IMG/VR virus record: IMGVR_UViG_3300034524_000090
Span: 1-64,000 of that record
DNA: 64,000 bases
Strand: one strand, 5' to 3'
From: a virus
How positions within the stretch are numbered: position 1 is the stretch's first letter; each line of letters begins with the position of its first letter. The translations under genes were made by a program, and so were the position numbers. The notes beneath the pieces are model-generated. The model saw only the letters and a list, made by a program, of their open reading frames with translations. It had not been told where the DNA came from and did no database searches. This document shows, piece by piece, positions 1 through 64,000 of the stretch.

Positions 1-254
1 TCTTCCATTGCCCATAAAAAGGCTTTAGCAACTGCTTCTTTACGGCTATTTCCTATAAATTTTTTCGATAAAAGCGGTTCAAGTTCATTTACAAAGTAAT
101 TCATTCGGTTTAATACACATTCATAATGATTTGGACTGATAACTACAATATCAGAATAATACCCATATTGTTCTAGTCTTGATAACATATAATCCAAGGG
201 AGGTATGTTATTATATCCATACTCTTGTAATTTTAATAATAATTCTTCTGTCAT
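1..254 (-). CDS. hypothetical protein, 3'-truncated by window edge
   Basis: Read manually: ATG at 254, open frame MTEELLLKLQEYG...GNSRKEAVAKAFLWAME running off base 1; purine-rich RBS GAAAGGA upstream. Confidence 0.6.
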   Translation of the reverse strand, partial: MTEELLLKLQEYGYNNIPPLDYMLSRLEQYGYYSDIVVISPNHYECVLNRMNYFVNELEPLLSKKFIGNSRKEAVAKAFLWAME

Positions 255-353
255 CTCTTTATTCCTTTCTTTTTTTGGTATATTTTCATAGCTCTTAATC
301 TTGAAAAATCACGTTTTGTATTAGATATTTTTTACTCCTCGCTTTTAATTCTT

Positions 354-1136
354 TTACATCTCGCTTTTATTCTTACAACATTTATCAATTTCGCGTATAG
401 CAGTACCGATAACGTAAGGTATCAAGGGTATTACCGCATTTCCCAATGCTTGTATCCTTTCTTTCCAAAATGACGGTTTTTCTAATATTGTTCTGGGAGG
501 TTCCCAGTCATATTGTTCGCATCCTAATGGGGCAGGCCAGTTATACAAGTCCATCCAACAGGCAAGCCCATTAGCGATTCCACCCAATCGGGATTCAATC
601 TCCCCTTTGTTGCATCCGGTAACCTGTCTCGCTTGATCGACTCCCCCTTCCAGTCTCTTGCCTGCGGCGTGGGCCACAACCCATACCCTATCTCTCCTGT
701 GCGGGGCATTGACGGCGCAAGCTGGAATAATAAACGTTGCTGTTTCGTAGCCTTCACTTTCCAAGTCAGATAGCACAGTGTCGAGTGCCAGATTGACGAT
801 TCCAGCAACATTCTCACCAAGCACCCAACGGGGCCTGAGAGCTTTAATGACTCTAAACATTTCAGGCCAGAAGTAACGGTCATCTGCCGTGCCTCGACGC
901 TTCCCGGCTGTGGAGAAGGGTTGGCAGGGAAATCCCCCGCAAATAAGGTCAACTGGTTCGAGTTCATCAGGTTTCACCTCTCGTATATCTCCATATTTGG
1001 GTACTTCAGGCCAGTATTTCTGCAATACTTTGCGACAAAACTCGTCTATTTCCACCTGCCAAGCTATTTCCATTCCAGCCAATTGCAGGCCGTAATCCAT
1101 TGCCCCAATGCCACTGAATAAACTTCCTACATACAT
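354..1136 (-). CDS. DNA (cytosine-5)-methyltransferase, large (alpha) polypeptide
   Basis: Motif I SLFSGIG, IV GGFPCQPFS, VI GENV, VIII PHRRDRVW, X ALGNAV. Start more likely at 1136 or 1151 than 1223, which overlaps the upstream gene. Confidence 0.92.
   Translation of the reverse strand: MYVGSLFSGIGAMDYGLQLAGMEIAWQVEIDEFCRKVLQKYWPEVPKYGDIREVKPDELEPVDLICGGFPCQPFSTAGKRRGTADDRYFWPEMFRVIKALRPRWVLGENVAGIVNLALDTVLSDLESEGYETATFIIPACAVNAPHRRDRVWVVAHAAGKRLEGGVDQARQVTGCNKGEIESRLGGIANGLACWMDLYNWPAPLGCEQYDWEPPRTILEKPSFWKERIQALGNAVIPLIPYVIGTAIREIDKCCKNKSEM
524..967 (-). CDS. overlapping alternative-frame polypeptide (beta subunit carrying motif IX) of the C5 methyltransferase
   Basis: Own SD GAGGTG 7 nt before ATG 967; ends WPTP...GRLNPDWVESLMGLPVGWT, resembling motif IX, which the main frame lacks. 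Confidence 0.75.
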   Translation of the reverse strand: MNSNQLTLFAGDFPANPSPQPGSVEARQMTVTSGLKCLESLKLSGPVGCLVRMLLESSIWHSTLCYLTWKVKATKQQRLLFQLAPSMPRTGEIGYGLWPTPQARDWKGESIKRDRLPDATKGRLNPDWVESLMGLPVGWTCITGLPH

Positions 1137-1140
1137 CTTT

Positions 1141-1437
1141 CTATTCTTCATCCTTCCACCCACAAAATGGGCAACGATATTCAACCATCGGCTCATAAGC
1201 AGGAAATCCAAAATGTTCTCCACGATTTTCTTTATAAATTCTTTGTTCTAATTGGGTAAAACATTGTGGACACAAATAATTTTCAAATGCCATTTCTTCT
1301 ATTGTGATCAATAAATCTTCGCCAAAACGACTGCCTTTATATTTTATTTCTTCGGCTAAACGTCTTAATGATAAAAAAGCATCCTGGGTTTCTTCTATAT
1401 CCATATAAACCTCAATAAGATCATATAACATTGACAT
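1141..1437 (-). CDS. hypothetical zinc-ribbon protein
   Basis: CPQC...CPFC pairs; RBS AAGGGGG upstream. Confidence 0.7.
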   Translation of the reverse strand: MSMLYDLIEVYMDIEETQDAFLSLRRLAEEIKYKGSRFGEDLLITIEEMAFENYLCPQCFTQLEQRIYKENRGEHFGFPAYEPMVEYRCPFCGWKDEE

Positions 1438-1467
1438 TATATAACCCCCTTACAACTTTAATATAGA

Positions 1468-1845
1468 CTACTTTTTATCGTTTGTCAATATGGTTTTTGT
1501 TGTTTTTTTGTTGTTTATCTGGTCAAAATATAGTTCTTTTAGTTGTTCTGGTCTTATTCCTTCCCATAGCCCATTATCAACTAAAGTAATAAACAATAAA
1601 TGTGTTAATCCGATTAAAAATAAATTAGGTGGGCTTTTTTTGATTATACCCATTTCTTTCAGTTTAGCAACAGATAGATTAATAAGATGGTAAAGAAGAA
1701 GATAGTCCTGTTCTACTTCGCTTAAAGTGTCTTTCATAATAATCTCTTTAGCTTTAAAATCAATATACCCAAATCCCTGATCTAGATCTTTTTTTATAAT
1801 AGAATATTTTTCTTGTTGAGCAAAATTTATCTCTTTTATTAACAC
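1468..1845 (-). CDS. hypothetical protein, possibly degenerate metallopeptidase-like fold
   Basis: GGAGGTG RBS favours GTG at 1845; GYIDF...IIMKDTLS..EQ..LLYHLINL resembles small phage HExxH proteins but lacks the motif. Confidence 0.6.
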   Translation of the reverse strand: MLIKEINFAQQEKYSIIKKDLDQGFGYIDFKAKEIIMKDTLSEVEQDYLLLYHLINLSVAKLKEMGIIKKSPPNLFLIGLTHLLFITLVDNGLWEGIRPEQLKELYFDQINNKKTTKTILTNDKK

Positions 1846-1865
1846 TATTAACACCTCCAGATAAT

Positions 1866-1894
1866 ATTATACAATACAACTCAATACTTTGCAA
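1866..1894 (-). promoter_or_regulatory. sigmaA-type promoter
   Basis: TTGCAA-17 nt-TATAAT on the minus strand, upstream of the 1845 gene. Confidence 0.7.
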
Positions 1895-1926
1895 TATTTT
1901 ATTTACGATATTTACGATTTGTTTAC

Positions 1927-1958
1927 AAAAAAACCAGTCTGATCAATACAGACTGGTT
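1927..1958 (-). terminator. intrinsic terminator after the UDG gene
   Basis: 10-bp stem AACCAGTCTG/CAGACTGGTT, 7-nt loop, T-run on the minus strand. Confidence 0.8.
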
Positions 1959-2586
1959 AAAAAGAAAAAAGTATATCTTTGACTTCAATTAAGAATGATA
2001 ATATTTTAGGTTCTATTTTTCTATTCCTTAAAACATAGCTTGGATGGGGCAAAGGAACTATTAATACTTTTTGTCTTTTAATTTGTGTTATATATATGTT
2101 GCCTAAGACTTTAGTTATGGTCGTTATATTATTGCCCAAAAAAAGTTTTGCCGCTTCGGTACCAAAAAGAATAATTAATTTAGGAATTTTTATAGTGGCA
2201 AATTCTATATATTTCCATCTAGAACATATCTCAATTTCTTCTTGAGTCGGCGGCCTATTTTTAGCCGTATAACACATTATAGTGTTTGTAATATATACTT
2301 CTGATCTATCCAAACCTAAATAAGATAAATATTTAGTAACTAATTTCCCGCTCGGAGCCTCAAAATAAAAAGGTTTATTGTGTTTATCTTCTAAAAAACC
2401 TGGGTTTCTGCCAACTACTATAGCTTTAGGTTCAATAGGCCCCAAAGGAGGAACGGGTTTCGTGCATTCTAAACGTGCCTTACAATGGGAACAATTTTTG
2501 ATCATGCCTCGCAATTGCAATAAATCAACACAAAAACAACTACCGTCAAAAAACGGCAACCTTTCGACTTGAATAAGTTGAAGCAT
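1957..2586 (-). CDS. uracil-DNA glycosylase family 4-like protein
   Basis: CxxC plus two further Cys (4Fe-4S type), VVGRNPG motif A variant, YITN..MC, NRPP..EEI..C, HPSY motif B. Confidence 0.85.
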   Translation of the reverse strand: MLQLIQVERLPFFDGSCFCVDLLQLRGMIKNCSHCKARLECTKPVPPLGPIEPKAIVVGRNPGFLEDKHNKPFYFEAPSGKLVTKYLSYLGLDRSEVYITNTIMCYTAKNRPPTQEEIEICSRWKYIEFATIKIPKLIILFGTEAAKLFLGNNITTITKVLGNIYITQIKRQKVLIVPLPHPSYVLRNRKIEPKILSFLIEVKDILFSF

Positions 2587-2605
2587 AAAATAAACAACCC
2601 TACCC

Positions 2606-2746
2606 CTACGGCTTCAAGGCAAAAATTATCTCTTTAGCTTTTTGTTGGGCTTTATTGCAGTTACCTATAGTCCAAGTCTCAATACCCGAACAAAATTTCT
2701 CCCAAAGATAATTTTTCTTTTTACAGTTGACACAAATAGAATGCAT
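2606..2746 (-). CDS. small Cys-rich hypothetical protein (46 aa)
   Basis: Read manually: MHSICVNCKKKNYLWEKFC...; RBS AGGTG upstream; fills the operon gap. Confidence 0.55.
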   Translation of the reverse strand: MHSICVNCKKKNYLWEKFCSGIETWTIGNCNKAQQKAKEIIFALKP

Positions 2747-2775
2747 ATTAGCACCTACCTAAAAAAATATTTAAT

Positions 2776-2940
2776 CTAATTAACACACCAATACAAATTT
2801 TCTTGTTCTATTTTTCTTACCCATTCGTCTACAGGTATCCAATCATAACAGTAACTACCATTATCCTTTATTTTCTTATAATCGTCTTTACAATTATTTA
2901 CACAGACTTTACACAAATCATTCATAATAAAACCAACCAT
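2776..2940 (-). CDS. small Cys-rich hypothetical protein (54 aa)
   Basis: Read manually: MVGFIMNDLCKVCVNNCKDD...; purine-rich RBS upstream. Confidence 0.55.
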   Translation of the reverse strand: MVGFIMNDLCKVCVNNCKDDYKKIKDNGSYCYDWIPVDEWVRKIEQENLYWCVN

Positions 2941-2951
2941 TTCCTTTCCCT

Positions 2952-3242
2952 TTAATCATCGACAGGCTCTTTATCGACTGAATTGTTTACTTGTTTCTCT
3001 TTTGGAGGCAAAGCTCCTAAACGTCTTAAAAGCGTAGTTGGCTTAAAAGGCGACATAAAAACATGACCAGTATCAAGGATAACTACTGATTTACGTTTTT
3101 TATTGCGTGTTACAAGAAAAAACTTGTTTTCTTTATCAGCCAAAGCTACTGTCCTTCTTGCAATACTATAATTAGGCGGCATTATAGTAACACATCTGTC
3201 CATATCTACATACACATCAGGCCCTACCTGAATAAAACGCAT
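2952..3242 (-). CDS. remA: RemA/DUF370-like DNA-binding regulator
   Basis: Colinear with the RemA (YlzA) pattern: FIQVG..V..DRCVTIM.P....ARR....A....LVT..KKRKSVVILDTGHVFMSPFKPTTLLRRL. Confidence 0.75.
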   Translation of the reverse strand: MRFIQVGPDVYVDMDRCVTIMPPNYSIARRTVALADKENKFFLVTRNKKRKSVVILDTGHVFMSPFKPTTLLRRLGALPPKEKQVNNSVDKEPVDD

Positions 3243-3784
3243 TATCTCATCCCCGTTTCAATAAATAGATTATCAATAATATTTTGTTGAGTCTTATTTA
3301 ATTTTAATTCTTTTATTAAATCTGGTTTAATTTTACATAAACCGATTAGGGCTAATACGTAAGCATCAGCTAAATCACTATGATTAAATTCTATGCCCCA
3401 ATTTTTAAATACACTTAACATAATTAGGTCTTTATTAGCTTTTCCACTACCCGTAGCGAATAATTTTGCTCTTTTTGGCGGCACTACAGTAAAAGCTATT
3501 TTTTGATTATATACTATAAGTCTTATTACCCCTCCTACTTCGCCCAACTGATGGGCTTGAAAAGGTTTCCCATAGGCATAACCTTCAATCACGCATAAAT
3601 CAGGATTAAATTCTTTAAAAATCATTAATACACGATTATAGATTTGCCAAAGACGTTCTGTTCCTGATGTTTGTGGCTTAAATATCTCGCTTAATAAAAT
3701 ATTGTGTGGCGAATCTAAAATAACAATACCAGAATGATTAAGGGCTAGATCAAGCCCCATTGCAACTTTATTATTGCCCATCAA
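3242..3784 (-). CDS. RuvC-like Holliday junction resolvase
   Basis: MGLDLAL, VIEG, K.FATGSGKANK and DLADA acidic active-site motifs. Confidence 0.85.
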   Translation of the reverse strand: MMGNNKVAMGLDLALNHSGIVILDSPHNILLSEIFKPQTSGTERLWQIYNRVLMIFKEFNPDLCVIEGYAYGKPFQAHQLGEVGGVIRLIVYNQKIAFTVVPPKRAKLFATGSGKANKDLIMLSVFKNWGIEFNHSDLADAYVLALIGLCKIKPDLIKELKLNKTQQNIIDNLFIETGMR

Positions 3785-3792
3785 TATTCTAC

Positions 3793-4344
3793 CTACTTTT
3801 CAATTTGTTCCACAAAGGTTACAGCCTGTTTCAATCTTGAATCTAAATCACCACGCAAAATAACAACAGGAACAGATTGTAATTGTATTAGAGTATGCAT
3901 AATTAAACCTTCAACGAGATTTCTGCACTGCTCACATTGAAACCTAAAACCGTCATTTTCAACTGGAAATTCAATAGGCAAGAAAAAGATAACATCATAA
4001 CCTGTTTCAGCATGAGCAATTACCTTCTCATAGATACGAGAAAGGTTTATATAATTACATAACCCATAGATACTCCAATACGCATAATTATCTATAACTG
4101 TCCTATCTGAAACAAAACCATTGATATGTTTAATTTCTTCGGCAATTTGGTTTGCCAAAACATTACTTTGAAATTCTAATGCCAATTGCTTGTTTTCAAA
4201 TAAAGGGTCAAGTTGTTCTAGTTGCATTTTCTTTGCTATGTTACGTGCGACTTCTTCAATCAAGGGAAGTTCTAATGTGTCTGCAAGTTTTTTTGCCAAA
4301 ACACTTTTTCCTGTACCATGACTACCTGCTATTCCTATCCGCAT
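3793..4344 (-). CDS. P-loop kinase/ATPase (AAA_28 / NMP-kinase-like)
   Basis: GSHGTGKS Walker A, VSDRTVID, END.FR lid. Confidence 0.75.
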   Translation of the reverse strand: MRIGIAGSHGTGKSVLAKKLADTLELPLIEEVARNIAKKMQLEQLDPLFENKQLALEFQSNVLANQIAEEIKHINGFVSDRTVIDNYAYWSIYGLCNYINLSRIYEKVIAHAETGYDVIFFLPIEFPVENDGFRFQCEQCRNLVEGLIMHTLIQLQSVPVVILRGDLDSRLKQAVTFVEQIEK

Positions 4345-4603
4345 TTACATTATTCTCCCCTTGTTTTTCTTTGTCTTGCAAAACATAATAAGTCACTACA
4401 AAGTTATTTATAAGTTTATTAATAAAAGTCTCCGCCATTGTCGTTAAAGTAAAGACCCAAATAAAATAAATTATTGTCACGCCTAATGTTAGACCGAAAA
4501 TACTAATCGGGTTAAGACCGTTTATAATCAATAAGTTGAGTGTTTTAATTATAACGAAAACACATATTAGAAATACCGAAAATATCAAACTTAACCACAA
4601 CAT
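4322..4603 (-). CDS. putative membrane protein
   Basis: Two hydrophobic segments; RBS AAGGAG upstream. Confidence 0.6.
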   Translation of the reverse strand: MLWLSLIFSVFLICVFVIIKTLNLLIINGLNPISIFGLTLGVTIIYFIWVFTLTTMAETFINKLINNFVVTYYVLQDKEKQGENNVNADRNSR

Positions 4604-4644
4604 GCCTTTGTAAACTCCTTTTCTGCTTTTCTGTTTTTCTGTTT

Positions 4645-4857
4645 TTACAGATATTCTTCAGGATCGAAAACCCAATAATTTTTTGCAATAATAATTTGAT
4701 TGCCGTTTGTTTTAATGGCTATCGTATTACCGCTTGTTATCCATGTACCAGGAGTATCTGAAATTAATTCTTGCACCCATTCATTGATTTTCGCATCAGA
4801 AATATCAATACCACTAACTCTATCAAAGTCATTCGGAAACTCTGGCACAAGTTTCAA
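4645..4857 (-). CDS. hypothetical protein
   Basis: AAGGAGGT RBS before TTG start. Confidence 0.7.
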   Translation of the reverse strand: MKLVPEFPNDFDRVSGIDISDAKINEWVQELISDTPGTWITSGNTIAIKTNGNQIIIAKNYWVFDPEEYL

Positions 4858-4997
4858 AACAGTTACCTCCTTGATTTTTTAACTTTGGTATTTAATTTAC
4901 TTTGACTCTTTTCGACATTTTTTACTGCGATTTAACAAAATTATTTTTGTGTAATAATATACACCTCCATTTTTGTTTTTTTAGGAAGAGGGGGATC

Positions 4998-5012
4998 AGG
5001 GAATAACTCAAA
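4998..5012 (+). repeat. 15-bp direct repeat copy 1 (AGGGAATAACTCAAA)
   Basis: Identical to 7496-7510. Confidence 0.85.
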
Positions 5013-5016
5013 TATA

Positions 5017-5044
5017 ATAATATCACTTTTTTATTACCACGCAA
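5017..5044 (-). promoter_or_regulatory. putative leftward promoter
   Basis: TTGCGT-16 nt-TATTAT with extended -10 TG. Confidence 0.45.
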
Positions 5045-5160
5045 GCCCTATTAAAACCTATTTTAGACTTTTTTGGTTGATTAATTATCGTTTTTTTGGT
5101 TTTTGATAACGTATCTTATTTTTTGCCCTTTTTTCTTTGTTTTTTGCATTAAATTACAAT

Positions 5161-5189
5161 TTGTATTTTGTCTAAATTTTTTGTATAAT
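5161..5189 (+). promoter_or_regulatory. sigmaA-type promoter for the sigma-like gene
   Basis: TTGTAT-17 nt-TATAAT, followed by AGGAGG RBS and ATG 5233. Confidence 0.65.
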
Positions 5190-5232
5190 TATCTACACAT
5201 ACTAAAATTTTTACCAACAGGAGGAATAATCA

Positions 5233-5721
5233 ATGTACGACTTTAATCAAATTATAGCAATTATTTCGCCTTATGTCAAGAGTTACCTTAAAAAAAAATG
5301 CAAAAAATATCGTCTAAATTTTAATGACACTTATGAGTATTTTTTATTGATTTTACTAGAGGAACTTGATAAAACTGGTAATTTTTCTGGTTTTTATCAA
5401 GTAAATATTAATAATTTATATCATACCGTTATGGGGCGTCTTAAAAAATACATTAGCGACAACATTCAATACCAAAAACACATAATTTTATCCGAAAATC
5501 TTGATAACGTAAAAAGCCACGATAAAGACTTTACGGAAGAAATTAACCTAAAAGCAGACTTAGAAAAAATCTTAACTCCCCTTGAGTTTTATATTGTCAA
5601 CATGAAATATAATCATGGGTTAACTAACACAGATTTGGCCCAAAACCTTGGACTTTCAGTCAGAACAATAGAACGCTACTTGGCTCAAATCAGAGAAAAA
5701 TTAAAAGACTATTTTGCGTGA
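5233..5721 (+). CDS. small sigma-70-family (ECF/group 5-like) factor or region-4 HTH regulator
   Basis: C-terminal LTPLEFYIVNMKY.HGLTNTDLAQNLGLSVRTIERYLAQIREKLK is a sigma region 4 HTH; 162 aa. Confidence 0.75.
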   Translation: MYDFNQIIAIISPYVKSYLKKKCKKYRLNFNDTYEYFLLILLEELDKTGNFSGFYQVNINNLYHTVMGRLKKYISDNIQYQKHIILSENLDNVKSHDKDFTEEINLKADLEKILTPLEFYIVNMKYNHGLTNTDLAQNLGLSVRTIERYLAQIREKLKDYFA

Positions 5722-5950
5722 ATATTACCCCACCTTCTAGAATACCCTTTAGAGCCTCATATTTGGCTTCTGAGGGGTTTTAAACTTTGGGGATATATGT
5801 TTATACCCCCCTGCGTTTTATTTAATTTTCTAGGGCATTTTAGAGGCCCTTGTATTCCGTGGGAACTTTCACATGCGGATTCTTTGTTTATGCAAGACTA
5901 ATTTTGGCTTTTACTTTTTCCCTTTCAACAGGAATTTTATGTAATAGGGG

Positions 5951-5972
5951 GTACGCCTCTTTTGAGGCGTAC
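5951..5972. other. GC-rich hairpin (possible terminator)
   Basis: GTACGCCTC-TTTT-GAGGCGTAC, perfect 9-bp stem. Confidence 0.6.
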
Positions 5973-6470
5973 TTGTGCTTTATTAAATTCTATGGAGTAT
6001 TACGAAGTAATACGACATAGAATTTAATAAAACTTCAAGTCTTATAAGACTCTATAAGACTTATAAAGGCTTATTATATTATATTATATATAGCCTTATT
6101 AGATCTTAGATCTTATACGTCAATAGATCTTATATGTCAGTATTAATATTTATAGACGTATATGTCTTTTTGTTTTTTTATTTTTTATTATTTTATTTTT
6201 TTATTTACCCAAGGTAAGTTTAATATATTAAGGCATTACTCCATTTCATTTCGTAATGCCTTAATATATTACACATATCCCCAAGATATTACTTCGTAAT
6301 ATCTTGGCGATATGTTTTTTTTTTTTTAAGTTTATTAAGATCTATATGGCTTATTATATATTATAATATATAAGCCATATAAGTCTTATTAGATCTATAA
6401 GACTTATAAAATCTAGATCTATATAAGCCTTATTATTATATATTATATTATATAAGCCATATAGATCTTA
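5971..6470. repeat. AT-rich array of long palindromes and short repeats; candidate replication origin or recombination locus
   Basis: Hairpins 5979-6031, 6221-6271 and 6273-6315; 19-bp inverted repeat 6336-6354/6452-6470; reiterated AGATCT, TATAAGAC and GGCTTATTATAT units; T-rich tract 6166-6206; no ORF. Confidence 0.8.
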
Positions 6471-6483
6471 ATTGTGGATCTAA

Positions 6484-7338
6484 TTAAGCCAGAATACTAT
6501 CGTATTCTGTCTTAATTAGATCCCAATTCGCGTTTAGATAAACTTGGGTGGTTCGTAATGAGCTATGGCCTAAAAGTTCTTGGGCTACTTTGATATTGCC
6601 TCCTTTGACCAAAAAATGTGTAGCAAACGTATGTCTGAAAATATGTGGGTGAACGTTTGGAAAATATTTCTTAACCATGTACTCAAAATTTCTTGGAGTA
6701 ATAGACTTTTTGGTTTTATGGTTTTCAAATAAAAACTTATCTGGTTTAGTTTGTTTAAGATATTCTTGCAATAATTGTTCTATTTCTGGATGAAGGACGA
6801 TTTTCCTTGTTTTATTCCCTTTACCTTTGATTATCATGATTTTATAAGCGAAATTTATGTCTGATACTTTTAGGTTACTTAATTCGCTGATTCTTATACC
6901 TGTGTAAAGTAAAATTTTAAGTGCCAATTTGTCTCTAAGGTTATTAATCTTGTTAATTAACTGGTTTGCTTTTTCAAAGTCTATAATTGGCGGCACAGGA
7001 TCTTTTTCGTCTTTGAGAAAGTTAATATTTTTAAGCAACTGTATTGTTTTATTGCTATTAAACTCTATATCTGCCCATTGATAAAAAGATTTCAGACTGG
7101 CAATTTTGCGGTTAATAGTTGTTATATCCAGTTGTTTGTCATGTAGACTGTTAATAAAAGCCTGTATATCTTGTCTTTGAATATCTAGTATTGATTTTGT
7201 TCCGAGGAAGTTAATAAATTGTTTTAAGTCTACGCCATAGTTAGTGATTGTGTGAGGTGAATAGTTGCGTTGGTTTTTTAGATAATCCAAAAAGTCACCT
7301 ACCAGTTTAACATTTTCTGAAAAAATTTTTGAAAACAT
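6484..7338 (-). CDS. XerC/XerD-like tyrosine recombinase
   Basis: N-terminal SAM-like domain, TGIRISEL (R), KGKGNKTR (K), HPHIFRHTFAT (HxxR), LLGHSSLRTTQVY (H, Y). Confidence 0.95.
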   Translation of the reverse strand: MFSKIFSENVKLVGDFLDYLKNQRNYSPHTITNYGVDLKQFINFLGTKSILDIQRQDIQAFINSLHDKQLDITTINRKIASLKSFYQWADIEFNSNKTIQLLKNINFLKDEKDPVPPIIDFEKANQLINKINNLRDKLALKILLYTGIRISELSNLKVSDINFAYKIMIIKGKGNKTRKIVLHPEIEQLLQEYLKQTKPDKFLFENHKTKKSITPRNFEYMVKKYFPNVHPHIFRHTFATHFLVKGGNIKVAQELLGHSSLRTTQVYLNANWDLIKTEYDSILA

Positions 7339-7350
7339 TGACTTACCCCC

Positions 7351-7379
7351 TTGACAGACATAATTTGGTGTGTTATATT
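7351..7379 (+). promoter_or_regulatory. sigmaA-type promoter toward the packaging genes, overlapping a probable divergent recombinase promoter
   Basis: TTGACA-17 nt-TATATT; adjacent inverted repeat TTTGAT-N6-ATCAAA at 7384-7401. Confidence 0.7.
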
Positions 7380-7495
7380 ATACTTTGATTAACTCATCAA
7401 AAAGTCAACATAAAATTTTTTTCTAAATGCTGGCGGTATTTTTGCATTTCTAGGCTATATTATATACTAGTGAGGGGGCAATGTAAAGTTTTTTT

Positions 7496-7510
7496 AGGGA
7501 ATAACTCAAA
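7496..7510 (+). repeat. 15-bp direct repeat copy 2 (AGGGAATAACTCAAA)
   Basis: Identical to 4998-5012. Confidence 0.85.
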
Positions 7511-7576
7511 ACAATAAGCGTTATCCTGAATATTAGTCAGGATTCTTTCTTGTTAATATTTTAGCTAGTTTGGGGG

Positions 7577-8542
7577 ATGGGGATGAAAATCATTGAAGCA
7601 ACAGGAGGGAAGTCTAATAAACAAATCAGCATTACTGAGGAGATTGCGCTTAGGCGGCAAATAACCGAAAAAGAACGAGAAAACGAAGAACTAAAACAGT
7701 TACTTGAGAATTATAAAACTCAAGTAAAACAATTGACGGGGGAACGAGATGACTTAATAAGACAATTAAAAAACACTCAAAATCAGTTAAATTCTTTTCT
7801 GAAAGAACGAGAAAAATTTCTTGAGGAAAAAGAGCGGTTAATTCAAACCAGAAATTCGTTACAAAATCAACTTCGTGAATTACAAACTGAGTTGCATAAT
7901 TATGCAGACAAGGTTAAAAAATTACAAAAAGAGAATGAAGAACTTAGGCAGTTTAAAGAGCAGATAGAAAAGCATAATGGCGAGATTTTGGGTGATATTG
8001 ATAATTTACAATCAATGGATGAAGATTTAATAGTCTCATTGTTAACCCCTGCTGAATATAAAATTTATCAACACCGTAAACAAAAATATCTTGATGAATT
8101 TGAAATAAATTCTTCTTCGGATTTGATTTTATTACAAGATACATTATTTCATGAGATTATGCATGTAAGACTTTTACAGCAGAAATATCAAGATCCCAAA
8201 GCTGATGTTTTAAAACAGATTGAAGAATGTGTCGGTAGAATCCAAAAAAATTTAGAGGCTTTAGGTATGCTGAGAAAGCAGAGGTTAACACAAAAAGAAC
8301 AGGTAGAAGCATCGATTGCAGACCTGATCATGCAGTTTGACAAGGAAAAATTACTGCATAAGACAGAATTGTATACTGAAGAAGAACAGAGAGAAGCTTT
8401 ATTAAAACAAGAGCGAGATAAAGAACTTGTAGACTATGAGAGTGCTGTTAAAAAATTCCATGAAGTCTTTTTGCAAGCCCCCGTTGTCGATAATACGGAT
8501 GGGGTTGAGATAGATGGCGACACCGAAGAAGTTGTTGAGTAA
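7577..8542 (+). CDS. coiled-coil protein, candidate terminase small subunit
   Basis: Long heptad-rich N-terminus; immediately upstream of and overlapping terL. Confidence 0.5.
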   Translation: MGMKIIEATGGKSNKQISITEEIALRRQITEKERENEELKQLLENYKTQVKQLTGERDDLIRQLKNTQNQLNSFLKEREKFLEEKERLIQTRNSLQNQLRELQTELHNYADKVKKLQKENEELRQFKEQIEKHNGEILGDIDNLQSMDEDLIVSLLTPAEYKIYQHRKQKYLDEFEINSSSDLILLQDTLFHEIMHVRLLQQKYQDPKADVLKQIEECVGRIQKNLEALGMLRKQRLTQKEQVEASIADLIMQFDKEKLLHKTELYTEEEQREALLKQERDKELVDYESAVKKFHEVFLQAPVVDNTDGVEIDGDTEEVVE

Positions 8543-10112
8543 TACTGAAGTTGAATTTGTTAATTTTCTTCGAGAACATCCTGATATAGCGGCAGAATTG
8601 CTTTTAAATTACCGTGGAAAACCTGTTAGGTTAAACTGGTATCAAAGAGATTTGCTGAAAAAGTTTTGGAAAAGACAGTTTGGATTAATTATTTGGTCAC
8701 GTGGCGCAGGTAAGAGTTTTATTATGGCCGTAGTTGCTATTTTAAAAGCTTTATTGTATCCCCATCATGCGGTTTTGATTGTGGCTGGTTCTTATCGTCA
8801 GGCCCAAAACGTATTCAAAGAAGTTAGTAAAATTTGGGATGAAAGTGTTTTTGTACAACAGAGTACGACAAAACCTCCTTCGATGACACCTGTTAGGTGT
8901 GAAGTTATTTTTAAACACGGCAGTAGGATTTCGGCCTTACCTCTTGGCGATGGTAATAAAATTCGTGGTGAACGATGCCAGACTTTGATTGTTGATGAGT
9001 TTTTAGCTGTACCTGAAGATGTGGTTGATACTGTATTACTTCCCTTCTTGAACGTAGGTTCCGATCCTTGGTCTGCTTCAGCCACAGAAAACTCAATTTT
9101 GTTTGGCACTACTGCCACTTATCAGTTTAACCACGTTTATAGGCGGTATCAACTTTTTCAGGAAAAAACTAATCCTAATTCTCCTGAATATGATCCGAAT
9201 TATGTTTTGTCGGTAATGAATATTTTTGATGCCCCAAAAGATTGGCTAAATGTTAAGATGCTAACAATGCAGTTAAAAACCATGAGCCGAGTTAAGTGGC
9301 TGATGGAAAATATGTCTATGTTTCCTGCTGATTCTGAGGGATATTATTCGGCTAAAGAGATTAATGATGCACGTAAAGATTTTGTCTATGTAGAACACAT
9401 AGGACAACCTGATGCTGAGTATGTTTTAGGTATTGACCCTGGCCGTGAGAGTTCTAATTTTGCTACTACGGTAATCAAATTAGGCGATAGTCAGCATCAA
9501 TGGGTTTTCACAAAAGCTTTAACTCGTAAAACAACTCAGGAACAGATAAATTTAATCCGTGAAATTGTTAGAAAGTTCAATATTGTATTAATTGAGATGG
9601 ACGAAGGTGGGGGCGGTCTTAATCTACGAGATTATTTGGCCGAACCCTACAAATTTTATGATAAGCAAAGAGGCATTTGGGTTGAAGAACCCCCAATTGT
9701 TCCCATTGATAGTAATTTACCTGGGTTAAGGATTTTGGAATTAAAACACTGTACTGCCAAAGAAAATACAGAAATGAATGAAAATCTACGTACATGGCTT
9801 GAAAATGAGACCTTAATTTTACCAAGACGAGAACCTGAAAAAAACGAAGAACAAAGGAAAATTTTTTATGAAATTGAAGAGGCGATTAATGAGATTTTAG
9901 ATGTAACAGCTACTCCTTTAGAATCTGGTTATTTTAGATTTACTACTAAATCTTCTCGCAAAAAAGACCGTTATAGTTCTTTATTGTTGGCTAGTGCAGG
10001 TGTTAAACAGTATTTAGCCAGAAAACGCAAGAAACCAAATGGGGACTATGAACTGCGAGGATTAGTGGTAGACGGAGTACCTTGGCAGAATAATTTTCTT
10101 TTGGCAATGTAA
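8514..10112 (+). CDS. terL: terminase large subunit
   Basis: WYQ adenine motif, SRGAGKS Walker A, LIVDE Walker B, VLGIDPG and KKDRYS nuclease acidic motifs. Confidence 0.92.
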   Translation: MATPKKLLSNTEVEFVNFLREHPDIAAELLLNYRGKPVRLNWYQRDLLKKFWKRQFGLIIWSRGAGKSFIMAVVAILKALLYPHHAVLIVAGSYRQAQNVFKEVSKIWDESVFVQQSTTKPPSMTPVRCEVIFKHGSRISALPLGDGNKIRGERCQTLIVDEFLAVPEDVVDTVLLPFLNVGSDPWSASATENSILFGTTATYQFNHVYRRYQLFQEKTNPNSPEYDPNYVLSVMNIFDAPKDWLNVKMLTMQLKTMSRVKWLMENMSMFPADSEGYYSAKEINDARKDFVYVEHIGQPDAEYVLGIDPGRESSNFATTVIKLGDSQHQWVFTKALTRKTTQEQINLIREIVRKFNIVLIEMDEGGGGLNLRDYLAEPYKFYDKQRGIWVEEPPIVPIDSNLPGLRILELKHCTAKENTEMNENLRTWLENETLILPRREPEKNEEQRKIFYEIEEAINEILDVTATPLESGYFRFTTKSSRKKDRYSSLLLASAGVKQYLARKRKKPNGDYELRGLVVDGVPWQNNFLLAM

Positions 10113-10127
10113 TCGGGGGGATTAATA

Positions 10128-12326
10128 TTGGCACGTCGAAAAGCTAAAGGTCAAGAAATTGTTTTACCAGATGAAATAGTAGGCAAACAAGGACATTTAT
10201 TAGGTGTTCAAGATAATCCCGATGGGAGTAAGTCGCTTTATATTGCTTACTCTCCTTTGGCATATAAAGATGAAACCATAGAGGAATTAAAAAAGGCTGG
10301 TGCTTCAGCAACAGTTTTTAACCGCTATAATCCTGTTTACTATCCTGTTGAAAGTTATTATTCTTCTTCTTTGGGGTTACCTTATTCAAATGCTATTACT
10401 ATCCCCACCGATCCCCATGAGAGAATGAAGCTTTGCAAAGAAATTCGTATTTTAGAACCTGTTGTGGGTACAGTTGTTGATATTTTAGTTGATATATCGT
10501 TTAATGGCTTTAAAATTGATACTACTGGCGACGAGAAAATAGATAATTTTTACCATGAATTTAATAAAGCTGTTGATATGGATACTGTTTTAAACTGGAT
10601 TTTCCAGGAATATTACGATTCTGGTAATGTTACGGTTTATCGTGATTTAGATCCTTCAGGTTTGCCGACAGGTTATACTGTTTTAAACCCTTTGTGTGTC
10701 TATATTGAGGGGTCATTATTGTTTAATAATGAGATTGTGACAATCGATATAAGCAAAGAACTAGGACGTTTAAATCAACTTTCACCAGATTTTCGGCAAC
10801 AGGTAATAAATAATTTTCCTTCTGATTTGCGTAAATTATTCGATGGCAATACTTCTGGCCGTATTCCTTTACCGCCTGAAAGAGTTTCAAGGATAACTAG
10901 AAAAAAACAACCTTATGAACGTTATGCTACACCGATGTTAACTAGACTTATTTTTCCTGTTTTATTTAAACATAAATTACACTTAATGGATTTATCGACT
11001 ATTGAGGGTGTAATAAATCAGCTTATGATAGTTACAGTAGGTGATAAAGATCATCCACCTACAGATCAGACGTTAAAACAAGTAGCCAGTTTATTTTTAA
11101 CTCCTAAAAAAAGTTTTAGCGTATTTTGGGATTGGACATTGAAGGTCGATATTAAAACTCCTAATGCAATTGAAACGCTTTATCAGGATAAATATAAACA
11201 AGTTGATGATGATATTTCTAAGGGACTAGGGGTTCCACGGACTTTAATCGATGGTAGTGGAGCCAATTATTCTACTGCTTTTATAGCAGTTCAGATGCTT
11301 ATTGAACGTGCTTCTCGTGAAGTAATGGCAGTTAAAAATTGGCTAGAAAAAGAATATCAAGAAATTGCCCGTATAAAGGGTTTTAAAACTTATCCTAAAG
11401 TTCGTTTTGATAAAACTCAACTACGCCAGGAAACTTATGTACGTCAAATTCTTTCGCCGCTTTATGATCGTGGCTTATTGAGTGCTGAGACTATTTTAAC
11501 CGAGGCAGGCTTTAATTATCAATCTGAATTAGAACGTAAAAAACGTTATATGGACGATAATCTACAACAGTATTTTATTCCTCCTGCACTTCCCTATACT
11601 GGCAAAACACCTAATCCATTACAACATCAAGGTCGTGAGCCAGGGAATCCTAGTCAGGATTATCAACGCGATATAGTAAACACTCCTGATAGTGGCCCTA
11701 AGAATATAAGAAAACCTGATCAAGCTACTAAAGCTGTAAAAGATATAAATGAGGTTTTGGATGCCTATATTGATAAATATAATAAAAATTTTTTAGAAAT
11801 TTATGACGGGGTTTGGGATGATTTAGTTACTATATATAATAATGAGGGGGATTCTTGGGAGGAAAAACAGAAAAAAATTGCTCGTGTATTTGAAGCATTT
11901 AAAGAAACTGCTTTTGATAAAACTTTTAACATAATGTCTGAAGCAATGACAGAATTTCATGATCCTGATCCTCATGATTTATTAAAACTATCTTTTTGGC
12001 ATGGTGGAGCTTTAAATAAATTAGTCCATGATCTTTCTAAAGAGGTATATCAGACTAAAAATTTAGATGAACTAAAACAGGTTTTTGATTCTAATCGTTA
12101 TCGAGTTAGCCTTTTTGCTACAGAAGGTATAATGGAAAGTTACCGTATAGCTGAATTAGCCAATTTTAAAAATAATGGCATTAGTCAAGTAAGATGGATT
12201 GCTATGATGGATGATCGTGTATGCTCAGTTTGTGCTAGTAGACATGGGGTGGTGTATCCGATAAATGCTGTGCCAAGAAGGCCCCACATTCTATGTAGAT
12301 GTTATTTAGAACCAGTTTATGATTAG
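10128..12326 (+). CDS. portal protein fused to a C-terminal MuF (SPP1 gp7-like) head morphogenesis domain
   Basis: Follows terL; portal-like body (EYYDSGNVTVY, LGVPRTLI); C-terminal WIAMMDDRVCSVC...PRRPHILCRC MuF signature. Confidence 0.8.
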   Translation: MARRKAKGQEIVLPDEIVGKQGHLLGVQDNPDGSKSLYIAYSPLAYKDETIEELKKAGASATVFNRYNPVYYPVESYYSSSLGLPYSNAITIPTDPHERMKLCKEIRILEPVVGTVVDILVDISFNGFKIDTTGDEKIDNFYHEFNKAVDMDTVLNWIFQEYYDSGNVTVYRDLDPSGLPTGYTVLNPLCVYIEGSLLFNNEIVTIDISKELGRLNQLSPDFRQQVINNFPSDLRKLFDGNTSGRIPLPPERVSRITRKKQPYERYATPMLTRLIFPVLFKHKLHLMDLSTIEGVINQLMIVTVGDKDHPPTDQTLKQVASLFLTPKKSFSVFWDWTLKVDIKTPNAIETLYQDKYKQVDDDISKGLGVPRTLIDGSGANYSTAFIAVQMLIERASREVMAVKNWLEKEYQEIARIKGFKTYPKVRFDKTQLRQETYVRQILSPLYDRGLLSAETILTEAGFNYQSELERKKRYMDDNLQQYFIPPALPYTGKTPNPLQHQGREPGNPSQDYQRDIVNTPDSGPKNIRKPDQATKAVKDINEVLDAYIDKYNKNFLEIYDGVWDDLVTIYNNEGDSWEEKQKKIARVFEAFKETAFDKTFNIMSEAMTEFHDPDPHDLLKLSFWHGGALNKLVHDLSKEVYQTKNLDELKQVFDSNRYRVSLFATEGIMESYRIAELANFKNNGISQVRWIAMMDDRVCSVCASRHGVVYPINAVPRRPHILCRCYLEPVYD

Positions 12327-12338
12327 GAGATGGTTAAA

Positions 12339-12712
12339 ATGGGACGAAGAAAACAATAGGGTGGCATTTTATTGCTGATTTGAGTTTTTGTCATTATAAC
12401 ATATATGCCGCAAAAGATTTAAAAATATTGTGTCAATATGTTGTAAGTTTGGCTGGTATGCATCAAATAGCTGATTGTGCTGTTACGGTTATTGATGGTG
12501 ATAATTCTGGTAGTAGTTGTTTGATATGTATTGTGCCTTTACAAGAGTCACATTTGTCGGTACACACTTGGCCCGAATTAAGATATGTTTCTGCTGATTT
12601 GTATACTTGTGGTGATTATCAAAGGGGCTATATGGCGTTTAAATATTTAGTTTCTTGTTTTCAGGCAGAAAAGGTCAATATACAAGAAATAGAACGTGTT
12701 GCTCATGTTTAA
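12339..12712 (+). CDS. speD: S-adenosylmethionine decarboxylase proenzyme, N-terminus out of frame (recoded or pseudogene)
   Basis: LQESHLSVHTWPE...DLYTCG motif. SD AGGAGA plus ATG 12339 reads MGRRKQ-stop, while the conserved KTIGWHFIADL N-terminus is in the -1 frame. Confidence 0.8.
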
Positions 12713-12727
12713 GGTGGTGATTTTTTC

Positions 12728-13468
12728 TTGAAAAGATTTGTTCTTGATAATTTGGCAGTTGCTTCTATAGAAGCCCCCAAACAAAAAGATCGAGATTTGC
12801 TCTATATTATGTTTAAACTTTGTCATGAAGGCCCTAATGCTAATCATGATTATTTTACTTCTGATGTTTTAAAAAATGCTTATGCAACATGCATTAATAA
12901 ACCGATTAATTGGGAACATGGTAAAGTATGTTTTGGTTTTATAGACAAAAGCGAACTAGCCAAAGAAGACGATGGAAAATATTATATTAAATGTGGTGGT
13001 TATGTTTGGCAGTATAATTTCCCCACTATTGCTAGAGAAATTACTGACGGTTTTGCTGATGGCACTCTAAAAGTGAGTATGGAATGTTGGTTTAGAGAAG
13101 CTGAATATTGGGTTGGTGATGGCGAGGATAAAGTTGTTTTAGCTGAAGATGAAGCTAGGGATTTAGGTCTTTTAAATAATAATGATCAACTGGTACGGAG
13201 TTATGAAGGAAAACCAGTATACAGAGTATTTAAAGATGTTTTATTTGGCGGTGCGGCCTTAACAAGAAATCCTGCTGATGTACAGGCTGTATTGTTGGCT
13301 GTAGCTGAAAATCAAAATACTTTTAATCCAGTAAAAATTTATCATGATGCTTTGCATAAAGCTTATGAGTTAAATTTATTTAATTCCCTTACATCTGAGG
13401 AAGTGGTAGCGGAACATAAACGGTTACATCAACAGTTTGCCAAGTTTCTTGAGAAAGGAGGAAATTAA
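12728..13468 (+). CDS. putative prohead protease
   Basis: Between portal and scaffold; KPINWEH, KVSMEC and FGGAALTRNPA motifs typical of head maturation proteases. Confidence 0.65.
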   Translation: MKRFVLDNLAVASIEAPKQKDRDLLYIMFKLCHEGPNANHDYFTSDVLKNAYATCINKPINWEHGKVCFGFIDKSELAKEDDGKYYIKCGGYVWQYNFPTIAREITDGFADGTLKVSMECWFREAEYWVGDGEDKVVLAEDEARDLGLLNNNDQLVRSYEGKPVYRVFKDVLFGGAALTRNPADVQAVLLAVAENQNTFNPVKIYHDALHKAYELNLFNSLTSEEVVAEHKRLHQQFAKFLEKGGN

Positions 13469-13470
13469 TT

Positions 13471-14847
13471 TTGGGTGTTAATGATCTTGATCAGACTTTA
13501 GTAGATAATGTGGCAAACGCAGTAGGAAATGCAATTTTATCTACTCATATTGCTGATTACGCTTCTGTGCATAAAAGTGTTGCTAAAATACCTAAAGTGG
13601 TTAATGAGCCTTCTTCGGATAGTGAGAACTGGGACTGGGACTGGACAACTTCGGCTGATCAAATCATCGAGAAGCTTGGCTGGCGGGGATTAGCCCAGGC
13701 AGTGGCTTGGTACGACCCTGATGGTGCTGAAAAGAAGGACGAAAATGGATACCCCATGTCTAAGGATTGCTACTTTCTTCCTCACCATAAACTTATTAAT
13801 GGTGAATTAACCTTAGTATGGGGCGGCGTCAGGGCCGCAATGCAGAGGCTTCTTCAAACAAAGGCCCGAAAAGAAGAAGGTAAAATTGATTCTAAAATTG
13901 ATTTTAAAGGAGCTTATGACCATTTAGTTTCTCATTATAAACATTTTGGTAAAGAGCCTCCTGATTTTGAACAAAGTAAAGGTAGTTTATTAGAAATTCC
14001 TTCGGTGGATACAGATTGGCAAATTGATCCTAATTTAAATACTGGTGATATTACAGAAATTGTATGGCAAATGTTAGAAAGATGGTTAGAGCAGGCTGAA
14101 ATGTTTATTAATTCTTTGTTGCCAAGCCCTTATGATGGCGACATTGATGATCAAACTTTAAGTCGTATTTTGAATGGTTTAGATATTTTTGATGCTTTAA
14201 AGACTAAACTTACTCAGTTATGTACTTTGTATAGCACTATAAAACAATCGCAAGGAGGTTTCAAAATGGAATTTTTAGATGAATTACTCAAAAAAATTGA
14301 GGCAGGTGAACTAACCAAAGAAGCTATCAAAGAGGCTTTGGGATTTGTAGAGGCTAGTGAAATAGAAAGTTTACAGAAAGAAATTGAGGCTTTAAAACAG
14401 GCCAAAGAAGCACTTGAACAGGAATATCAGGAATTTCGTAAGGCTGTTGAAGCAGAAAAGGAGGCTCAGAGGAAAGCTGAGTTAGCTAATACTAGGTTTA
14501 ATGAACTAGTAGAGGCTGGTATTGAATTTACTGCTGAACGTGCTGAAAAAGTTAAAGCTAAACTAGCTGAAATGTCTGATGAAGATTATGCAGATTATAA
14601 GGCAGAACTATTAGAGGTTTTGGCTTCTAACAAGAAAGCAGACACTCAAGATGTAGTTGATACTAAAAAGACTGCTGAAAAAGACAATATTTTTGATGAT
14701 GAAATTAATAATGAAGTTTATAATCCTAATTTAGCTTTTCAGTTGCGTCAACGTAGGGCGGCCTTAAATATTGAACTTAGCCCTATTACTGCTGATAATG
14801 AACTTACTGAAAAATTTCAGAAAGTTTTCTTTGGGGAGGTAAAATAA
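13471..14847 (+). CDS. head protein with C-terminal scaffold domain
   Basis: N-terminal LPHH...VWGGVRAAM...HLVSHYKHFGKEPP domain; C-terminal Glu/Lys coiled coil; upstream of the capsid genes. Confidence 0.65.
   Translation: MGVNDLDQTLVDNVANAVGNAILSTHIADYASVHKSVAKIPKVVNEPSSDSENWDWDWTTSADQIIEKLGWRGLAQAVAWYDPDGAEKKDENGYPMSKDCYFLPHHKLINGELTLVWGGVRAAMQRLLQTKARKEEGKIDSKIDFKGAYDHLVSHYKHFGKEPPDFEQSKGSLLEIPSVDTDWQIDPNLNTGDITEIVWQMLERWLEQAEMFINSLLPSPYDGDIDDQTLSRILNGLDIFDALKTKLTQLCTLYSTIKQSQGGFKMEFLDELLKKIEAGELTKEAIKEALGFVEASEIESLQKEIEALKQAKEALEQEYQEFRKAVEAEKEAQRKAELANTRFNELVEAGIEFTAERAEKVKAKLAEMSDEDYADYKAELLEVLASNKKADTQDVVDTKKTAEKDNIFDDEINNEVYNPNLAFQLRQRRAALNIELSPITADNELTEKFQKVFFGEVK
14266..14847 (+). 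CDS. scaffold protein from an internal in-frame start (193 aa)
   Basis: AAGGAGG at 14252-14258, 7 nt before ATG 14266 (MEFLDELLKK...). Confidence 0.65.
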   Translation: MEFLDELLKKIEAGELTKEAIKEALGFVEASEIESLQKEIEALKQAKEALEQEYQEFRKAVEAEKEAQRKAELANTRFNELVEAGIEFTAERAEKVKAKLAEMSDEDYADYKAELLEVLASNKKADTQDVVDTKKTAEKDNIFDDEINNEVYNPNLAFQLRQRRAALNIELSPITADNELTEKFQKVFFGEVK

Positions 14848-15285
14848 ATGGCAGTTAAAATGTTTTTTGACGCTAAAGCTTATCCTTCTTTTAAAGCTCC
14901 GCAGAAAGATTTGGTTGCAGGCCGTGTTGTAGTTGCTGGTACTGATGGTGTAGTAGATTATCCTGCTGATGCTACCATTGGTGGTATTAAAGGAATTATT
15001 GCTCAAAACGTTATAGCCCCTAATGTAAATACCCATATTCTACCTAGTATTAACAATGTTGCCCGCTATGGTGAAGTAGTTGGTGTTTATATCCAGCCTG
15101 GCACTATTATTGAAACCGATCAGATTGTTGATAATGTGGCTATTGGTGATGTCTTGTATGCCGCTGAAGGAGCCGATGCTGGCAAACTAACCAAGACTGA
15201 TCCTAATACTGGTACTGGTACTCCTATTGCTAAAGCATTGACTGCTGGCAATGCTGGTACTTTTGTTCGTATTATGCTTCTATAA
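14848..15285 (+). CDS. head decoration/cement protein
   Basis: Small Gly/Ala-rich beta protein directly before the capsid gene; GDVLYA..G...GKLT...PIAKA pattern. Confidence 0.65.
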   Translation: MAVKMFFDAKAYPSFKAPQKDLVAGRVVVAGTDGVVDYPADATIGGIKGIIAQNVIAPNVNTHILPSINNVARYGEVVGVYIQPGTIIETDQIVDNVAIGDVLYAAEGADAGKLTKTDPNTGTGTPIAKALTAGNAGTFVRIMLL

Positions 15286-15317
15286 TTTTTAGAATTTATC
15301 AAAGGGAGTGATATACA

Positions 15318-16190
15318 TTGTTTGATAAAGCTATGAATGAACTTGAAAAAATTAAACTAATGCAGAGTGTAGCTGAAGATCCGAAGGCCCGTAGGGCTTT
15401 TGCCGCTTCTCTTTCTATTCCTGTTCGTCAGGTAGTTGCTGAACAGACTTCTGTTCGCAGTATTTTTGCCGAAGATCCTCTTCCTGCTGGCGCTTTGGCA
15501 AGCTATCCTTGTGATTTTGGCGAAACTACTGCTTGGCTTCTCCCCCGCCTTGGGGCCACTCCTGTTAATCAGGTAGATGGCGATGAAGTTTTAGTACCTA
15601 CTTTTGAGATTACTGGCCGTATTTCCTTTAAAATGTCTTATGCACGTGATGGTCGTTACAATGTGTCGGATCGTGCAAAACAGCGTCTTGCCAATGATAT
15701 TATTAAACAGGAAGAAGAAGCAGGTTGGTCTGTTATTAGGGCCTCTGTTCCTGCTAGTAACGTGATTACTGTTGCTGGTACTGAGGGAACCTATTTCTCG
15801 AAAAAACTGATTAATGAAATGATTGCAAAAATGCAATCTATTGGACTTGAGCCTAGTTTAATTGTTTGTTCTGTTAATAGTTTTGCTGAGATCCGTGAAT
15901 GGGATAATACTAAGTTGGATGAAGTAACTCGGCGTGAAGTATTCCAAAATGCTGGCCTCAAGAGTATTTGGGGTGTACCCGTAATGGCTTTGCGTCGATT
16001 AGCTGATACTGAAGTCTATCTGTTTGATACAAGCCGTTATGGTGTGATGCCTATTCGTCAGAATCTTGTAACTTTTGACGATCCTACTGTTGTGCCTGAT
16101 CTTAAGATTGGCATTATTGCTTATGAGGAAATTGGTTTTGGTGTGCTTGATTCTAGGGCTGTCGTGAAAGGTGTTATTACTCGTAGCTAA
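15318..16190 (+). CDS. major capsid protein (HK97 fold)
   Basis: Position and size; VPTFEI, SIWGVPV, YEEIGFGVLD motifs; highly-expressed codon bias. Confidence 0.85.
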   Translation: MFDKAMNELEKIKLMQSVAEDPKARRAFAASLSIPVRQVVAEQTSVRSIFAEDPLPAGALASYPCDFGETTAWLLPRLGATPVNQVDGDEVLVPTFEITGRISFKMSYARDGRYNVSDRAKQRLANDIIKQEEEAGWSVIRASVPASNVITVAGTEGTYFSKKLINEMIAKMQSIGLEPSLIVCSVNSFAEIREWDNTKLDEVTRREVFQNAGLKSIWGVPVMALRRLADTEVYLFDTSRYGVMPIRQNLVTFDDPTVVPDLKIGIIAYEEIGFGVLDSRAVVKGVITRS

Positions 16191-16206
16191 ATAGTTCTTA
16201 TTTGGT

Positions 16207-16287
16207 ATAGCGGCCCCATGTCATAATTGTTAATGCTCCGTTTAGCGGAGAATAAATTGGTTTGAATATGCGGCATGGGGCCGCTGT
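16207..16287 (+). other. structured RNA element after the capsid gene
   Basis: AGCGGCCCCATG/CATGGGGCCGCT 12-bp stem enclosing a CTCCGT/GCGGAG inner stem; no U-tract. Confidence 0.65.
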
Positions 16288-16312
16288 TAAATAATATATA
16301 GGAGGGTTAGCG

Positions 16313-16711
16313 TTGAAATATAAAAATAATTTGTCTTGTACTTTAGTTGTAGGTAGTATTAGGTTTGAACCTCATGGTATGATTGATATAAATGAGGCGC
16401 GGTTAGGAGAGGAAAATATTAATTTATTAAAAGAGGCTATTGATAATAAATTTATTAGTAAAATTTATGATGAAGATGTTGGAGAAGTAAAGGAAGAAAA
16501 AGGTGAGACTATTGTAGTTGGTAATGTAGATGATAATTATATTAATCTATTTAATCTCCATTGGCGAGTTTTCGAGAAGGAAATAGAAAAAATTGACGAT
16601 GTAAATATTATTTTAGAACTAGAGCAGTATGCTATCGAGACAGACAAATCTTCGGCTTATAAAAAAATATTGTATAATAGGAAATTGGCATTGCAAAGAG
16701 ATGATGGATAA
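16313..16711 (+). CDS. hypothetical virion-region protein
   Basis: RBS GGAGGG; operon context. Confidence 0.65.
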   Translation: MKYKNNLSCTLVVGSIRFEPHGMIDINEARLGEENINLLKEAIDNKFISKIYDEDVGEVKEEKGETIVVGNVDDNYINLFNLHWRVFEKEIEKIDDVNIILELEQYAIETDKSSAYKKILYNRKLALQRDDG

Positions 16712-17118
16712 TGCCTAACTTGGCTGATGTTATTCAAAATATAAGAATCCGTATAGGCGATTATGATGCATCTAATCAACGTTATAATGATGATTTTATT
16801 AAAAGAATTATTTCTATGGCACTTAGCAGTACCCCATTGAATAATTTAATTACTAATTTATTTATTAATGGGGATGATTTTAACAGAGTTATTACTCCTG
16901 CTGAGGAGAATTTAATTGCTATAAAAAGTCATTTGCAATATTTATATTCGTTAAAAACTACAACAGATAGGGATAATATTAGTATTACAAAGGGTCGTTT
17001 GCGTATCGATAATACCCAACAAAGCCGTGATATTGCTAATTCAATTACTATGGTTGAAGAAGAATTTAATAAAGCACTTTATTATAGTTTTGGTGTGAGT
17101 GGGGTACGGGTAGAATGA
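16711..17118 (+). CDS. putative head-tail adaptor
   Basis: IRIRIGD...RYNDD.I N-terminal pattern; position. Confidence 0.55.
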   Translation: MPNLADVIQNIRIRIGDYDASNQRYNDDFIKRIISMALSSTPLNNLITNLFINGDDFNRVITPAEENLIAIKSHLQYLYSLKTTTDRDNISITKGRLRIDNTQQSRDIANSITMVEEEFNKALYYSFGVSGVRVE

Positions 17119-17564
17119 TTAAAATACCTGATGCCAGTAGAATTGTTTCTTTGATCAGTGAAATTAATCATATTTATCCTGATACGATACAGATTTATAG
17201 GATTAAATCTCAACAGTATTGTCCTAGAAATCATTATGATCCTATTAGAAAAGTCGCTACTGATGTGAATTGTCCTATTTGTAAAGGCAAGGGTATTATT
17301 TATGAATATGAAAGTATTACTTTACCTGCTAATATAGATTATGTTGACGAAATACAGGCTCAATTTATCGAAGCAGGTACGGTTTTTATTGATAAATTAT
17401 ATATAACAATAGATAAAAACGAAATTACGACATATAATATTGAGCCTGATCAGATACAGTTTATTATGTATGATAATGTTAAATATAAAGTTAAGCAGTT
17501 CAGGAAGGAATATTTGAATGGTATTTATTATGAATTAGTTTTAGAAGTTGAAAGGATCGACTAG
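17115..17564 (+). CDS. putative head closure protein with Zn-binding insertion
   Basis: C...CPICKGKG; position after the adaptor. Confidence 0.5.
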   Translation: MIKIPDASRIVSLISEINHIYPDTIQIYRIKSQQYCPRNHYDPIRKVATDVNCPICKGKGIIYEYESITLPANIDYVDEIQAQFIEAGTVFIDKLYITIDKNEITTYNIEPDQIQFIMYDNVKYKVKQFRKEYLNGIYYELVLEVERID

Positions 17565-17567
17565 TTA

Positions 17568-18269
17568 ATGTTTGAGGAACTAATTCAGATGGCTATAGCA
17601 TTGACTGTAAATTCAATTAAAACTTTAACTATAGAAGATAATCATGAAGAGATAGAACGGAAAATAGAAAAATTAAGTAAGGTTTTTGAACAAGATAGCT
17701 TAACACAACTCATGAAGAGTGCTGGTAAAGAACTTAAAAAACAAGTGTTAAATAAGGGTAATTGGGCTTCTTCTTATGATTTAAGCGATTATGGGCAATT
17801 ATTGAATTATTTAGCCAATGAAGAGCCAACAGTTATTTATGATACTAAAACATCTAAAGTGGTGCTTGGATTTGGTAATATTGCCAATCTTAATCAAATA
17901 AAACGTTCTGCCGACACAGGTTTAATTAGATTGAGTCGTGATGGTCAAGTACGGGAAATTAATTTAAAAGCAGGCGATTTTCCTTATTGGATTGCGGCAG
18001 AATTTGGTATTTTGGCTCGTGGTGAAGATCCTCCAGGTTATTTAGGCTTACCCCCAAGAAAATCAACTACAAAGTATTCTCCTTTAAAACTAGATTCGCT
18101 TAAACCTAGTGGTAAACCTCATTTCATTATGGTTAAATCTAAAGTTAGACCGCCGCATCCAGGTGTTTATCCTACAAGATTATTTAGACGTGGGTTAAAT
18201 GTTGTGCGTCAAAAACAATTTATTGAAAAGAAATTGGATGCTTTAGTTAAAAAAGCCCTGCAATCTTAA
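17568..18269 (+). CDS. putative neck/tail-completion protein
   Basis: AAEFG and HPG..P.RLF motifs as in HK97 gp10-like proteins. Confidence 0.5.
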   Translation: MFEELIQMAIALTVNSIKTLTIEDNHEEIERKIEKLSKVFEQDSLTQLMKSAGKELKKQVLNKGNWASSYDLSDYGQLLNYLANEEPTVIYDTKTSKVVLGFGNIANLNQIKRSADTGLIRLSRDGQVREINLKAGDFPYWIAAEFGILARGEDPPGYLGLPPRKSTTKYSPLKLDSLKPSGKPHFIMVKSKVRPPHPGVYPTRLFRRGLNVVRQKQFIEKKLDALVKKALQS

Positions 18270-18285
18270 TTGGGGGTGAGTTTTA

Positions 18286-18639
18286 TTGAGTGAATTTGAT
18301 GTTTTACAAGAGCGTATTACGGCGTTAAAAAGTGAAAATAATTTAGTTCATGAACAGTTGGCCCAACAGATAAGTAATGTTTCACAAATGTTAGTTGAAG
18401 AACGTAGAAGAACTAATGGTAGTTTAGATAAATTAGGCATTGAGATGCAAAGAATGAGAGAAACTTTTGAAGAAAAGATAAATGTATTATCAACCAATAT
18501 TGATGATATACAAGCGCAGGTTGTTGTTTTAACCCAATCAAGACCAGATTGGAAAAATTCATATATAATAACTTTTTTAAGTACCTTATGTGGAATACTT
18601 ATGTCGTATGTTATTACTATGAAGTTTTTTGTTAGGTAG
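18286..18639 (+). CDS. coiled-coil protein with C-terminal membrane anchor (XhlA-like architecture)
   Basis: Helical coiled coil followed by a single hydrophobic segment. Confidence 0.5.
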   Translation: MSEFDVLQERITALKSENNLVHEQLAQQISNVSQMLVEERRRTNGSLDKLGIEMQRMRETFEEKINVLSTNIDDIQAQVVVLTQSRPDWKNSYIITFLSTLCGILMSYVITMKFFVR

Positions 18640-18662
18640 TTGGTTAAAGGTGGCGAAGTCCG

Positions 18663-19364
18663 ATGGGCATGTCACGACTAAGGAATATAGAAGCCAGTTT
18701 GTATTATTATATTTTTGATTTGCTTTCTATAAAAAATGACCCTAATGATGCGACATTGTTACCATTATCTACAACTAACTTTAAATTTCCTAAAGGCGAA
18801 ATAAATTTTTTTAAGCCTATAGCGGTTTATGTTGACGGTATTTTAGCTCAAAATTATGTAATTAATTATAATGAGGGGACAGTAATTTTTAATAATCCCC
18901 TTTCTACTGATGTAGTATGTACTGCCGATTATTATTATACTCCTGTTAAGGTGTTAACAGCTTTTCCTGATATGTTAAATGAAGTTGTAATTTTGCCATC
19001 AGTAGCTATTGAATACGATGAAAGTAGTTATATGCCAGTAGAGCTTGGTACATCTACAAAAAAAGAAGCACGTCATCAGTTTACATTTGGCGTTTTTGCA
19101 GGTAGTGGTGCTGAAAAACTTGATATTAGTGATAAATTAATTGAAAATATGTTTGACAAAACAATACCTTTAATCGACTTTAATATTGCTTTTCCATTGA
19201 CAGCAGATGGTTTTTTAAATGTTAGTTTTAATAAAGAAAAACAAACAATTGGATTTTTGGATTTTGAGGAGGTTGTTCAAAGATCATTTAGGACTGAAAA
19301 ATATGGCGACATAGAACTCAATGTGATGCTGATTGATGCTGTTGTTGTTGATTATATTCTTTAA
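18663..19364 (+). CDS. putative tail terminator protein
   Basis: LPSVAIEY...P.ELG...F.VFA pattern; directly upstream of the tail tube gene. Confidence 0.55.
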   Translation: MGMSRLRNIEASLYYYIFDLLSIKNDPNDATLLPLSTTNFKFPKGEINFFKPIAVYVDGILAQNYVINYNEGTVIFNNPLSTDVVCTADYYYTPVKVLTAFPDMLNEVVILPSVAIEYDESSYMPVELGTSTKKEARHQFTFGVFAGSGAEKLDISDKLIENMFDKTIPLIDFNIAFPLTADGFLNVSFNKEKQTIGFLDFEEVVQRSFRTEKYGDIELNVMLIDAVVVDYIL

Positions 19365-19381
19365 AAAAGGAGTGATTTGCT

Positions 19382-20935
19382 TTGGCAAAACCTACCAGGG
19401 TAAGATATTCTAGTGTTGGTGTTTTTGTTGATGATATTGATATGGATCGTGTACAGACTGTAGGAGCTAGTACACGATACAACGATCAGGAACTTCGTGA
19501 ATTAGGTACTCTAAATATTATTGAAGTTGCTGAGGATTTGCCGACTATTGATGTAATTCTTGACACTAATGAATATGGTTCCAATAAGACTTTGGCTACT
19601 TTTGCCAATAAAGGCTTTGGGTGTAGGGTGTTTGCTGTACCTACTGATACCGCCGCAGGTTCTAATAAAGTTAAACTTGAAGCAGGTGCAGTAGTAATTA
19701 ATGGGGTTCGTATTCCTGTGCAAGCCGCCGAGATTGAGATTACCCAACGTGGAGCTTATACTATTTCTATTAAGCCTGATCCGAATGCTAGTCCACAATA
19801 CAGTCTAACAGTTGATGCGTATGATGCGACCAATAATCCTAATCCTACTCCTCCTGCTGTACCTGCTGGCGAAGTAGGAATTGCTCAAATTAGTGCAACT
19901 GATGATACTTTGGTTGTAACTCAAGATATGATTACTGATATACGTGATTTCAAGACTATTAATATAACCGATTTTGAATTGGCTAAGGCTGATATTTATA
20001 TTCCTGTTATTCCGTCTGGTTCTAATACGATTGAACGTACCTGTTATTTAGAGAATGTTTATATTACTCGTATTGATATGTCTTATTCTGTAGACGGTGT
20101 TGCTACTGAAAACTATTCTGCTGAAACTGATGCTAAGAAATGGCTATTTAATGATGCTAAACAGGTCATTGTAGAACAGTTTAGGGCTACCAATGATCAG
20201 ACAACTTATACTTTGGCCTATACGCCTACTAAATTGGCCGATGGTAGGTATTATCTGAAAATTGTTAAGAATGGTCAGGAAATTGATGCTACAGTTGATC
20301 CTGCTACTAAAACTGTAACCTTCTCTCCTGCTTTGGTGTTGGGCGATCAGGTAAAAATCAGGTATTGTTCCAACCAGGGTGGTTTATTCCATGTTCAAAC
20401 TGATAATATGGTGCCCGATAGTTATGAACATCCTGGCGGTGTAAGAAGGGCCTATGTTGAGGTTTATTTAACTGAAGGTGGTTCTGATAATAAACTTGGC
20501 CGTGTTCAGTCTAGTAGGATTACTGCTAATTTAACTCGTCAAGCTCTCCAGGAACTTGGTAAGATGAAGCCTTATGATCGTCCGTTGAATTTGCCTGTTG
20601 AGATTACTGCTTCTCTGGAATTTACTGATAGTGATCTTGAGGTTTTGGCAAGGTTGGCTGGCAAGGCTTATAATCCTGATACTGGTGTTGATCCGAGTGT
20701 TGTTGAGCTTAATGTGCGAGATCTTTTGAAAGACCGTGGTCTTTTGATTGAGATTTATAGGCTCGACGATGAAAAACGGGCCAAGTTGCCTGCTAATCAT
20801 CCTTGGCTGTATCCGCTAAAGAAGATTAGGATACCCTATCTGATCCCGACTTCTGAAAACTGGGAAGTGCGGGTTGAAAATAATGCTACTCAGACGTTTG
20901 AATTTAGGAGTTATCAGTTGCAGATTACTGCTTAG
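19382..20935 (+). CDS. major tail (tube) protein with inserted Ig-like domains
   Basis: Two RVQ...ELG half repeats; beta-rich insertions; highly-expressed codon bias; precedes chaperones and tape measure. Confidence 0.7.
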   Translation: MAKPTRVRYSSVGVFVDDIDMDRVQTVGASTRYNDQELRELGTLNIIEVAEDLPTIDVILDTNEYGSNKTLATFANKGFGCRVFAVPTDTAAGSNKVKLEAGAVVINGVRIPVQAAEIEITQRGAYTISIKPDPNASPQYSLTVDAYDATNNPNPTPPAVPAGEVGIAQISATDDTLVVTQDMITDIRDFKTINITDFELAKADIYIPVIPSGSNTIERTCYLENVYITRIDMSYSVDGVATENYSAETDAKKWLFNDAKQVIVEQFRATNDQTTYTLAYTPTKLADGRYYLKIVKNGQEIDATVDPATKTVTFSPALVLGDQVKIRYCSNQGGLFHVQTDNMVPDSYEHPGGVRRAYVEVYLTEGGSDNKLGRVQSSRITANLTRQALQELGKMKPYDRPLNLPVEITASLEFTDSDLEVLARLAGKAYNPDTGVDPSVVELNVRDLLKDRGLLIEIYRLDDEKRAKLPANHPWLYPLKKIRIPYLIPTSENWEVRVENNATQTFEFRSYQLQITA

Positions 20936-20971
20936 TTTTACATTTTAAATTAAGGAAGGGGGGTTGGGTTT

Positions 20972-21124
20972 ATGGTTGATTATTTGCATGTAAGAGCTGT
21001 AGATCCTAATGCTTTGTATAAATCTGATGGGACAGTTATAGCGTTAGGTAGAGCTTATAGTCGAGGTGAATATATTGTAAAAGAAAATAAGATATATATA
21101 CCTAATCCGTTTTTGATGGTTTAA
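20972..21124 (+). CDS. small hypothetical protein (50 aa)
   Basis: Read manually: MVDYLHVRAVDPNALYKSDG...; G-rich RBS. Confidence 0.55.
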   Translation: MVDYLHVRAVDPNALYKSDGTVIALGRAYSRGEYIVKENKIYIPNPFLMV

Positions 21125-21191
21125 GGGTATTTGATATGGTGATGACAAATGGTAAAAATAAAACCTAATAATAAGTTGGGGGTAGGTTTAA

Positions 21192-21455
21192 TTGGTCTTA
21201 GGAAGTAAAAATAGTAAGGATCGGGAAATTCTCCTGAATAAAATTTCAGGGGCAATTACGAGGGTTTTTGTAGAAGCTTTGAAAATACTTGAAACTAATA
21301 TTAAAGATGAAGAACTTTATAGGCAGTTGCGTTATAGAATTTTACAGACTGGCAATGAACAAATTAATTATGTTTATCGGCTTTTAAATCGATATGAAGT
21401 AGTGTATAAACCTGTACGGCGTGAAGTGTTTGAGCGTGACGATAAAAGAAGTTAA
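21192..21455 (+). CDS. hypothetical protein
   Basis: ORF track; operon context. Confidence 0.6.
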   Translation: MVLGSKNSKDREILLNKISGAITRVFVEALKILETNIKDEELYRQLRYRILQTGNEQINYVYRLLNRYEVVYKPVRREVFERDDKRS

Positions 21456-21465
21456 GTAGCCTTGG

Positions 21466-21506
21466 AGGACAAAGGAATACCTACTGGTGTTCTTTTGTCC
21501 TTTTTT
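21466..21506 (+). terminator. intrinsic terminator inside the tail operon
   Basis: 16-bp stem AGGACAAAGGAATACC/GGTGTTCTTTTGTCCT (two G-U pairs), loop TACT, followed by a T-run. Confidence 0.75.
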
Positions 21507-21542
21507 ATCTTAATTGTTGAAAATTTATTAGGAGGGTTTACG

Positions 21543-22211
21543 ATGGGAGAGGCTAAAAATAAGGAACGTGAAAAACAGCTTAATGATGCTTTGCAGGAGA
21601 CAATAACTGGCTACAAGGTTTTTGAGGTTGAAGATTTCGGCACTGTTAAAGTAAGACATCCTTCTATCGAAGAAGGTCACATGGCCGATTATTATTACAC
21701 TAAAGCTTATAACAAGGCTCTTATGGATGATATTCCAATTAATGAGGAAATGGAAAAGATTATTAGAAAAAGAGGATTGTGGACTGAGGAAGACGATAAA
21801 AAGTTAAAAGAATTAGAAGAAAAAATTGGTAGCGTAATGACTGCAATTAGCAAAGTTAAAGGTGAAAAAGCGAAAGAACCTTTCTATAAAGAACTTAATG
21901 AACTTCAAAATGAACGCATTGCTTTGAGAAATAGATATAATAGTCATTTTAATTATACTGTTGAATCTATTGCGGAACAGCAACGGGTAAGTTATTTGAC
22001 TTGGGCTTGTACTTATAATACTGAAACTAATGAACGTCTATGGCCTACTTATGAAGATTTTAAAAAGGAAACCAATCAAAAAGCTGTGGCAGATATTGCT
22101 TTTAACCTTCTCTCGTTCTTGATGGGTTTGGATGACAAAATACTTTCTGAACCCCTCCAGGAACTCGAAGAAGGCCCTGGAGGGGAAGACAATACTGAGA
22201 GCAATAGCTAA
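21543..22211 (+). CDS. tail assembly chaperone (G-like)
   Basis: RBS GGAGGG before ATG 21543; acidic helical protein upstream of the tape measure. Confidence 0.7.
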   Translation: MGEAKNKEREKQLNDALQETITGYKVFEVEDFGTVKVRHPSIEEGHMADYYYTKAYNKALMDDIPINEEMEKIIRKRGLWTEEDDKKLKELEEKIGSVMTAISKVKGEKAKEPFYKELNELQNERIALRNRYNSHFNYTVESIAEQQRVSYLTWACTYNTETNERLWPTYEDFKKETNQKAVADIAFNLLSFLMGLDDKILSEPLQELEEGPGGEDNTESNS

Positions 22212-22581
22212 AGGTGAAGGGTCAGCAGGTGCTAGGTGGCGTTTAATTTGGCGTTCTGCTAAAGCTTCTGGCACTGCCCCCTTCCCTGGTAATCCTGCTG
22301 ATTGGGATATTAATAAATTACGGTTAGTATATTGGGCTAATTTTTATGATTCTGTTTACAATAGTCTTAATCGTCCTCCACAGTGGGTTATTGAGGATGA
22401 TGAGTTGTTAGATAAATGGGCCGAAGAGCAAGGAAAAGAAATGGAAGAGCGTGCTGAAGCAGAATATCAAAAAGCCCAAAAGAATTTACACCATACGATG
22501 CCTACAGCTTGGGATAAGCCAACAGTTTTTGTAATAGAACGAGATAATTTAAGATACGATCCTATTCCACGTTCTGAGTAA
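22132..22581 (+). CDS. tail assembly chaperone extension (T-like), overlapping in the +1 frame
   Basis: Overlaps the previous ORF by 80 nt; YDSVY...PP.WVIEDDELLDKW; directly before the tape measure. Confidence 0.65.
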   Translation: MTKYFLNPSRNSKKALEGKTILRAIAKGEGSAGARWRLIWRSAKASGTAPFPGNPADWDINKLRLVYWANFYDSVYNSLNRPPQWVIEDDELLDKWAEEQGKEMEERAEAEYQKAQKNLHHTMPTAWDKPTVFVIERDNLRYDPIPRSE

Positions 22582-22596
22582 AAAGGGGGGACTACA

Positions 22597-25500
22597 ATGG
22601 CAAAAGGGGAAACAACGGCGGCGGGTGGGCTTAGTACACAATATGTAATTACTGCCGAAATGCAGGCAGAAGGTGTAAAAGAAACATTAAGTAGTATAGC
22701 AGAGGCTTTAACAAAGATTAATACTGCGCTTCAGGGTATACGCGGTGGGCCTACTATACCTCCTCCTCAACCTGATCCTAAAGCGGGAGAAAAATATAAA
22801 GATCAGCTTAATAAACAAATAGATGATGCTCATAAGGATGTATCTAGGAATCGACGTGGTAAAAAAACTCAAGTAGAAATTCCGATTGATTTTAAGCCCC
22901 AGGTTACTTCTACTACTACTTCTTTTTTAGAAAAACAAATTACAGCGACTTATGGTAATAAAAGTCTAAAAGATATTAATAAAGCACTGAATTCTTATAC
23001 TAATCAACTTAAAAATCTTTTTACAAGATTCGCCGTAGAAACAGAAAAAATAATGCGGGGCGAAGAAAGCAAGGTTGATTTAAAAGCTTTAGAGAAAAAA
23101 GCTTCAGTTTTAGCTACTAGTACTGATATTTTAAACCAAATGGCAGAAAAGGCCAAGGTAAAAGAAGAACAAGAAGCATTACGACTGATTGAGCAACAAA
23201 AAGCTCAAGCAGAACAATTTGCTCAAAAATATGAACAACACCGTAAAGATACTTTGGAAAGAATTAAAAACATAACTTTACAGAGCTATCAAGGTAAAGA
23301 TTATTCTTCCATTCAACGGGCCTACGAGTCTGCTTTAAAACAAAGAACTGATTTATTAGTTAAATTGCAAGAGCTTGATGTGCAGGCTTTACAAGATCCC
23401 ACTTCAGGTAAAAAAACTAGAGAAAAAATGCTTTTTAAGCAGGAAGTTTTAGATGCTAGAATTGAGGCTTTACGTTCTTTATTAGATAATGCTAATGAAC
23501 AAGAAAGAATAGCGCAAGAGTATTTAGCTAAACTACAGAGAGTAAGAGAATTATTGAATAAATCTAAACTTGATTTTGAAGCTTATAAACAAAGCCTTAC
23601 GCCTTTAGAATTTTATCGTAATGTCCAACAAATTGGTCGTTTAGCTCATACACTTCGTCAAGCAGAGGAGTATTTTGAAATAGTCCAGCAAACTGGTTCT
23701 GCTAAAGCTTTAGATAAAGCACAAAGTTTATTGGAAAGATTTAAAAATCAATCTGATTTGATTACTGGTCGTCAAGAGCTACTACAGCATTTTTCTAAAG
23801 AGCAGGTTGCAGAAATTGAACACCAGATGCGATGGGAGCAGGCTTTGATAAGAAGCAGGAATGCTATTGCGGCTCGTGCTATGGGCGGTGCGGCAGAAAG
23901 CCATTCTATTATTTATCGTGATTTGGCTAAAGGTTTTGATCCTGAAAAATGGCAAAAATACTATACTCTAGGCAAACAATTAGAACGGATTCGGGCGCAA
24001 TTAATAGAAAGTATTGTGCGGCAAAAAGTTTTAGGTATTAGTAGTTATAGCGTTATTCCTCTTTTTGATGAAATGGGAAACAAAGTAGGCCAGTTTGCTG
24101 TTTTAGTAGACAGAAGCGGTAAAGTATTAATTAATTTTGAACGTGGTTTGAAAGAACTATTTACCACAATGTTTTATCGTATGAGCGTTTGGGCTGTTGC
24201 TACACAGGGCGTTTATATGTTTATTAACGGTCTTAAAAATGCTGTTAATTATATTATTGAAGTATCTCGTAATATTGCTCTTTTAAAAGTGGCCGCTGAA
24301 GGTATGGACTTTGGTAAATTGTTTAAGGGCCTCATTAATACTGTTGCTGAATATGGTGGCGATTTAAAATCTGTTATTGATATTGTTTATGAATTTGTTA
24401 AGGTTTTAGGTAATGAACAAGAAGCTTTAAGGGCTACTAGATTGGCTTTGATAGCCTATAATATTTCTGGTTTGGACTATAAGGAATCTGCTACCCTATT
24501 AATTGGCGTAATGAAACAATATGGCCTGACTATAAAAGAAACAGAGCAGTTATTAGACGCCTGGGCTTTGGCTTCTAAACGGGGTACTGTTGACTTCAAA
24601 GAGATGGCTCAAGCTTTTAACCAAACAGCCGCTTCTGCTAAATCTTTAGGTATTTCTATGCAGGAACTAACTGCTTTAATTGAATTAGTTGGTACTGCTA
24701 CTGGTGAAAGCGGCGCTGTTTTAGGTACGTTTATGAAATTTATTCTTGAACATGCTCGTGATTTAGACGTTTTGAGTATTTTACAAAATAATTTAGGAAT
24801 TAATGTGTTAAAAGCCAATGGAGCTTATCGTGATACTGCCGATATTTTAGCTGAATTGGCAGAAAAATGGAATAATCTTAATGATTCTCAAAAACAATAT
24901 ATTAGTGAAGCATGGGCTGGTGTACGTCAAGGGCCTAGATTTAAAGCTTTAATGGAAACAATGAGTAGTGGCGAGTATGGTGATTTATTAAGAGAAATCA
25001 ATATGGCTCAAGGCGAAGCTGCCGCTCAAAATGCCGAAGTTATGAATACTTTAGAAGGCCAATTAAGACGTTTGCGTAGCAACTATAGTGGTTTTATTAC
25101 TTCCTTTTCTGATACAGGGCCAGCTAGAGCTTTAAAAGAATTATTAATAATACTTAATAGTTTTATTGGTGGCGTACAAAAATTAAATAATATTGGTATT
25201 CATACTGCTGATATAATTTTGGGTATTTTAGGTGCAATTGGATTAAAATTTTATGAACTTGGTCGTAAGACAAAAAGTGTAGTTGGCGAATTGGTTCAAG
25301 ATATTACGGTGGCTACCAAATCGGTTCAAAGTAATTTAGATGCAATAGCGGCTAAATTAGGCGCAACTATGCGTGTTGTTCCAGGTGATATTAAGAGACG
25401 TATTGAGGTTGCCTTTGGTTCAGAATTATCACCAGAAGAAATTAATCGGGTTTCACAACAATTTATGGCTTTTGCTGAAAGCCAGGGTTGGACTAAAACA

Positions 25501-28500
25501 GAAAAACCAGAACGTTCTTTTATTTTCGAGCAGAGATTTAAAGAATTACGAGCACAATATCAGGTTATAAATCGTTATAGTGTCAGAAGTGATTTTACAA
25601 AAAATTTATTAACTGATTTTCAGGCTTTAAAACAAGCATTAATTGAGCTTGGTCAACATTGGAGAGTGGTTAGCGCTGAAACTTTAAATTGGTCTAGGAT
25701 TAGTAGAATTGCTATAAGTGGTGTTAGAACTGCTGTTTTAGGTTTAGGGACCGCTATTGTTAGTGCTTTTAAGTGGTTTCTTATTATTGAAGCTGTTATG
25801 AAAGCATTTGAATTATTCTCGAGAATGCTTGATAAAATTAGGGAAGAACGTATAGAACGCCAAGAAATGGGTTATAAGTTACCTTATCTTAACTATCAAG
25901 AAGTACAGGATATTTATAATCGTTGGGATGAGATTAGAAATATTCGGCCATTGAGCGAAGAAGAACAAAATAAACTAAGTGAATTACAATCGAGGATTTT
26001 ACAGGGCGAAGTTTTATCGGCGGGCGATGAATCTTATTATAAAGCGTTAAAAGAACGTCAGGAAATGTTGCGTCAACGTAATAATTTAGAGGTTATAGCT
26101 AAGGCTATGCAGGAAGCTACTTTGGCTTATTACTCGCAATTTTCTGATATTCTTATAACTCCTTCTGTTAGTTTAGATGAATTTAGGGAACAATATTTAA
26201 AAGAACATTATGGTTTAAGTACACAGAAAAAGGCTACTGAAGAACAACAGAAGACAATGCAAGCGATTATACCAGATCTTAATGCTATTAAAGCCCAAGA
26301 AGAAGAATTAAATCGTTGGTTAGATATTAATAATAGACTATTAGATCGACGTTTTACTATTTTACAAAGGTTAAAAGATAGTTATATGGACTTAGGCTTC
26401 AGTGAGAATTATTATGCTAATGTAGTGGGCGAGATCTACTCTACTTTTGATTCTGTAGTTCAATATTATGAAAATCTTTCTGGCCGTTATAGTCAGGCCC
26501 AGGCTAACTTTTTACGGGCGCAAGCGGCTTTAATTAATGAGCGTCAACGTCTAGCAAGTGAGGGCAAGTTAGAAGCTGTTGAGAGGGCTTATTATAGTGG
26601 CGTTACTACGGAAAATGATGATGTAACTGCGATTAACCAATATAAACAAATAATGGAAGCTTATGAGCGCAGTTATAGCATTTATACTAAGACACAAGAT
26701 GCTATGACTGAAGCTGAAAATAAAATGATAGATTTAAAGAAACAGACGTTAGAAACCATTTTATCAACAGAACAGTACGCTGGCGTTTGGGATAATATTC
26801 AGCAAAGAGTTAAATTAGTACAACAGCTTTTGAGCGAAGTAAGGTATCATCCATTTAAGATACAAGGTATTTTTAATGTGGCTGATTTTGGTAAGACGGT
26901 TTTTGGTCGTGGTTGGGATAGTATTGATTATATGGTAAGTAATATTACCCAACAAATTAATTCTATGTTTGGTCAAATTGCAGAAATAGAATTTATGAGA
27001 TTAACTGCTGGTAGCGATACGGAAGCTTTAAAGAAAGCCCTTGAAGATTTGTTGCCAATGGATGAAAAAATTTATAAAAAAGTAACAGAGCCTTTATTAT
27101 CTAAAACAGATCAATTAATGGTTAGTATGGGAAATTTGCGTGATAGTATTGATAAATTAAAGAGCAGTTTTGAATCTGGTGGGCAAAACATTTCTTTTCC
27201 TGGTGCGGGAACCGTTGCGGGCATTTCTCGTTATAAAGAATCAGATAATGAAAGTTCTTTCCCTGGTGCTGGAACTGTGGCTGGACTTAATTATGGCCTT
27301 ACTCAACCACAAAAAGCGTCTACTGGTCTTAAAACGGGAAGAGACATAATGCAACATTTAATGAAGTATGGTATTCCTGAAGCTGATGCTAGAATTTTGG
27401 CGGCAGTTGCTTTTGGAGAAAGTAGTTATAATCCTAATGCGGTGGGCGATTCTGGTCAAAGTATTGGCTTATTCCAGATTCATATGCCTGCTCATGCGGA
27501 CAAATTAAGGAGAGTTACTGGTAGTGATAATCCTGAAGATTGGATAAGGTATTTACAAGATCCCTATAAGAATATTTATATGGCTTATGAGGTTTATAAG
27601 AGTCAGGGTCTTGGGGCTTGGACTGTATATAAAAAGGGTACTTATAAACCCTATTTGGATATATTAGATCGATTGGAAATCGGAAAAGGTACAAATAATG
27701 CTTTGATTACTAAAACAATGGGCGAGCATCAAAAAGCAATTAATACATTAGAAGATATGAGAATACGTTATTATGAAATGATTAATAGCAATATTAATTT
27801 GTTGCCAAAGGCTTTTGAGGGCGTTGTGGAATTTATTCAAGATCGAATTAATTTATTAAATAAAATTGGCGAAATATGGTATGAGGCTAATAATGCACGT
27901 ACCGAAGTTGTAAAAACTAAATTGGATTTGGTTTATAATACCATGTTGCAGTTTCCGCAGTTAGTTGATCAATTATATGACAGGTTAAAAGAGACAGTAA
28001 CGGAATTATTTAATATTAGTAGACGAAATATAGAAGAACAAACCCAACGTCAATTAATTTTCAATAATTTATTAGGTAGCGTTAGTTTTGATAAAAAACG
28101 TTCTGAAGTATTTCAACAAGCAATACAACAATATGAAGAATTGGCTAATAATTTGCCTATAGAACAGTTGCCGCAGGTTAGGGATGCAATTAAAGAGAAA
28201 TTATCGTTATGGTTAAGTGCGTTCTTAAAAGAATCTTTTGACAAAACTATAAACGAATTTAATATTAATTTATTGACTAGTGGTTTAACAGTTTTGGGTG
28301 TAAGGGGTTTAGGTGATAGCATAATTCAAACACTTGTAGAAGCGATACAAACTGCTCCTTTGGCTTTACGGCCACAATTGTTTAATCTTTTACAGAAAAC
28401 TTTGCCTGTTGTAGAAGATTTAAGAAATAATCCTGGTTTAGATGCCAGTATCGTAAAACAAAGTGTGATTAATTTAATTAATAGTGCAGTAGATACACCT

Positions 28501-30804
28501 GAATTCTATAAGAATTTAAATTTGGTAACGGAAAATTACCAGCAGGCTACTACTCTGTCTAAAGTAGCGGAACAACTGCAAAGTGTTTTTGATAATCTTG
28601 CAGGACTAGTTAATGTTTATCCTAAATTAGCCGAAATTAAGACGACTTTGGCTAATATTAACTTAAATAAGCTTTATACGCAGATTAGCCAAGTAGAAGA
28701 CGTTTTTAAAAACTTAACTCCCCTATCTATGTCTTATTATGCTGTTCTTTCTGATCTGGTCAACTTATATCAGAAAGAACACGATTTAATGAGTCAGCGT
28801 GTCGAAGATACTAGAAAGTATTTTGAACTAACTGGTAAGGGCCTTAATGAATTTATTGCTACAAGTGGTAAAGTAGATCGGTATAATATTAGCCTTTTGC
28901 AAAATTTAAGGGCGCAAACTTTTAATACTGCTCGTGATTTTAGCGGCGATATTGATGAATATTATGCTTTATTACGTGAAGTAGTTAGTTTAGAGAAAGA
29001 ATGGCGTGATATTTTACGTGAGCGCACCGATGCTTTAGCAGAAGCTTTTAGACTAGGTATTATTGATCTTCAAGAATATGTTGATAAATTAGAAGAATTA
29101 CGTGACAAAACTTATGAATTAAGAGATTTAGGTTTAAAATCATATGATAGTATTTTTGGTGGTATTCAAAGTGGGTTTAGCAGAGCCTTAGCTGAAGCTT
29201 TACAGGGAACTTCAATAAATCCCCAAGGCGATTTTGTAACTGCAATTAAAGAAACTTTAGCTACTACTGTTTCTGATATATTTACTCAGACCTTATTTAA
29301 TGCAACCAATATCAGACAAATGTTAGAGCAAAATGTTGTTGGTGTTATTAATTCTATATTTACTGGTCAATCTAATATTGATATTGATACTATCCGCAAT
29401 AATTTAAATACCATTGTTAGCACTTTATCTTCATATTTTCCTGTTTTTAAACAGGCTTTGGGTGGTATTTTTGAAACCCTAAAAGATCAGGTTTTTAATG
29501 CGCCTAGTGGTTTTAAGATTGAGCCGTATGTTTATGAGTATATTAAAGGTAAGGGTATGGAGGATATACCAGGACTTATTACGCCTGGAACCCCTTCTGA
29601 ATTACCTAATTTGCCTATAATGCCCGATTTGGGAGTAGAACCTTCTAAAACTGTACCAGAAATAAATACTAATCTTCTTCAAGAAACTTTGGAGCGAGTA
29701 GCTAATATTTCTGATGAATTATTGACTACTGGTAATGAGGAAGTTAATGCTTTAAATAAGATTTCTTCATTTTTTGAGCAATTATTAGCTATTTTTAATG
29801 TTCAGCCTGAACAATGGCCTGGATATATTGAGACAGCCAGAATAGAGCCTGGAGATTATAAATTAGAAAATGGTCGGGCATATATGTGGTCTAGGGAATT
29901 AGCAAGACTATTGAATACTTCTGTTGAGTGGAATGAAACTACAGGACAAGTTATTATTGGTGGCAAAGTTTTTACTCCTAAAGAAGTTACTCCTGAAGGT
30001 AAAAGTTATGTATCTGTTCGTGAAGTAGCTGAGGCGTTAGGTTATCAAGTAGACTATCTAAATGATAGTCAAGAAATTGTAATCAGACAACTTATAGATC
30101 AAAATTCTGCGACCAATAAAATTGCCAACAATATTAATTCTTTAAATCAGTCTGTAGGACAACTTAATAATGTTAATAATACGCAAAACAATATTTTAGG
30201 CAATACCTATTCTTTGCTTGGCACTATTAATGGTAAAATTAGTCAACAAGTAGATATATTAAGTAATATTAATAGTAATATAAAAAATTTAACTAATACT
30301 TCTACTAAGACTGTAACAAGCTCCATTATAACAGGTTCAACTACTACAACAACTTCTTCTACTGGAATTAAATATAAAGATGCTACTGGTAAATTATATT
30401 CTGCTGACCAAGTAGAATATTTTATGGGAACTTATTATGTTAAAGGTACTTCTATTGCTGTTACACCAGTAAAATATCATAGTGGGGGTATTGTAAATAA
30501 TGAACAATTAGCTATTTTACGCCGTGATGAAATGGTATTACCACCTAATTTAACTAGTTCATTTATTAGTTTCTTAGATAACGCTGATAAATTATTACTA
30601 AATAATACTCCTAGTATTTCTACTGCTAATAGTTATAGTTTCCAAGTCGAGGTTAATATTAATGGCAATACAAATATAGATGATAATATGCTTAATTTAA
30701 TTAAGTCTTCTGTTAACGAAGGCATACAAAATGCTTTACGTCAGCAAAATCGAGATAATCGTTTAGCAAGACTAAGACGAACTGGTGTTAGTTATTCTTA
30801 TTAG
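22597..30804 (+). CDS. tape measure protein with lytic transglycosylase (SLT) and copper-amine-oxidase-N-like domains
   Basis: 2735 aa, helical; TP901-like core (TGESGAVLGT..K, AGVRQ..RF.ALM); AVAFGESSYNPNA...GLFQI SLT motif; YVSVREVAEALGYQVDY; terminal YHSGGIV...E. Confidence 0.92.
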   Translation: MAKGETTAAGGLSTQYVITAEMQAEGVKETLSSIAEALTKINTALQGIRGGPTIPPPQPDPKAGEKYKDQLNKQIDDAHKDVSRNRRGKKTQVEIPIDFKPQVTSTTTSFLEKQITATYGNKSLKDINKALNSYTNQLKNLFTRFAVETEKIMRGEESKVDLKALEKKASVLATSTDILNQMAEKAKVKEEQEALRLIEQQKAQAEQFAQKYEQHRKDTLERIKNITLQSYQGKDYSSIQRAYESALKQRTDLLVKLQELDVQALQDPTSGKKTREKMLFKQEVLDARIEALRSLLDNANEQERIAQEYLAKLQRVRELLNKSKLDFEAYKQSLTPLEFYRNVQQIGRLAHTLRQAEEYFEIVQQTGSAKALDKAQSLLERFKNQSDLITGRQELLQHFSKEQVAEIEHQMRWEQALIRSRNAIAARAMGGAAESHSIIYRDLAKGFDPEKWQKYYTLGKQLERIRAQLIESIVRQKVLGISSYSVIPLFDEMGNKVGQFAVLVDRSGKVLINFERGLKELFTTMFYRMSVWAVATQGVYMFINGLKNAVNYIIEVSRNIALLKVAAEGMDFGKLFKGLINTVAEYGGDLKSVIDIVYEFVKVLGNEQEALRATRLALIAYNISGLDYKESATLLIGVMKQYGLTIKETEQLLDAWALASKRGTVDFKEMAQAFNQTAASAKSLGISMQELTALIELVGTATGESGAVLGTFMKFILEHARDLDVLSILQNNLGINVLKANGAYRDTADILAELAEKWNNLNDSQKQYISEAWAGVRQGPRFKALMETMSSGEYGDLLREINMAQGEAAAQNAEVMNTLEGQLRRLRSNYSGFITSFSDTGPARALKELLIILNSFIGGVQKLNNIGIHTADIILGILGAIGLKFYELGRKTKSVVGELVQDITVATKSVQSNLDAIAAKLGATMRVVPGDIKRRIEVAFGSELSPEEINRVSQQFMAFAESQGWTKTEKPERSFIFEQRFKELRAQYQVINRYSVRSDFTKNLLTDFQALKQALIELGQHWRVVSAETLNWSRISRIAISGVRTAVLGLGTAIVSAFKWFLIIEAVMKAFELFSRMLDKIREERIERQEMGYKLPYLNYQEVQDIYNRWDEIRNIRPLSEEEQNKLSELQSRILQGEVLSAGDESYYKALKERQEMLRQRNNLEVIAKAMQEATLAYYSQFSDILITPSVSLDEFREQYLKEHYGLSTQKKATEEQQKTMQAIIPDLNAIKAQEEELNRWLDINNRLLDRRFTILQRLKDSYMDLGFSENYYANVVGEIYSTFDSVVQYYENLSGRYSQAQANFLRAQAALINERQRLASEGKLEAVERAYYSGVTTENDDVTAINQYKQIMEAYERSYSIYTKTQDAMTEAENKMIDLKKQTLETILSTEQYAGVWDNIQQRVKLVQQLLSEVRYHPFKIQGIFNVADFGKTVFGRGWDSIDYMVSNITQQINSMFGQIAEIEFMRLTAGSDTEALKKALEDLLPMDEKIYKKVTEPLLSKTDQLMVSMGNLRDSIDKLKSSFESGGQNISFPGAGTVAGISRYKESDNESSFPGAGTVAGLNYGLTQPQKASTGLKTGRDIMQHLMKYGIPEADARILAAVAFGESSYNPNAVGDSGQSIGLFQIHMPAHADKLRRVTGSDNPEDWIRYLQDPYKNIYMAYEVYKSQGLGAWTVYKKGTYKPYLDILDRLEIGKGTNNALITKTMGEHQKAINTLEDMRIRYYEMINSNINLLPKAFEGVVEFIQDRINLLNKIGEIWYEANNARTEVVKTKLDLVYNTMLQFPQLVDQLYDRLKETVTELFNISRRNIEEQTQRQLIFNNLLGSVSFDKKRSEVFQQAIQQYEELANNLPIEQLPQVRDAIKEKLSLWLSAFLKESFDKTINEFNINLLTSGLTVLGVRGLGDSIIQTLVEAIQTAPLALRPQLFNLLQKTLPVVEDLRNNPGLDASIVKQSVINLINSAVDTPEFYKNLNLVTENYQQATTLSKVAEQLQSVFDNLAGLVNVYPKLAEIKTTLANINLNKLYTQISQVEDVFKNLTPLSMSYYAVLSDLVNLYQKEHDLMSQRVEDTRKYFELTGKGLNEFIATSGKVDRYNISLLQNLRAQTFNTARDFSGDIDEYYALLREVVSLEKEWRDILRERTDALAEAFRLGIIDLQEYVDKLEELRDKTYELRDLGLKSYDSIFGGIQSGFSRALAEALQGTSINPQGDFVTAIKETLATTVSDIFTQTLFNATNIRQMLEQNVVGVINSIFTGQSNIDIDTIRNNLNTIVSTLSSYFPVFKQALGGIFETLKDQVFNAPSGFKIEPYVYEYIKGKGMEDIPGLITPGTPSELPNLPIMPDLGVEPSKTVPEINTNLLQETLERVANISDELLTTGNEEVNALNKISSFFEQLLAIFNVQPEQWPGYIETARIEPGDYKLENGRAYMWSRELARLLNTSVEWNETTGQVIIGGKVFTPKEVTPEGKSYVSVREVAEALGYQVDYLNDSQEIVIRQLIDQNSATNKIANNINSLNQSVGQLNNVNNTQNNILGNTYSLLGTINGKISQQVDILSNINSNIKNLTNTSTKTVTSSIITGSTTTTTSSTGIKYKDATGKLYSADQVEYFMGTYYVKGTSIAVTPVKYHSGGIVNNEQLAILRRDEMVLPPNLTSSFISFLDNADKLLLNNTPSISTANSYSFQVEVNINGNTNIDDNMLNLIKSSVNEGIQNALRQQNRDNRLARLRRTGVSYSY

Positions 30805-30819
30805 GGAGGGGAGTAGGTA

Positions 30820-31785
30820 ATGTATAAGTTGGGTGATTATATATTTACTATTGCGCCTAATAAACGACAAGATGAAGTGGAATATGTTGGAGCAGATGTG
30901 ATAACTTTATCAGGTCGACAAATTTTTCAGCCAAGTTATTATAAAAAAAATCTTAATTTGTCTTCTATTATTTGGCAACCTATGCCTAAAACTCTTTCTT
31001 CTACTCCCCTTTCTGTTGATTTTATAGGTATGGATACCAATAATATTTTTATGTTAACTATTAATAATAAATTATTACAAGTCTTTAATTACAATTTTGT
31101 ATTATTAAATCAACTAACTCTTACTGTTGATTTGACGGGTTGTGTAGGTATCGGAGTAGGGGCAGATTATTTTTATATTTTAACTGCCCCTAACTCTATT
31201 ATTCTTTATATATTTAATAAAAATAATTTGGCATTAGTAGAAACTAGAACGTTATCATTTATAAATAGTGTTCAATGTTTTACTGCGGTCGGCGATAAAA
31301 TCTATATTATTGATGGTAGTAATAATATAGTTTTATATGATGTTATCCAAGCTACTTCTTCTTTAGTGGGACGATTACCTTTTGTTGTAGGTGGTTATCA
31401 GTGTATTACCTATCAACAACAAGGATTTTTTTTAGTAACAAATTTCTTTGTTAATAAGTCTACATGGTATGTTTTTGATGTACAAAAACTATATTTGGTT
31501 GATACTTTTGTTTTCAATGATCAAAATAAAGGAATATTTTTAGGGTTTATTGATAAAAATAATGTTTATTTTTATGATACTTCCAAATATCTATGGAAAA
31601 TTTATCTGAATTTAGTTGAATGTGATCTATTTCTTTTAAAGAAAGCTTTGTCTTATGGTAGTGTTAATTTGGTTGACAATTATAATAGAACAATCAAGTT
31701 TAATATAGACAATATGGAGATTAAAAGACTATCTAATTTATTTAAGGCATACGAGGTTAATTTGACAGGTTTCACGATAATGTAG
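30820..31785 (+). CDS. distal-tail-like protein with beta-propeller insertion
   Basis: First gene after the tape measure; repeated beta strands; very low GC. Confidence 0.5.
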   Translation: MYKLGDYIFTIAPNKRQDEVEYVGADVITLSGRQIFQPSYYKKNLNLSSIIWQPMPKTLSSTPLSVDFIGMDTNNIFMLTINNKLLQVFNYNFVLLNQLTLTVDLTGCVGIGVGADYFYILTAPNSIILYIFNKNNLALVETRTLSFINSVQCFTAVGDKIYIIDGSNNIVLYDVIQATSSLVGRLPFVVGGYQCITYQQQGFFLVTNFFVNKSTWYVFDVQKLYLVDTFVFNDQNKGIFLGFIDKNNVYFYDTSKYLWKIYLNLVECDLFLLKKALSYGSVNLVDNYNRTIKFNIDNMEIKRLSNLFKAYEVNLTGFTIM

Positions 31786-31799
31786 AAAGAAGGTGTTTT

Positions 31800-32831
31800 A
31801 TGGAATGGTTAAAATGGAATATTAATGGTATTAATGTATTATATAATCCTACTGAAGATAGTTCTACTATCTCATTTAATAAATTACAAAATATATCTTT
31901 GTCTGGTAAATTATATACTAATTATTTGTACGCTAAAGAAGAACGTAATTTTAATTTAGTGCTATGGGATGATAAAGCGATAAGTATAGTTTCATCATAT
32001 AATGTTAATCGTGCATATAATCATTTTACTTATGTTTCTATTGTGATGAAATACTATTTTTCCCAAGGAAATATTGTTGATGTTTATGATTACAAATTTA
32101 ACTTTATTAAATCTGTTGCTTTTAATAATGTTGATTATATTGTAGGTATGACACATAATCTTAATACCAGTAGAGTTTATATTATGGGCTTAGTCACTGG
32201 CAGTAATTTTATTATATATGAATGCGACTGGGATTTAAATATTTTGGGTACTAATAGTTTGACTTTAATTGATATTACTCTTTATGATTTTTTAGAAGGA
32301 TTAGGTATTAATACTATTAATAATAAGTTCTATACTTTTGATGTGCGTGGTAGAGTGTACACAATAGATTTAGCTAGTAATACCATTACTTCAGTTTTTA
32401 CGACAGATGATTTTGCCACCAATATCAATAACAATTTAAGCCCATATAAGGCATTAAAAATAGATGATTATTATGCTTTTTTCATTGATAAATTTAAGAA
32501 AGAAATATATCAGGTTGATTTAGATAGAGCTATTATAGTTAATACATTTGAAATATCTACTCTTGATAATTTTAAGGATTTAAGTTTTGATAGTTTTAAT
32601 AAGTATTTTTATGTGTTAGTGGATGGTTACCTATATAAATTTTATTGGAATCAAGTCAATCAGTTCTTGTATGAATTGGAAAATAGTCTAGCTAGTAAGG
32701 ATATCTTAATTATAACTGATGATTTAGGCAAGTCTTTTGGTTTTTATGTTAAGTCGTATAGTATAGAACATAAACGTCAAGAACACAATAAGCCTTATTA
32801 TGTAATTAGTTTGAAGGGGAAGATTGTTTAG
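31800..32831 (+). CDS. distal-tail-like protein with beta-propeller insertion (apparent paralog of previous gene)
   Basis: Similar termini (LSGK/LSGR; YVISLKG/YEVNLTG) and size. Confidence 0.5.
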   Translation: MEWLKWNINGINVLYNPTEDSSTISFNKLQNISLSGKLYTNYLYAKEERNFNLVLWDDKAISIVSSYNVNRAYNHFTYVSIVMKYYFSQGNIVDVYDYKFNFIKSVAFNNVDYIVGMTHNLNTSRVYIMGLVTGSNFIIYECDWDLNILGTNSLTLIDITLYDFLEGLGINTINNKFYTFDVRGRVYTIDLASNTITSVFTTDDFATNINNNLSPYKALKIDDYYAFFIDKFKKEIYQVDLDRAIIVNTFEISTLDNFKDLSFDSFNKYFYVLVDGYLYKFYWNQVNQFLYELENSLASKDILIITDDLGKSFGFYVKSYSIEHKRQEHNKPYYVISLKGKIV

Positions 32832-32845
32832 GAGGAGGTGTAGAT

Positions 32846-35353
32846 ATGATTGATGCTCCTGATAGTTTTAAGCAGGCATTTAAAAATAGTGATGTTAGGA
32901 ACCTGATTTATAAGGTTACAATAATGAGAAATACGGAGCCTACGGAAATAGATATAACCGATAGAGTTAAAGATATAGAAATTACTCGTGATCTTGATAG
33001 TGCTAATGCAACTTGTAAACTTACTATAGACAATAGCGATTTTCAATTAAGTATTAATAATAAAGATAGTAATTATAATTTATGTAGAGGGGCTTATGAT
33101 CCTTTATTATATCCAAATCATATTGTAAAGGTTTATGCGGGTTTAGGAGAGACTAGTACAGAAAATGGTGCTAGTGTTTATATAGATAAATCAGCCACTA
33201 TTAATAATTTTTCAGAAGCAGAATTTTATAATACTGAGCCTATCCAAGATGGCATTATGTTATCTTATACTTTGGGGCAAGAATATTTGTTACAATCTCA
33301 GGAAACTATTACTTCTTATAACGATTGGGGCAAACGTTATTATACTAGTGGTTATGACGAATATCAGTGGGGTCAAATTTTGCGTTTAAATGGTACTGTT
33401 AAAAAAAAGATTTCAAGATTTTCTGTTATGATTTTAGCGGCCAGTTCAAAATTATATTATGGGCAAGGCTCTTTACAATGTTATTTGAAAAAGTGGTCTT
33501 GGGATGGAACTTATTGGAATAGTCATGATAATCCAGGGCCTCCACCGTTTAGTATCGGAGGTAGTATCAGTTCTAATATTATTACTAATCGTGTTGATGG
33601 TTGGATTGATTTTAAGTTTAACGATGCATACTTAGAACCTAATACAGATTATATATTTTATTTGTTTACTACTGCTCAAATTACTAAAAGAGATAAGTAT
33701 CTTAATCTTGATAGAATAGGTATTAATGATAACGCCCCAGGCTATAAACGTTATTATGAATTTGAAAATGAAGTTGTCACACAGCAACACCAACAGTTAG
33801 ATAAAAGTCTTGCGTTTAGATTATATGTTAGAGATATTATTTATAAAAATGAGGGTTATGCTGTTGTGCGTTTTGATTGTGGCCCTAATGTAAGTGAATA
33901 TATTTCTCTTTCTGGTATTTATTCTGGTAGCAGTGTTAGTTTTGAGTTCAGTAGTAGTATTGATAATATAAATTGGTCAGCTTGGTATCAGGATTTACAA
34001 CAAGTTCCTGTGGCAAGGTATTTAAAAGTCAAGATAAAATTAAGTACAACTGATACTTTATATAGTCCTATTGTAAATAGTATTACTCTTAATTATAGAG
34101 TATTAATATCTGCTTCTCCAGATGGTATGGTACAGATTTTTACTGGCATCACTGGCGATGATATTGAGGAAGATGCCAATAATGGTTTGATTCTAGTAGG
34201 ATGTCGTGATTTTTCTAAGTGTTTACAGGATGTCTATGTTTCCTTATCTAAGTCCTATGATTATAAATTAGTAGAGGATATTATAAGTGATTTAATAAAA
34301 ACTTATTTGCCCCAATCAGCTATTTATTCTGTTTTGGGAGATATAGATTTTGTTTATGAGCCTACTTTTTATATGATTCAACACTATCAGTTAAAGAATA
34401 TTAATTTGTGGGAAGGGTTACAACAATTGTCAGATTTAATGGGTTGGTATTTGATGTTTGATGAAAGTGGTGTATTGAGGCTATTTAGCAGAAAAAAACA
34501 AAGTGTGGCTGATGATATTTTTAATGAAGATTATATTGTAATGGAAACTCTAAATTTATCAGATGCAGACATAAGAAATGATATATTAGTTAAAGCAGAA
34601 CAACCTTCAGGCATAATACAGGTTGAGGTTAAAGATGAAGATTCTATAAGGGAATTTGGACGCAGATTTATGGAGGTAGATCGTAGTCTTACGTCTTATA
34701 TATATGATCATCAGTCTGCCCAAAATTTAGCTAATGCTATTCTTGAGGATTTACATTCACTAAGAAGCAAAGATGTTATAACTTTACCTTTTTATCCTTT
34801 TATTCAATTAGGTGATATTATTGGTATTAATAGTAATAGAGTTAGTTTAAGTAGTGACGAGCAATTATATAAAGTAATAGGCATTACCCATACCTTGAAC
34901 GAAACAAGTAAACAAACAGTAATACAGACGCAGTTATTTAAAAATCTATGGGAAACTGTTAGCTTTACTCCTTCTGCTCCTACAAATTTAACTACTGAAA
35001 TTGTATCTCGTACTATTAAACAATATCCAGGTTGTGGATGGAACGATCCTCAGAGAACGTTTTATTATCCAAGATTAACTTGGTCTATACCTACTACCAA
35101 TACCGATGGAAGCCCAATAGAGGGCCTTACAGGTTTTAATATATATCGTTCTACTGATAATGCAAATTATGTCTTTATAGCTTTTGTGCCTGCTAAATTG
35201 TCAGGAGTTGATACTAATGTTAATTGGTTTATTGACTATGGTAGTGGGCCAGGGACGTTTTATTATAGGATTTCGGCTATAAATAAATGGAATAAAAAAT
35301 CTCCTTATTCTGATACAGTAACTATTACTGTACCTAATTTTAGTGTAGGTTAG
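32846..35353 (+). CDS. tail tip/hub protein with C-terminal FN3 domain
   Basis: DITDRVKDIEITR, EDSIREFGRR, PFIQLGDII hub motifs; PSAPTNL...GFNIYRS...YYRISAIN FN3. Confidence 0.75.
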   Translation: MIDAPDSFKQAFKNSDVRNLIYKVTIMRNTEPTEIDITDRVKDIEITRDLDSANATCKLTIDNSDFQLSINNKDSNYNLCRGAYDPLLYPNHIVKVYAGLGETSTENGASVYIDKSATINNFSEAEFYNTEPIQDGIMLSYTLGQEYLLQSQETITSYNDWGKRYYTSGYDEYQWGQILRLNGTVKKKISRFSVMILAASSKLYYGQGSLQCYLKKWSWDGTYWNSHDNPGPPPFSIGGSISSNIITNRVDGWIDFKFNDAYLEPNTDYIFYLFTTAQITKRDKYLNLDRIGINDNAPGYKRYYEFENEVVTQQHQQLDKSLAFRLYVRDIIYKNEGYAVVRFDCGPNVSEYISLSGIYSGSSVSFEFSSSIDNINWSAWYQDLQQVPVARYLKVKIKLSTTDTLYSPIVNSITLNYRVLISASPDGMVQIFTGITGDDIEEDANNGLILVGCRDFSKCLQDVYVSLSKSYDYKLVEDIISDLIKTYLPQSAIYSVLGDIDFVYEPTFYMIQHYQLKNINLWEGLQQLSDLMGWYLMFDESGVLRLFSRKKQSVADDIFNEDYIVMETLNLSDADIRNDILVKAEQPSGIIQVEVKDEDSIREFGRRFMEVDRSLTSYIYDHQSAQNLANAILEDLHSLRSKDVITLPFYPFIQLGDIIGINSNRVSLSSDEQLYKVIGITHTLNETSKQTVIQTQLFKNLWETVSFTPSAPTNLTTEIVSRTIKQYPGCGWNDPQRTFYYPRLTWSIPTTNTDGSPIEGLTGFNIYRSTDNANYVFIAFVPAKLSGVDTNVNWFIDYGSGPGTFYYRISAINKWNKKSPYSDTVTITVPNFSVG

Positions 35354-35364
35354 GGGGGATAAAG

Positions 35365-38300
35365 TTGCCTACTTATTTAAAATATGAAACACAAACTAAA
35401 AATATAACTTATGATAATGGGAAAATTATTGCTATATATAATGATAATACAGTTGATATTGTCTTAGGTAATGGTGTAGATTTTTATGGTAATCCTATTA
35501 GCATCCAAAGAGTGCCTATTAAGGGTACTTATGTGCCTAAAATTGGTGATAATGTTTTAATTTCTTGGGAAGGCAATACGCCTGTTGTTATTGGAAGCAA
35601 CACTTCCACTCCTATTGATCTAAATTATTCTACAATAATATCTAGTCCAAATAGTATTGCTCCTAATATTATTAATAATTTGCATATTGAAAATGGTACA
35701 ATTACAGCTAGTAAATTACAAGCAGGGACAATCACTGCTGAATCTGGTGTAATTGCTAATGCGGCTATTGGAACGGCTCAAATTCAAGATTTAGCTGTAA
35801 CTAATGCCAAAATTGCTGATGCGGCTATAGATGCTGCTAAAATTAAGGATTTGACTGTAACTGATGCTAAGATACTTAATCTTGATGCCTCTAAAATTAC
35901 TAGCGGCGATATTTCTACAGAACGTTTAACTGCTAATATTATTTCGGCTATTAATTTATCAACTGGGGATGCCAAGATTGATGGCGCTAAAATTAAAGAG
36001 GCTTCTATAGATGATGCTCAAATTATTTCATTAACTGCTGATAAGATTGTTACTGGTGATTTAAGAGCCAATGTAATGACTACTAATGTTATAGATGCTA
36101 TAAATCTTTCTACTTCTTCAGCCACAATCGATCAAGCCAAAATTGGCAATTTAGATGCTTCTAAAATTACTTCAGGCGATATTGATGTTGAACGTTTAAA
36201 GGCTAATGTTATAGATGCTATAAATCAGACGGCGGTAACAGCTAGGATTTCACAGGCGAAAATTGAGGATTTAGATGCCTCTAAGATAGTATCAGGTAGT
36301 ATTTCTACTGATAGAATGAAAGCTAATGTAATTGATGCTATTAATTTGTCTACTAGTAGTGCCACTATTGACGGCGCAAAAATTACCGATGCTACTATTA
36401 CTAATGCTAAAATAGCTAGTATAGATGCTTCTAAGATGGTTTCTGGCGACATTTCTGCTGATAGGATGAAGACTAATGTTATAGAGGCTATTAATTTATC
36501 TACTTCAGGAGCAGTAATTGATCAAGCTAAAATAGGTTATTTGGATGCTTCTAAGATTCTTAGTGGTACTATTGACACCTCTAAGGTTACTATTTCGACT
36601 AATGCTTCTGGCCAAGGGGCCAGAATTGATATACAGCACGATGGTATTAATTTAATAGATGCTAATAATAATGTAATTGCTAGATTTAATACCGATTTAG
36701 GTTTTGTTGTGCATAGTCCTGCTGGCATGAAACTGGATAACCAGGGTAGTATTAGAATTGGCCCTACTGATGATATAGTTATTGATGCTGAAGGAATTAA
36801 AGCTAAAGCTGGCGGTATGGAATATACAGCTTTATTTACTGGTGATGGTTTAACTTTTATTGAGCCTAATAATCCAGATAATAAGTTAATTATAACTTCA
36901 GGCCAGTTAAAAATTACTACTGATGGTGGTCAAACTTTTAAAACTGCATTGACTGCTGAAGGTTTTTATGGAGATATTTTACTTGATAAAACTTTGCCGC
37001 CTAGCAAATTTGATACTACTCCTCCTGCTATTCCTACTTGGCGTGAAGAAGGGGTTACTTCTATTTTAGAACAGACACCAGAGACACAAATAGTAACGAT
37101 TGTTGTTAAGTGGAACGAAGTAACCGACAGTGATCTTGAAGGGTATAAAATATATCTTGAAGAGAACAATTCAGGTAATTTTTATCCTGTAGCAATTGTA
37201 GGTAAAACTAATGAGTATCATATTAGGGGTATTAAACCCAATACCCTTTATAGGGTTATGGTTTCTTCTTTTGACATACAGGGCAATGAATGTTCTACTA
37301 AATTGCCTAGTAATACTAATTTTACCACTTATCCTAGATCGGTTATTACGGCAAGCGATACTGTAGCTCCTGCTACTCCTTCTACTCCCCCTGAAGTTAC
37401 AACTGGTTTTAAACTTTTTATGTTAACTTGGCAGGAAGTAGTACAAAACCAAGATAGTACTCCATGTTACGATTTAAGTTATTATGAAATACAACGTTCT
37501 TCTTCTTTAAATTGGGACGAATGGACTACTATTGCGAAAATCAAAGGCACTTCTCTTATAGATAAAGATGTAGATTACAATATTAGATACCGTTATCGTT
37601 ACAGGGCCGTTGATACTTCGGGTAATGTTTCTGGTTGGTCGCCTGTAGTGGATGCTGGAAGTCCTGCTCAGGTTGGGGCTGGCGATATAGTAGCTCATTC
37701 TATTACTACAGAACATATTTCTACTGCTGGTCTTTCTGCTGATATTATTACTTCGGGTAAAATTAAAGGTGACTTAATTGAGGCTAATACAATTACTGCC
37801 GATAAATTTGAAAGCAGGCTTTATGGCGATTTAGTCCAAGCACTACGATATGTAGAAAGTCGTTTAAAAGTAAAGGTTTTTGAGTGGCTAGGTACAACTG
37901 ATAATTATAACCAAGGCACTTTTAATGGCACTTATGCTTCCAATGATATTTTGATGCTAGATACAGTTTATCATTGGGATACAAATATTAATTGGGACAG
38001 TGGTTATTATTGGGATAAGCCTGTAGTGACTTCTGGTTTTTGGGAAAGTAATGTATTAGATATGGGAGCCTTGAATACTATTTTATGTTTACCAAAGTTG
38101 TCATATACGGCCCCTTCTGGCGGTTATGCTAAATTTTATCTGAAATATTCTGAAGATAATATTACGTGGACTGATTATGTTGAATTTTCTGGTACTGTTA
38201 TTACTGCTCGTTATCTTAAAATGAAAGTTGAATTATACACGCCTGATAATAATAACAATGTTTTAGTTAATAGTTTACTGCTTCAGTGTTATGTTGATGA

Positions 38301-40797
38301 GCCAACTATTATACAAAATGATATAGAGGCCCACAAGAATGATTTTAATAATCCTCATCATGTTTACCATAATCAAACTCAGCCATTAGAGGTTAATGAG
38401 GCAGATACCAATACTATTAGAGATAAACACATTTCTAACTTAATGGCTAAACAATGGGAAGAACATAGATTAAACGATGATCTTGCGGCGCACGGAACAA
38501 ACACTACTTCTGTTATTAGTGTTGGCGGTATTAATATTAATAATAGTATTAATCTTAGCGGAAAAGCTTATATTGAAAGTGGTGCTACCGATTTAGTCCA
38601 AATAAGAAATGCCAGTAACAGCGACTATGGGGATTTAATTGTGAGAAATTTGACCGTCAAAGGGACTACTACTGTAATTGAATCTCAAAATCTCCAAGTG
38701 GGCGATAATATTATTACTTTAAATAGTTCTTATACTGGTAGTAGTCCTACTCAGAATGGTGGACTTGAAATTGAACGGGGAACTTTAACTAATGCATCTT
38801 TAATTTGGGATGAAGGTAATGATGTTTGGAAAGCAGGTTTAGCAGGTTCAGAAGCTATTATTTGGACTTCTGCGACAGATGGTAGTGGTTCGGGGCTGGA
38901 TGCAGATCTTTTAGATGGTCAACATGCTAGTTATTTTGCTCCTGCTAGTCATAATCATGATTCTACTTACTTGAAATTAAGTGGTGGAACTTTAACTGGT
39001 GATTTAACCTTTAGTATAACAACAAAAAATGCCGCTACTAAGGGATTAATTTGGTCTGGATTAACTGATGCCCATAAAATATTTGTTGAAGAATATGGGA
39101 ATTCAGAATCTACTAGATTGGTTATTTATAATGCAGATAATGGCGATGTAGATTATACTGTATTTAGATCAGGTACTAGTATAGATACACTTGAGGTTAG
39201 ACGGAACTATCTTTATACACCAGTCCAATTTAGATCTGGAGTAACTACTGGAACGGCCCCATTTACAATTAATAGCACAACAAAAGTAACAAATCTTAAT
39301 GTAGATATGGTTGATGATTGTCATGTCGGTAATGGTGCAAATAATATTCTACTGCTTGATACTAATGGCTTAGTACCATTAACAAATATACCTAATGTGC
39401 TTACTGGTAAAGATGCTGATACTGTTGATGGTAAACATGCTACCGATTTTGTCCAAAAAGTTTCAAATGCACAAATAATTTTAGGTTTTACTGGCTGGTC
39501 TAGAAATAATGGAGAGGCAAATGTTTTAGGAGAAATCTCTGCCAATAACGTATCTGGTGATGCAAGATTAATGATACACAGTATAGGCAGTGGTAAAACT
39601 AATGTTTATGTAGATGGGGAAATATATGTTAATGAAGGAAATTATAAAGTTTGGCACGCAGGCAACGATGGTGCTAGTTCTGGTTTAGATGCGGATCTAT
39701 TAGATGGCTATCATGCTGGCAATGCTTCTGGTCAGATACCTTTATCTAATGGCACCGTAAATACAAACTTAAATGCTGATTTGTTAGATGGCAAACATGC
39801 TTCGGATTTTGTTTTAAAGTCTGGAGATACAATAAATGGTAATCTTGTGATAAATGGTTATACCAATGTTTCTTTACCTTCTAGTATAGCTGGTTGGCGT
39901 TGGGGAGATGGAACAGGTTTATGGAATCCTAAGACTTCTTGGAAATTAGTGGGTGGTAGACATGCGGCTGATGGTGATTGTTATATATCGTTAGCTTCTT
40001 CTTCGGGCAAGATGCATTTAGTCTTAGATGGTGAAGTGTATGCTAATGAAGGTCAGTATGTATGTTGGAATGCTGGTAATGACGGCTCTGGCTCTGGTTT
40101 AGATGCAGATCTATTAGATGGTATGCAACCATCTACTTCTGCTACGGCTAATACTATAGTTCAACGTGATACTTCTGGCAATATTACTGCTAATACTTTT
40201 AATGGTGTCTTAAATGGCAATGCCACTACAGCCTCTAAATTACAAACAGCCAGAACAATAACTTTATCTGGAGATATTAGTGGTTCGGCTTCTTTTGACG
40301 GTTCTTCTGATATTACTATTTCAACTACTTTACCTAATTCTGGTGTAACTGCTGGCACATATACAAAAGTAACTGTTGATGCTAAAGGTAGAGTAACCAG
40401 TGGAACTACTTTATCTGCTTCTGATATTCCTAATTTAGATTGGTCTAAAATTACTACTGGTAAACCTACTACTCTTTCTGGTTATGGAATTACAGATGCA
40501 GTACGAAATGCTGGCAATACTCCTTCTATTCAGGCTGGTCTAGATGCTAATAAACCTACTGCTGGTATTGCTGGAAGATTATATATTGCTACCGATACTA
40601 AGACAATTTATAGAGATGATGGGACACAATGGATTATTTTAAGTTCAGGTAGTGGCGGGACTTCTCTTGATCCTGAAAGCGAGCAGATATTAAGCGCTTC
40701 TGAATATAGAGTACAATCTACTACTTCTACGGCCAAATTTGTTATTGAATATAATGAGGCCAATGATAGTTTAGATTTTGTTTATTATGCTAGTTAA
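35365..40797 (+). CDS. central tail fibre/spike protein (OB fold, beta-helix repeats, FN3, fibre repeats)
   Basis: PKIGDNVLI OB motif; LDASKITSG repeats; two FN3 domains; GSGSGLDADLLDG repeats; KLQTARTI and GKPTTLSGYGITD fibre motifs. Confidence 0.85.
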   Translation: MPTYLKYETQTKNITYDNGKIIAIYNDNTVDIVLGNGVDFYGNPISIQRVPIKGTYVPKIGDNVLISWEGNTPVVIGSNTSTPIDLNYSTIISSPNSIAPNIINNLHIENGTITASKLQAGTITAESGVIANAAIGTAQIQDLAVTNAKIADAAIDAAKIKDLTVTDAKILNLDASKITSGDISTERLTANIISAINLSTGDAKIDGAKIKEASIDDAQIISLTADKIVTGDLRANVMTTNVIDAINLSTSSATIDQAKIGNLDASKITSGDIDVERLKANVIDAINQTAVTARISQAKIEDLDASKIVSGSISTDRMKANVIDAINLSTSSATIDGAKITDATITNAKIASIDASKMVSGDISADRMKTNVIEAINLSTSGAVIDQAKIGYLDASKILSGTIDTSKVTISTNASGQGARIDIQHDGINLIDANNNVIARFNTDLGFVVHSPAGMKLDNQGSIRIGPTDDIVIDAEGIKAKAGGMEYTALFTGDGLTFIEPNNPDNKLIITSGQLKITTDGGQTFKTALTAEGFYGDILLDKTLPPSKFDTTPPAIPTWREEGVTSILEQTPETQIVTIVVKWNEVTDSDLEGYKIYLEENNSGNFYPVAIVGKTNEYHIRGIKPNTLYRVMVSSFDIQGNECSTKLPSNTNFTTYPRSVITASDTVAPATPSTPPEVTTGFKLFMLTWQEVVQNQDSTPCYDLSYYEIQRSSSLNWDEWTTIAKIKGTSLIDKDVDYNIRYRYRYRAVDTSGNVSGWSPVVDAGSPAQVGAGDIVAHSITTEHISTAGLSADIITSGKIKGDLIEANTITADKFESRLYGDLVQALRYVESRLKVKVFEWLGTTDNYNQGTFNGTYASNDILMLDTVYHWDTNINWDSGYYWDKPVVTSGFWESNVLDMGALNTILCLPKLSYTAPSGGYAKFYLKYSEDNITWTDYVEFSGTVITARYLKMKVELYTPDNNNNVLVNSLLLQCYVDEPTIIQNDIEAHKNDFNNPHHVYHNQTQPLEVNEADTNTIRDKHISNLMAKQWEEHRLNDDLAAHGTNTTSVISVGGININNSINLSGKAYIESGATDLVQIRNASNSDYGDLIVRNLTVKGTTTVIESQNLQVGDNIITLNSSYTGSSPTQNGGLEIERGTLTNASLIWDEGNDVWKAGLAGSEAIIWTSATDGSGSGLDADLLDGQHASYFAPASHNHDSTYLKLSGGTLTGDLTFSITTKNAATKGLIWSGLTDAHKIFVEEYGNSESTRLVIYNADNGDVDYTVFRSGTSIDTLEVRRNYLYTPVQFRSGVTTGTAPFTINSTTKVTNLNVDMVDDCHVGNGANNILLLDTNGLVPLTNIPNVLTGKDADTVDGKHATDFVQKVSNAQIILGFTGWSRNNGEANVLGEISANNVSGDARLMIHSIGSGKTNVYVDGEIYVNEGNYKVWHAGNDGASSGLDADLLDGYHAGNASGQIPLSNGTVNTNLNADLLDGKHASDFVLKSGDTINGNLVINGYTNVSLPSSIAGWRWGDGTGLWNPKTSWKLVGGRHAADGDCYISLASSSGKMHLVLDGEVYANEGQYVCWNAGNDGSGSGLDADLLDGMQPSTSATANTIVQRDTSGNITANTFNGVLNGNATTASKLQTARTITLSGDISGSASFDGSSDITISTTLPNSGVTAGTYTKVTVDAKGRVTSGTTLSASDIPNLDWSKITTGKPTTLSGYGITDAVRNAGNTPSIQAGLDANKPTAGIAGRLYIATDTKTIYRDDGTQWIILSSGSGGTSLDPESEQILSASEYRVQSTTSTAKFVIEYNEANDSLDFVYYAS
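35878..36590 (+). repeat. degenerate coding repeats of about 41-51 aa (LDASKITSGDI...ANVIDAINLST..A.IDQAKI)
   Basis: About five and a half copies visible in the translation. Confidence 0.8.
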
Positions 40798-40812
40798 AAA
40801 GGAGGGGTAGAT

Positions 40813-43800
40813 ATGGGTGTAATTGGAAGATTAAATAAAAATGGGGACTTACTAATTGCGGGAGAGGTAAATGAAAGACTACCAGCCGTGACGGATGGGT
40901 TGATAGCCTATTTTCCTTTTGATGGTACGTTAAATAAAAAAAAGGTTTCTATTACTGGCGCAAAGGTTCTTGGTTATCATGGAGGTACATCTCGACATCC
41001 TTGGTATGATTATTTTAATACTAATGCTATATTAACACATACTGATGATATATTGAGTATTTCAGTAGACATTGCTAAACAATACGATTTAATTGTTGTT
41101 GATAGGTATGTTTGGGATATTTCTTCTGTTATAATAAACAAACTTAAAGAATTTGTTGACGCTGGCATATCATGTGTTGCTATGGGTAATGATACAAGAA
41201 CTAATGTGTTTGTAAAGTCGTATAATACAACAGCTCATACTACGCATGATATTTATATAGAATCTGATATTCCTATAAAAGTTGAGAGTTATGTTTATAC
41301 TTGTGGCAGTGGCGATTTATATGGTGGAATAACTGAATTGCAAAATGGGGCTTATCCTTATTATAGAAGAGCAGATACAAATGAGATAACAGGATATATT
41401 TATGAATCTCCACAAAGTGGGGCTATATTTTATTTTGATCAAGAAGGGTTAACTGTTCAACCTTTTATAGAAAAGGCATTTTTATATGCTTTAGAAAGAA
41501 GTTCTGGAGGCATAACATATTCTAATGTCAGTTGGTTTAATGATAGTATAGCTATTGAATCGGGTACATCAAATTATATAACTATTTCCAACATGGAATC
41601 CTATGAAATTGGTTATACTGGTAATGTATGCGGTTTTACTAATAATTTTGATTCTAGGTTTGGGGCTGGTAATTGGAAAACAGAAATTATTCCAGCAAGT
41701 TATTCGCCAGTTCCAGGTTTGACAAAATGTCAAAGAATTGAAACTTATAGTAGTGGTTGGGGTGGTTGGATATCAGGTAATATTGGTCCTACTACTGGTA
41801 ATATTGTTTACGGGGTTTGGATTAGATTATTTTATGGTGAGATACAATGGGGAGATTTAAATACAACTAGTAGGTTATATATTACTACTGATGTAAGTAA
41901 AAAAACAGATCCGAAATATGATGTAATAGAACCTGGAAAATGGGTTTACGTAGCAAGGACTTTTCCTGCTACAAGTTCTGGCAGACATTTATATGCTAAT
42001 GGCCCTACTAAGGCCGATATATTAGCTGTGCAAATAGAAGATAAAATGTATCCTACTTCGTATGTTAATGGCAGTAGAAGTAATGCGCTTTTTGCTTTAC
42101 CCTCTACTCTATTAAATATTAATAATGGTGCAATAGTGGTTGATTTTTATTGGGAAGGGGTAAAGTATTCTAACCCAAGTAATCCTTGGATGATGATAAC
42201 TCATTCTTATACTTCGGCAGGATATGAGTACAATAAAATTAATATAGCCATATATGGAAATGCCAATAAATTATGTTGTAGATTAGCTAATAATACTCCT
42301 TCAACTTGGGTTTCTAATGGTTTTGATTTAAGTTTATTAACTAAGGGATGGAATCGTTATATAGTTACTTGGGATAAAGTGAATGGGAAATTAAAAGAAT
42401 GTTTGAATGGAAATATAACTGTTGAACAGACTCCAACATATTTTCCAGACTTAGCTCCTGAATATTTTTATATTGGTTCATGGGGTACATCTGGATTGTG
42501 GGCTAATATGAGATTTAAAAACCTGATTATTTACAATAAGTATTTGTCTGATGAAGAAATAAGTAAATTATGTAGATCACAGCATTCTTTTACGACAGTT
42601 GGGAATTTAATTGTTCAAAGTTATTTAGAAAGACCTATCGGAATATCTGAAGATATATTTTATTTTCCGTTAGGTAATGATACTAGAGATGAATATAAGT
42701 TTATAAAACCTGTTTCGGAGTCTAATGTAGTTTATGAGAATAATGCAGTATGGCTTGGAACCAGTGTAGCTAATCAGGTATCGAATCCCGATGGTAAGTC
42801 TGTAAATCTTACTTATCTTCCTCCAGGTACTTATAAACCAGGGTGGAATACTTCTCTCCATAATGACGCTATTGTTATTAATAATTGGAGTACAGGGTAT
42901 AATAGCGGCGTTCCTTCTCCTGATGTTGGGTATCATGCTAAATGGGTATTTGAGGGTATTGATGGTGCTAATGACCCTTGTATGAAATTTATTGATTTAA
43001 ATTCTCAGTTTGGCTTAACTCATAGATGGTTAGGTATTGCTCAAACTTTAGGTACACCTTCTAGTTTAGGGTGGTCTGTAGGGACAACAATTACTATATC
43101 ATGGTATCAGAAAAGTAGTGTTTTAAATAAAGGGGCACGTGTAGGTATCTACCATAAATGTTTAGATACAGGCAGTTATAGTTTTGAGACTTGTATACAG
43201 ACATTATATGTATCTAGAACTAATATTTGGGAAAAAGTTGGTTTTACTTATACTATTACAGATAATTGGGATTTAAGTGCAAGTTGTTTAATTTATGTGT
43301 ATGGTCATTATGGTGATGAGGGTATTTTATGGGTAGACAATGTGCAAGTAGAGCAACGCAATTTTATTACACCTTTTGTTAGCGGCACAAGAGGTATTTC
43401 AGACCTAGAATTTAATCTATATAGTTCTGTAGGGTTAGATTGGAACGGAGATTGGTCAATTATTTACTGGAAAAAACCAGTTGGAACTCATACTGGCAAT
43501 ACATTAACGGGGTATAATATTGAAAGTATTGGCTGTAACTCTAATAGTGTTGGTGGGGGTTATAGATGGTGGGGTAAGGATAGCGGTTATGATAGATTTA
43601 GAGTTTCTGGTATGGTATTATCAACATTTTCTCCATCAGATTATTTTAATAAATGGCAAATGGTAAGCATAGTTAAAAACGGAACTACTGTAACTTGGAA
43701 GTTTTGGATTTCTACAGGTGTTATTACTTACAGTGAAACATGGGGGACTATAGCTTCTAATTATTTTGTAACTCAATATGGGTATGATTTAAAACTTGGC

Positions 43801-43965
43801 GGTTGGGATAATAGCAATGTTTGCAATACTTATTTTAGAGATTTAATTGTTGTAAAAAAGGCTTTGTCTAATGATGAATTAAGTGCTTTATATAGATGTT
43901 TTATGCGGATACAGAGCAATAAACTTTATGTGCAAAATAATGTAAAAGAATGTTTTGTATTTTAA
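40813..43965 (+). CDS. tail-associated lectin/LamG-like protein with internal duplication
   Basis: GLIAYFPFDG/DIFYFPLGND, VQIEDKMYPTSYVNGSR/VQVEQRNFITPFVSGTR, LSDEEI/LSNDEL duplicated modules. Confidence 0.75.
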   Translation: MGVIGRLNKNGDLLIAGEVNERLPAVTDGLIAYFPFDGTLNKKKVSITGAKVLGYHGGTSRHPWYDYFNTNAILTHTDDILSISVDIAKQYDLIVVDRYVWDISSVIINKLKEFVDAGISCVAMGNDTRTNVFVKSYNTTAHTTHDIYIESDIPIKVESYVYTCGSGDLYGGITELQNGAYPYYRRADTNEITGYIYESPQSGAIFYFDQEGLTVQPFIEKAFLYALERSSGGITYSNVSWFNDSIAIESGTSNYITISNMESYEIGYTGNVCGFTNNFDSRFGAGNWKTEIIPASYSPVPGLTKCQRIETYSSGWGGWISGNIGPTTGNIVYGVWIRLFYGEIQWGDLNTTSRLYITTDVSKKTDPKYDVIEPGKWVYVARTFPATSSGRHLYANGPTKADILAVQIEDKMYPTSYVNGSRSNALFALPSTLLNINNGAIVVDFYWEGVKYSNPSNPWMMITHSYTSAGYEYNKINIAIYGNANKLCCRLANNTPSTWVSNGFDLSLLTKGWNRYIVTWDKVNGKLKECLNGNITVEQTPTYFPDLAPEYFYIGSWGTSGLWANMRFKNLIIYNKYLSDEEISKLCRSQHSFTTVGNLIVQSYLERPIGISEDIFYFPLGNDTRDEYKFIKPVSESNVVYENNAVWLGTSVANQVSNPDGKSVNLTYLPPGTYKPGWNTSLHNDAIVINNWSTGYNSGVPSPDVGYHAKWVFEGIDGANDPCMKFIDLNSQFGLTHRWLGIAQTLGTPSSLGWSVGTTITISWYQKSSVLNKGARVGIYHKCLDTGSYSFETCIQTLYVSRTNIWEKVGFTYTITDNWDLSASCLIYVYGHYGDEGILWVDNVQVEQRNFITPFVSGTRGISDLEFNLYSSVGLDWNGDWSIIYWKKPVGTHTGNTLTGYNIESIGCNSNSVGGGYRWWGKDSGYDRFRVSGMVLSTFSPSDYFNKWQMVSIVKNGTTVTWKFWISTGVITYSETWGTIASNYFVTQYGYDLKLGGWDNSNVCNTYFRDLIVVKKALSNDELSALYRCFMRIQSNKLYVQNNVKECFVF

Positions 43966-43985
43966 ATTTAAAGGAGGGGTTTGTA

Positions 43986-44135
43986 ATGGCCGATTTACGT
44001 GGCGGTAGTACGGTAGCTGGTTATATTATTTGGCACGCAGGCAATCAGGGTTCGGGTAGTGGCATGGACGCTGATAGTTTAGATACTTTTCATTTAGACG
44101 ATATACTTTGTCAAATATGGATGAGTTTATTTTAG
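43986..44135 (+). CDS. 49-aa tail fibre adaptor, T4 gp36 N-terminus-like
   Basis: AAGGAGGGG RBS before ATG 43986; MADLRGGSTVAGYIIWHAGN. Confidence 0.65.
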   Translation: MADLRGGSTVAGYIIWHAGNQGSGSGMDADSLDTFHLDDILCQIWMSLF

Positions 44136-44193
44136 TTGGCGGGATTAAAGGAAAATGACCTCATAATAATATAATGAGAGGGGGAATATTTTA

Positions 44194-45792
44194 ATGCCTC
44201 TTAGTCTTTTACCTTATCAATCCCCTTTAATAAGCCAAGCTGTTAATGACAATCTGAATTATTTAGATGCAAGCATAAAAAATGTGGTCAAAGATAATAT
44301 CGGCTATGGAATCAGGACGGGTTTATCTGTTAGTGCCCAAACTACCCCTAATATGACAGTTAAAGTATTACCAGGAGTAGCTTATTTACCTTCGGGGCAA
44401 AGAGTACAATTTTCTACAGAAACGGTTTTAACTATACCTAATCCTTCTGTAGTGCAACATTCTAGTGAGCCTCATACTACTGATACTAGCGGTGTATTTA
44501 CTACAGATTTAAAACCAATTACCGATTCTAGTGGTAATTATGCGACTATAAGTGCTATTACTGTTAGAAATGCTAGTGATAATACTGTAGTAACAGTTGA
44601 ATCGGTTGATCCAGTGAACGGTACGGTAGATACTGTTTTAACTGCCGCTACAAACGTTAAGATTGATTACTTTCACGGCCAACAGCGAATAGATATTATT
44701 GTTATTAATTCTTCTGGTGCCTTACAAGTAATTAGTGGAACACCAGCCGATAGTAATCCTCAAGTTCCTACCACTCCTACTGGAGCTATTAAACTAGCTG
44801 AAATCAAAGTTAACCCTAAAGCTAATATTTGTATTGAAAGTACCGATATAACTAATATTATAGATGCTGGCGGTCTAAAAATAGATGATAATTTAAATGT
44901 GGTAGTTTTTAAAGATTTAGTAGTTCTAGGTTCTCAGGTTGTAGGTAATACTGTTCAGCAAGATATAATTGTGCGTGGAAATATTTATAATGACCAAACT
45001 TCACAGCCCGTTACTATTAATGATGATGTATCAATAACAGGTAATATTACTATTACTGGTACTGTTGATGGCCGCGATATTTCGATAGACGGTGCTACAT
45101 TAGATACTCATATTGTTAAACAAGTCGATCCTACTTCTACTGATACTACAAAAGATAAACATCTTTCTAATGCCCTTGCTAAAGGTTGGGAAGATCATAA
45201 AAATTCTACTGGTAATCCTCATTCTACTCAACATAATCAATTGTTAAATATACCTACTGTCGATGTAACCTCTACTGATACAGTTTTAGATAAACATATT
45301 TCTAATGCTTTAGCTAAAGGATGGGAGGATCATAAAAATTCGCCGCACCTCCAATTAGGTGAAACTTCTACTACTGCCTATAGAGGTGATAGAGGAGCTT
45401 CTGCTTATAGTCATTCTATTACTGTTGGTAATCCCCACAGCACAACTCACGCCCAATTAGTAAGCGTTTTAGGAGCTAATCCTGCTTCTACTGATACAAC
45501 CAAAGATAAACATATTTCTGATCAAATGGCGAAACAATGGGAAGATCATAGACTTAATACCTCTAACCCTCACAATACTACTGCCGCCCAAGTAGGAGCT
45601 TTAGTAAGTATTAATTCTATTACAAACGCAGGTGGTAATATAGATCTTATTGCAGGTTCTAATATTTCTATTTCTGCTGATACGGTTAATAAAAAAATAA
45701 CTATAACTGGTTCTGGTACTTGGCCTGATTCGGATACCTTAGATACTCTTCATGCTGATGATTTTCTTTGTCAGATGTGGATGGAAGTGTAA
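44194..45792 (+). CDS. fibre/collar-type structural protein with His-rich repeats
   Basis: GLSVSAQTTPNMTVKV..G.AY and RIDIIVI...G.P motifs; three TSTDT.KDKH.S...AK.WEDH repeats. Confidence 0.7.
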   Translation: MPLSLLPYQSPLISQAVNDNLNYLDASIKNVVKDNIGYGIRTGLSVSAQTTPNMTVKVLPGVAYLPSGQRVQFSTETVLTIPNPSVVQHSSEPHTTDTSGVFTTDLKPITDSSGNYATISAITVRNASDNTVVTVESVDPVNGTVDTVLTAATNVKIDYFHGQQRIDIIVINSSGALQVISGTPADSNPQVPTTPTGAIKLAEIKVNPKANICIESTDITNIIDAGGLKIDDNLNVVVFKDLVVLGSQVVGNTVQQDIIVRGNIYNDQTSQPVTINDDVSITGNITITGTVDGRDISIDGATLDTHIVKQVDPTSTDTTKDKHLSNALAKGWEDHKNSTGNPHSTQHNQLLNIPTVDVTSTDTVLDKHISNALAKGWEDHKNSPHLQLGETSTTAYRGDRGASAYSHSITVGNPHSTTHAQLVSVLGANPASTDTTKDKHISDQMAKQWEDHRLNTSNPHNTTAAQVGALVSINSITNAGGNIDLIAGSNISISADTVNKKITITGSGTWPDSDTLDTLHADDFLCQMWMEV

Positions 45793-45825
45793 TAAAAATT
45801 TAACACAATTTTAACAAAATTACAC

Positions 45826-45854
45826 TTGACAAAAGCGTTTTTCTGAATTATAAT
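45826..45854 (+). promoter_or_regulatory. consensus sigmaA promoter inside the fibre region
   Basis: Perfect TTGACA-17 nt-TATAAT; AAAGGAG RBS follows. Confidence 0.85.
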
Positions 45855-45879
45855 TATTTATCGAAAGGAGTTAATTGTT

Positions 45880-46209
45880 ATGGCTTATACTCCAAAACGT
45901 TTTTATATTGGTCAACCAGGAACTTCTGCTACTACCTTAGCTACTGTTCCTTCTGGTAAGACATGGATTGTAAAACAAATATGTCTTGCCAATACTACTG
46001 CTTCTGATGCTACTGTTACTATACATCTTGTTCCTTCGGGAGGGAGTGCTGGTGTAGGTAATATGATTGTGCCTGGAATAACCGTATATGCCAAATCTGT
46101 AGTTACAGTTGATTTAGCTCAAGTTATGACTGCTGGTGATTTTATTGCGGGTTTACAAGGTACTACTAGTGCTATTACTGTAACTATTTCTGGAGTGGAG
46201 GTTGGTTAG
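45880..46209 (+). CDS. small beta-sandwich tail fibre-associated protein
   Basis: TTLATVPSGKTWIVKQI..ANT...TISGVE pattern common in phage fibre clusters. Confidence 0.65.
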   Translation: MAYTPKRFYIGQPGTSATTLATVPSGKTWIVKQICLANTTASDATVTIHLVPSGGSAGVGNMIVPGITVYAKSVVTVDLAQVMTAGDFIAGLQGTTSAITVTISGVEVG

Positions 46210-46591
46210 AATGGGGGTGCAGACTTTTCCACCAATTAGTTCTGCTGTAAAAAAAGTTCAGTCTGGTACAACCACTGCGGCGGGGAATGTAACTATAATG
46301 GCTGTTAACCCTCAAAAGACGATAGTATTAAGTGCATCTAAAAGTAGTGCAGGTTATGTGGCGGTGCGGGGAGATTTGTTTGTAGAAAGTGGTGCCAGTG
46401 CAAATCCTTTTGTAAAAAAATTTTATAATGCCACTGGCTCGTTTGATACCGCCGTCAGTAGCGGTAGATTTGGATACCTAGGCAATGGTTCTACCAATTT
46501 AACCGTAAAAGTCTACTCCGCAAGATTAGTTAATTCTACTACGATTTATTGCGATGGCCCCGTTGAATGGCAGGTGATTGAATATGTATAA
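46202..46591 (+). CDS. putative fibre tip/receptor-binding protein
   Basis: AVKKVQSG...I.AVNPQKT...VEWQVIEY pattern; start may be ATG 46211. Confidence 0.55.
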   Translation: MVRMGVQTFPPISSAVKKVQSGTTTAAGNVTIMAVNPQKTIVLSASKSSAGYVAVRGDLFVESGASANPFVKKFYNATGSFDTAVSSGRFGYLGNGSTNLTVKVYSARLVNSTTIYCDGPVEWQVIEYV

Positions 46592-47045
46592 TTATGTATT
46601 AGTTGATAAATTAACAGGTAAGATTATCAATGCCCTTCAAACACCAAATAAAGGTGTGACTTTAAAGCCAGAAAATAATAATCAAAAGGTGTGGGAAATT
46701 TCAGTAGAAGACTTTGATAATATTCTATCTGGACAATTTGGTTATTATAATTATATTACTAATCATTTTGAACCTGAAATTATACGTAAATGGGTATTAG
46801 TTACACCTGGTCCGTATAAAGTGGGTCTTGTTAATCTTGTATTTGAGCAATGGGATTTAAGTGATCGACCTTCTCTTATGCCAGTAACGACAATAATTAC
46901 TATTAATGGTCAAGCACAAGAAATATTTGTTGATGATGGTACGCTGGAAGTAGAATTGGATTGTCCTGATCCAAGTATAGTAAAAATTAAGATTGAGGCC
47001 TCACGTCATGAAACCCTGGAAACCGAGGTGGTCATTGGTGGCTAA
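46578..47045 (+). CDS. putative tail fibre assembly/chaperone protein
   Basis: Position after the tip protein; N-terminal YVLVDKLTGKIIN. Confidence 0.45.
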   Translation: MNMYNYVLVDKLTGKIINALQTPNKGVTLKPENNNQKVWEISVEDFDNILSGQFGYYNYITNHFEPEIIRKWVLVTPGPYKVGLVNLVFEQWDLSDRPSLMPVTTIITINGQAQEIFVDDGTLEVELDCPDPSIVKIKIEASRHETLETEVVIGG

Positions 47046-47250
47046 AATTGCGACTAAAATGGAGATACCTGAAGAGGTTAAAGAAATTAGACGGAAAGAG
47101 GAACAGTTGCGACTTGAGCGTGAAAAGAAAAAGCAAGAGTATCAAAATAAACTTGCTGTAATTGCCGATAAAAAAAACAAAGGGAAATTAACATTAGATG
47201 ACATAGACACGAAATTAGACATTATTTTAAGTATATTACAGGGCGAATGA
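47035..47250 (+). CDS. small coiled-coil hypothetical protein
   Basis: GAGGTGG RBS suggests a start near 47035-47038 rather than 46993. Confidence 0.5.
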   Translation: MVAKIATKMEIPEEVKEIRRKEEQLRLEREKKKQEYQNKLAVIADKKNKGKLTLDDIDTKLDIILSILQGE

Positions 47251-47275
47251 TTTATTTTAAAGGAGGTGAAAATAT

Positions 47276-47596
47276 ATGTCTATGCCTGATACTCTTTTTA
47301 CTTTTCAATATCTATCTACTTTAGCTGGCGCTTCTTTATTAACCTATTTAATTGTCCAATATACAAAAAGCTATATTGACAGCATAAAAAAGTTTTCTAC
47401 TGATTTATATGCGGTATTAGTGGGCACTGTAATTTTACTTTTGGCCCAAATTGCCCAAGGAGCCAATGCGTTAGATTGGCGTATTTATGTTTTATGTTTA
47501 TTTAATGGTTTTCTTGTGGCCGTTACATCTGGCAAAATTAATGACGTGGCTATTAAACCGCCCGCTTCCAATCAACAAAAAGACAATAATAATTAA
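47276..47596 (+). CDS. holin
   Basis: Three hydrophobic segments, IVQYTK motif, polar tail; last gene of the virion operon. Confidence 0.75.
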   Translation: MSMPDTLFTFQYLSTLAGASLLTYLIVQYTKSYIDSIKKFSTDLYAVLVGTVILLLAQIAQGANALDWRIYVLCLFNGFLVAVTSGKINDVAIKPPASNQQKDNNN

Positions 47597-47606
47597 CCAA
47601 TAATGC

Positions 47607-47635
47607 TTGACAAATTGGTAGACATAATCTATAAT
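47607..47635 (+). promoter_or_regulatory. consensus sigmaA promoter for the replication operon
   Basis: Perfect TTGACA-17 nt-TATAAT. Confidence 0.85.
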
Positions 47636-47667
47636 TAGTAGCGAAGCTAAATGCTTCGCTACTAATT
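47633..47667. other. 15-bp perfect inverted repeat overlapping the -10/TSS
   Basis: AATTAGTAGCGAAGC-TAAAT-GCTTCGCTACTAATT. Confidence 0.8.
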
Positions 47668-47683
47668 TCAAGGAGGTATTTTT

Positions 47684-47959
47684 GTGGATTGTTTAGAAAA
47701 AGCTTTGGGAGTTGTAAAAGAAATAGCTATGAAGAATGAAGAATTAGAGAGTTATAATAATGAATTAGAGCAACGTATTGATGAATTAAGACGTTTAAAA
47801 GATGATTATCAACATCTGCTTTGTTTTTTTAAATACCTTGTTAAAAAGAATGGTGGTGTAGTACAAATTCCTGAGTTAGCTTACTTAGATCCTGTTAGAG
47901 ACTTATATATGAGTTATAATCCTAGTAGTTCGTCTTATATATTTAGAGTAAATAATTGA
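47684..47959 (+). CDS. hypothetical coiled-coil protein
   Basis: AGGAGGT RBS; ORF track. Confidence 0.65.
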   Translation: MDCLEKALGVVKEIAMKNEELESYNNELEQRIDELRRLKDDYQHLLCFFKYLVKKNGGVVQIPELAYLDPVRDLYMSYNPSSSSYIFRVNN

Positions 47960-47975
47960 TTAGGGAGGTATTATT

Positions 47976-48422
47976 TTGAGATTTTATTCTGAGGATTTAA
48001 TTAATCTTATTGGTAATTTTGAATTGTATATGTTGGGTTTTTTAGTATCTCAAACACTACAACAAAAAAGCAATGAAATTACAATAACAACAGATCAATA
48101 TCTTAATATGGAAATTAGAGATATTGTGACCGACAAAATTTTAGGCTATGAAGATAACAGCCATGAAAGTCTAGAATTTATGCTAAACATAATGGTATCT
48201 CTGGAATCAATGGGCTTATTAACTTTTGCGGTAGATTATGATAAAACTATGCATGTTAAGTTAAATCCCCAGGTATTCCAATATTTTATTACTGTTCCTG
48301 ATGAAGTTTTACATGACATAATTTTAGGCGATCAAAAAATAACAGATGAGAGACAAGCATTAGGCGAAGACGAAGAAAATATAGTACAATCTTCCTGCAA
48401 GGTGATACCTTTTCCAAAATGA
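47976..48422 (+). CDS. hypothetical protein
   Basis: GGGAGGT RBS; ORF track. Confidence 0.65.
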   Translation: MRFYSEDLINLIGNFELYMLGFLVSQTLQQKSNEITITTDQYLNMEIRDIVTDKILGYEDNSHESLEFMLNIMVSLESMGLLTFAVDYDKTMHVKLNPQVFQYFITVPDEVLHDIILGDQKITDERQALGEDEENIVQSSCKVIPFPK

Positions 48423-48772
48423 GAAGTGGTTTGCAGGCTCATATTTTTTCCTTATTAAAAGAATTATTCCCTAATGCCCGTATACGTTGTGAACATTTAA
48501 TTAAATATAAAGGGCAAAATTTATATCTGGATTTTTTTATTCCTTTTTTGAATGTTGCTATTGAAGTTGACGGCAGACAACATGATGAGTACAACGATTT
48601 TTTTTATAATAGTTTTTTGCAGTATTATGAGGCGTATAGAAGAGATCGCCTAAAAGAAGAGTGGGCCGAAAAAAACAATGTAGCTTTGATAAGGATTAAG
48701 GAGCATGAGGTTTGCAAAGTAACCAAAGAACAATTATGGGAGAGGATAGTTGATGCCCGAAAAGAATACTGA
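48419..48772 (+). CDS. DUF559/Vsr-like PD-(D/E)xK endonuclease
   Basis: LYLDFFIP..NVAIEVDGRQH...RDRLKEEW...LIRI. Confidence 0.8.
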   Translation: MRSGLQAHIFSLLKELFPNARIRCEHLIKYKGQNLYLDFFIPFLNVAIEVDGRQHDEYNDFFYNSFLQYYEAYRRDRLKEEWAEKNNVALIRIKEHEVCKVTKEQLWERIVDARKEY

Positions 48773-49829
48773 GCTAGATGTTCTTTTAAAAGAGGTTAAT
48801 AGGATTTTAGAACAAGATGAACAATTCTTTTTGGCTTCTAAACAGCCAGAAGGAACTACAGTACGTGTTATCCCAACTGGCTCTTTTAGTTTGGATATTG
48901 CTCTAGGCATTGGCGGTTGGCCTGTTGGGTGTTTTAATGAGCTATATGGACAAGAATCAGTTGGCAAAAGTTTTTTGGCCCTTATGTCCATTAAAGAAGC
49001 GCAAAAACTTTTTCCTGATAAATTTGCCCTTTACATTGATGCCGAACAGTCTTTAAATCCTCAATTAGCCCAACAGCTAGGCGTAAATCTTGATCGGTTG
49101 CTTATCAGCCGTACTAACAGTGCCAGAAAAGCATTTGGGTCATTGACCAAATGGTTAGAAAGTGGCGCAGTTAGTTTTGTTGTAGTGGATTCAATAGCGT
49201 CTTTGATAACGGAGAATGAAGAAGATGAGCAAGAAAATGTGGAAAAAGCCCAGGTGGGTTCTTTAGCTAGAGTTATGAATCAGGTAGCTAGAAAATTAAC
49301 TGCTTTGGTGGCACGTTCTGGTGCTACTGTGTTGTTATTGAATCAAATCCGTGAAAAGATCAATATGGGTTACGGCAGTAGTGATGTTACAACTCCAGGC
49401 GGCCATGCTTTACTCCATTCGGTATCGACAAGGGTATTTTTAAACTTTGCTAGCAGTACAAATACTATCAATGATAAACCTGTTTTTGTGCCACGTCAGA
49501 GTAAGCCTTTTTATTATAATGCCCAAGGAAAGGTTATTGGGGCTAGGATACATGCCGTAGTTAAGAAGAATAAAAAAGGGCCTTCTTTGGGGCAAGCGTT
49601 TTATGATGCTTACTGGCAAAAAGGCATAGATCGTGCAGGTGAAATAATTGATTTAGGGGTTTTTTATGAACTGCTTGGCTTACACAATGGCTGGTATTCC
49701 TACAAAGGTCAAAAATTTGCTCATGGACGTGAAAATGCTATTAAAAAACTACAGGATGATCCAGAATTTGCCGCTGAATTAGAAAGCCAAATAAAAGAAA
49801 TTGCTGGCATTATCAATAAGGAGGATTAA
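48750..49829 (+). CDS. recA: RecA-like recombinase
   Basis: IPTGSFSLDIALGIGG.P, GQESVGKS, YIDAE, VVVDSIA, NQIREKI, TTPGG.AL, VKKNK. Confidence 0.95.
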   Translation: MMPEKNTELDVLLKEVNRILEQDEQFFLASKQPEGTTVRVIPTGSFSLDIALGIGGWPVGCFNELYGQESVGKSFLALMSIKEAQKLFPDKFALYIDAEQSLNPQLAQQLGVNLDRLLISRTNSARKAFGSLTKWLESGAVSFVVVDSIASLITENEEDEQENVEKAQVGSLARVMNQVARKLTALVARSGATVLLLNQIREKINMGYGSSDVTTPGGHALLHSVSTRVFLNFASSTNTINDKPVFVPRQSKPFYYNAQGKVIGARIHAVVKKNKKGPSLGQAFYDAYWQKGIDRAGEIIDLGVFYELLGLHNGWYSYKGQKFAHGRENAIKKLQDDPEFAAELESQIKEIAGIINKED

Positions 49830-49834
49830 TTGTT

Positions 49835-50284
49835 GTGTCGCTAAAGAAGACAATAGAGATATTACAGAATCTAGGTATCCATATTTTTTCTTTTGACGAA
49901 ACATTTAAAGATACTGTTACAATGTCTATTGATGATTTAGACGATCTTGATGTTGTTACTATGTCTAAGTATATTTACATTTTAGCTCAATATATTACTT
50001 ATCTATTCCAGCAACGTAATTTTATTAAAATTAAAGAGGAGCAACTACAGAAGAAATATGAGGCTGTGTTAGCTTCTCTTATTCCCAAACAGCAGGCTAA
50101 AACCTTAAAGGAAAAACGGATGTTGGCGGCTAATACCCAAGAAGCCCAAGAAATTGAAAAACAACTTAATGAAGTTATGGCATTAAGAAAAAGTCTAGAA
50201 AATATCCCTGAAGGCTATATTGAAATATTAAATGCCTTAAAAAGGTATCATGAGACGTTGTTGAAACTCGGAGGTAAAAATTAA
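49835..50284 (+). CDS. helical protein, possibly UvsY-like recombination mediator
   Basis: Size, helical content and position between recA and helicase only. Confidence 0.35.
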   Translation: MSLKKTIEILQNLGIHIFSFDETFKDTVTMSIDDLDDLDVVTMSKYIYILAQYITYLFQQRNFIKIKEEQLQKKYEAVLASLIPKQQAKTLKEKRMLAANTQEAQEIEKQLNEVMALRKSLENIPEGYIEILNALKRYHETLLKLGGKN

Positions 50285-50286
50285 GT

Positions 50287-51642
50287 ATGGCTAAAATTGC
50301 GCCAGAACAACTTAGTCAATTGTCAGATGTGGCGGCTGAAAGGTCTATTTTGTCTATATTATTACATCATCAAGATTTAATGTATGAAGTTTTTGCTAAG
50401 ATTACTCCTGATGATTTTTATAATATCGGCAATCGTATAATTGCCAGGATTATTAAGTTATATTTTCTAGAAAAATCTACGGTAAAAAAGTTTAATATAG
50501 AAGTTCTGTCAGATATTTTAATCCAGGAAAACCTTTTAAGTAAAATTGGGGGTCAAGAATATCTAGAGGCTTTAAGTATCTTAGATATTCCCCAAGAAAA
50601 TCTTGATTATTATATTAAACGTGTTAAGTTTTGTTCTATGCGGCGTAAACTTTTGCAGGCAATTAAGGATATAGAAGAGGATCTATTTGATATAGAGGAT
50701 GTCGAAAATATAAATGATTTTTTTGCGGCTCAAGAAAATAAAGTACGAGAAGTGTTGTTAGAAAATACTCTTACTGAAGATGTTTATAATTTAACTGATG
50801 CGGCTACTATTTTAGAACAAGAAACAAGACATATAGTTATTCCTACTCTCTTTCCTGCTCTTGATAAAGAGTTGGGTGGCGGTCTTGAAGATGGTAAATT
50901 GTATGTGATAGCGGCTCGTTCTAAGGGTTTTAAATCTACTACTCTCTTAAATTTTGCCGCCAATATAGGTGTTAAACAAAATATTCCTGTTTTATATCTT
51001 GATACAGAAATGGATTCTCGTTCGCAACAACGCCGTTTATTGGCAATGACAGCTAATATTCCTGAAAAACGTTTACGGCAAAAAAATCTTTTAACCAACG
51101 AAGACATACAACGTCTTAATGACACCTTGAATTATCTTCAAGGCAAAAAAATCTATCATAAACTGATACCTAATTTTTCTGTAGAGCAAATTATATCTTA
51201 TGCTCGGCGGTACTGTTTACAAGAAGGTATTAAACTGTTAATTTTTGATTATATTAAAATGCCTAACGGCAATACTAATTTACAGGAACGTCAATTATTA
51301 GGCGTTATTACTAGCACTTTAAAAGATCTTGCTTCTGAATTAAGAATACCAGTTTTGACAGCCTGCCAACTTAACAGACAGGCTGTAGGTAAAGATAGTT
51401 ACAATGAAACATATATTGCTGAAAGTGACCGTATCCTTTGGTTTACTGATTATCTTTTTTACCAAAGACGTAAAACTGAAGAAGAAATTGAAGAACATGG
51501 CCGTGAAAATGGTACTTTGGTTATAGAAGCTGGCCCTTGCAGGCATCAATGTAATTATATTGGCTGGTTTAATATAGAACCTTCATTGAGATTAACTGAA
51601 ATTAAAAATATTGATTTAAGTTTAGATGCCCTATTTGATTAA
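50287..51642 (+). CDS. dnaB: DnaB-like replicative helicase
   Basis: AERSIL N-domain, LYVIAARSKGFKST, YLDTEM, IFDYIK, ACQLNR, IAESDRI. Confidence 0.9.
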   Translation: MAKIAPEQLSQLSDVAAERSILSILLHHQDLMYEVFAKITPDDFYNIGNRIIARIIKLYFLEKSTVKKFNIEVLSDILIQENLLSKIGGQEYLEALSILDIPQENLDYYIKRVKFCSMRRKLLQAIKDIEEDLFDIEDVENINDFFAAQENKVREVLLENTLTEDVYNLTDAATILEQETRHIVIPTLFPALDKELGGGLEDGKLYVIAARSKGFKSTTLLNFAANIGVKQNIPVLYLDTEMDSRSQQRRLLAMTANIPEKRLRQKNLLTNEDIQRLNDTLNYLQGKKIYHKLIPNFSVEQIISYARRYCLQEGIKLLIFDYIKMPNGNTNLQERQLLGVITSTLKDLASELRIPVLTACQLNRQAVGKDSYNETYIAESDRILWFTDYLFYQRRKTEEEIEEHGRENGTLVIEAGPCRHQCNYIGWFNIEPSLRLTEIKNIDLSLDALFD

Positions 51643-51644
51643 GG

Positions 51645-52742
51645 ATGGGGATTATGGCTAATGTTCATTATTTAGAACTACTGGCCTATATTGAAGAATA
51701 TATTGATGTAGAAAAATTGCTTTATATGTTAGGGGCCAAACACGTTAAAGTCTATGGTAGTAATATTAGGTCTGAGTGCGTGATTCATGGCGGTGATAAT
51801 GTTTTAGCTTTTAGTTATGATTTAAATAAGAAGGTCTGGAGTTGTTTTTCTAATAATTGTGGTGAAGGTTATAGGCGTAATCTTTATGATTTAGTATATC
51901 TTTATTTGTTAAAACAAAATAGTGCTCCTCCTACTGAGAAAGAGGTTTTTACTCTATTATTACAAGCCACTGATGTAAAAATTGAATTAGATGAGATTGA
52001 GTTTGGCTTTAGTAAGCCCATACAAGATAAGTTTGATAATATTTTATTTGCCACTAGGGTTAAACAACGGTACAATAAAAAATCGACAAAAAATAATTTG
52101 TTGGCTCTTGACGAATCAATAATAAATTGCTACAATATAACTGTTCATCCTTATTTGATAAATCGTGGACTAACACCAGAAACTATCCAGTTTTTCGATT
52201 TAAGATATGCTCCTCAGGGCTTATCTGAAAAAAACACTAAAAATTTTCCAGGGCGAATTATTATCCCAATACGGTCTATAGATAATAAACTCTTGGGTTT
52301 ATCAGGTAGATTGGCTACTGATGATAAAAAAATAATTAAGCAGTACAGTAAATATAAGCATTTATATTCGTTTCCACGTAATTCTGTTTTGTATAATGCA
52401 AATCATGCATTACCCTACATTAAAAAAACGAAAGCAGTTATTTTGGTTGAAGGGTTTTTTGATGTTATAGGTTTATGGCAAAAAGATATTAAAAATGTAG
52501 TTGCGGCAATGGGTAATTCAATAACAATTCAACAGGTTCAAGATTTGTTACCATATTTAAATAAAGTCTATGTATGTTTTGATGGCGATAAAGGAGGGAG
52601 AGATGGGGTTAAAAAGGTTGCTAGGATTTTAGGTAGACTGTGTAGTATTTATAATGTTAGGTTGCCCGAAGGGAAAGATCCAGATGAACTTTCAAAGACT
52701 GAATTAGTACAGAGCATTTTACAAGCAAAGAAAATTATCTAA
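51645..52742 (+). CDS. dnaG: DNA primase
   Basis: C..H...C...C zinc finger, GRIIIPI, SGR, KY, LVEGFFDV, CFDGDKGG, GKDPDE TOPRIM motifs. Confidence 0.93.
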   Translation: MGIMANVHYLELLAYIEEYIDVEKLLYMLGAKHVKVYGSNIRSECVIHGGDNVLAFSYDLNKKVWSCFSNNCGEGYRRNLYDLVYLYLLKQNSAPPTEKEVFTLLLQATDVKIELDEIEFGFSKPIQDKFDNILFATRVKQRYNKKSTKNNLLALDESIINCYNITVHPYLINRGLTPETIQFFDLRYAPQGLSEKNTKNFPGRIIIPIRSIDNKLLGLSGRLATDDKKIIKQYSKYKHLYSFPRNSVLYNANHALPYIKKTKAVILVEGFFDVIGLWQKDIKNVVAAMGNSITIQQVQDLLPYLNKVYVCFDGDKGGRDGVKKVARILGRLCSIYNVRLPEGKDPDELSKTELVQSILQAKKII

Positions 52743-52755
52743 GGAGGAGTTTATT

Positions 52756-53262
52756 TTGGCTTTTAAATCTAAAAAAATGGCAAGTAAGAAAGGTTACAGT
52801 AAGTCTTTTTCTAGTTCTAAGGATAAAAACAGTTATAAAAAAGTACGTTTAACTGTTTCAGCACTTAACCAATGCGAATTTCAAGGCAATGTTACTGATG
52901 TAAAATATTCTAAGTCGCAAAATGGCCCTATGTTTTCTGGTCGTCTTTTGTTAGATCGTAATAAGTTTGTGTTTGTAAGGGCTTTTGAAGATGAAGCTAG
53001 AGAACTATATAAAGCTAAAGTGAAAGACGGAGATCCCTTGCATGTTATAGCCGAATATAGTCCATTCAGAACACAGGAAGGCAATTATCTTTATCAGTTT
53101 GTAATTCGTGAAATTTTGGATGTGGAAAACAAAAAAAAGGCGAAGAAAAACGTAGATGATTTTGATGATGAGGGTTATGAAGAAGATAGTGATGAAGAAA
53201 TAGAGGATGATGAAGAAGAATTTGAAGACGAAGAAGAGGAGGATGATGATCTATGGAGTTAA
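52756..53262 (+). CDS. putative single-stranded DNA-binding protein
   Basis: LNQCEFQGNV OB-fold start and long acidic C-terminal tail ending DDDLWS. Confidence 0.65.
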   Translation: MAFKSKKMASKKGYSKSFSSSKDKNSYKKVRLTVSALNQCEFQGNVTDVKYSKSQNGPMFSGRLLLDRNKFVFVRAFEDEARELYKAKVKDGDPLHVIAEYSPFRTQEGNYLYQFVIREILDVENKKKAKKNVDDFDDEGYEEDSDEEIEDDEEEFEDEEEEDDDLWS

Positions 53263-53510
53263 AAAACTATGCTTTAGTTTTGCATTTTGACAATCAACAG
53301 GAATACAATGTAATGTTTCAAGCACCAGCACTAGAAAATAATCAGATCGATAATATTCTTAATGCGGTTGTCAGAGGTAGCACTAATATTCAAGGTATTG
53401 TTGTTAATCCACAACGGATTTTGTTTGCTCGTATTATGGAAATTCCTAATAAAACCCAGGAGGCAAATGTAGTAGTTGAGGAAGGAAATAAAGAGGATAT
53501 AAAGGGTTGA
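53253..53510 (+). CDS. hypothetical protein
   Basis: GGAGG upstream; ORF track. Confidence 0.6.
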   Translation: MELKNYALVLHFDNQQEYNVMFQAPALENNQIDNILNAVVRGSTNIQGIVVNPQRILFARIMEIPNKTQEANVVVEEGNKEDIKG

Positions 53511-53514
53511 TGCT

Positions 53515-54876
53515 ATGTCTGTAGCCTTAGAGCAATTTGTTGTTACCAATGAATCTCCTTATAGCTTTAATGTTAGCCAAATTATTGATCCAGCAACATT
53601 TAATCCAGATAAATGGCTTCCTATTTCTTTAAATTTATTAGGTGCTGATTTTAATTTATCTGTTGTTAATGCTTATAGGGCTGTTGAAACACCTTTAATA
53701 AAAGTTATGACTAAATTGGGTTATTCTGTACTTTTGTCACCAGAACAATCTATAGGTAGTTTAATTTCTACGCCTGCTTTTGTTTGGCGTAAAGCAAAAG
53801 AGTTAATGTGCGGACAATGGCTAATAGTTCAGTTAGGGGGTGGGTCAGGTATAGAAAATACCTGGCCCACAAAAAGAAACACGGTATTAGATATTGATCC
53901 TCCTGATGAAGAATGTAAAATACTCTGGCAGGATTATCCTACAATTTTAACTGTCGAACTTGCTGAATGGCTAGGTTATTTTATGGCTGATGGCTTTATA
54001 ATACGCCAGGAAGATAGCGATCTAGTAGGATTTATTATAGATCTTGCTGATGATGGGCGTATTGAGACACATCTTTTAGGATTAACATATAAGCTTTTTA
54101 AGTTAGGTTCTCCTATTGAAGCAAAAGATGAGCTTATTGGACATGGCATCTATCATGGTCAACGTAGAGCTATTTATTGGCCTACTGCGGGTTTAGGTAA
54201 ATGGTTAGTATTACTGTTAGGTGAAAATCTAAGTCAAATTCCAGTTTGTATTCTTAGGGGTGGTATTGATTATATTCGTGCTTTTTTAAGAGGATTATTT
54301 ACTGCTAAATGTGAACCTGCCTTGGTAAAAGGCATAAGGATTTTTAGTAAGGATTTAAAATTCCTGCAACATATTCAGTCTGTTTTAGCGAGTTTAGGTA
54401 TTATTGCTAGTATCCATACTGGCGTTACCAGACAGGTTCCAACTAATCGAGAATATATTTATTATTTATCAGTAGTCTCAATTAAAAGCAAAAATATTTT
54501 TGCTGATACTATAGGTTTTTTCGATTCTCGCCAGCAGGATAGATTAAAAGAATTACAAAAAAATGGATGGAATAATGATTTTATTGATGTGATTCCATAT
54601 GAAGTTATTGAGACTACTGAACGCACAGTCGATAATAGCATTATTGTTCGTGCTAACGCTAGATCCAAGGTATCAAGCATTTTAGATAAGCACAAAATCA
54701 ATATTATCAATAAATATGCTATTCTGGAGGTGTTAAAACGCAATCAATTTTATGATCAAATAATCTATATAGAGCATTTAAAGTCTAATAATCTTGGATT
54801 AGAGTTTAATTTAGAGCATGGCGATAATATTTTAGTAAATAATTTTATTATACAAATGCCAAATTCAGAAATCTAA
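53515..54876 (+). CDS. free-standing degenerate intein-like protein (Hint + LAGLIDADG) without exteins
   Basis: Block A-like MSVALEQFVVT, block B region IKVMTKLGYSVLLSPEQ, WRKAKELMCG, block C WLGYFMADG, block E AFLRGLFTAK, LASLGI, blocks F/G FYDQIIYIE...NILVNNFIIQ. Confidence 0.8.
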   Translation: MSVALEQFVVTNESPYSFNVSQIIDPATFNPDKWLPISLNLLGADFNLSVVNAYRAVETPLIKVMTKLGYSVLLSPEQSIGSLISTPAFVWRKAKELMCGQWLIVQLGGGSGIENTWPTKRNTVLDIDPPDEECKILWQDYPTILTVELAEWLGYFMADGFIIRQEDSDLVGFIIDLADDGRIETHLLGLTYKLFKLGSPIEAKDELIGHGIYHGQRRAIYWPTAGLGKWLVLLLGENLSQIPVCILRGGIDYIRAFLRGLFTAKCEPALVKGIRIFSKDLKFLQHIQSVLASLGIIASIHTGVTRQVPTNREYIYYLSVVSIKSKNIFADTIGFFDSRQQDRLKELQKNGWNNDFIDVIPYEVIETTERTVDNSIIVRANARSKVSSILDKHKINIINKYAILEVLKRNQFYDQIIYIEHLKSNNLGLEFNLEHGDNILVNNFIIQMPNSEI

Positions 54877-54886
54877 AGGAGAGGCA

Positions 54887-55348
54887 ATGCAAAAACTAGG
54901 TAGGATATTTTGGGCCAGTATAGTTTTTATATGTATTATAGTTATTTATCCCAAGCCTATTGAGGTAGAAGTTTTAGCATCAAAATTTCATTATACTTCT
55001 AGTGTTTCTCGTGCAGGAGATAAAATTAACAACCATAATAAAACAATCGAAGTTATTGCAACAGCTTATACTCAGTCAAAAAAAGAAGGCACTTTTGATG
55101 GTATAACATATACGGGACATAAAGTTAGGCGTGGTGTGGTAGCTGTAGATCCTAAAGTTATTCCTTTAGGATCTAAGCTTTGGATTGAGGGGTATGGCTA
55201 TGGCGAAGCCCTGGATACTGGTGGAGCCATAAAAGGTTATCGAATTGATCTTTTTATGGAGTCTAAAAAAGAGGCCCTTCAGTGGGGCCGTAAAAAAGTT
55301 AAAGCAATTATTTTAGAAACTGGAGGAATGTCTAATGGAAGTATTTGA
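54887..55348 (+). CDS. 3D-domain (MltA-like) cell-wall protein with N-terminal membrane anchor
   Basis: ATAY, VAVDPKVIPLGSKLWIEGYG, ALDTGGAIKGYRIDLFM, WGRK. Confidence 0.92.
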   Translation: MQKLGRIFWASIVFICIIVIYPKPIEVEVLASKFHYTSSVSRAGDKINNHNKTIEVIATAYTQSKKEGTFDGITYTGHKVRRGVVAVDPKVIPLGSKLWIEGYGYGEALDTGGAIKGYRIDLFMESKKEALQWGRKKVKAIILETGGMSNGSI

Positions 55349-56441
55349 ACACTGGTATTCATTAAAAAATTATCTTACCACACAAGCTGAAAAAAAAGAA
55401 CCTAAATTGGATGGTTATTTTTTAGGATGTCAACCTTCTGCTCCTGATAAGCGTACTTACCAATTTAGCGTTTTAGCTCAATCTGTTTTACAAGTTCCAA
55501 CAGAATTGCCTGAGAGCTTTACTTCTGAAAATAATTTGCCTGATTGTTTTGAGCAGGGTAGGCGAGGAAGCTGTACTGCAAGCGCTCTTGTCTGGACAGT
55601 AAAGGCTTACCAAGAAGTTTCACAAGCTGATTGGCCCAGTAAAGGCTTATCAGTAGCTTATCTTTATGCTGAAGAGAAGAAAATCGATGGTATGCCTGAT
55701 CAGGAAGGTTCTACTATTTTTGCAGGTTTGAAAGTTTTACAGAAAAAGGGTGTTTGTCTAGAAACTACTCTCTCCTATTCTTCTCTTTTAAATTTGCCAG
55801 CCCCAAAAGTTCCTGCTACTAATGAGGTTATGGATCGGGAGGCTGTAAAATATAAAATCGGAAATTATGCCCAGATATGTGCTTCTAATGATAAAGAACG
55901 CAATGAAAATACAATAAAATTAATTAAACAAGGTATTTATGCTAATGGTGCTGTTGTTGTTGCTGTTGTAGTTGCCGAGAATTTTAACAACTATGACAAA
56001 AACTATATTATACCTTTACCTGAAGGTTATTTATTGGGTTTACATGCGGTTGGCCTTGTAGGATGGGATGATAAAAAACAGGCGTTTAGACTGCGTAATA
56101 GTTGGGGTAAATGGGGAGATAAAGGTTATGCTTGGTTACCTTATGACTTTGTTACTAAGGGTATGGATATTGACGGATATGGTCATATAATGTGGTATCT
56201 TCTAGAAGCTTGGACAGCATTAGATGAAATTGTTATCGATGATGCCAAAGAAATTAAACTTATTCCATATAATACTCGTGCCGTAGTTGATGGAGTTGAA
56301 TATTATGTTGATCAACCACCTATTATTGATCCTACTACGAATAGAACACTTGTACCGATACGGTTTGTCAGTAACCATATGGGCCGTATTGTAAGCTGGA
56401 ATGAAGCTACTAACGAGATTATAATTAAAAAACTTAATTAA
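55335..56441 (+). CDS. papain-like (C1A) cysteine peptidase with C-terminal copper-amine-oxidase-N-like domain
   Basis: QGRRGSCT, LHAVGLVGW, RNSWG catalytic motifs; NRTLVPIRFVS..MG..VSWN. Confidence 0.88.
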   Translation: MEVFEHWYSLKNYLTTQAEKKEPKLDGYFLGCQPSAPDKRTYQFSVLAQSVLQVPTELPESFTSENNLPDCFEQGRRGSCTASALVWTVKAYQEVSQADWPSKGLSVAYLYAEEKKIDGMPDQEGSTIFAGLKVLQKKGVCLETTLSYSSLLNLPAPKVPATNEVMDREAVKYKIGNYAQICASNDKERNENTIKLIKQGIYANGAVVVAVVVAENFNNYDKNYIIPLPEGYLLGLHAVGLVGWDDKKQAFRLRNSWGKWGDKGYAWLPYDFVTKGMDIDGYGHIMWYLLEAWTALDEIVIDDAKEIKLIPYNTRAVVDGVEYYVDQPPIIDPTTNRTLVPIRFVSNHMGRIVSWNEATNEIIIKKLN

Positions 56442-56465
56442 GATTAAGTTATAGGTATTACTGGT

Positions 56466-56494
56466 GGCGGGTAGGTAATACCTACCCGCCTTTT
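56466..56494 (+). terminator. intrinsic terminator upstream of the RNR gene, with a competing alternative stem
   Basis: GGCGGGTAGG-TAATA-CCTACCCGCC-TTTT. Confidence 0.75.
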
Positions 56495-56515
56495 AAATAT
56501 AAAGGAGGAGGCTTT

Positions 56516-59500
56516 ATGGATTCTAACGTCTTAGATCTGCTACAAAGGCGTTATTTTCTAAAAGATGAAAATGGTAATCTTATAGAAAATTCTTGGGAAG
56601 AACTTTGCGCTAGAGTTGCCGAAAATATTGCCAGCGCAGAGACTTCTCTTGAAAATAAAGAGCGATATAAAGATTTGTTTTATAAGGCGTTAGTTAATAT
56701 GGATATGCTAGCTTCCAGTCCAGTATTGTTTAATGCCAATACTCCACTACAGCAATTAAGTAGTTGTTTTGTGGGCGAACAACCAATTTTAACTTCTGAA
56801 GGGTTTAAGCTAATTAAAGATATTAAGGTTGGAGATTTAGTTGTTACCCATCAAGGCAGATTACGTTCAGTTTTAAAGACTTCTAAGCGTTATACCGAAG
56901 AGACATTATATACAATTTCGGTTGATAAAATGTATAAAGATACTTTAAAGGTTACTGGTGATCATCCTATATTAGGGATAAAAAGAAAAGATCTTATATG
57001 TAAGCGTGCCCGTAATTTAATCTGCACAGGTAAATTAAATAAACGTTGTTTATCTCAACCTAAACAATATAAACATGATTGTGAAAGACTAGGTGAGCAA
57101 TTATTACCATATTGGATTAAAGCGGAAGATTTAGAAGTAGGCGATTATGTTGTTGTTGGTACTATAAAGGAAACCAAAGATATTGATTATATTCGGATTA
57201 GTGATTTTATACCTTGTGATGTGTATATTAAAGATGGAGACTTTATTAAAGTTGCAGGACGGCCAAATTATGGTAAAGAAATTCCAGATAAAATACAGAT
57301 TGATGAAGATTTTATGTATATTGTTGGCTTATATCTTGGCGATGGTAGTGTAGTTCATAAAGATTATAATGTATCAAGTTGTGTAGGCTTTAGTATTAAT
57401 TCTAATAGGAATGATGTAGTTGATAAAATATGTGATTGTATGTATAGGGTATTTAATCTTAAACCCAATATTCATAATTATCCTGAACAGAATACTATCC
57501 AGGTCAGGTATCATTCCTTAATACTTGGATTATTTTTTGAACAATTATTGGGTTCTTTTTGTGATAAAAAAAGAATTCCTGATTGGATTTTATATTTACC
57601 CGAATCTAAACTAAAAAGTTTATTGGAAGGAATTATGGATAGCGATGGTTATCATTATAAAAATGATGTTTATATTGTCATGTGTAATCGTGACATTATA
57701 GAAAAGTTGTGGCTTATTTTGTTGCGTTTAGGGATATTGGCTAATATAAAAGAATTACCTATTCCTAAAGGTGGCAACAAGACTCCTTACTTGCTTAATT
57801 ATAAAGTAAGTCATAATTCTCAACATATTAAACTTGATGATTATGTACTTTTTAGGGTTAATGATATATCTACAGATATTATATCTGACTATGTTTATAA
57901 CCTTGAAGTAGAAGAAGATAACACATATGTTGCCAATGGGATTGTTGTGCATAATTGTTTTATTATAGATATAGATGACAATATGGAAAGTATAGCAGAG
58001 GCATGGAAAGAAGCGAGTCTAATCTTTAAATCGGGCGGGGGTGTAGGTTTTAACATTAGTTCTTTAAGGCCCAAAGGGGCTTTGGTTAAATCTTCTAATG
58101 GCGAAGCATCAGGCCCTATATCGTTTATGAAGGTATTTAATACTATCGTTGAACAAGTTAAACAGGGTGGTCGTCGAAAAGGTGCAATTAAAGTTGATCT
58201 TAATGTTGAACATCCTGATATAATTGATTTTATCCATTGTAAAGATAATACTTCTGAACTTAATAATATGAATATATCGGTTTCCATTTCTGATGCTTTT
58301 ATGGAAGCTGTTAAAAATAACAAAGATTGGCCTTTAGTGTTTAATAATAAAGTATATAAAGTAGTAAAGGCCCGTGATCTTTGGGATGAAATTATTAAGT
58401 CGGCCTGGGCTACTGGCGAACCTGGATTATCTTTTAGGGATACAATGGATAGGGCTAATCCTAATCCACATTTGGGGCATGTGTGGGCCACAAATCCCTG
58501 CAGTGAGTTTGTTAATATCCCTTATTCAAGTTGTCTAACTGGAGATACTAAAGTATTAACATTAGAAGGTGTTCGAGAAATAAAAGATTTAGTAGGTACA
58601 AGTGGTTTTATTTTAAGTGAAAATAATAAGTTTAATAAGTATCAAAATGTAGTATTTAAAGGCGTAAGGCCAGTTTATGAAATTATATTAGAAGGCAATT
58701 TAAAAATACAGGCAACAAAAGATCATAAATTCTTTACTAATAATGGATGGAAGCCTTTAGAGGAAATTAAAAAGGGAATTAAAATTAAAACTAGATCGGG
58801 TTATCCGTTAGTTAGTATAGAAGATTATGATGAAGAATATGAGATGTATGGATGGATGCATGGTGACGGGTGGTTTACAGAAAATAGTGTTGGCATTTCT
58901 TTTAATGGTAAAGATGGAGATTTTGATGTAAAAGAACGGTTGTTGCCGATATTTCGTTCTGTTTTTGAAGCTAATAATATAAAACCATTAAAAGATGATT
59001 TATGTTCTTTTCAACTTCAGATAACCAATAAAAAGGCAATAAAAAAGTGTGAAGAATTGGGATTTGTTAAAGGTCATGCTGATAGTAAAAGGTTGCCAAT
59101 TAGTTTTTATACTTGGAATATTAAACAACAAATATCGTTTATAAGAGGTTTGTTTACGGCTGATGGGTATATTGGCAAGGGGAAAAATAGGGGTATTATT
59201 TTATGTTCTACTAGTCTTGTTTTACTTGAAGAAGTTCAAAAGTTTTTAGCATCTATTGGTATTCAAAGTAGAATTACTACGGCCTCATTTAAAACTTGTA
59301 AGAGGAAAGATCAGCATAAATTGATAATTAATAAAGAATCATCTTATATATTTTATAATGTTATTGGATTTTCTGGTACAGCAAAAAGAAATAAATTTAG
59401 TAATGAAGTTGTCTCGAAAATATATAAAGACAAAGACTTTTTAGAGGTTATCGATATTAGATATGTTGGCAATAAAAGTGTTTTTGATATTATAGAAGTT

Positions 59501-60916
59501 GAACAAACTAATAGTTTTTATGCCAATGGTTTATTAGTTCATAACTGTAACTTAGCCTCAATTAATCTTGAAAATATGGTTGAAAATGGTGAACTTAATT
59601 GGGAAAAGGTTGAATATTATACAAGACTAACGGTACGCTTTTTGGATGATATGATTGATGTTAATAAATTACCATTGAAAAAGATTGAAGAAGTTACTAA
59701 ACTTATTCGGCCTATAGGTTTGGGTACTATGGGCTATGCCAATATGTTATATAAGTTAGGCATCCCTTATGGCTCCCAAGAAGCTGAAAATCTAACAAAA
59801 TTACTCTATGAATTTATCTATGAGACAGCTCTAGATGAATCTCAAAAGTTGGCTGAAGAAAGAGGTGTTTATCCTGGTTGGAAAGGCTCAGTATGGGAAC
59901 AAAAAGGCATTAAAGTACGTAATGCTAATTTAATGTCGATAGCTCCTAATGGCTCTATTAGTTTTATTGCCCAAACTACAGGTGGTATTGAGCCTGAATT
60001 TGCTTTAGTTTATCAACGAACTACTAACGAAGGGGTTAAATATTTTGTTTGTAATAAGGTCTTTAAGAAGGTATTACAGGAAAATGGTTTGTATTCTGAA
60101 GAACTTTTAAAAGAAATTTTTGAAGCAGGAGGATCAATACAGGAACTAGATTTGCCTCAACAATTAAAAGATATTTTTGTTGTAGCTCATGATCTTGATC
60201 CTTATAAACATCTAAAGACATTGGCTGTAGTACAGAGATATGTCGATATGGCTTGTTCGAAAACTATAAATCTACCCTCCTCTGCTACACCTGACGTGGT
60301 AGGAGCTATTTATATGAAAGCCTGGGAATTGGGCATTAAAGGGGTTACTGTATATAGAGATGGTTGTAGACCCAATCAGGTTTTAGCTACTGGTGCAACT
60401 ACTAAGGTTGAACAAGAAAAAGGTCAGGATAATAATAGTCGTGGTTACATTATTCCTGCTAAACAAAAAGCCAAAGGAATTAGAACTAAACTTTCTACAG
60501 GTTGCGGTTCTTTGTGGCTTTCTGCTTTTGCTGATGAAGATGGTAATATAATTGAAGTGTTTACAGATATTGGCCGTGGTAATTGTATTAGTAACACACA
60601 GGCACTTTCCAGAATGATTAGTCTTGCTTTGAGAGGAGGGATTAAATTAGAAGATATTATTGAGCAGTTACAAAGCGCTTGCACCTGTCCAAGTTATGCT
60701 GTTGCCAAAGCTACAGGTAAAGGAGTTTCTCCTGGCAAGTCTTGTCCTTCTGCTATTGCTGTTGCTTTAAAAGAATTACAAAAAGAATTTAAGCCCAATA
60801 TTGAAAAAGAAACTAAAGTTGTTGTTAAAACTTTATGTCCTCAATGTGGTAATGAATTAGTGTCACAGAGCGGATGTTGGCAATGTAATAACTGTGGTTA
60901 TAGTAAATGTGGTTAA
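56516..60916 (+). CDS. nrdJ: class II (adenosylcobalamin-dependent) ribonucleotide reductase with two inteins
   Basis: SPVLFNA, QLSS|CF, GGGVG, QGGRRKGA, TNPCSE, CNLASINL, IAPNGSIS; TSCPD-like C-terminal domain (KSCPSAIA) and Zn ribbon; spliced product about 731 aa. Confidence 0.93.
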   Translation: MDSNVLDLLQRRYFLKDENGNLIENSWEELCARVAENIASAETSLENKERYKDLFYKALVNMDMLASSPVLFNANTPLQQLSSCFVGEQPILTSEGFKLIKDIKVGDLVVTHQGRLRSVLKTSKRYTEETLYTISVDKMYKDTLKVTGDHPILGIKRKDLICKRARNLICTGKLNKRCLSQPKQYKHDCERLGEQLLPYWIKAEDLEVGDYVVVGTIKETKDIDYIRISDFIPCDVYIKDGDFIKVAGRPNYGKEIPDKIQIDEDFMYIVGLYLGDGSVVHKDYNVSSCVGFSINSNRNDVVDKICDCMYRVFNLKPNIHNYPEQNTIQVRYHSLILGLFFEQLLGSFCDKKRIPDWILYLPESKLKSLLEGIMDSDGYHYKNDVYIVMCNRDIIEKLWLILLRLGILANIKELPIPKGGNKTPYLLNYKVSHNSQHIKLDDYVLFRVNDISTDIISDYVYNLEVEEDNTYVANGIVVHNCFIIDIDDNMESIAEAWKEASLIFKSGGGVGFNISSLRPKGALVKSSNGEASGPISFMKVFNTIVEQVKQGGRRKGAIKVDLNVEHPDIIDFIHCKDNTSELNNMNISVSISDAFMEAVKNNKDWPLVFNNKVYKVVKARDLWDEIIKSAWATGEPGLSFRDTMDRANPNPHLGHVWATNPCSEFVNIPYSSCLTGDTKVLTLEGVREIKDLVGTSGFILSENNKFNKYQNVVFKGVRPVYEIILEGNLKIQATKDHKFFTNNGWKPLEEIKKGIKIKTRSGYPLVSIEDYDEEYEMYGWMHGDGWFTENSVGISFNGKDGDFDVKERLLPIFRSVFEANNIKPLKDDLCSFQLQITNKKAIKKCEELGFVKGHADSKRLPISFYTWNIKQQISFIRGLFTADGYIGKGKNRGIILCSTSLVLLEEVQKFLASIGIQSRITTASFKTCKRKDQHKLIINKESSYIFYNVIGFSGTAKRNKFSNEVVSKIYKDKDFLEVIDIRYVGNKSVFDIIEVEQTNSFYANGLLVHNCNLASINLENMVENGELNWEKVEYYTRLTVRFLDDMIDVNKLPLKKIEEVTKLIRPIGLGTMGYANMLYKLGIPYGSQEAENLTKLLYEFIYETALDESQKLAEERGVYPGWKGSVWEQKGIKVRNANLMSIAPNGSISFIAQTTGGIEPEFALVYQRTTNEGVKYFVCNKVFKKVLQENGLYSEELLKEIFEAGGSIQELDLPQQLKDIFVVAHDLDPYKHLKTLAVVQRYVDMACSKTINLPSSATPDVVGAIYMKAWELGIKGVTVYRDGCRPNQVLATGATTKVEQEKGQDNNSRGYIIPAKQKAKGIRTKLSTGCGSLWLSAFADEDGNIIEVFTDIGRGNCISNTQALSRMISLALRGGIKLEDIIEQLQSACTCPSYAVAKATGKGVSPGKSCPSAIAVALKELQKEFKPNIEKETKVVVKTLCPQCGNELVSQSGCWQCNNCGYSKCG
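56765..57955 (+). mobile_element. intein 1 with LAGLIDADG homing endonuclease (397 aa)
   Basis: CFVGEQPI...TGDHP...GLYLGDG...GIMDSDG...VYNLEVEEDNTYVANGIVVHN|C. Confidence 0.93.
58532..59545 (+). mobile_element. intein 2 with LAGLIDADG homing endonuclease (338 aa)
   Basis: CLTGDTKV...TKDHKF...GWMHGDG...GLFTADG...FYANGLLVHN|C. Confidence 0.93.
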
Positions 60917-61500
60917 TTAAAAGTTGGGAGGGATTAGGTTTGAGTATTTTTCAAGAAGGTAGATTAGGCATAGGCGTACAACCTTATCACATTAAATGGG
61001 CCAAGGTTAGACCTAATGCAATAATTCCTTCTAAGCGTCCTGGTGATGCTGGTTTTGATGTTTATGCTTGTATAGATGAGGATATTTGGATAGAGCCTGG
61101 GGAAACAGTTCTTGTCTCTACAGGAATTGCTTATGAAATTACTCCAGGCTGGCATCTAATTGCTAAAGAAAGAGGAAGTACGGGCAAAATAGGGTTAAAG
61201 ACTAGTGCGGGCGTAGTAGATGGGAGTTTTAGGGGAGAGATTTTTGCTTGCCTATATAATGCCAATGAAGAAAAGACTATTATACTAAGTGTTAATGAAG
61301 AACAGACTAAAGCTAAACTTCGTGCTGATGGTTTTACAGTTGATGATTATGATGAATTCTTTATTATCTATCCTATTACAAAAGCAATTCAACAATTAAT
61401 TCCCGTATACAGTCCAGATGGCACATGGGAAGAAGTTGACTATGAAAATTTGTCAAAAACTGAACGCGGTGATGGAAAATTAGGTAGTACAGGCAAATAA
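60907..61500 (+). CDS. dut: dUTPase (trimeric type)
   Basis: GDAGFDV, ERGSTG, GVVDGSFRGEI, QQL, RGDGKLGSTG; true start may be TTG near 60940 (GGGAGGG RBS). Confidence 0.9.
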   Translation: MWLIKSWEGLGLSIFQEGRLGIGVQPYHIKWAKVRPNAIIPSKRPGDAGFDVYACIDEDIWIEPGETVLVSTGIAYEITPGWHLIAKERGSTGKIGLKTSAGVVDGSFRGEIFACLYNANEEKTIILSVNEEQTKAKLRADGFTVDDYDEFFIIYPITKAIQQLIPVYSPDGTWEEVDYENLSKTERGDGKLGSTGK

Positions 61501-61503
61501 ATC

Positions 61504-61532
61504 TTGACAAAATAATCTCTAAGTGCTACTAT
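61504..61532 (+). promoter_or_regulatory. sigmaA-type promoter
   Basis: TTGACA-17 nt-TACTAT with extended TG; palindrome GCTACTA-TAA-TAGTAGC over the -10. Confidence 0.7.
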
Positions 61533-61575
61533 AATAGTAGCTAATTACCCTTGTCATTGTTGTATTCCTCCCTCG

Positions 61576-61611
61576 AGGCCCTGCTGTTCAGGGCAGGGCC
61601 TACTTTCTTTT
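61576..61611 (+). terminator. intrinsic terminator
   Basis: AGGCCCTGC/GCAGGGCCT stem followed by ACTTTCTTTT. Confidence 0.7.
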
Positions 61612-61627
61612 AAAATAGGAGGTTAAA

Positions 61628-62428
61628 ATGCAGTTAAATACAGTTTATAATATGGATTGTAGGCAAGGATTTTGGGAATTAGAAAAAGAAAATTTAAAAT
61701 TTGATCTTATTCTGGCTGATCCGCCTTATTTTTTAGACCGCAGTAAGACTATTAAGTTTAAAAATCGTAAAGATATAAACTCTCCTATTGAGTGGGATAC
61801 TTTTACAAGTGAGGATGAATATTTAAAGTGGACTGCCGATTGGCTAAATGAAGCTATTAATCTTCTTTCTCCTACTGGTCAATTAATTTGTTACTGTCGT
61901 GCTGAGTATATAAGCGATATAATTTCAATGATAAAGCAAAAAATAAACCACAAATGTACTATGTACTATGTAAAAACTAATCCTCCCCCTTCGGTGCGTA
62001 AACGTAATTACGTGTCAACGGTGGAGACTCTTCTTTGGTTCGTTAAAAATTCAACAAAATATACGTTTAATTTTCAACGACAACAAGATATGCGTAATGC
62101 TTTTATATTACCAATCCCAGGAGGCAAAGTAAGAAAGCAATATCCTCACCCTACCATGAAACCTTTACAACTTAGTGAGCATCTTATTAAAGTCCATACT
62201 AATGAAAATGATAATATTTTAATTCCGTTTGCTGGTGTTGGTACTGAATGTGTGGCCGCAAAAAGACTAAATAGGAATTTTGTAGGTTTTGAGATTGACC
62301 CTTATTATTATGAATTATGCCTTAAACGGCTTGGTATTAATAATATTGGTATCAATAATAATACGATAGAAAGGGCTGATACCAATGAACGACAAAAAAA
62401 TCCAACTAGGGAGGCATCTGTTGGTTGA
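61628..62428 (+). CDS. DNA N6-adenine/N4-cytosine methyltransferase (beta class)
   Basis: DPPY catalytic motif precedes HPTMKP and PFAGVGT SAM-binding motif; GFEID. Confidence 0.92.
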   Translation: MQLNTVYNMDCRQGFWELEKENLKFDLILADPPYFLDRSKTIKFKNRKDINSPIEWDTFTSEDEYLKWTADWLNEAINLLSPTGQLICYCRAEYISDIISMIKQKINHKCTMYYVKTNPPPSVRKRNYVSTVETLLWFVKNSTKYTFNFQRQQDMRNAFILPIPGGKVRKQYPHPTMKPLQLSEHLIKVHTNENDNILIPFAGVGTECVAAKRLNRNFVGFEIDPYYYELCLKRLGINNIGINNNTIERADTNERQKNPTREASVG

Positions 62429-62756
62429 GGTAGTTTTAAAAGAAGAAAATGCTGATATTCTTGACAACATTAATCAAATTAAAAAGGAATTAATTGAAGC
62501 TGTAAGTTATACGGGCGCAACAATTAAAGATGTTAGTTTTGTAAGATTTGAGCCTCAAGGAGTTAGTGGCGTAATTGTGATTTCTGAATCTCATTTTTCT
62601 GTTCATACTTGGCCTGAATACAATACAGCCGTATTTGACTTTTTTACCTGTGGTAATTGTAATCCTTGGAAAGCCATATCGTATTTAGTTGAATCATTGG
62701 AGGTGAAAGATTTGGTTGTCCATGAAGTGCCGAGGTATATGCCAATAGCTGTTTGA
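62385..62756 (+). CDS. speD: S-adenosylmethionine decarboxylase proenzyme
   Basis: LGRHLLVE, FEPQGVSGVIVISESHFSVHTWPE, DFFTCG. Confidence 0.92.
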   Translation: MNDKKIQLGRHLLVEVVLKEENADILDNINQIKKELIEAVSYTGATIKDVSFVRFEPQGVSGVIVISESHFSVHTWPEYNTAVFDFFTCGNCNPWKAISYLVESLEVKDLVVHEVPRYMPIAV

Positions 62757-62790
62757 CTGAAACAAAGTAAGGAGAGGATGGGATGGGGGC

Positions 62791-63951
62791 ATGTATGTTC
62801 CTTTACACGTCCATACCGAGTATTCGACATTAGACGGCATAGTTAAAGTACCAGATTATGTCAATAAAGTTAAAGAGTATGGATTGGAAGCTTGTGCTGT
62901 AACCGATCATGGTAATCTTGGTAGTGTTGTTAAATTTTATACTGAGTGCCGCAAAAATAATATTAAGCCTATTATTGGCTTAGAAGCTTATATTGTAGAT
63001 GATGTCAATGTTAAAGAACGTGATATGGCTCATATTGTCCTTTTAGCTAAGGACAAAGAAGGTTATTTAAATCTATTAAAGCTTAATAACTTATCTTTTC
63101 AGTATTTCTATTATAAACCACGCTTGGATTATAAGATTTTAAAAGAATACAGTAGTGGCCTTGTATGTATGTCAGCTTGTATGGCTGGACATATTCCTTC
63201 TGCCCTTCTACAAGGCGAGCATGATCGGGCCAGATATTATATTAACTTACTTTTGGAGATTTTTAAGGATGATTTTTACCTGGAAATCCAGGACAACAAT
63301 CTAGAAGATCAGTTCCTTGTTAATTCTCTTTTAGCCTCTTTGGGCAAAGAAAAAGGTGTACCTTTAGTGGCTACCAGTGATATACATTATCTTAATCCTG
63401 AAGAACAGGAAGCACATTTGGCGATTTTAGCCATACAGACGAAAAAAACCTTACAACAAATTCTTGATGGCAAAGATTTTTCAGGATTTGTTAATTCAGC
63501 CGATTTCTGTTTAAAGCCTTATGAGGTATTTAAAAATAACCTACAACAGTATCCAGAGGCTATAGCTGCCACTACCGTTATAGCTGATAAATGTAATCTT
63601 ACTATAGATGAGTTAGAAAATCCTAAGCCACTTTTTCCTGTTATTCAGTTGCCCAATAATATCACACCTGAAGAATACTTAACTAGATTAGTTAAATCAT
63701 CTTTATTACAACTAGATTTGCCGATAGACGATTACCAGAAATATTTTGATCGACTTCAGTATGAGTTGGAGGTTATTAATAAGCAAGGATTTGCTCCTTA
63801 TTTTTTGGTATTGAAGGATATAATTGATTTTTGTAGACGTGAAGGGATAAGGGTCGGACACGGCAGGGGTTCGGCCAGCGGTAGTTTAGTGAGTTATTTA
63901 TTAGGGATTACAAGAGTAGATCCGATTAGGCACGGTCTGTTATTTGAGCGT
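62791..63951 (+). CDS. dnaE: DNA polymerase III alpha subunit, 5' exon
   Basis: HVHTEYSTLDG PHP domain, TDHG, GLEAY, GRGSASGSLVSYLLGIT..DP...LLFER; homology stops where FLNP is expected. Confidence 0.93.
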
Positions 63952-64000
63952 AGTGTAGGTTGCGCTCGTTAAATCCCGTGAATTCGGTAAAAGCCCAAAC
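63952..64000 (+). mobile_element. 5' end of a group I intron in dnaE (truncated by window)
   Basis: Exon ends GAGCGU, which pairs with GCGCUC (63962-63967) giving the U-G splice-site wobble of P1; followed by GUGAAUUCGGUAAAAGCC, a P3/P4-like segment. Confidence 0.75.

Follow-up and report, generated by a model that had tools for sequence, protein, structure and literature searches.

Strand-polar hairpins between converging sigma-factor and Xer-recombinase genes as a candidate bidirectional replication origin of a large tailed phage

In large uncultured phages the replication origin is hardly ever located, and the locus described here raises the question of whether one can be recognised in a non-coding gap crowded with hairpins and repeats. 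The gap measures 762 bp and separates the converging genes of a sigma factor and a Xer recombinase in a phage genome of 119,804 bp; it lies in the window, i.e., the whole 64,000-nucleotide stretch that was analysed (positions 1 to 64,000 of IMG/VR record IMGVR_UViG_3300034524_000090). Between 5979 and 6523 are found the three longest hairpins of the genome, two further long ones, two repeat blocks, and a 41-nt T tract. The part from 5979 to ~6472 can be proposed with moderate confidence as a bidirectional replication origin of the phage, which provides a 500-bp candidate from sequence alone with an unusual, strictly strand-polar hairpin design. New here are the purine-only strand asymmetry of the hairpins, its flip within the locus, a skew switch separated from gene orientation, and the replication proteins of the phage.

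Genes, hairpins, and repeats of the locus

The left neighbour of the locus is the gene of a sigma-70/ECF-type sigma factor (5233..5721, + strand; Pfam Sigma70_ECF / r4_2; NCBIfam TIGR02937 with 47 bits against a cut-off of 42.9), which converges on the recombinase gene. The latter, Xer1 (6484..7338, - strand), encodes a Xer-type tyrosine recombinase of 284 aa with Pfam Phage_integrase and Phage_int_SAM_1 domains, which reached 218.4 bits with NCBIfam XerA_Arch (cut-off 220) and 214.7 bits with XerC and shows in alignment the motifs with the expected catalytic R, K, HxxR, H, and Y. On the 3' side of the sigma gene a GC-rich terminator-like hairpin is located (5949..5974, + strand), which in the terminator scan has 11 pairs, 6 of them GC, and a T-rich tail, and whose DNA fold amounts to -10.6 kcal/mol (z -8.2). 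A 45-aa ORF at 6162-6299, rich in Phe, Ile, and Leu and read from the T tract, might have encoded a small toxin, but this was rejected because it has no ribosome-binding site. No tRNA was found in the region, and Rfam returned only sub-threshold matches of block B to miRNA precursors, which are typical of any long AT hairpin.

An earlier note on this DNA had named an assembly artefact as fatal to its interpretation, and the region proved not to be one. Contigs of four runs from two studies match the window with zero listed differences in 5501-6723, and a single contig from one run, X1, which may represent the sample of origin, covers 4000-9000. The contigs from X2, X4, and X5 break solely at 6315-6346, that is, at the T13 homopolymer (6316..6328, + strand), where the de Bruijn contigs of all three runs end and the short contigs vary by 0-2 bases.

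The elements described in the earlier note were all recovered in the sequence, its inverted repeats, and its DNA folds. Hairpin H1 (5979..6031, + strand) consists of 16 bp, a tandem GA/GA mismatch, 7 bp (GTATTAC/GTAATAC), and a C-GAA-G loop on the + strand, with folds of -15.9 kcal/mol for the + and -15.4 kcal/mol for the - strand (z -10.4). Hairpin H2 (6215..6277, - strand) has a perfect 19-bp stem at 6221-6271 and 23 of 25 positions paired when the outer pairs are included; its 13-nt loop reads GAAATGAAATGGA on the - strand, where its purine mismatch likewise lies, and the folds are -15.7 (+) and -16.5 kcal/mol (-). Hairpin H3 (6273..6315, - strand; 19/20 bp) carries a C-GAA-G loop and a G.G mismatch on the - strand and folds with -14.0 kcal/mol on the + and -16.8 kcal/mol on the - strand (z -12.9). 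The 15-nt core TATTAC-NNN-GTAATA of H1 recurs in H3 with 100% identity as its reverse complement, which places the GAA loop of H3 on the - strand. The inverted repeat H5 (6476..6523, - strand), absent from the list of the earlier note, has 22-nt arms with 21 of 22 positions paired around a 4-nt centre, and on the - strand it shows a C-GATA-G loop and a purine-purine mismatch; it overlaps the stop codon and the last 12 codons of the recombinase gene, shares GATC and TAAG(C/A)C words with block B, and folds with -16.6 (+) and -19.4 kcal/mol (-).

For every fold, none of 200 dinucleotide-preserving shuffles matched the fold energy. When all 119,804 bp were scanned for hairpins of at least 14 pairs with at most 2 mismatches and loops of 3-15 nt, 15 non-overlapping matches were obtained, 4 of which fall inside 5979-6523, including the three longest (23, 23, and 21 pairs); H3 is missing from this set because it overlaps H2.

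Two repeat blocks accompany the hairpins. Block A (6037..6165) contains the 14-bp palindrome AGTCTTATAAGACT, TATAAGAC units, a GGCTTAT...AGCC inverted repeat that encloses an AT-only spacer, and three TAGATCT units, among which a 17-nt tandem repeat lies at 6107-6139. It is followed by the T tract (6166..6206), whose strand bias had been pointed out before and is borne out by 34 T, 5 A, 1 G, and 1 C in 41 nt of the + strand. Block B (6334..6472) is a 139-nt quasi-palindrome of four AGATCT units and TATAAG(A/C)C units with AT-only spacers between them, and its folds amount to -30.9 and -34.0 kcal/mol (z -8.2 and -9.0). The inverted repeat that closes this block exists as the earlier note had described it but is longer than the 19 bp given there, namely, 21 bp when perfect or 32 nt at 88% (6334-6365 / 6441-6472).

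These words are concentrated at the locus: 7 of the 28 genome copies of AGATCT lie within 6101-6463, and the locus holds 5 of 6 copies of TAGATCTTA, 4 of 9 of TATAAGAC, and both copies of ATTACGAAGTAAT, while the composite repeat units have no copy elsewhere in the genome. The spacings are irregular (7, 17, 53, 24, and 48 nt). The densest GATC cluster of the genome is found here as well, with 9 sites in 450 bp versus at most 6 elsewhere, and the AT-richest 200-nt segment of the genome begins at 6008 (GC 18.5%). DnaA boxes with at most one mismatch number 18 in the 64 kb, versus 22.5 expected, and none lies within 5722-6483.

Strand polarity and the composition switch

All 27 positions at which the dyad symmetry of H1, H2, H3, and H5 is broken carry a purine on one strand of the hairpin, which is the + strand for H1 (7/7), the - strand for H2 (11/11), and the - strand for both H3 and H5. 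The probability of such an asymmetry is ~1e-7 when the choice of strand is left free and ~1e-6 when the duplicated loop of H1 and H3 is counted once. Within the stems the mismatched bases face each other as symmetric purine-purine pairs and are not extrahelical, and the loops are closed by C-G with G...A inside (C-GAA-G in H1 on the + and in H3 on the - strand, C-GATA-G in H5 and C-G(N11)A-G in H2 on the - strand). In all four hairpins the purine-bearing strand is the more stably folded one, by 0.5, 0.8, 2.8, and 2.8 kcal/mol. With + for H1 and - for H2, H3, and H5, the two complementary strands carry oppositely oriented hairpin signals, and the flip is located between 6031 and 6215, within the support interval of the skew switch described below. 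The strand with the purine loops coincides with the sense strand of whichever converging gene is nearest (+ for sigma, - for Xer1), and therefore a reading at the RNA level accounts for the flip equally well.

GC-skew analysis of the full genome had been suggested in the earlier note as a check on its proposal. Cumulated over the whole genome, GC skew is lowest at 6529 and highest at 76255; since gene direction also flips near both extremes, a two-factor model was fitted, in which G versus C at every G/C site depends on the orientation of the gene or operon and on the "arm" of the genome. The coefficients were 0.27 for arm and 0.15 for orientation, and the models with orientation only and with arm only were 60 and 19 lnL worse, respectively. 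The best switch lies at ~6300 (support 5800-6600), with 5900-6500 entirely within 2.5 lnL, and the second one at ~76200, while placing the first switch in the divergent promoter gap at 4900-5200 costs 8-9 lnL and at 7300 costs 16 lnL. Thus, after separation from gene orientation, the switch falls inside the locus. This two-factor analysis is reusable for other phages with co-oriented genes.

The source of the signal is the genes that point against their arm. The GC3 skew is -0.36 (n=47) for the sigma gene on the + strand of the left arm, +0.27 (n=82) for Xer1 on the - strand of the right arm, and -0.09 (n=101) for the gene of a 423-aa protein on the + strand of the left arm, where the arm means are -0.21 and +0.27; the fine position of the switch depends mainly on two short genes, sigma and Xer1, whose composition could stem from recent acquisition. 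In relatives the GC3 skew of the sigma gene is mixed (positive at 6 loci, about zero or negative at 5) and was not counted as support. As the leading strand is usually G-rich, the switches suggest an origin at 6.3 kb and a terminus at 76.2 kb, and under this arrangement nearly all genes are co-directional with the forks.

The candidate origin and known systems

Profile scans identified in the phage genome a RecA-like protein, a DnaB-like helicase, a DnaG/Toprim primase encoded at 51645-52742, and a split DnaE Pol III alpha, whose genes lie 42-60 kb from the locus, together with RuvB/RuvC-like genes and a predicted N6/N4 DNA methylase. Terminase, portal, and capsid genes characterise it as a tailed dsDNA phage, and its largest ORFs encode the tape measure protein (2735 aa), tail fibre or structural proteins, and RNR. 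It is possibly a phage-plasmid, and its host is probably a member of the Clostridia. The features of an iteron-type origin are represented by the locus-confined repeats, the adjoining AT-rich stretch, and the position at the composition switch, while comparison of the called ORFs with a length of at least 90 aa, and of a few shorter ones, with the Pfam, PHROGs, and NCBIfam profiles gave no match to a cognate initiator.

The following course of initiation can be envisaged. A putative initiator would bind both blocks of AGATCT and TATAAG(A/C)C repeats, melting would set in at the intervening 41-nt T tract, and the DnaB-like helicase of the phage would widen the bubble outwards, after which the long palindromes may fold on the exposed strands. 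To the left, the + strand would be the leftward leading-strand template and would carry the stable form of H1 with its C-GAA-G loop and tandem G.A pairs; to the right, the - strand would serve as the rightward leading-strand template with the stable forms of H2, H3, and H5. The folded hairpins might then act as strand-specific entry or priming signals for the DnaG-type primase, similarly to ssiA/ssiB and phage G4, or as initiator sites. H5 is regarded as a separate adjoining element and a candidate dif/lox-like core site for Xer1.

It is a rather doubtful further step that the leading-strand templates fold into purine-looped, G.A-stabilised hairpins at which the DnaG-type primase or a helicase loader of the phage starts both leading strands. 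If this step is true, IncQ/G4-style priming would operate in a 120-kb tailed phage, and every symmetry-breaking base would have been selected as a purine of the working strand; priming or loading signals of this kind would connect a large dsDNA phage, with its bacterial-type replisome, to the way in which priming is organised in small plasmids and ssDNA phages. A true origin would also provide a compact origin for vectors in the host of the phage. Against the candidate origin stand the negative outcome of the scans for an initiator, the absence of a DnaA-box cluster, the remoteness of the replication genes, the dependence of the switch position on sigma and Xer1, the lineage specificity of the region, of which relatives share only a duplex box, and the fact that H3 followed by T13 is a good ordinary terminator on the + strand.

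The general layout is a familiar one: the lambda ori and plasmid oriV regions have short repeats beside an AT-rich unwinding stretch, with palindromes, at a strand-composition switch. The locus resembles such lambdoid and theta-plasmid origins in its repeat cluster, AT-rich stretch, palindromes, and composition switch; however, those origins usually lie in or next to the initiator gene and have regular repeats, whereas here two words are interleaved irregularly and the palindromes are longer.

By analogy, the closest counterpart of the locus is ssiA/ssiB in the oriV of RSF1010, where initiator binding and helicase unwinding expose two single-copy 40-nt hairpin signals on complementary strands, and ssiA contains a CCGAAGG mini-hairpin (PMC8567376, PMC13037366). 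Both loci have repeats adjoining an AT-rich stretch and mirror-oriented hairpin signals on complementary strands that are exposed, or here would be exposed, by outward unwinding, and the C-GAA-G type mini-hairpin of ssiA resembles H1 on the + and H3 on the - strand of the phage. The two loci have no sequence similarity. In RSF1010 the signals measure 40 nt, their stems are short, and it is the RepB' primase that reads them, whereas the phage hairpins have stems of 19-25 bp, four polar ones flanking the repeats and the T tract on both sides, and the genome encodes a DnaG/Toprim primase, with no RepB'/RepC-like gene found in the profile scans. A place among IncQ-type origins is therefore not indicated, and the primase fits the G4 type instead. 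The DnaG-dependent origin of phage G4 contains GCGAAAGC, and such G...A-closed purine-loop hairpins in ssDNA are thought to be recognised by DnaG (PMC13037366). G4 is, however, an ssDNA phage with an origin that is always single-stranded, while in the present dsDNA phage hairpins would form only after unwinding or cruciform extrusion.

The earlier note had left two possibilities side by side, and of these the bidirectional origin or priming site gains from the skew switch, the purine-strand flip, the phage's own replisome, and the RSF1010 precedent. The other one, a folded-ssDNA substrate for the recombinase on the model of integron attC or CTX attP, is not supported: the phage is a tailed dsDNA phage that has a terminase, the score of Xer1 with the integron-integrase profile is 114.8 bits where the cut-off is 265, and the centres of H1-H3, being 3 or 13 nt, are unfit for a crossover region of 6-8 bp. 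The comparison with N4-type hairpin promoters is not supported either. The N4 promoters have short stems, whereas stems of 19-25 bp occur here, in hairpins located between the 3' ends of genes and not upstream of early genes; in addition, no virion RNA polymerase was found, any RNA polymerase family being without a match in all scans and the 2735-aa ORF being the tape measure protein. A hairpin telomere resolution site was likewise considered and rejected, as every one of the long palindromes has an imperfect centre and the recombinase is much smaller than protelomerases, which measure ~440-640 aa.

Relatives and rival readings

The comparison of loci covered distant relatives with TerL identity of at most 49%, while nearer TerL relatives occur in Logan contigs (P0002, 78%; P0003, 72%). 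At 13 of 14 related loci the sigma-like and Xer ORFs overlap at their 3' ends and at the fourteenth they are 73 nt apart, and none of these 14 sigma/Xer loci has hairpins of comparable size. Relatives carry instead an AT-rich tract with lineage-specific repeats upstream of sigma, and their inverted repeats lie on the opposite side of the recombinase gene. The earlier note had taken stems retained with altered loops or mismatches as evidence against its proposal; in relatives of this distance neither stems nor loops are kept, which weakens the idea that loop identity is ancient, though the evolutionary distance is too great for a useful test. The only common part is a 13-bp box ATTAC-N3-GTAAT with the spacer TTA and 7-bp arms, retained at three related loci, two of them near-identical. 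As a duplex box it points to protein recognition of double-stranded DNA and not of a folded loop. The pair occurs in 62 stretches of IMG/VR, of which 3 belong to this phage family and are the loci already compared. A wHTH protein (70305-70823) was tried as the binder of this box and rejected, since its recognition helix is nearly unchanged in relatives with or without the box.

The closest complete relative, G004 (TerL 48-49% identical), has the same two-arm layout, in which the skew minimum adjoins the sigma/Xer/terminase cluster and the maximum (75952) lies at a second Xer gene; its switch falls at an ordinary divergent gap, 2 kb from its own repeats. In G001 a switch placed in the AT-rich gap that bears the box fits 3-5 lnL less well than one in the adjacent gap. 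Beyond these loci, a blastn search with the region in phage and plasmid records produced just two matches, both of low complexity (48 and 59 nt), and a 17-mer GTATTACGAAGTAATAC in 23 IMG/VR stretches was dismissed as chance matches, with no other similarity to 5000-8000. Single-protein searches with Xer1 and TerL in viral and metagenome contigs returned no relatives, and the TerL profile succeeded.

Two other functions are each unlikely but bear directly on the same observations. The hairpins may be 3'-end structures of two converging transcripts, with H1 in the tail of the sigma mRNA and H5, H3, and H2 in that of the Xer1 mRNA, which would stabilise the ends, terminate or pause transcription, and separate the polymerases, the repeats and the T tract being incidental. 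The region does lie between gene 3' ends, for all four hairpins the purine loops and purine-purine mismatches are on the strand that is sense for the nearest gene upstream, the RNA folds are strong (-22.6 to -29.8 kcal/mol), H3 with T13 scores as an intrinsic terminator on the + strand as does 5949-5974, the scan of 4400-7800 found 5 terminator sites versus a shuffle mean of 1.5, and a good promoter for Xer1 lies at 7487-7459, with no canonical terminator seen for this gene. However, on the purine-loop strand no U run follows H1 (+), H2 (-), H3 (-), or H5 (-), H1 is positioned downstream of a proper terminator, and AT-rich perfect stems of 19-25 bp with 3-nt loops are an atypical terminator form; transcript ends would also leave the clustered repeats, the 41-nt T tract, and the orientation-independent skew switch unexplained, and the convergent pair of the relatives has overlapping 3' ends and manages without hairpins. 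Equally improbable as the sole function, although compatible with an origin and not exclusive of it, is that the whole region is the recombination locus of Xer1, with H5 as the core site and the neighbouring 150-450 bp as accessory sequences that bind architectural proteins and confer resolution selectivity, serving multimer resolution of a plasmid prophage or of replication products, or post-injection circularisation of a genome with terminal redundancy. The recombinase is of the plain XerA/C/D-like kind, its catalytic motifs being visible, and H5 adjoins its gene, is single-copy (a genome-wide search with up to 4 mismatches gave only chance-level matches), has block B words, and can be read as two inverted arms of 11-12 bp around a centre of 6-8 bp if the inner palindromic bases count as crossover region. 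In the Xer modules described in PMC5357621 the recombinase gene of xerS/difSL and of large plasmids is likewise next to its site, and ColE1 cer has a 30-bp core acting with the accessory proteins ArgR and PepA; unlike in such modules, H5 overlaps the 3' end of the gene and does not lie outside it, and it has 22-nt arms with 4 asymmetric central bases. A ParM-type gene and the RuvB/RuvC-like genes fit a dimer-forming circular replicon, and a Xer gene beside the terminase genes is conserved at 17 of the 166 loci fetched with the TerL profile. Still, the symmetry of H5 passes through its centre and leaves only a 4-nt asymmetric core, which is unusual for a crossover region, the relatives retain the recombinase without such a region, H1-H3 are unfit for core-site geometry, and the composition switch is not explained.

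The remaining possibilities are still less probable than these. A pac site, at which the small terminase would bind two sets of GATC hexamers and cut between them, has little likelihood, although the region lies 1.1 kb upstream of the TerS-like and TerL genes, although the three AGATCT units at 6101-6130 and the four at 6338-6468 surround a 200-bp centre within the densest GATC cluster of a genome that encodes a predicted DNA methylase, and although the contig starts within a gene without terminal repeat, as for permuted or circular DNA. In P1 pac 4 + 3 TGATCA/G hexamers flank the cleavage site and methylation gates the cutting (PMC10028697), to which the 3 + 4 units of the phage correspond, but that site lies inside pacA and needs Dam, IHF, and HU. 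The phage cluster is placed outside the terminase genes, at the distance given and with Xer1 intervening, the terminase is unrelated, relatives with the same terminase module have no such site, and neither the strand asymmetry of the hairpins nor the skew switch is explained by packaging. ParM-type centromeres are arrays of short repeats to which an adaptor binds to couple DNA to filaments, and an ALP/ParM-like actin-like segregation gene is present at 70985-71836 with a small ORF downstream, with no repeat array found beside it and with ALP homologues in 4 of 5 related records searched; nevertheless, a centromere at the locus is hardly to be expected, because type II centromeres lie directly beside the parM-like gene while the locus is 65 kb away, the repeat spacing is irregular, and the long hairpins and the T tract would have no role. 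The least credible explanation is a selfish or decaying palindromic insertion, MITE-like or a recombination scar, functionless beyond incidental termination. Such an origin of the region would agree with its restriction to this lineage exactly where the gene ends of relatives overlap, with its lack of similarity to phage or plasmid records, and with the terminal inverted repeats that close block B. On the other hand, none of its parts is repeated elsewhere in the genome, the one piece met again in the sampled communities is an unrelated 32-nt stretch (5741-5772), the sequence is identical across four runs of two studies, and the 27/27 purine asymmetry together with its flip argues for selection.

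Genome setting and anatomy of the locus

The source of the window is a single contig of 119,804 bp from a tailed phage with GC content of ~33%; since it has no terminal repeat and one ORF extends a single codon across the junction of its ends, the assembly fits circular or permuted DNA. The genes form two arms. The + strand arm (~7.6-75.4 kb) carries the TerS-like, TerL, portal, capsid, tape measure (2735 aa) and tail fibre genes, followed after the structural genes by RecA-like, DnaB-like, DnaG/Toprim primase, RNR, dUTPase and methylase genes and, in the same later group, by a split DnaE Pol III alpha, endolysin, exonuclease and an actin-like ParM-type gene. The - strand arm runs from 75.4 kb round to ~4.9 kb and includes a second tyrosine recombinase, DUF932, RuvB-like, SNF2, ThyX, Mom-like, C5 methylase, UDG, RemA-like, RuvC-like and nucleoside kinase genes. 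The hairpin locus occupies a non-coding gap of 762 bp (5722-6483) between the converging genes of a sigma factor (5233-5721, +) on the left and of Xer1 (6484-7338, -), a 284-aa XerA/C/D-like recombinase, on the right.

Hairpins H1 (5979-6031), H2 (6215-6277) and H3 (6273-6315) lie exactly where and as an earlier note had described them, and its T tract (6166-6206; 34 T in 41 nt) and two blocks of AGATCT and TATAAG(A/C)C repeats (block A, 6037-6165; block B, 6334-6472) were likewise confirmed. An addition to these elements is H5 (6476-6523), an inverted repeat with 22-nt arms that covers the Xer1 stop codon, while block B as a whole is a 139-nt quasi-palindrome whose ends are closed by 21 perfect base pairs. 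As single strands of DNA the hairpins fold with -14 to -19 kcal/mol each (z -9 to -13), and for every one of them 0 of 200 shuffles did as well; a hairpin scan of the whole genome placed 4 of its 15 matches, including the three longest, within these 545 bp. The locus is also the AT-richest stretch and the densest GATC cluster of the genome, and several short words are nearly confined to it (AGATCT, 7 of 28 genomic copies; TAGATCTTA, 5 of 6; TATAAGAC, 4 of 9).

Contigs from four sequencing runs of two studies match the locus with no listed difference over 5501-6723, an agreement that is not fully independent because the window itself may derive from one of the four. Within this interval contigs break only at the T13 run (6316-6328), where short contigs of run X2 vary by 0, 1 or 2 bases and every contig of runs X2, X4 and X5 ends, the cause being either true variation in length or slippage during sequencing. 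Just 3' of the sigma gene a 32-nt stretch (5741-5772) is shared with further contigs from three or more runs (records 3, 13 and 19), with four times the depth in run X1 and, in one other contig, an inverted second copy ~55 nt off. As its flanks differ it is not a CRISPR spacer, and it may represent a small mobile element or a terminator that these contigs have in common.

Strand polarity and composition switch

At all 27 positions that break the symmetry of H1, H2, H3 and H5, in loops as well as in mismatches, one strand has a purine and the other a pyrimidine. The purine strand is + in H1 and - in H2, H3 and H5, it folds more stably than its complement in each of the four, and its mismatches are G.A or G.G. 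The common form of the apex is (A/T)TAC-[G...A]-GTA(A/T), represented by C-GAA-G in H1 and H3, C-GATA-G in H5 and C-G(N11)A-G in H2. The change of polarity falls within 6031-6215, an interval that contains block A and the T tract. In H2 and H3 the pyrimidines are in keeping with the local T-richness, whereas the + strand around H1 is pyrimidine-rich and the purines of H1 run counter to this background.

Cumulative GC skew has its minimum at 6529 and its maximum at 76255, which alone says little because gene direction flips near both points. The few genes that oppose their arm keep the sign of that arm at third codon positions: GC3 skew is -0.36 for the sigma gene, +0.27 for Xer1 and -0.09 for a 423-aa + gene of the left arm, with arm means of -0.21 and +0.27. 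When the choice of G versus C was modelled by logistic regression over all G/C sites, with one factor for operon orientation and another for arm, arm received a coefficient of 0.27 and orientation one of 0.15; leaving out arm cost 60 lnL and leaving out orientation 19. The optimum for the left switch is 6300, with the whole of 5900-6500 at most 2.5 lnL away, 5800 and 6600 worse by 2.7 lnL, the ordinary divergent promoter gap at 4.9-5.2 kb worse by 8-9 lnL and 7.3 kb worse by 16 lnL, a fine mapping that hinges on two short genes; a cruder version of the model gave the same outcome. The right switch at ~76.2 kb coincides with the 5' end of the second recombinase gene. Since the leading strand is usually G-rich, these positions indicate an origin at 6.3 kb and a terminus at 76.2 kb, and nearly all genes would then be transcribed in the direction of fork movement.

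The second Xer-like tyrosine recombinase (75389-76300, -; L190:12389-13300 in the later stretch of the genome), with 27% identity to Xer1 over 147 aa, lies exactly at the skew maximum, i.e., at the inferred terminus, and likewise in G004, the closest complete relative (TerL 48-49% identical), a second Xer gene (75800-76714) accompanies the skew maximum at 75952; this looks like a phage-borne terminus/dif-type arrangement.

A candidate bidirectional origin and competing explanations

Four lines converge at 5.9-6.5 kb: an orientation-independent composition switch, the most easily melted DNA, locus-private repeats and the flip of hairpin polarity. Together with the phage-encoded DnaB/DnaG/DnaE replisome they make a bidirectional replication origin the best reading of the region, to which we would give an even chance, and this half of the proposal in the earlier note, an origin or priming site, stands at that strength. 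A primer on the + strand at H1 would be extended leftward and one on the - strand at H2, H3 or H5 rightward, so the stable purine-looped form would lie on the leading-strand template of each fork leaving the T tract; origin activity, the initiator and any priming role of the hairpins are postulated. There is published precedent (PMC8567376, PMC13037366): at RSF1010 oriV two hairpin signals of 40 nt, present in one copy each on complementary strands, become exposed once the initiator has bound and the helicase unwinds the DNA, with a CCGAAGG mini-hairpin within ssiA, and GCGAAAGC lies within the DnaG-dependent origin of phage G4. Origins that combine repeats with an AT-rich tract and palindromes are already known; an arrangement of four long, strictly strand-polar hairpins about a composition switch was not found described in the literature searched, on RSF1010 oriV ssiA/ssiB and on GCGAAGC hairpins and replication origins.

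The other half of that proposal, a folded substrate of the attC or CTX type, fails, because the phage is a tailed dsDNA phage, Xer1 scores far under the integron-integrase threshold and the geometry of H1-H3 is wrong; hairpin promoters of the N4 type are likewise dismissed, as no virion RNA polymerase was found. It is unlikely that the hairpins form the RNA 3' ends of the converging transcripts: the strand with the purines doubles as the sense strand of whichever gene is nearest, and H3 with T13 makes a good + strand terminator, but a U run follows none of the four purine-strand hairpins, and the repeats, the T tract and the skew switch are left unexplained. Similarly improbable is a cer-like recombination locus with H5 as the core and the remainder as accessory sequence. 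The three plus four GATC hexamers invite comparison with the P1 pac site (anatomy from PMC10028697), yet such a site has a low probability here; a centromere of the ParM-type system has a slim chance, and a palindromic insertion without function is the least probable.

Compatible with the origin reading of the remaining region, and separate from it, is the possibility, of somewhat less than even probability, that H5 is the recombination site of Xer1. It lies against the recombinase gene and partly within it, occurs once in the genome and may be read as two 11-12 bp arms with a 6-8 bp centre; in single-recombinase Xer systems and large plasmids the site is kept beside the gene (PMC5357621).

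Related phages and further genome features

Among 166 loci fetched with the TerL profile, none of them from a close relative, 17 share the order Xer(-)/TerS-like(+)/TerL(+), and the + ORF converging on Xer is a sigma factor in all seven loci tested. The 3' ends of the sigma and Xer ORFs overlap in 13 of the 14 loci having both (73 nt separate them in G004), thus the 762-bp region is specific to this lineage, and no comparable hairpins occur at the sigma-Xer junction in the relatives' loci examined. Upstream of sigma the relatives have a tract of 20-28% GC followed by lineage-specific repeats. In L104, the G004 locus, positions 1640-1800 hold at least six tandem TTCATACTAGAATAT units and a GAGTAATTACTC palindrome; the repeats in this position differ in other relatives. 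In the low-GC tract of L121, L122 (near-identical to each other) and L132 two ATTAC-TTA-GTAAT copies stand 40-45 bp apart; in the genome studied here the ATTAC-N3-GTAAT box, with GAA or TTC, is confined to H1 and H3, where it forms the apex, which makes the shared element a duplex box with 7-bp arms and not a long hairpin or a loop.

The two-arm plan recurs in G004, a complete circular assembly. Its left skew switch falls at an ordinary divergent gap, that of G001, another relative, lies one gap left of the box-bearing tract, and sigma GC3 skew in relatives is positive in six loci and near zero or negative in five; the comparative skew results are mixed.

In relatives the gap with the Xer promoter also contains, immediately upstream of the TerS-like gene, inverted repeats of 10-13 bp with 8-13 nt spacers (L109:7220-7256, L110:5393-5431, L114:1959-1993, L119:7186-7221 and L117:6991-7023), for example GGCTATTTAGAG...CTCTAAATAGCC and CTTCTGATAATA...TATTATCAGAAG, which are candidate Xer or terminase sites; the equivalent gap of the window (7339-7576) lacks repeats of that kind.

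The DnaE-type Pol III alpha gene (window 62791-63972 and L190:1154-3999) is split: its PHP and N-terminal part is followed by a LAGLIDADG endonuclease ORF (64154-64924) and then by the remainder (64921-66999), which suggests an intron or intein-type insertion, and the ribonucleotide reductase ORF (56516-60916, 1466 aa) has two separate matching stretches with helicase- or terminase-like segments between them, suggesting one or more inteins. Two separate S-adenosylmethionine decarboxylase-like genes are present in the phage (12380-12712 and 62385-62756). A plasmid-style segregation module (L190:7305-9099; genome 70305-72099) encodes a wHTH protein, an actin-like ParM-type protein and a 95-aa ORF; homologues of the actin-like protein occur in four of five related records, of which IMG/VR labels three as provirus and one as having direct terminal repeats. 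The prophage state of this phage may be a plasmid.

Genome-wide, some palindromes are strongly avoided (observed versus expected: ACATGT, 0 versus 41; CCGG, 2 versus 92; CGCG, 8 versus 92; GGATCC, CCATGG and CGATCG, each 0 versus 10), probably due to restriction avoidance, which fits the at least three DNA modification genes of the phage; GGCC is in excess (248 versus 92).
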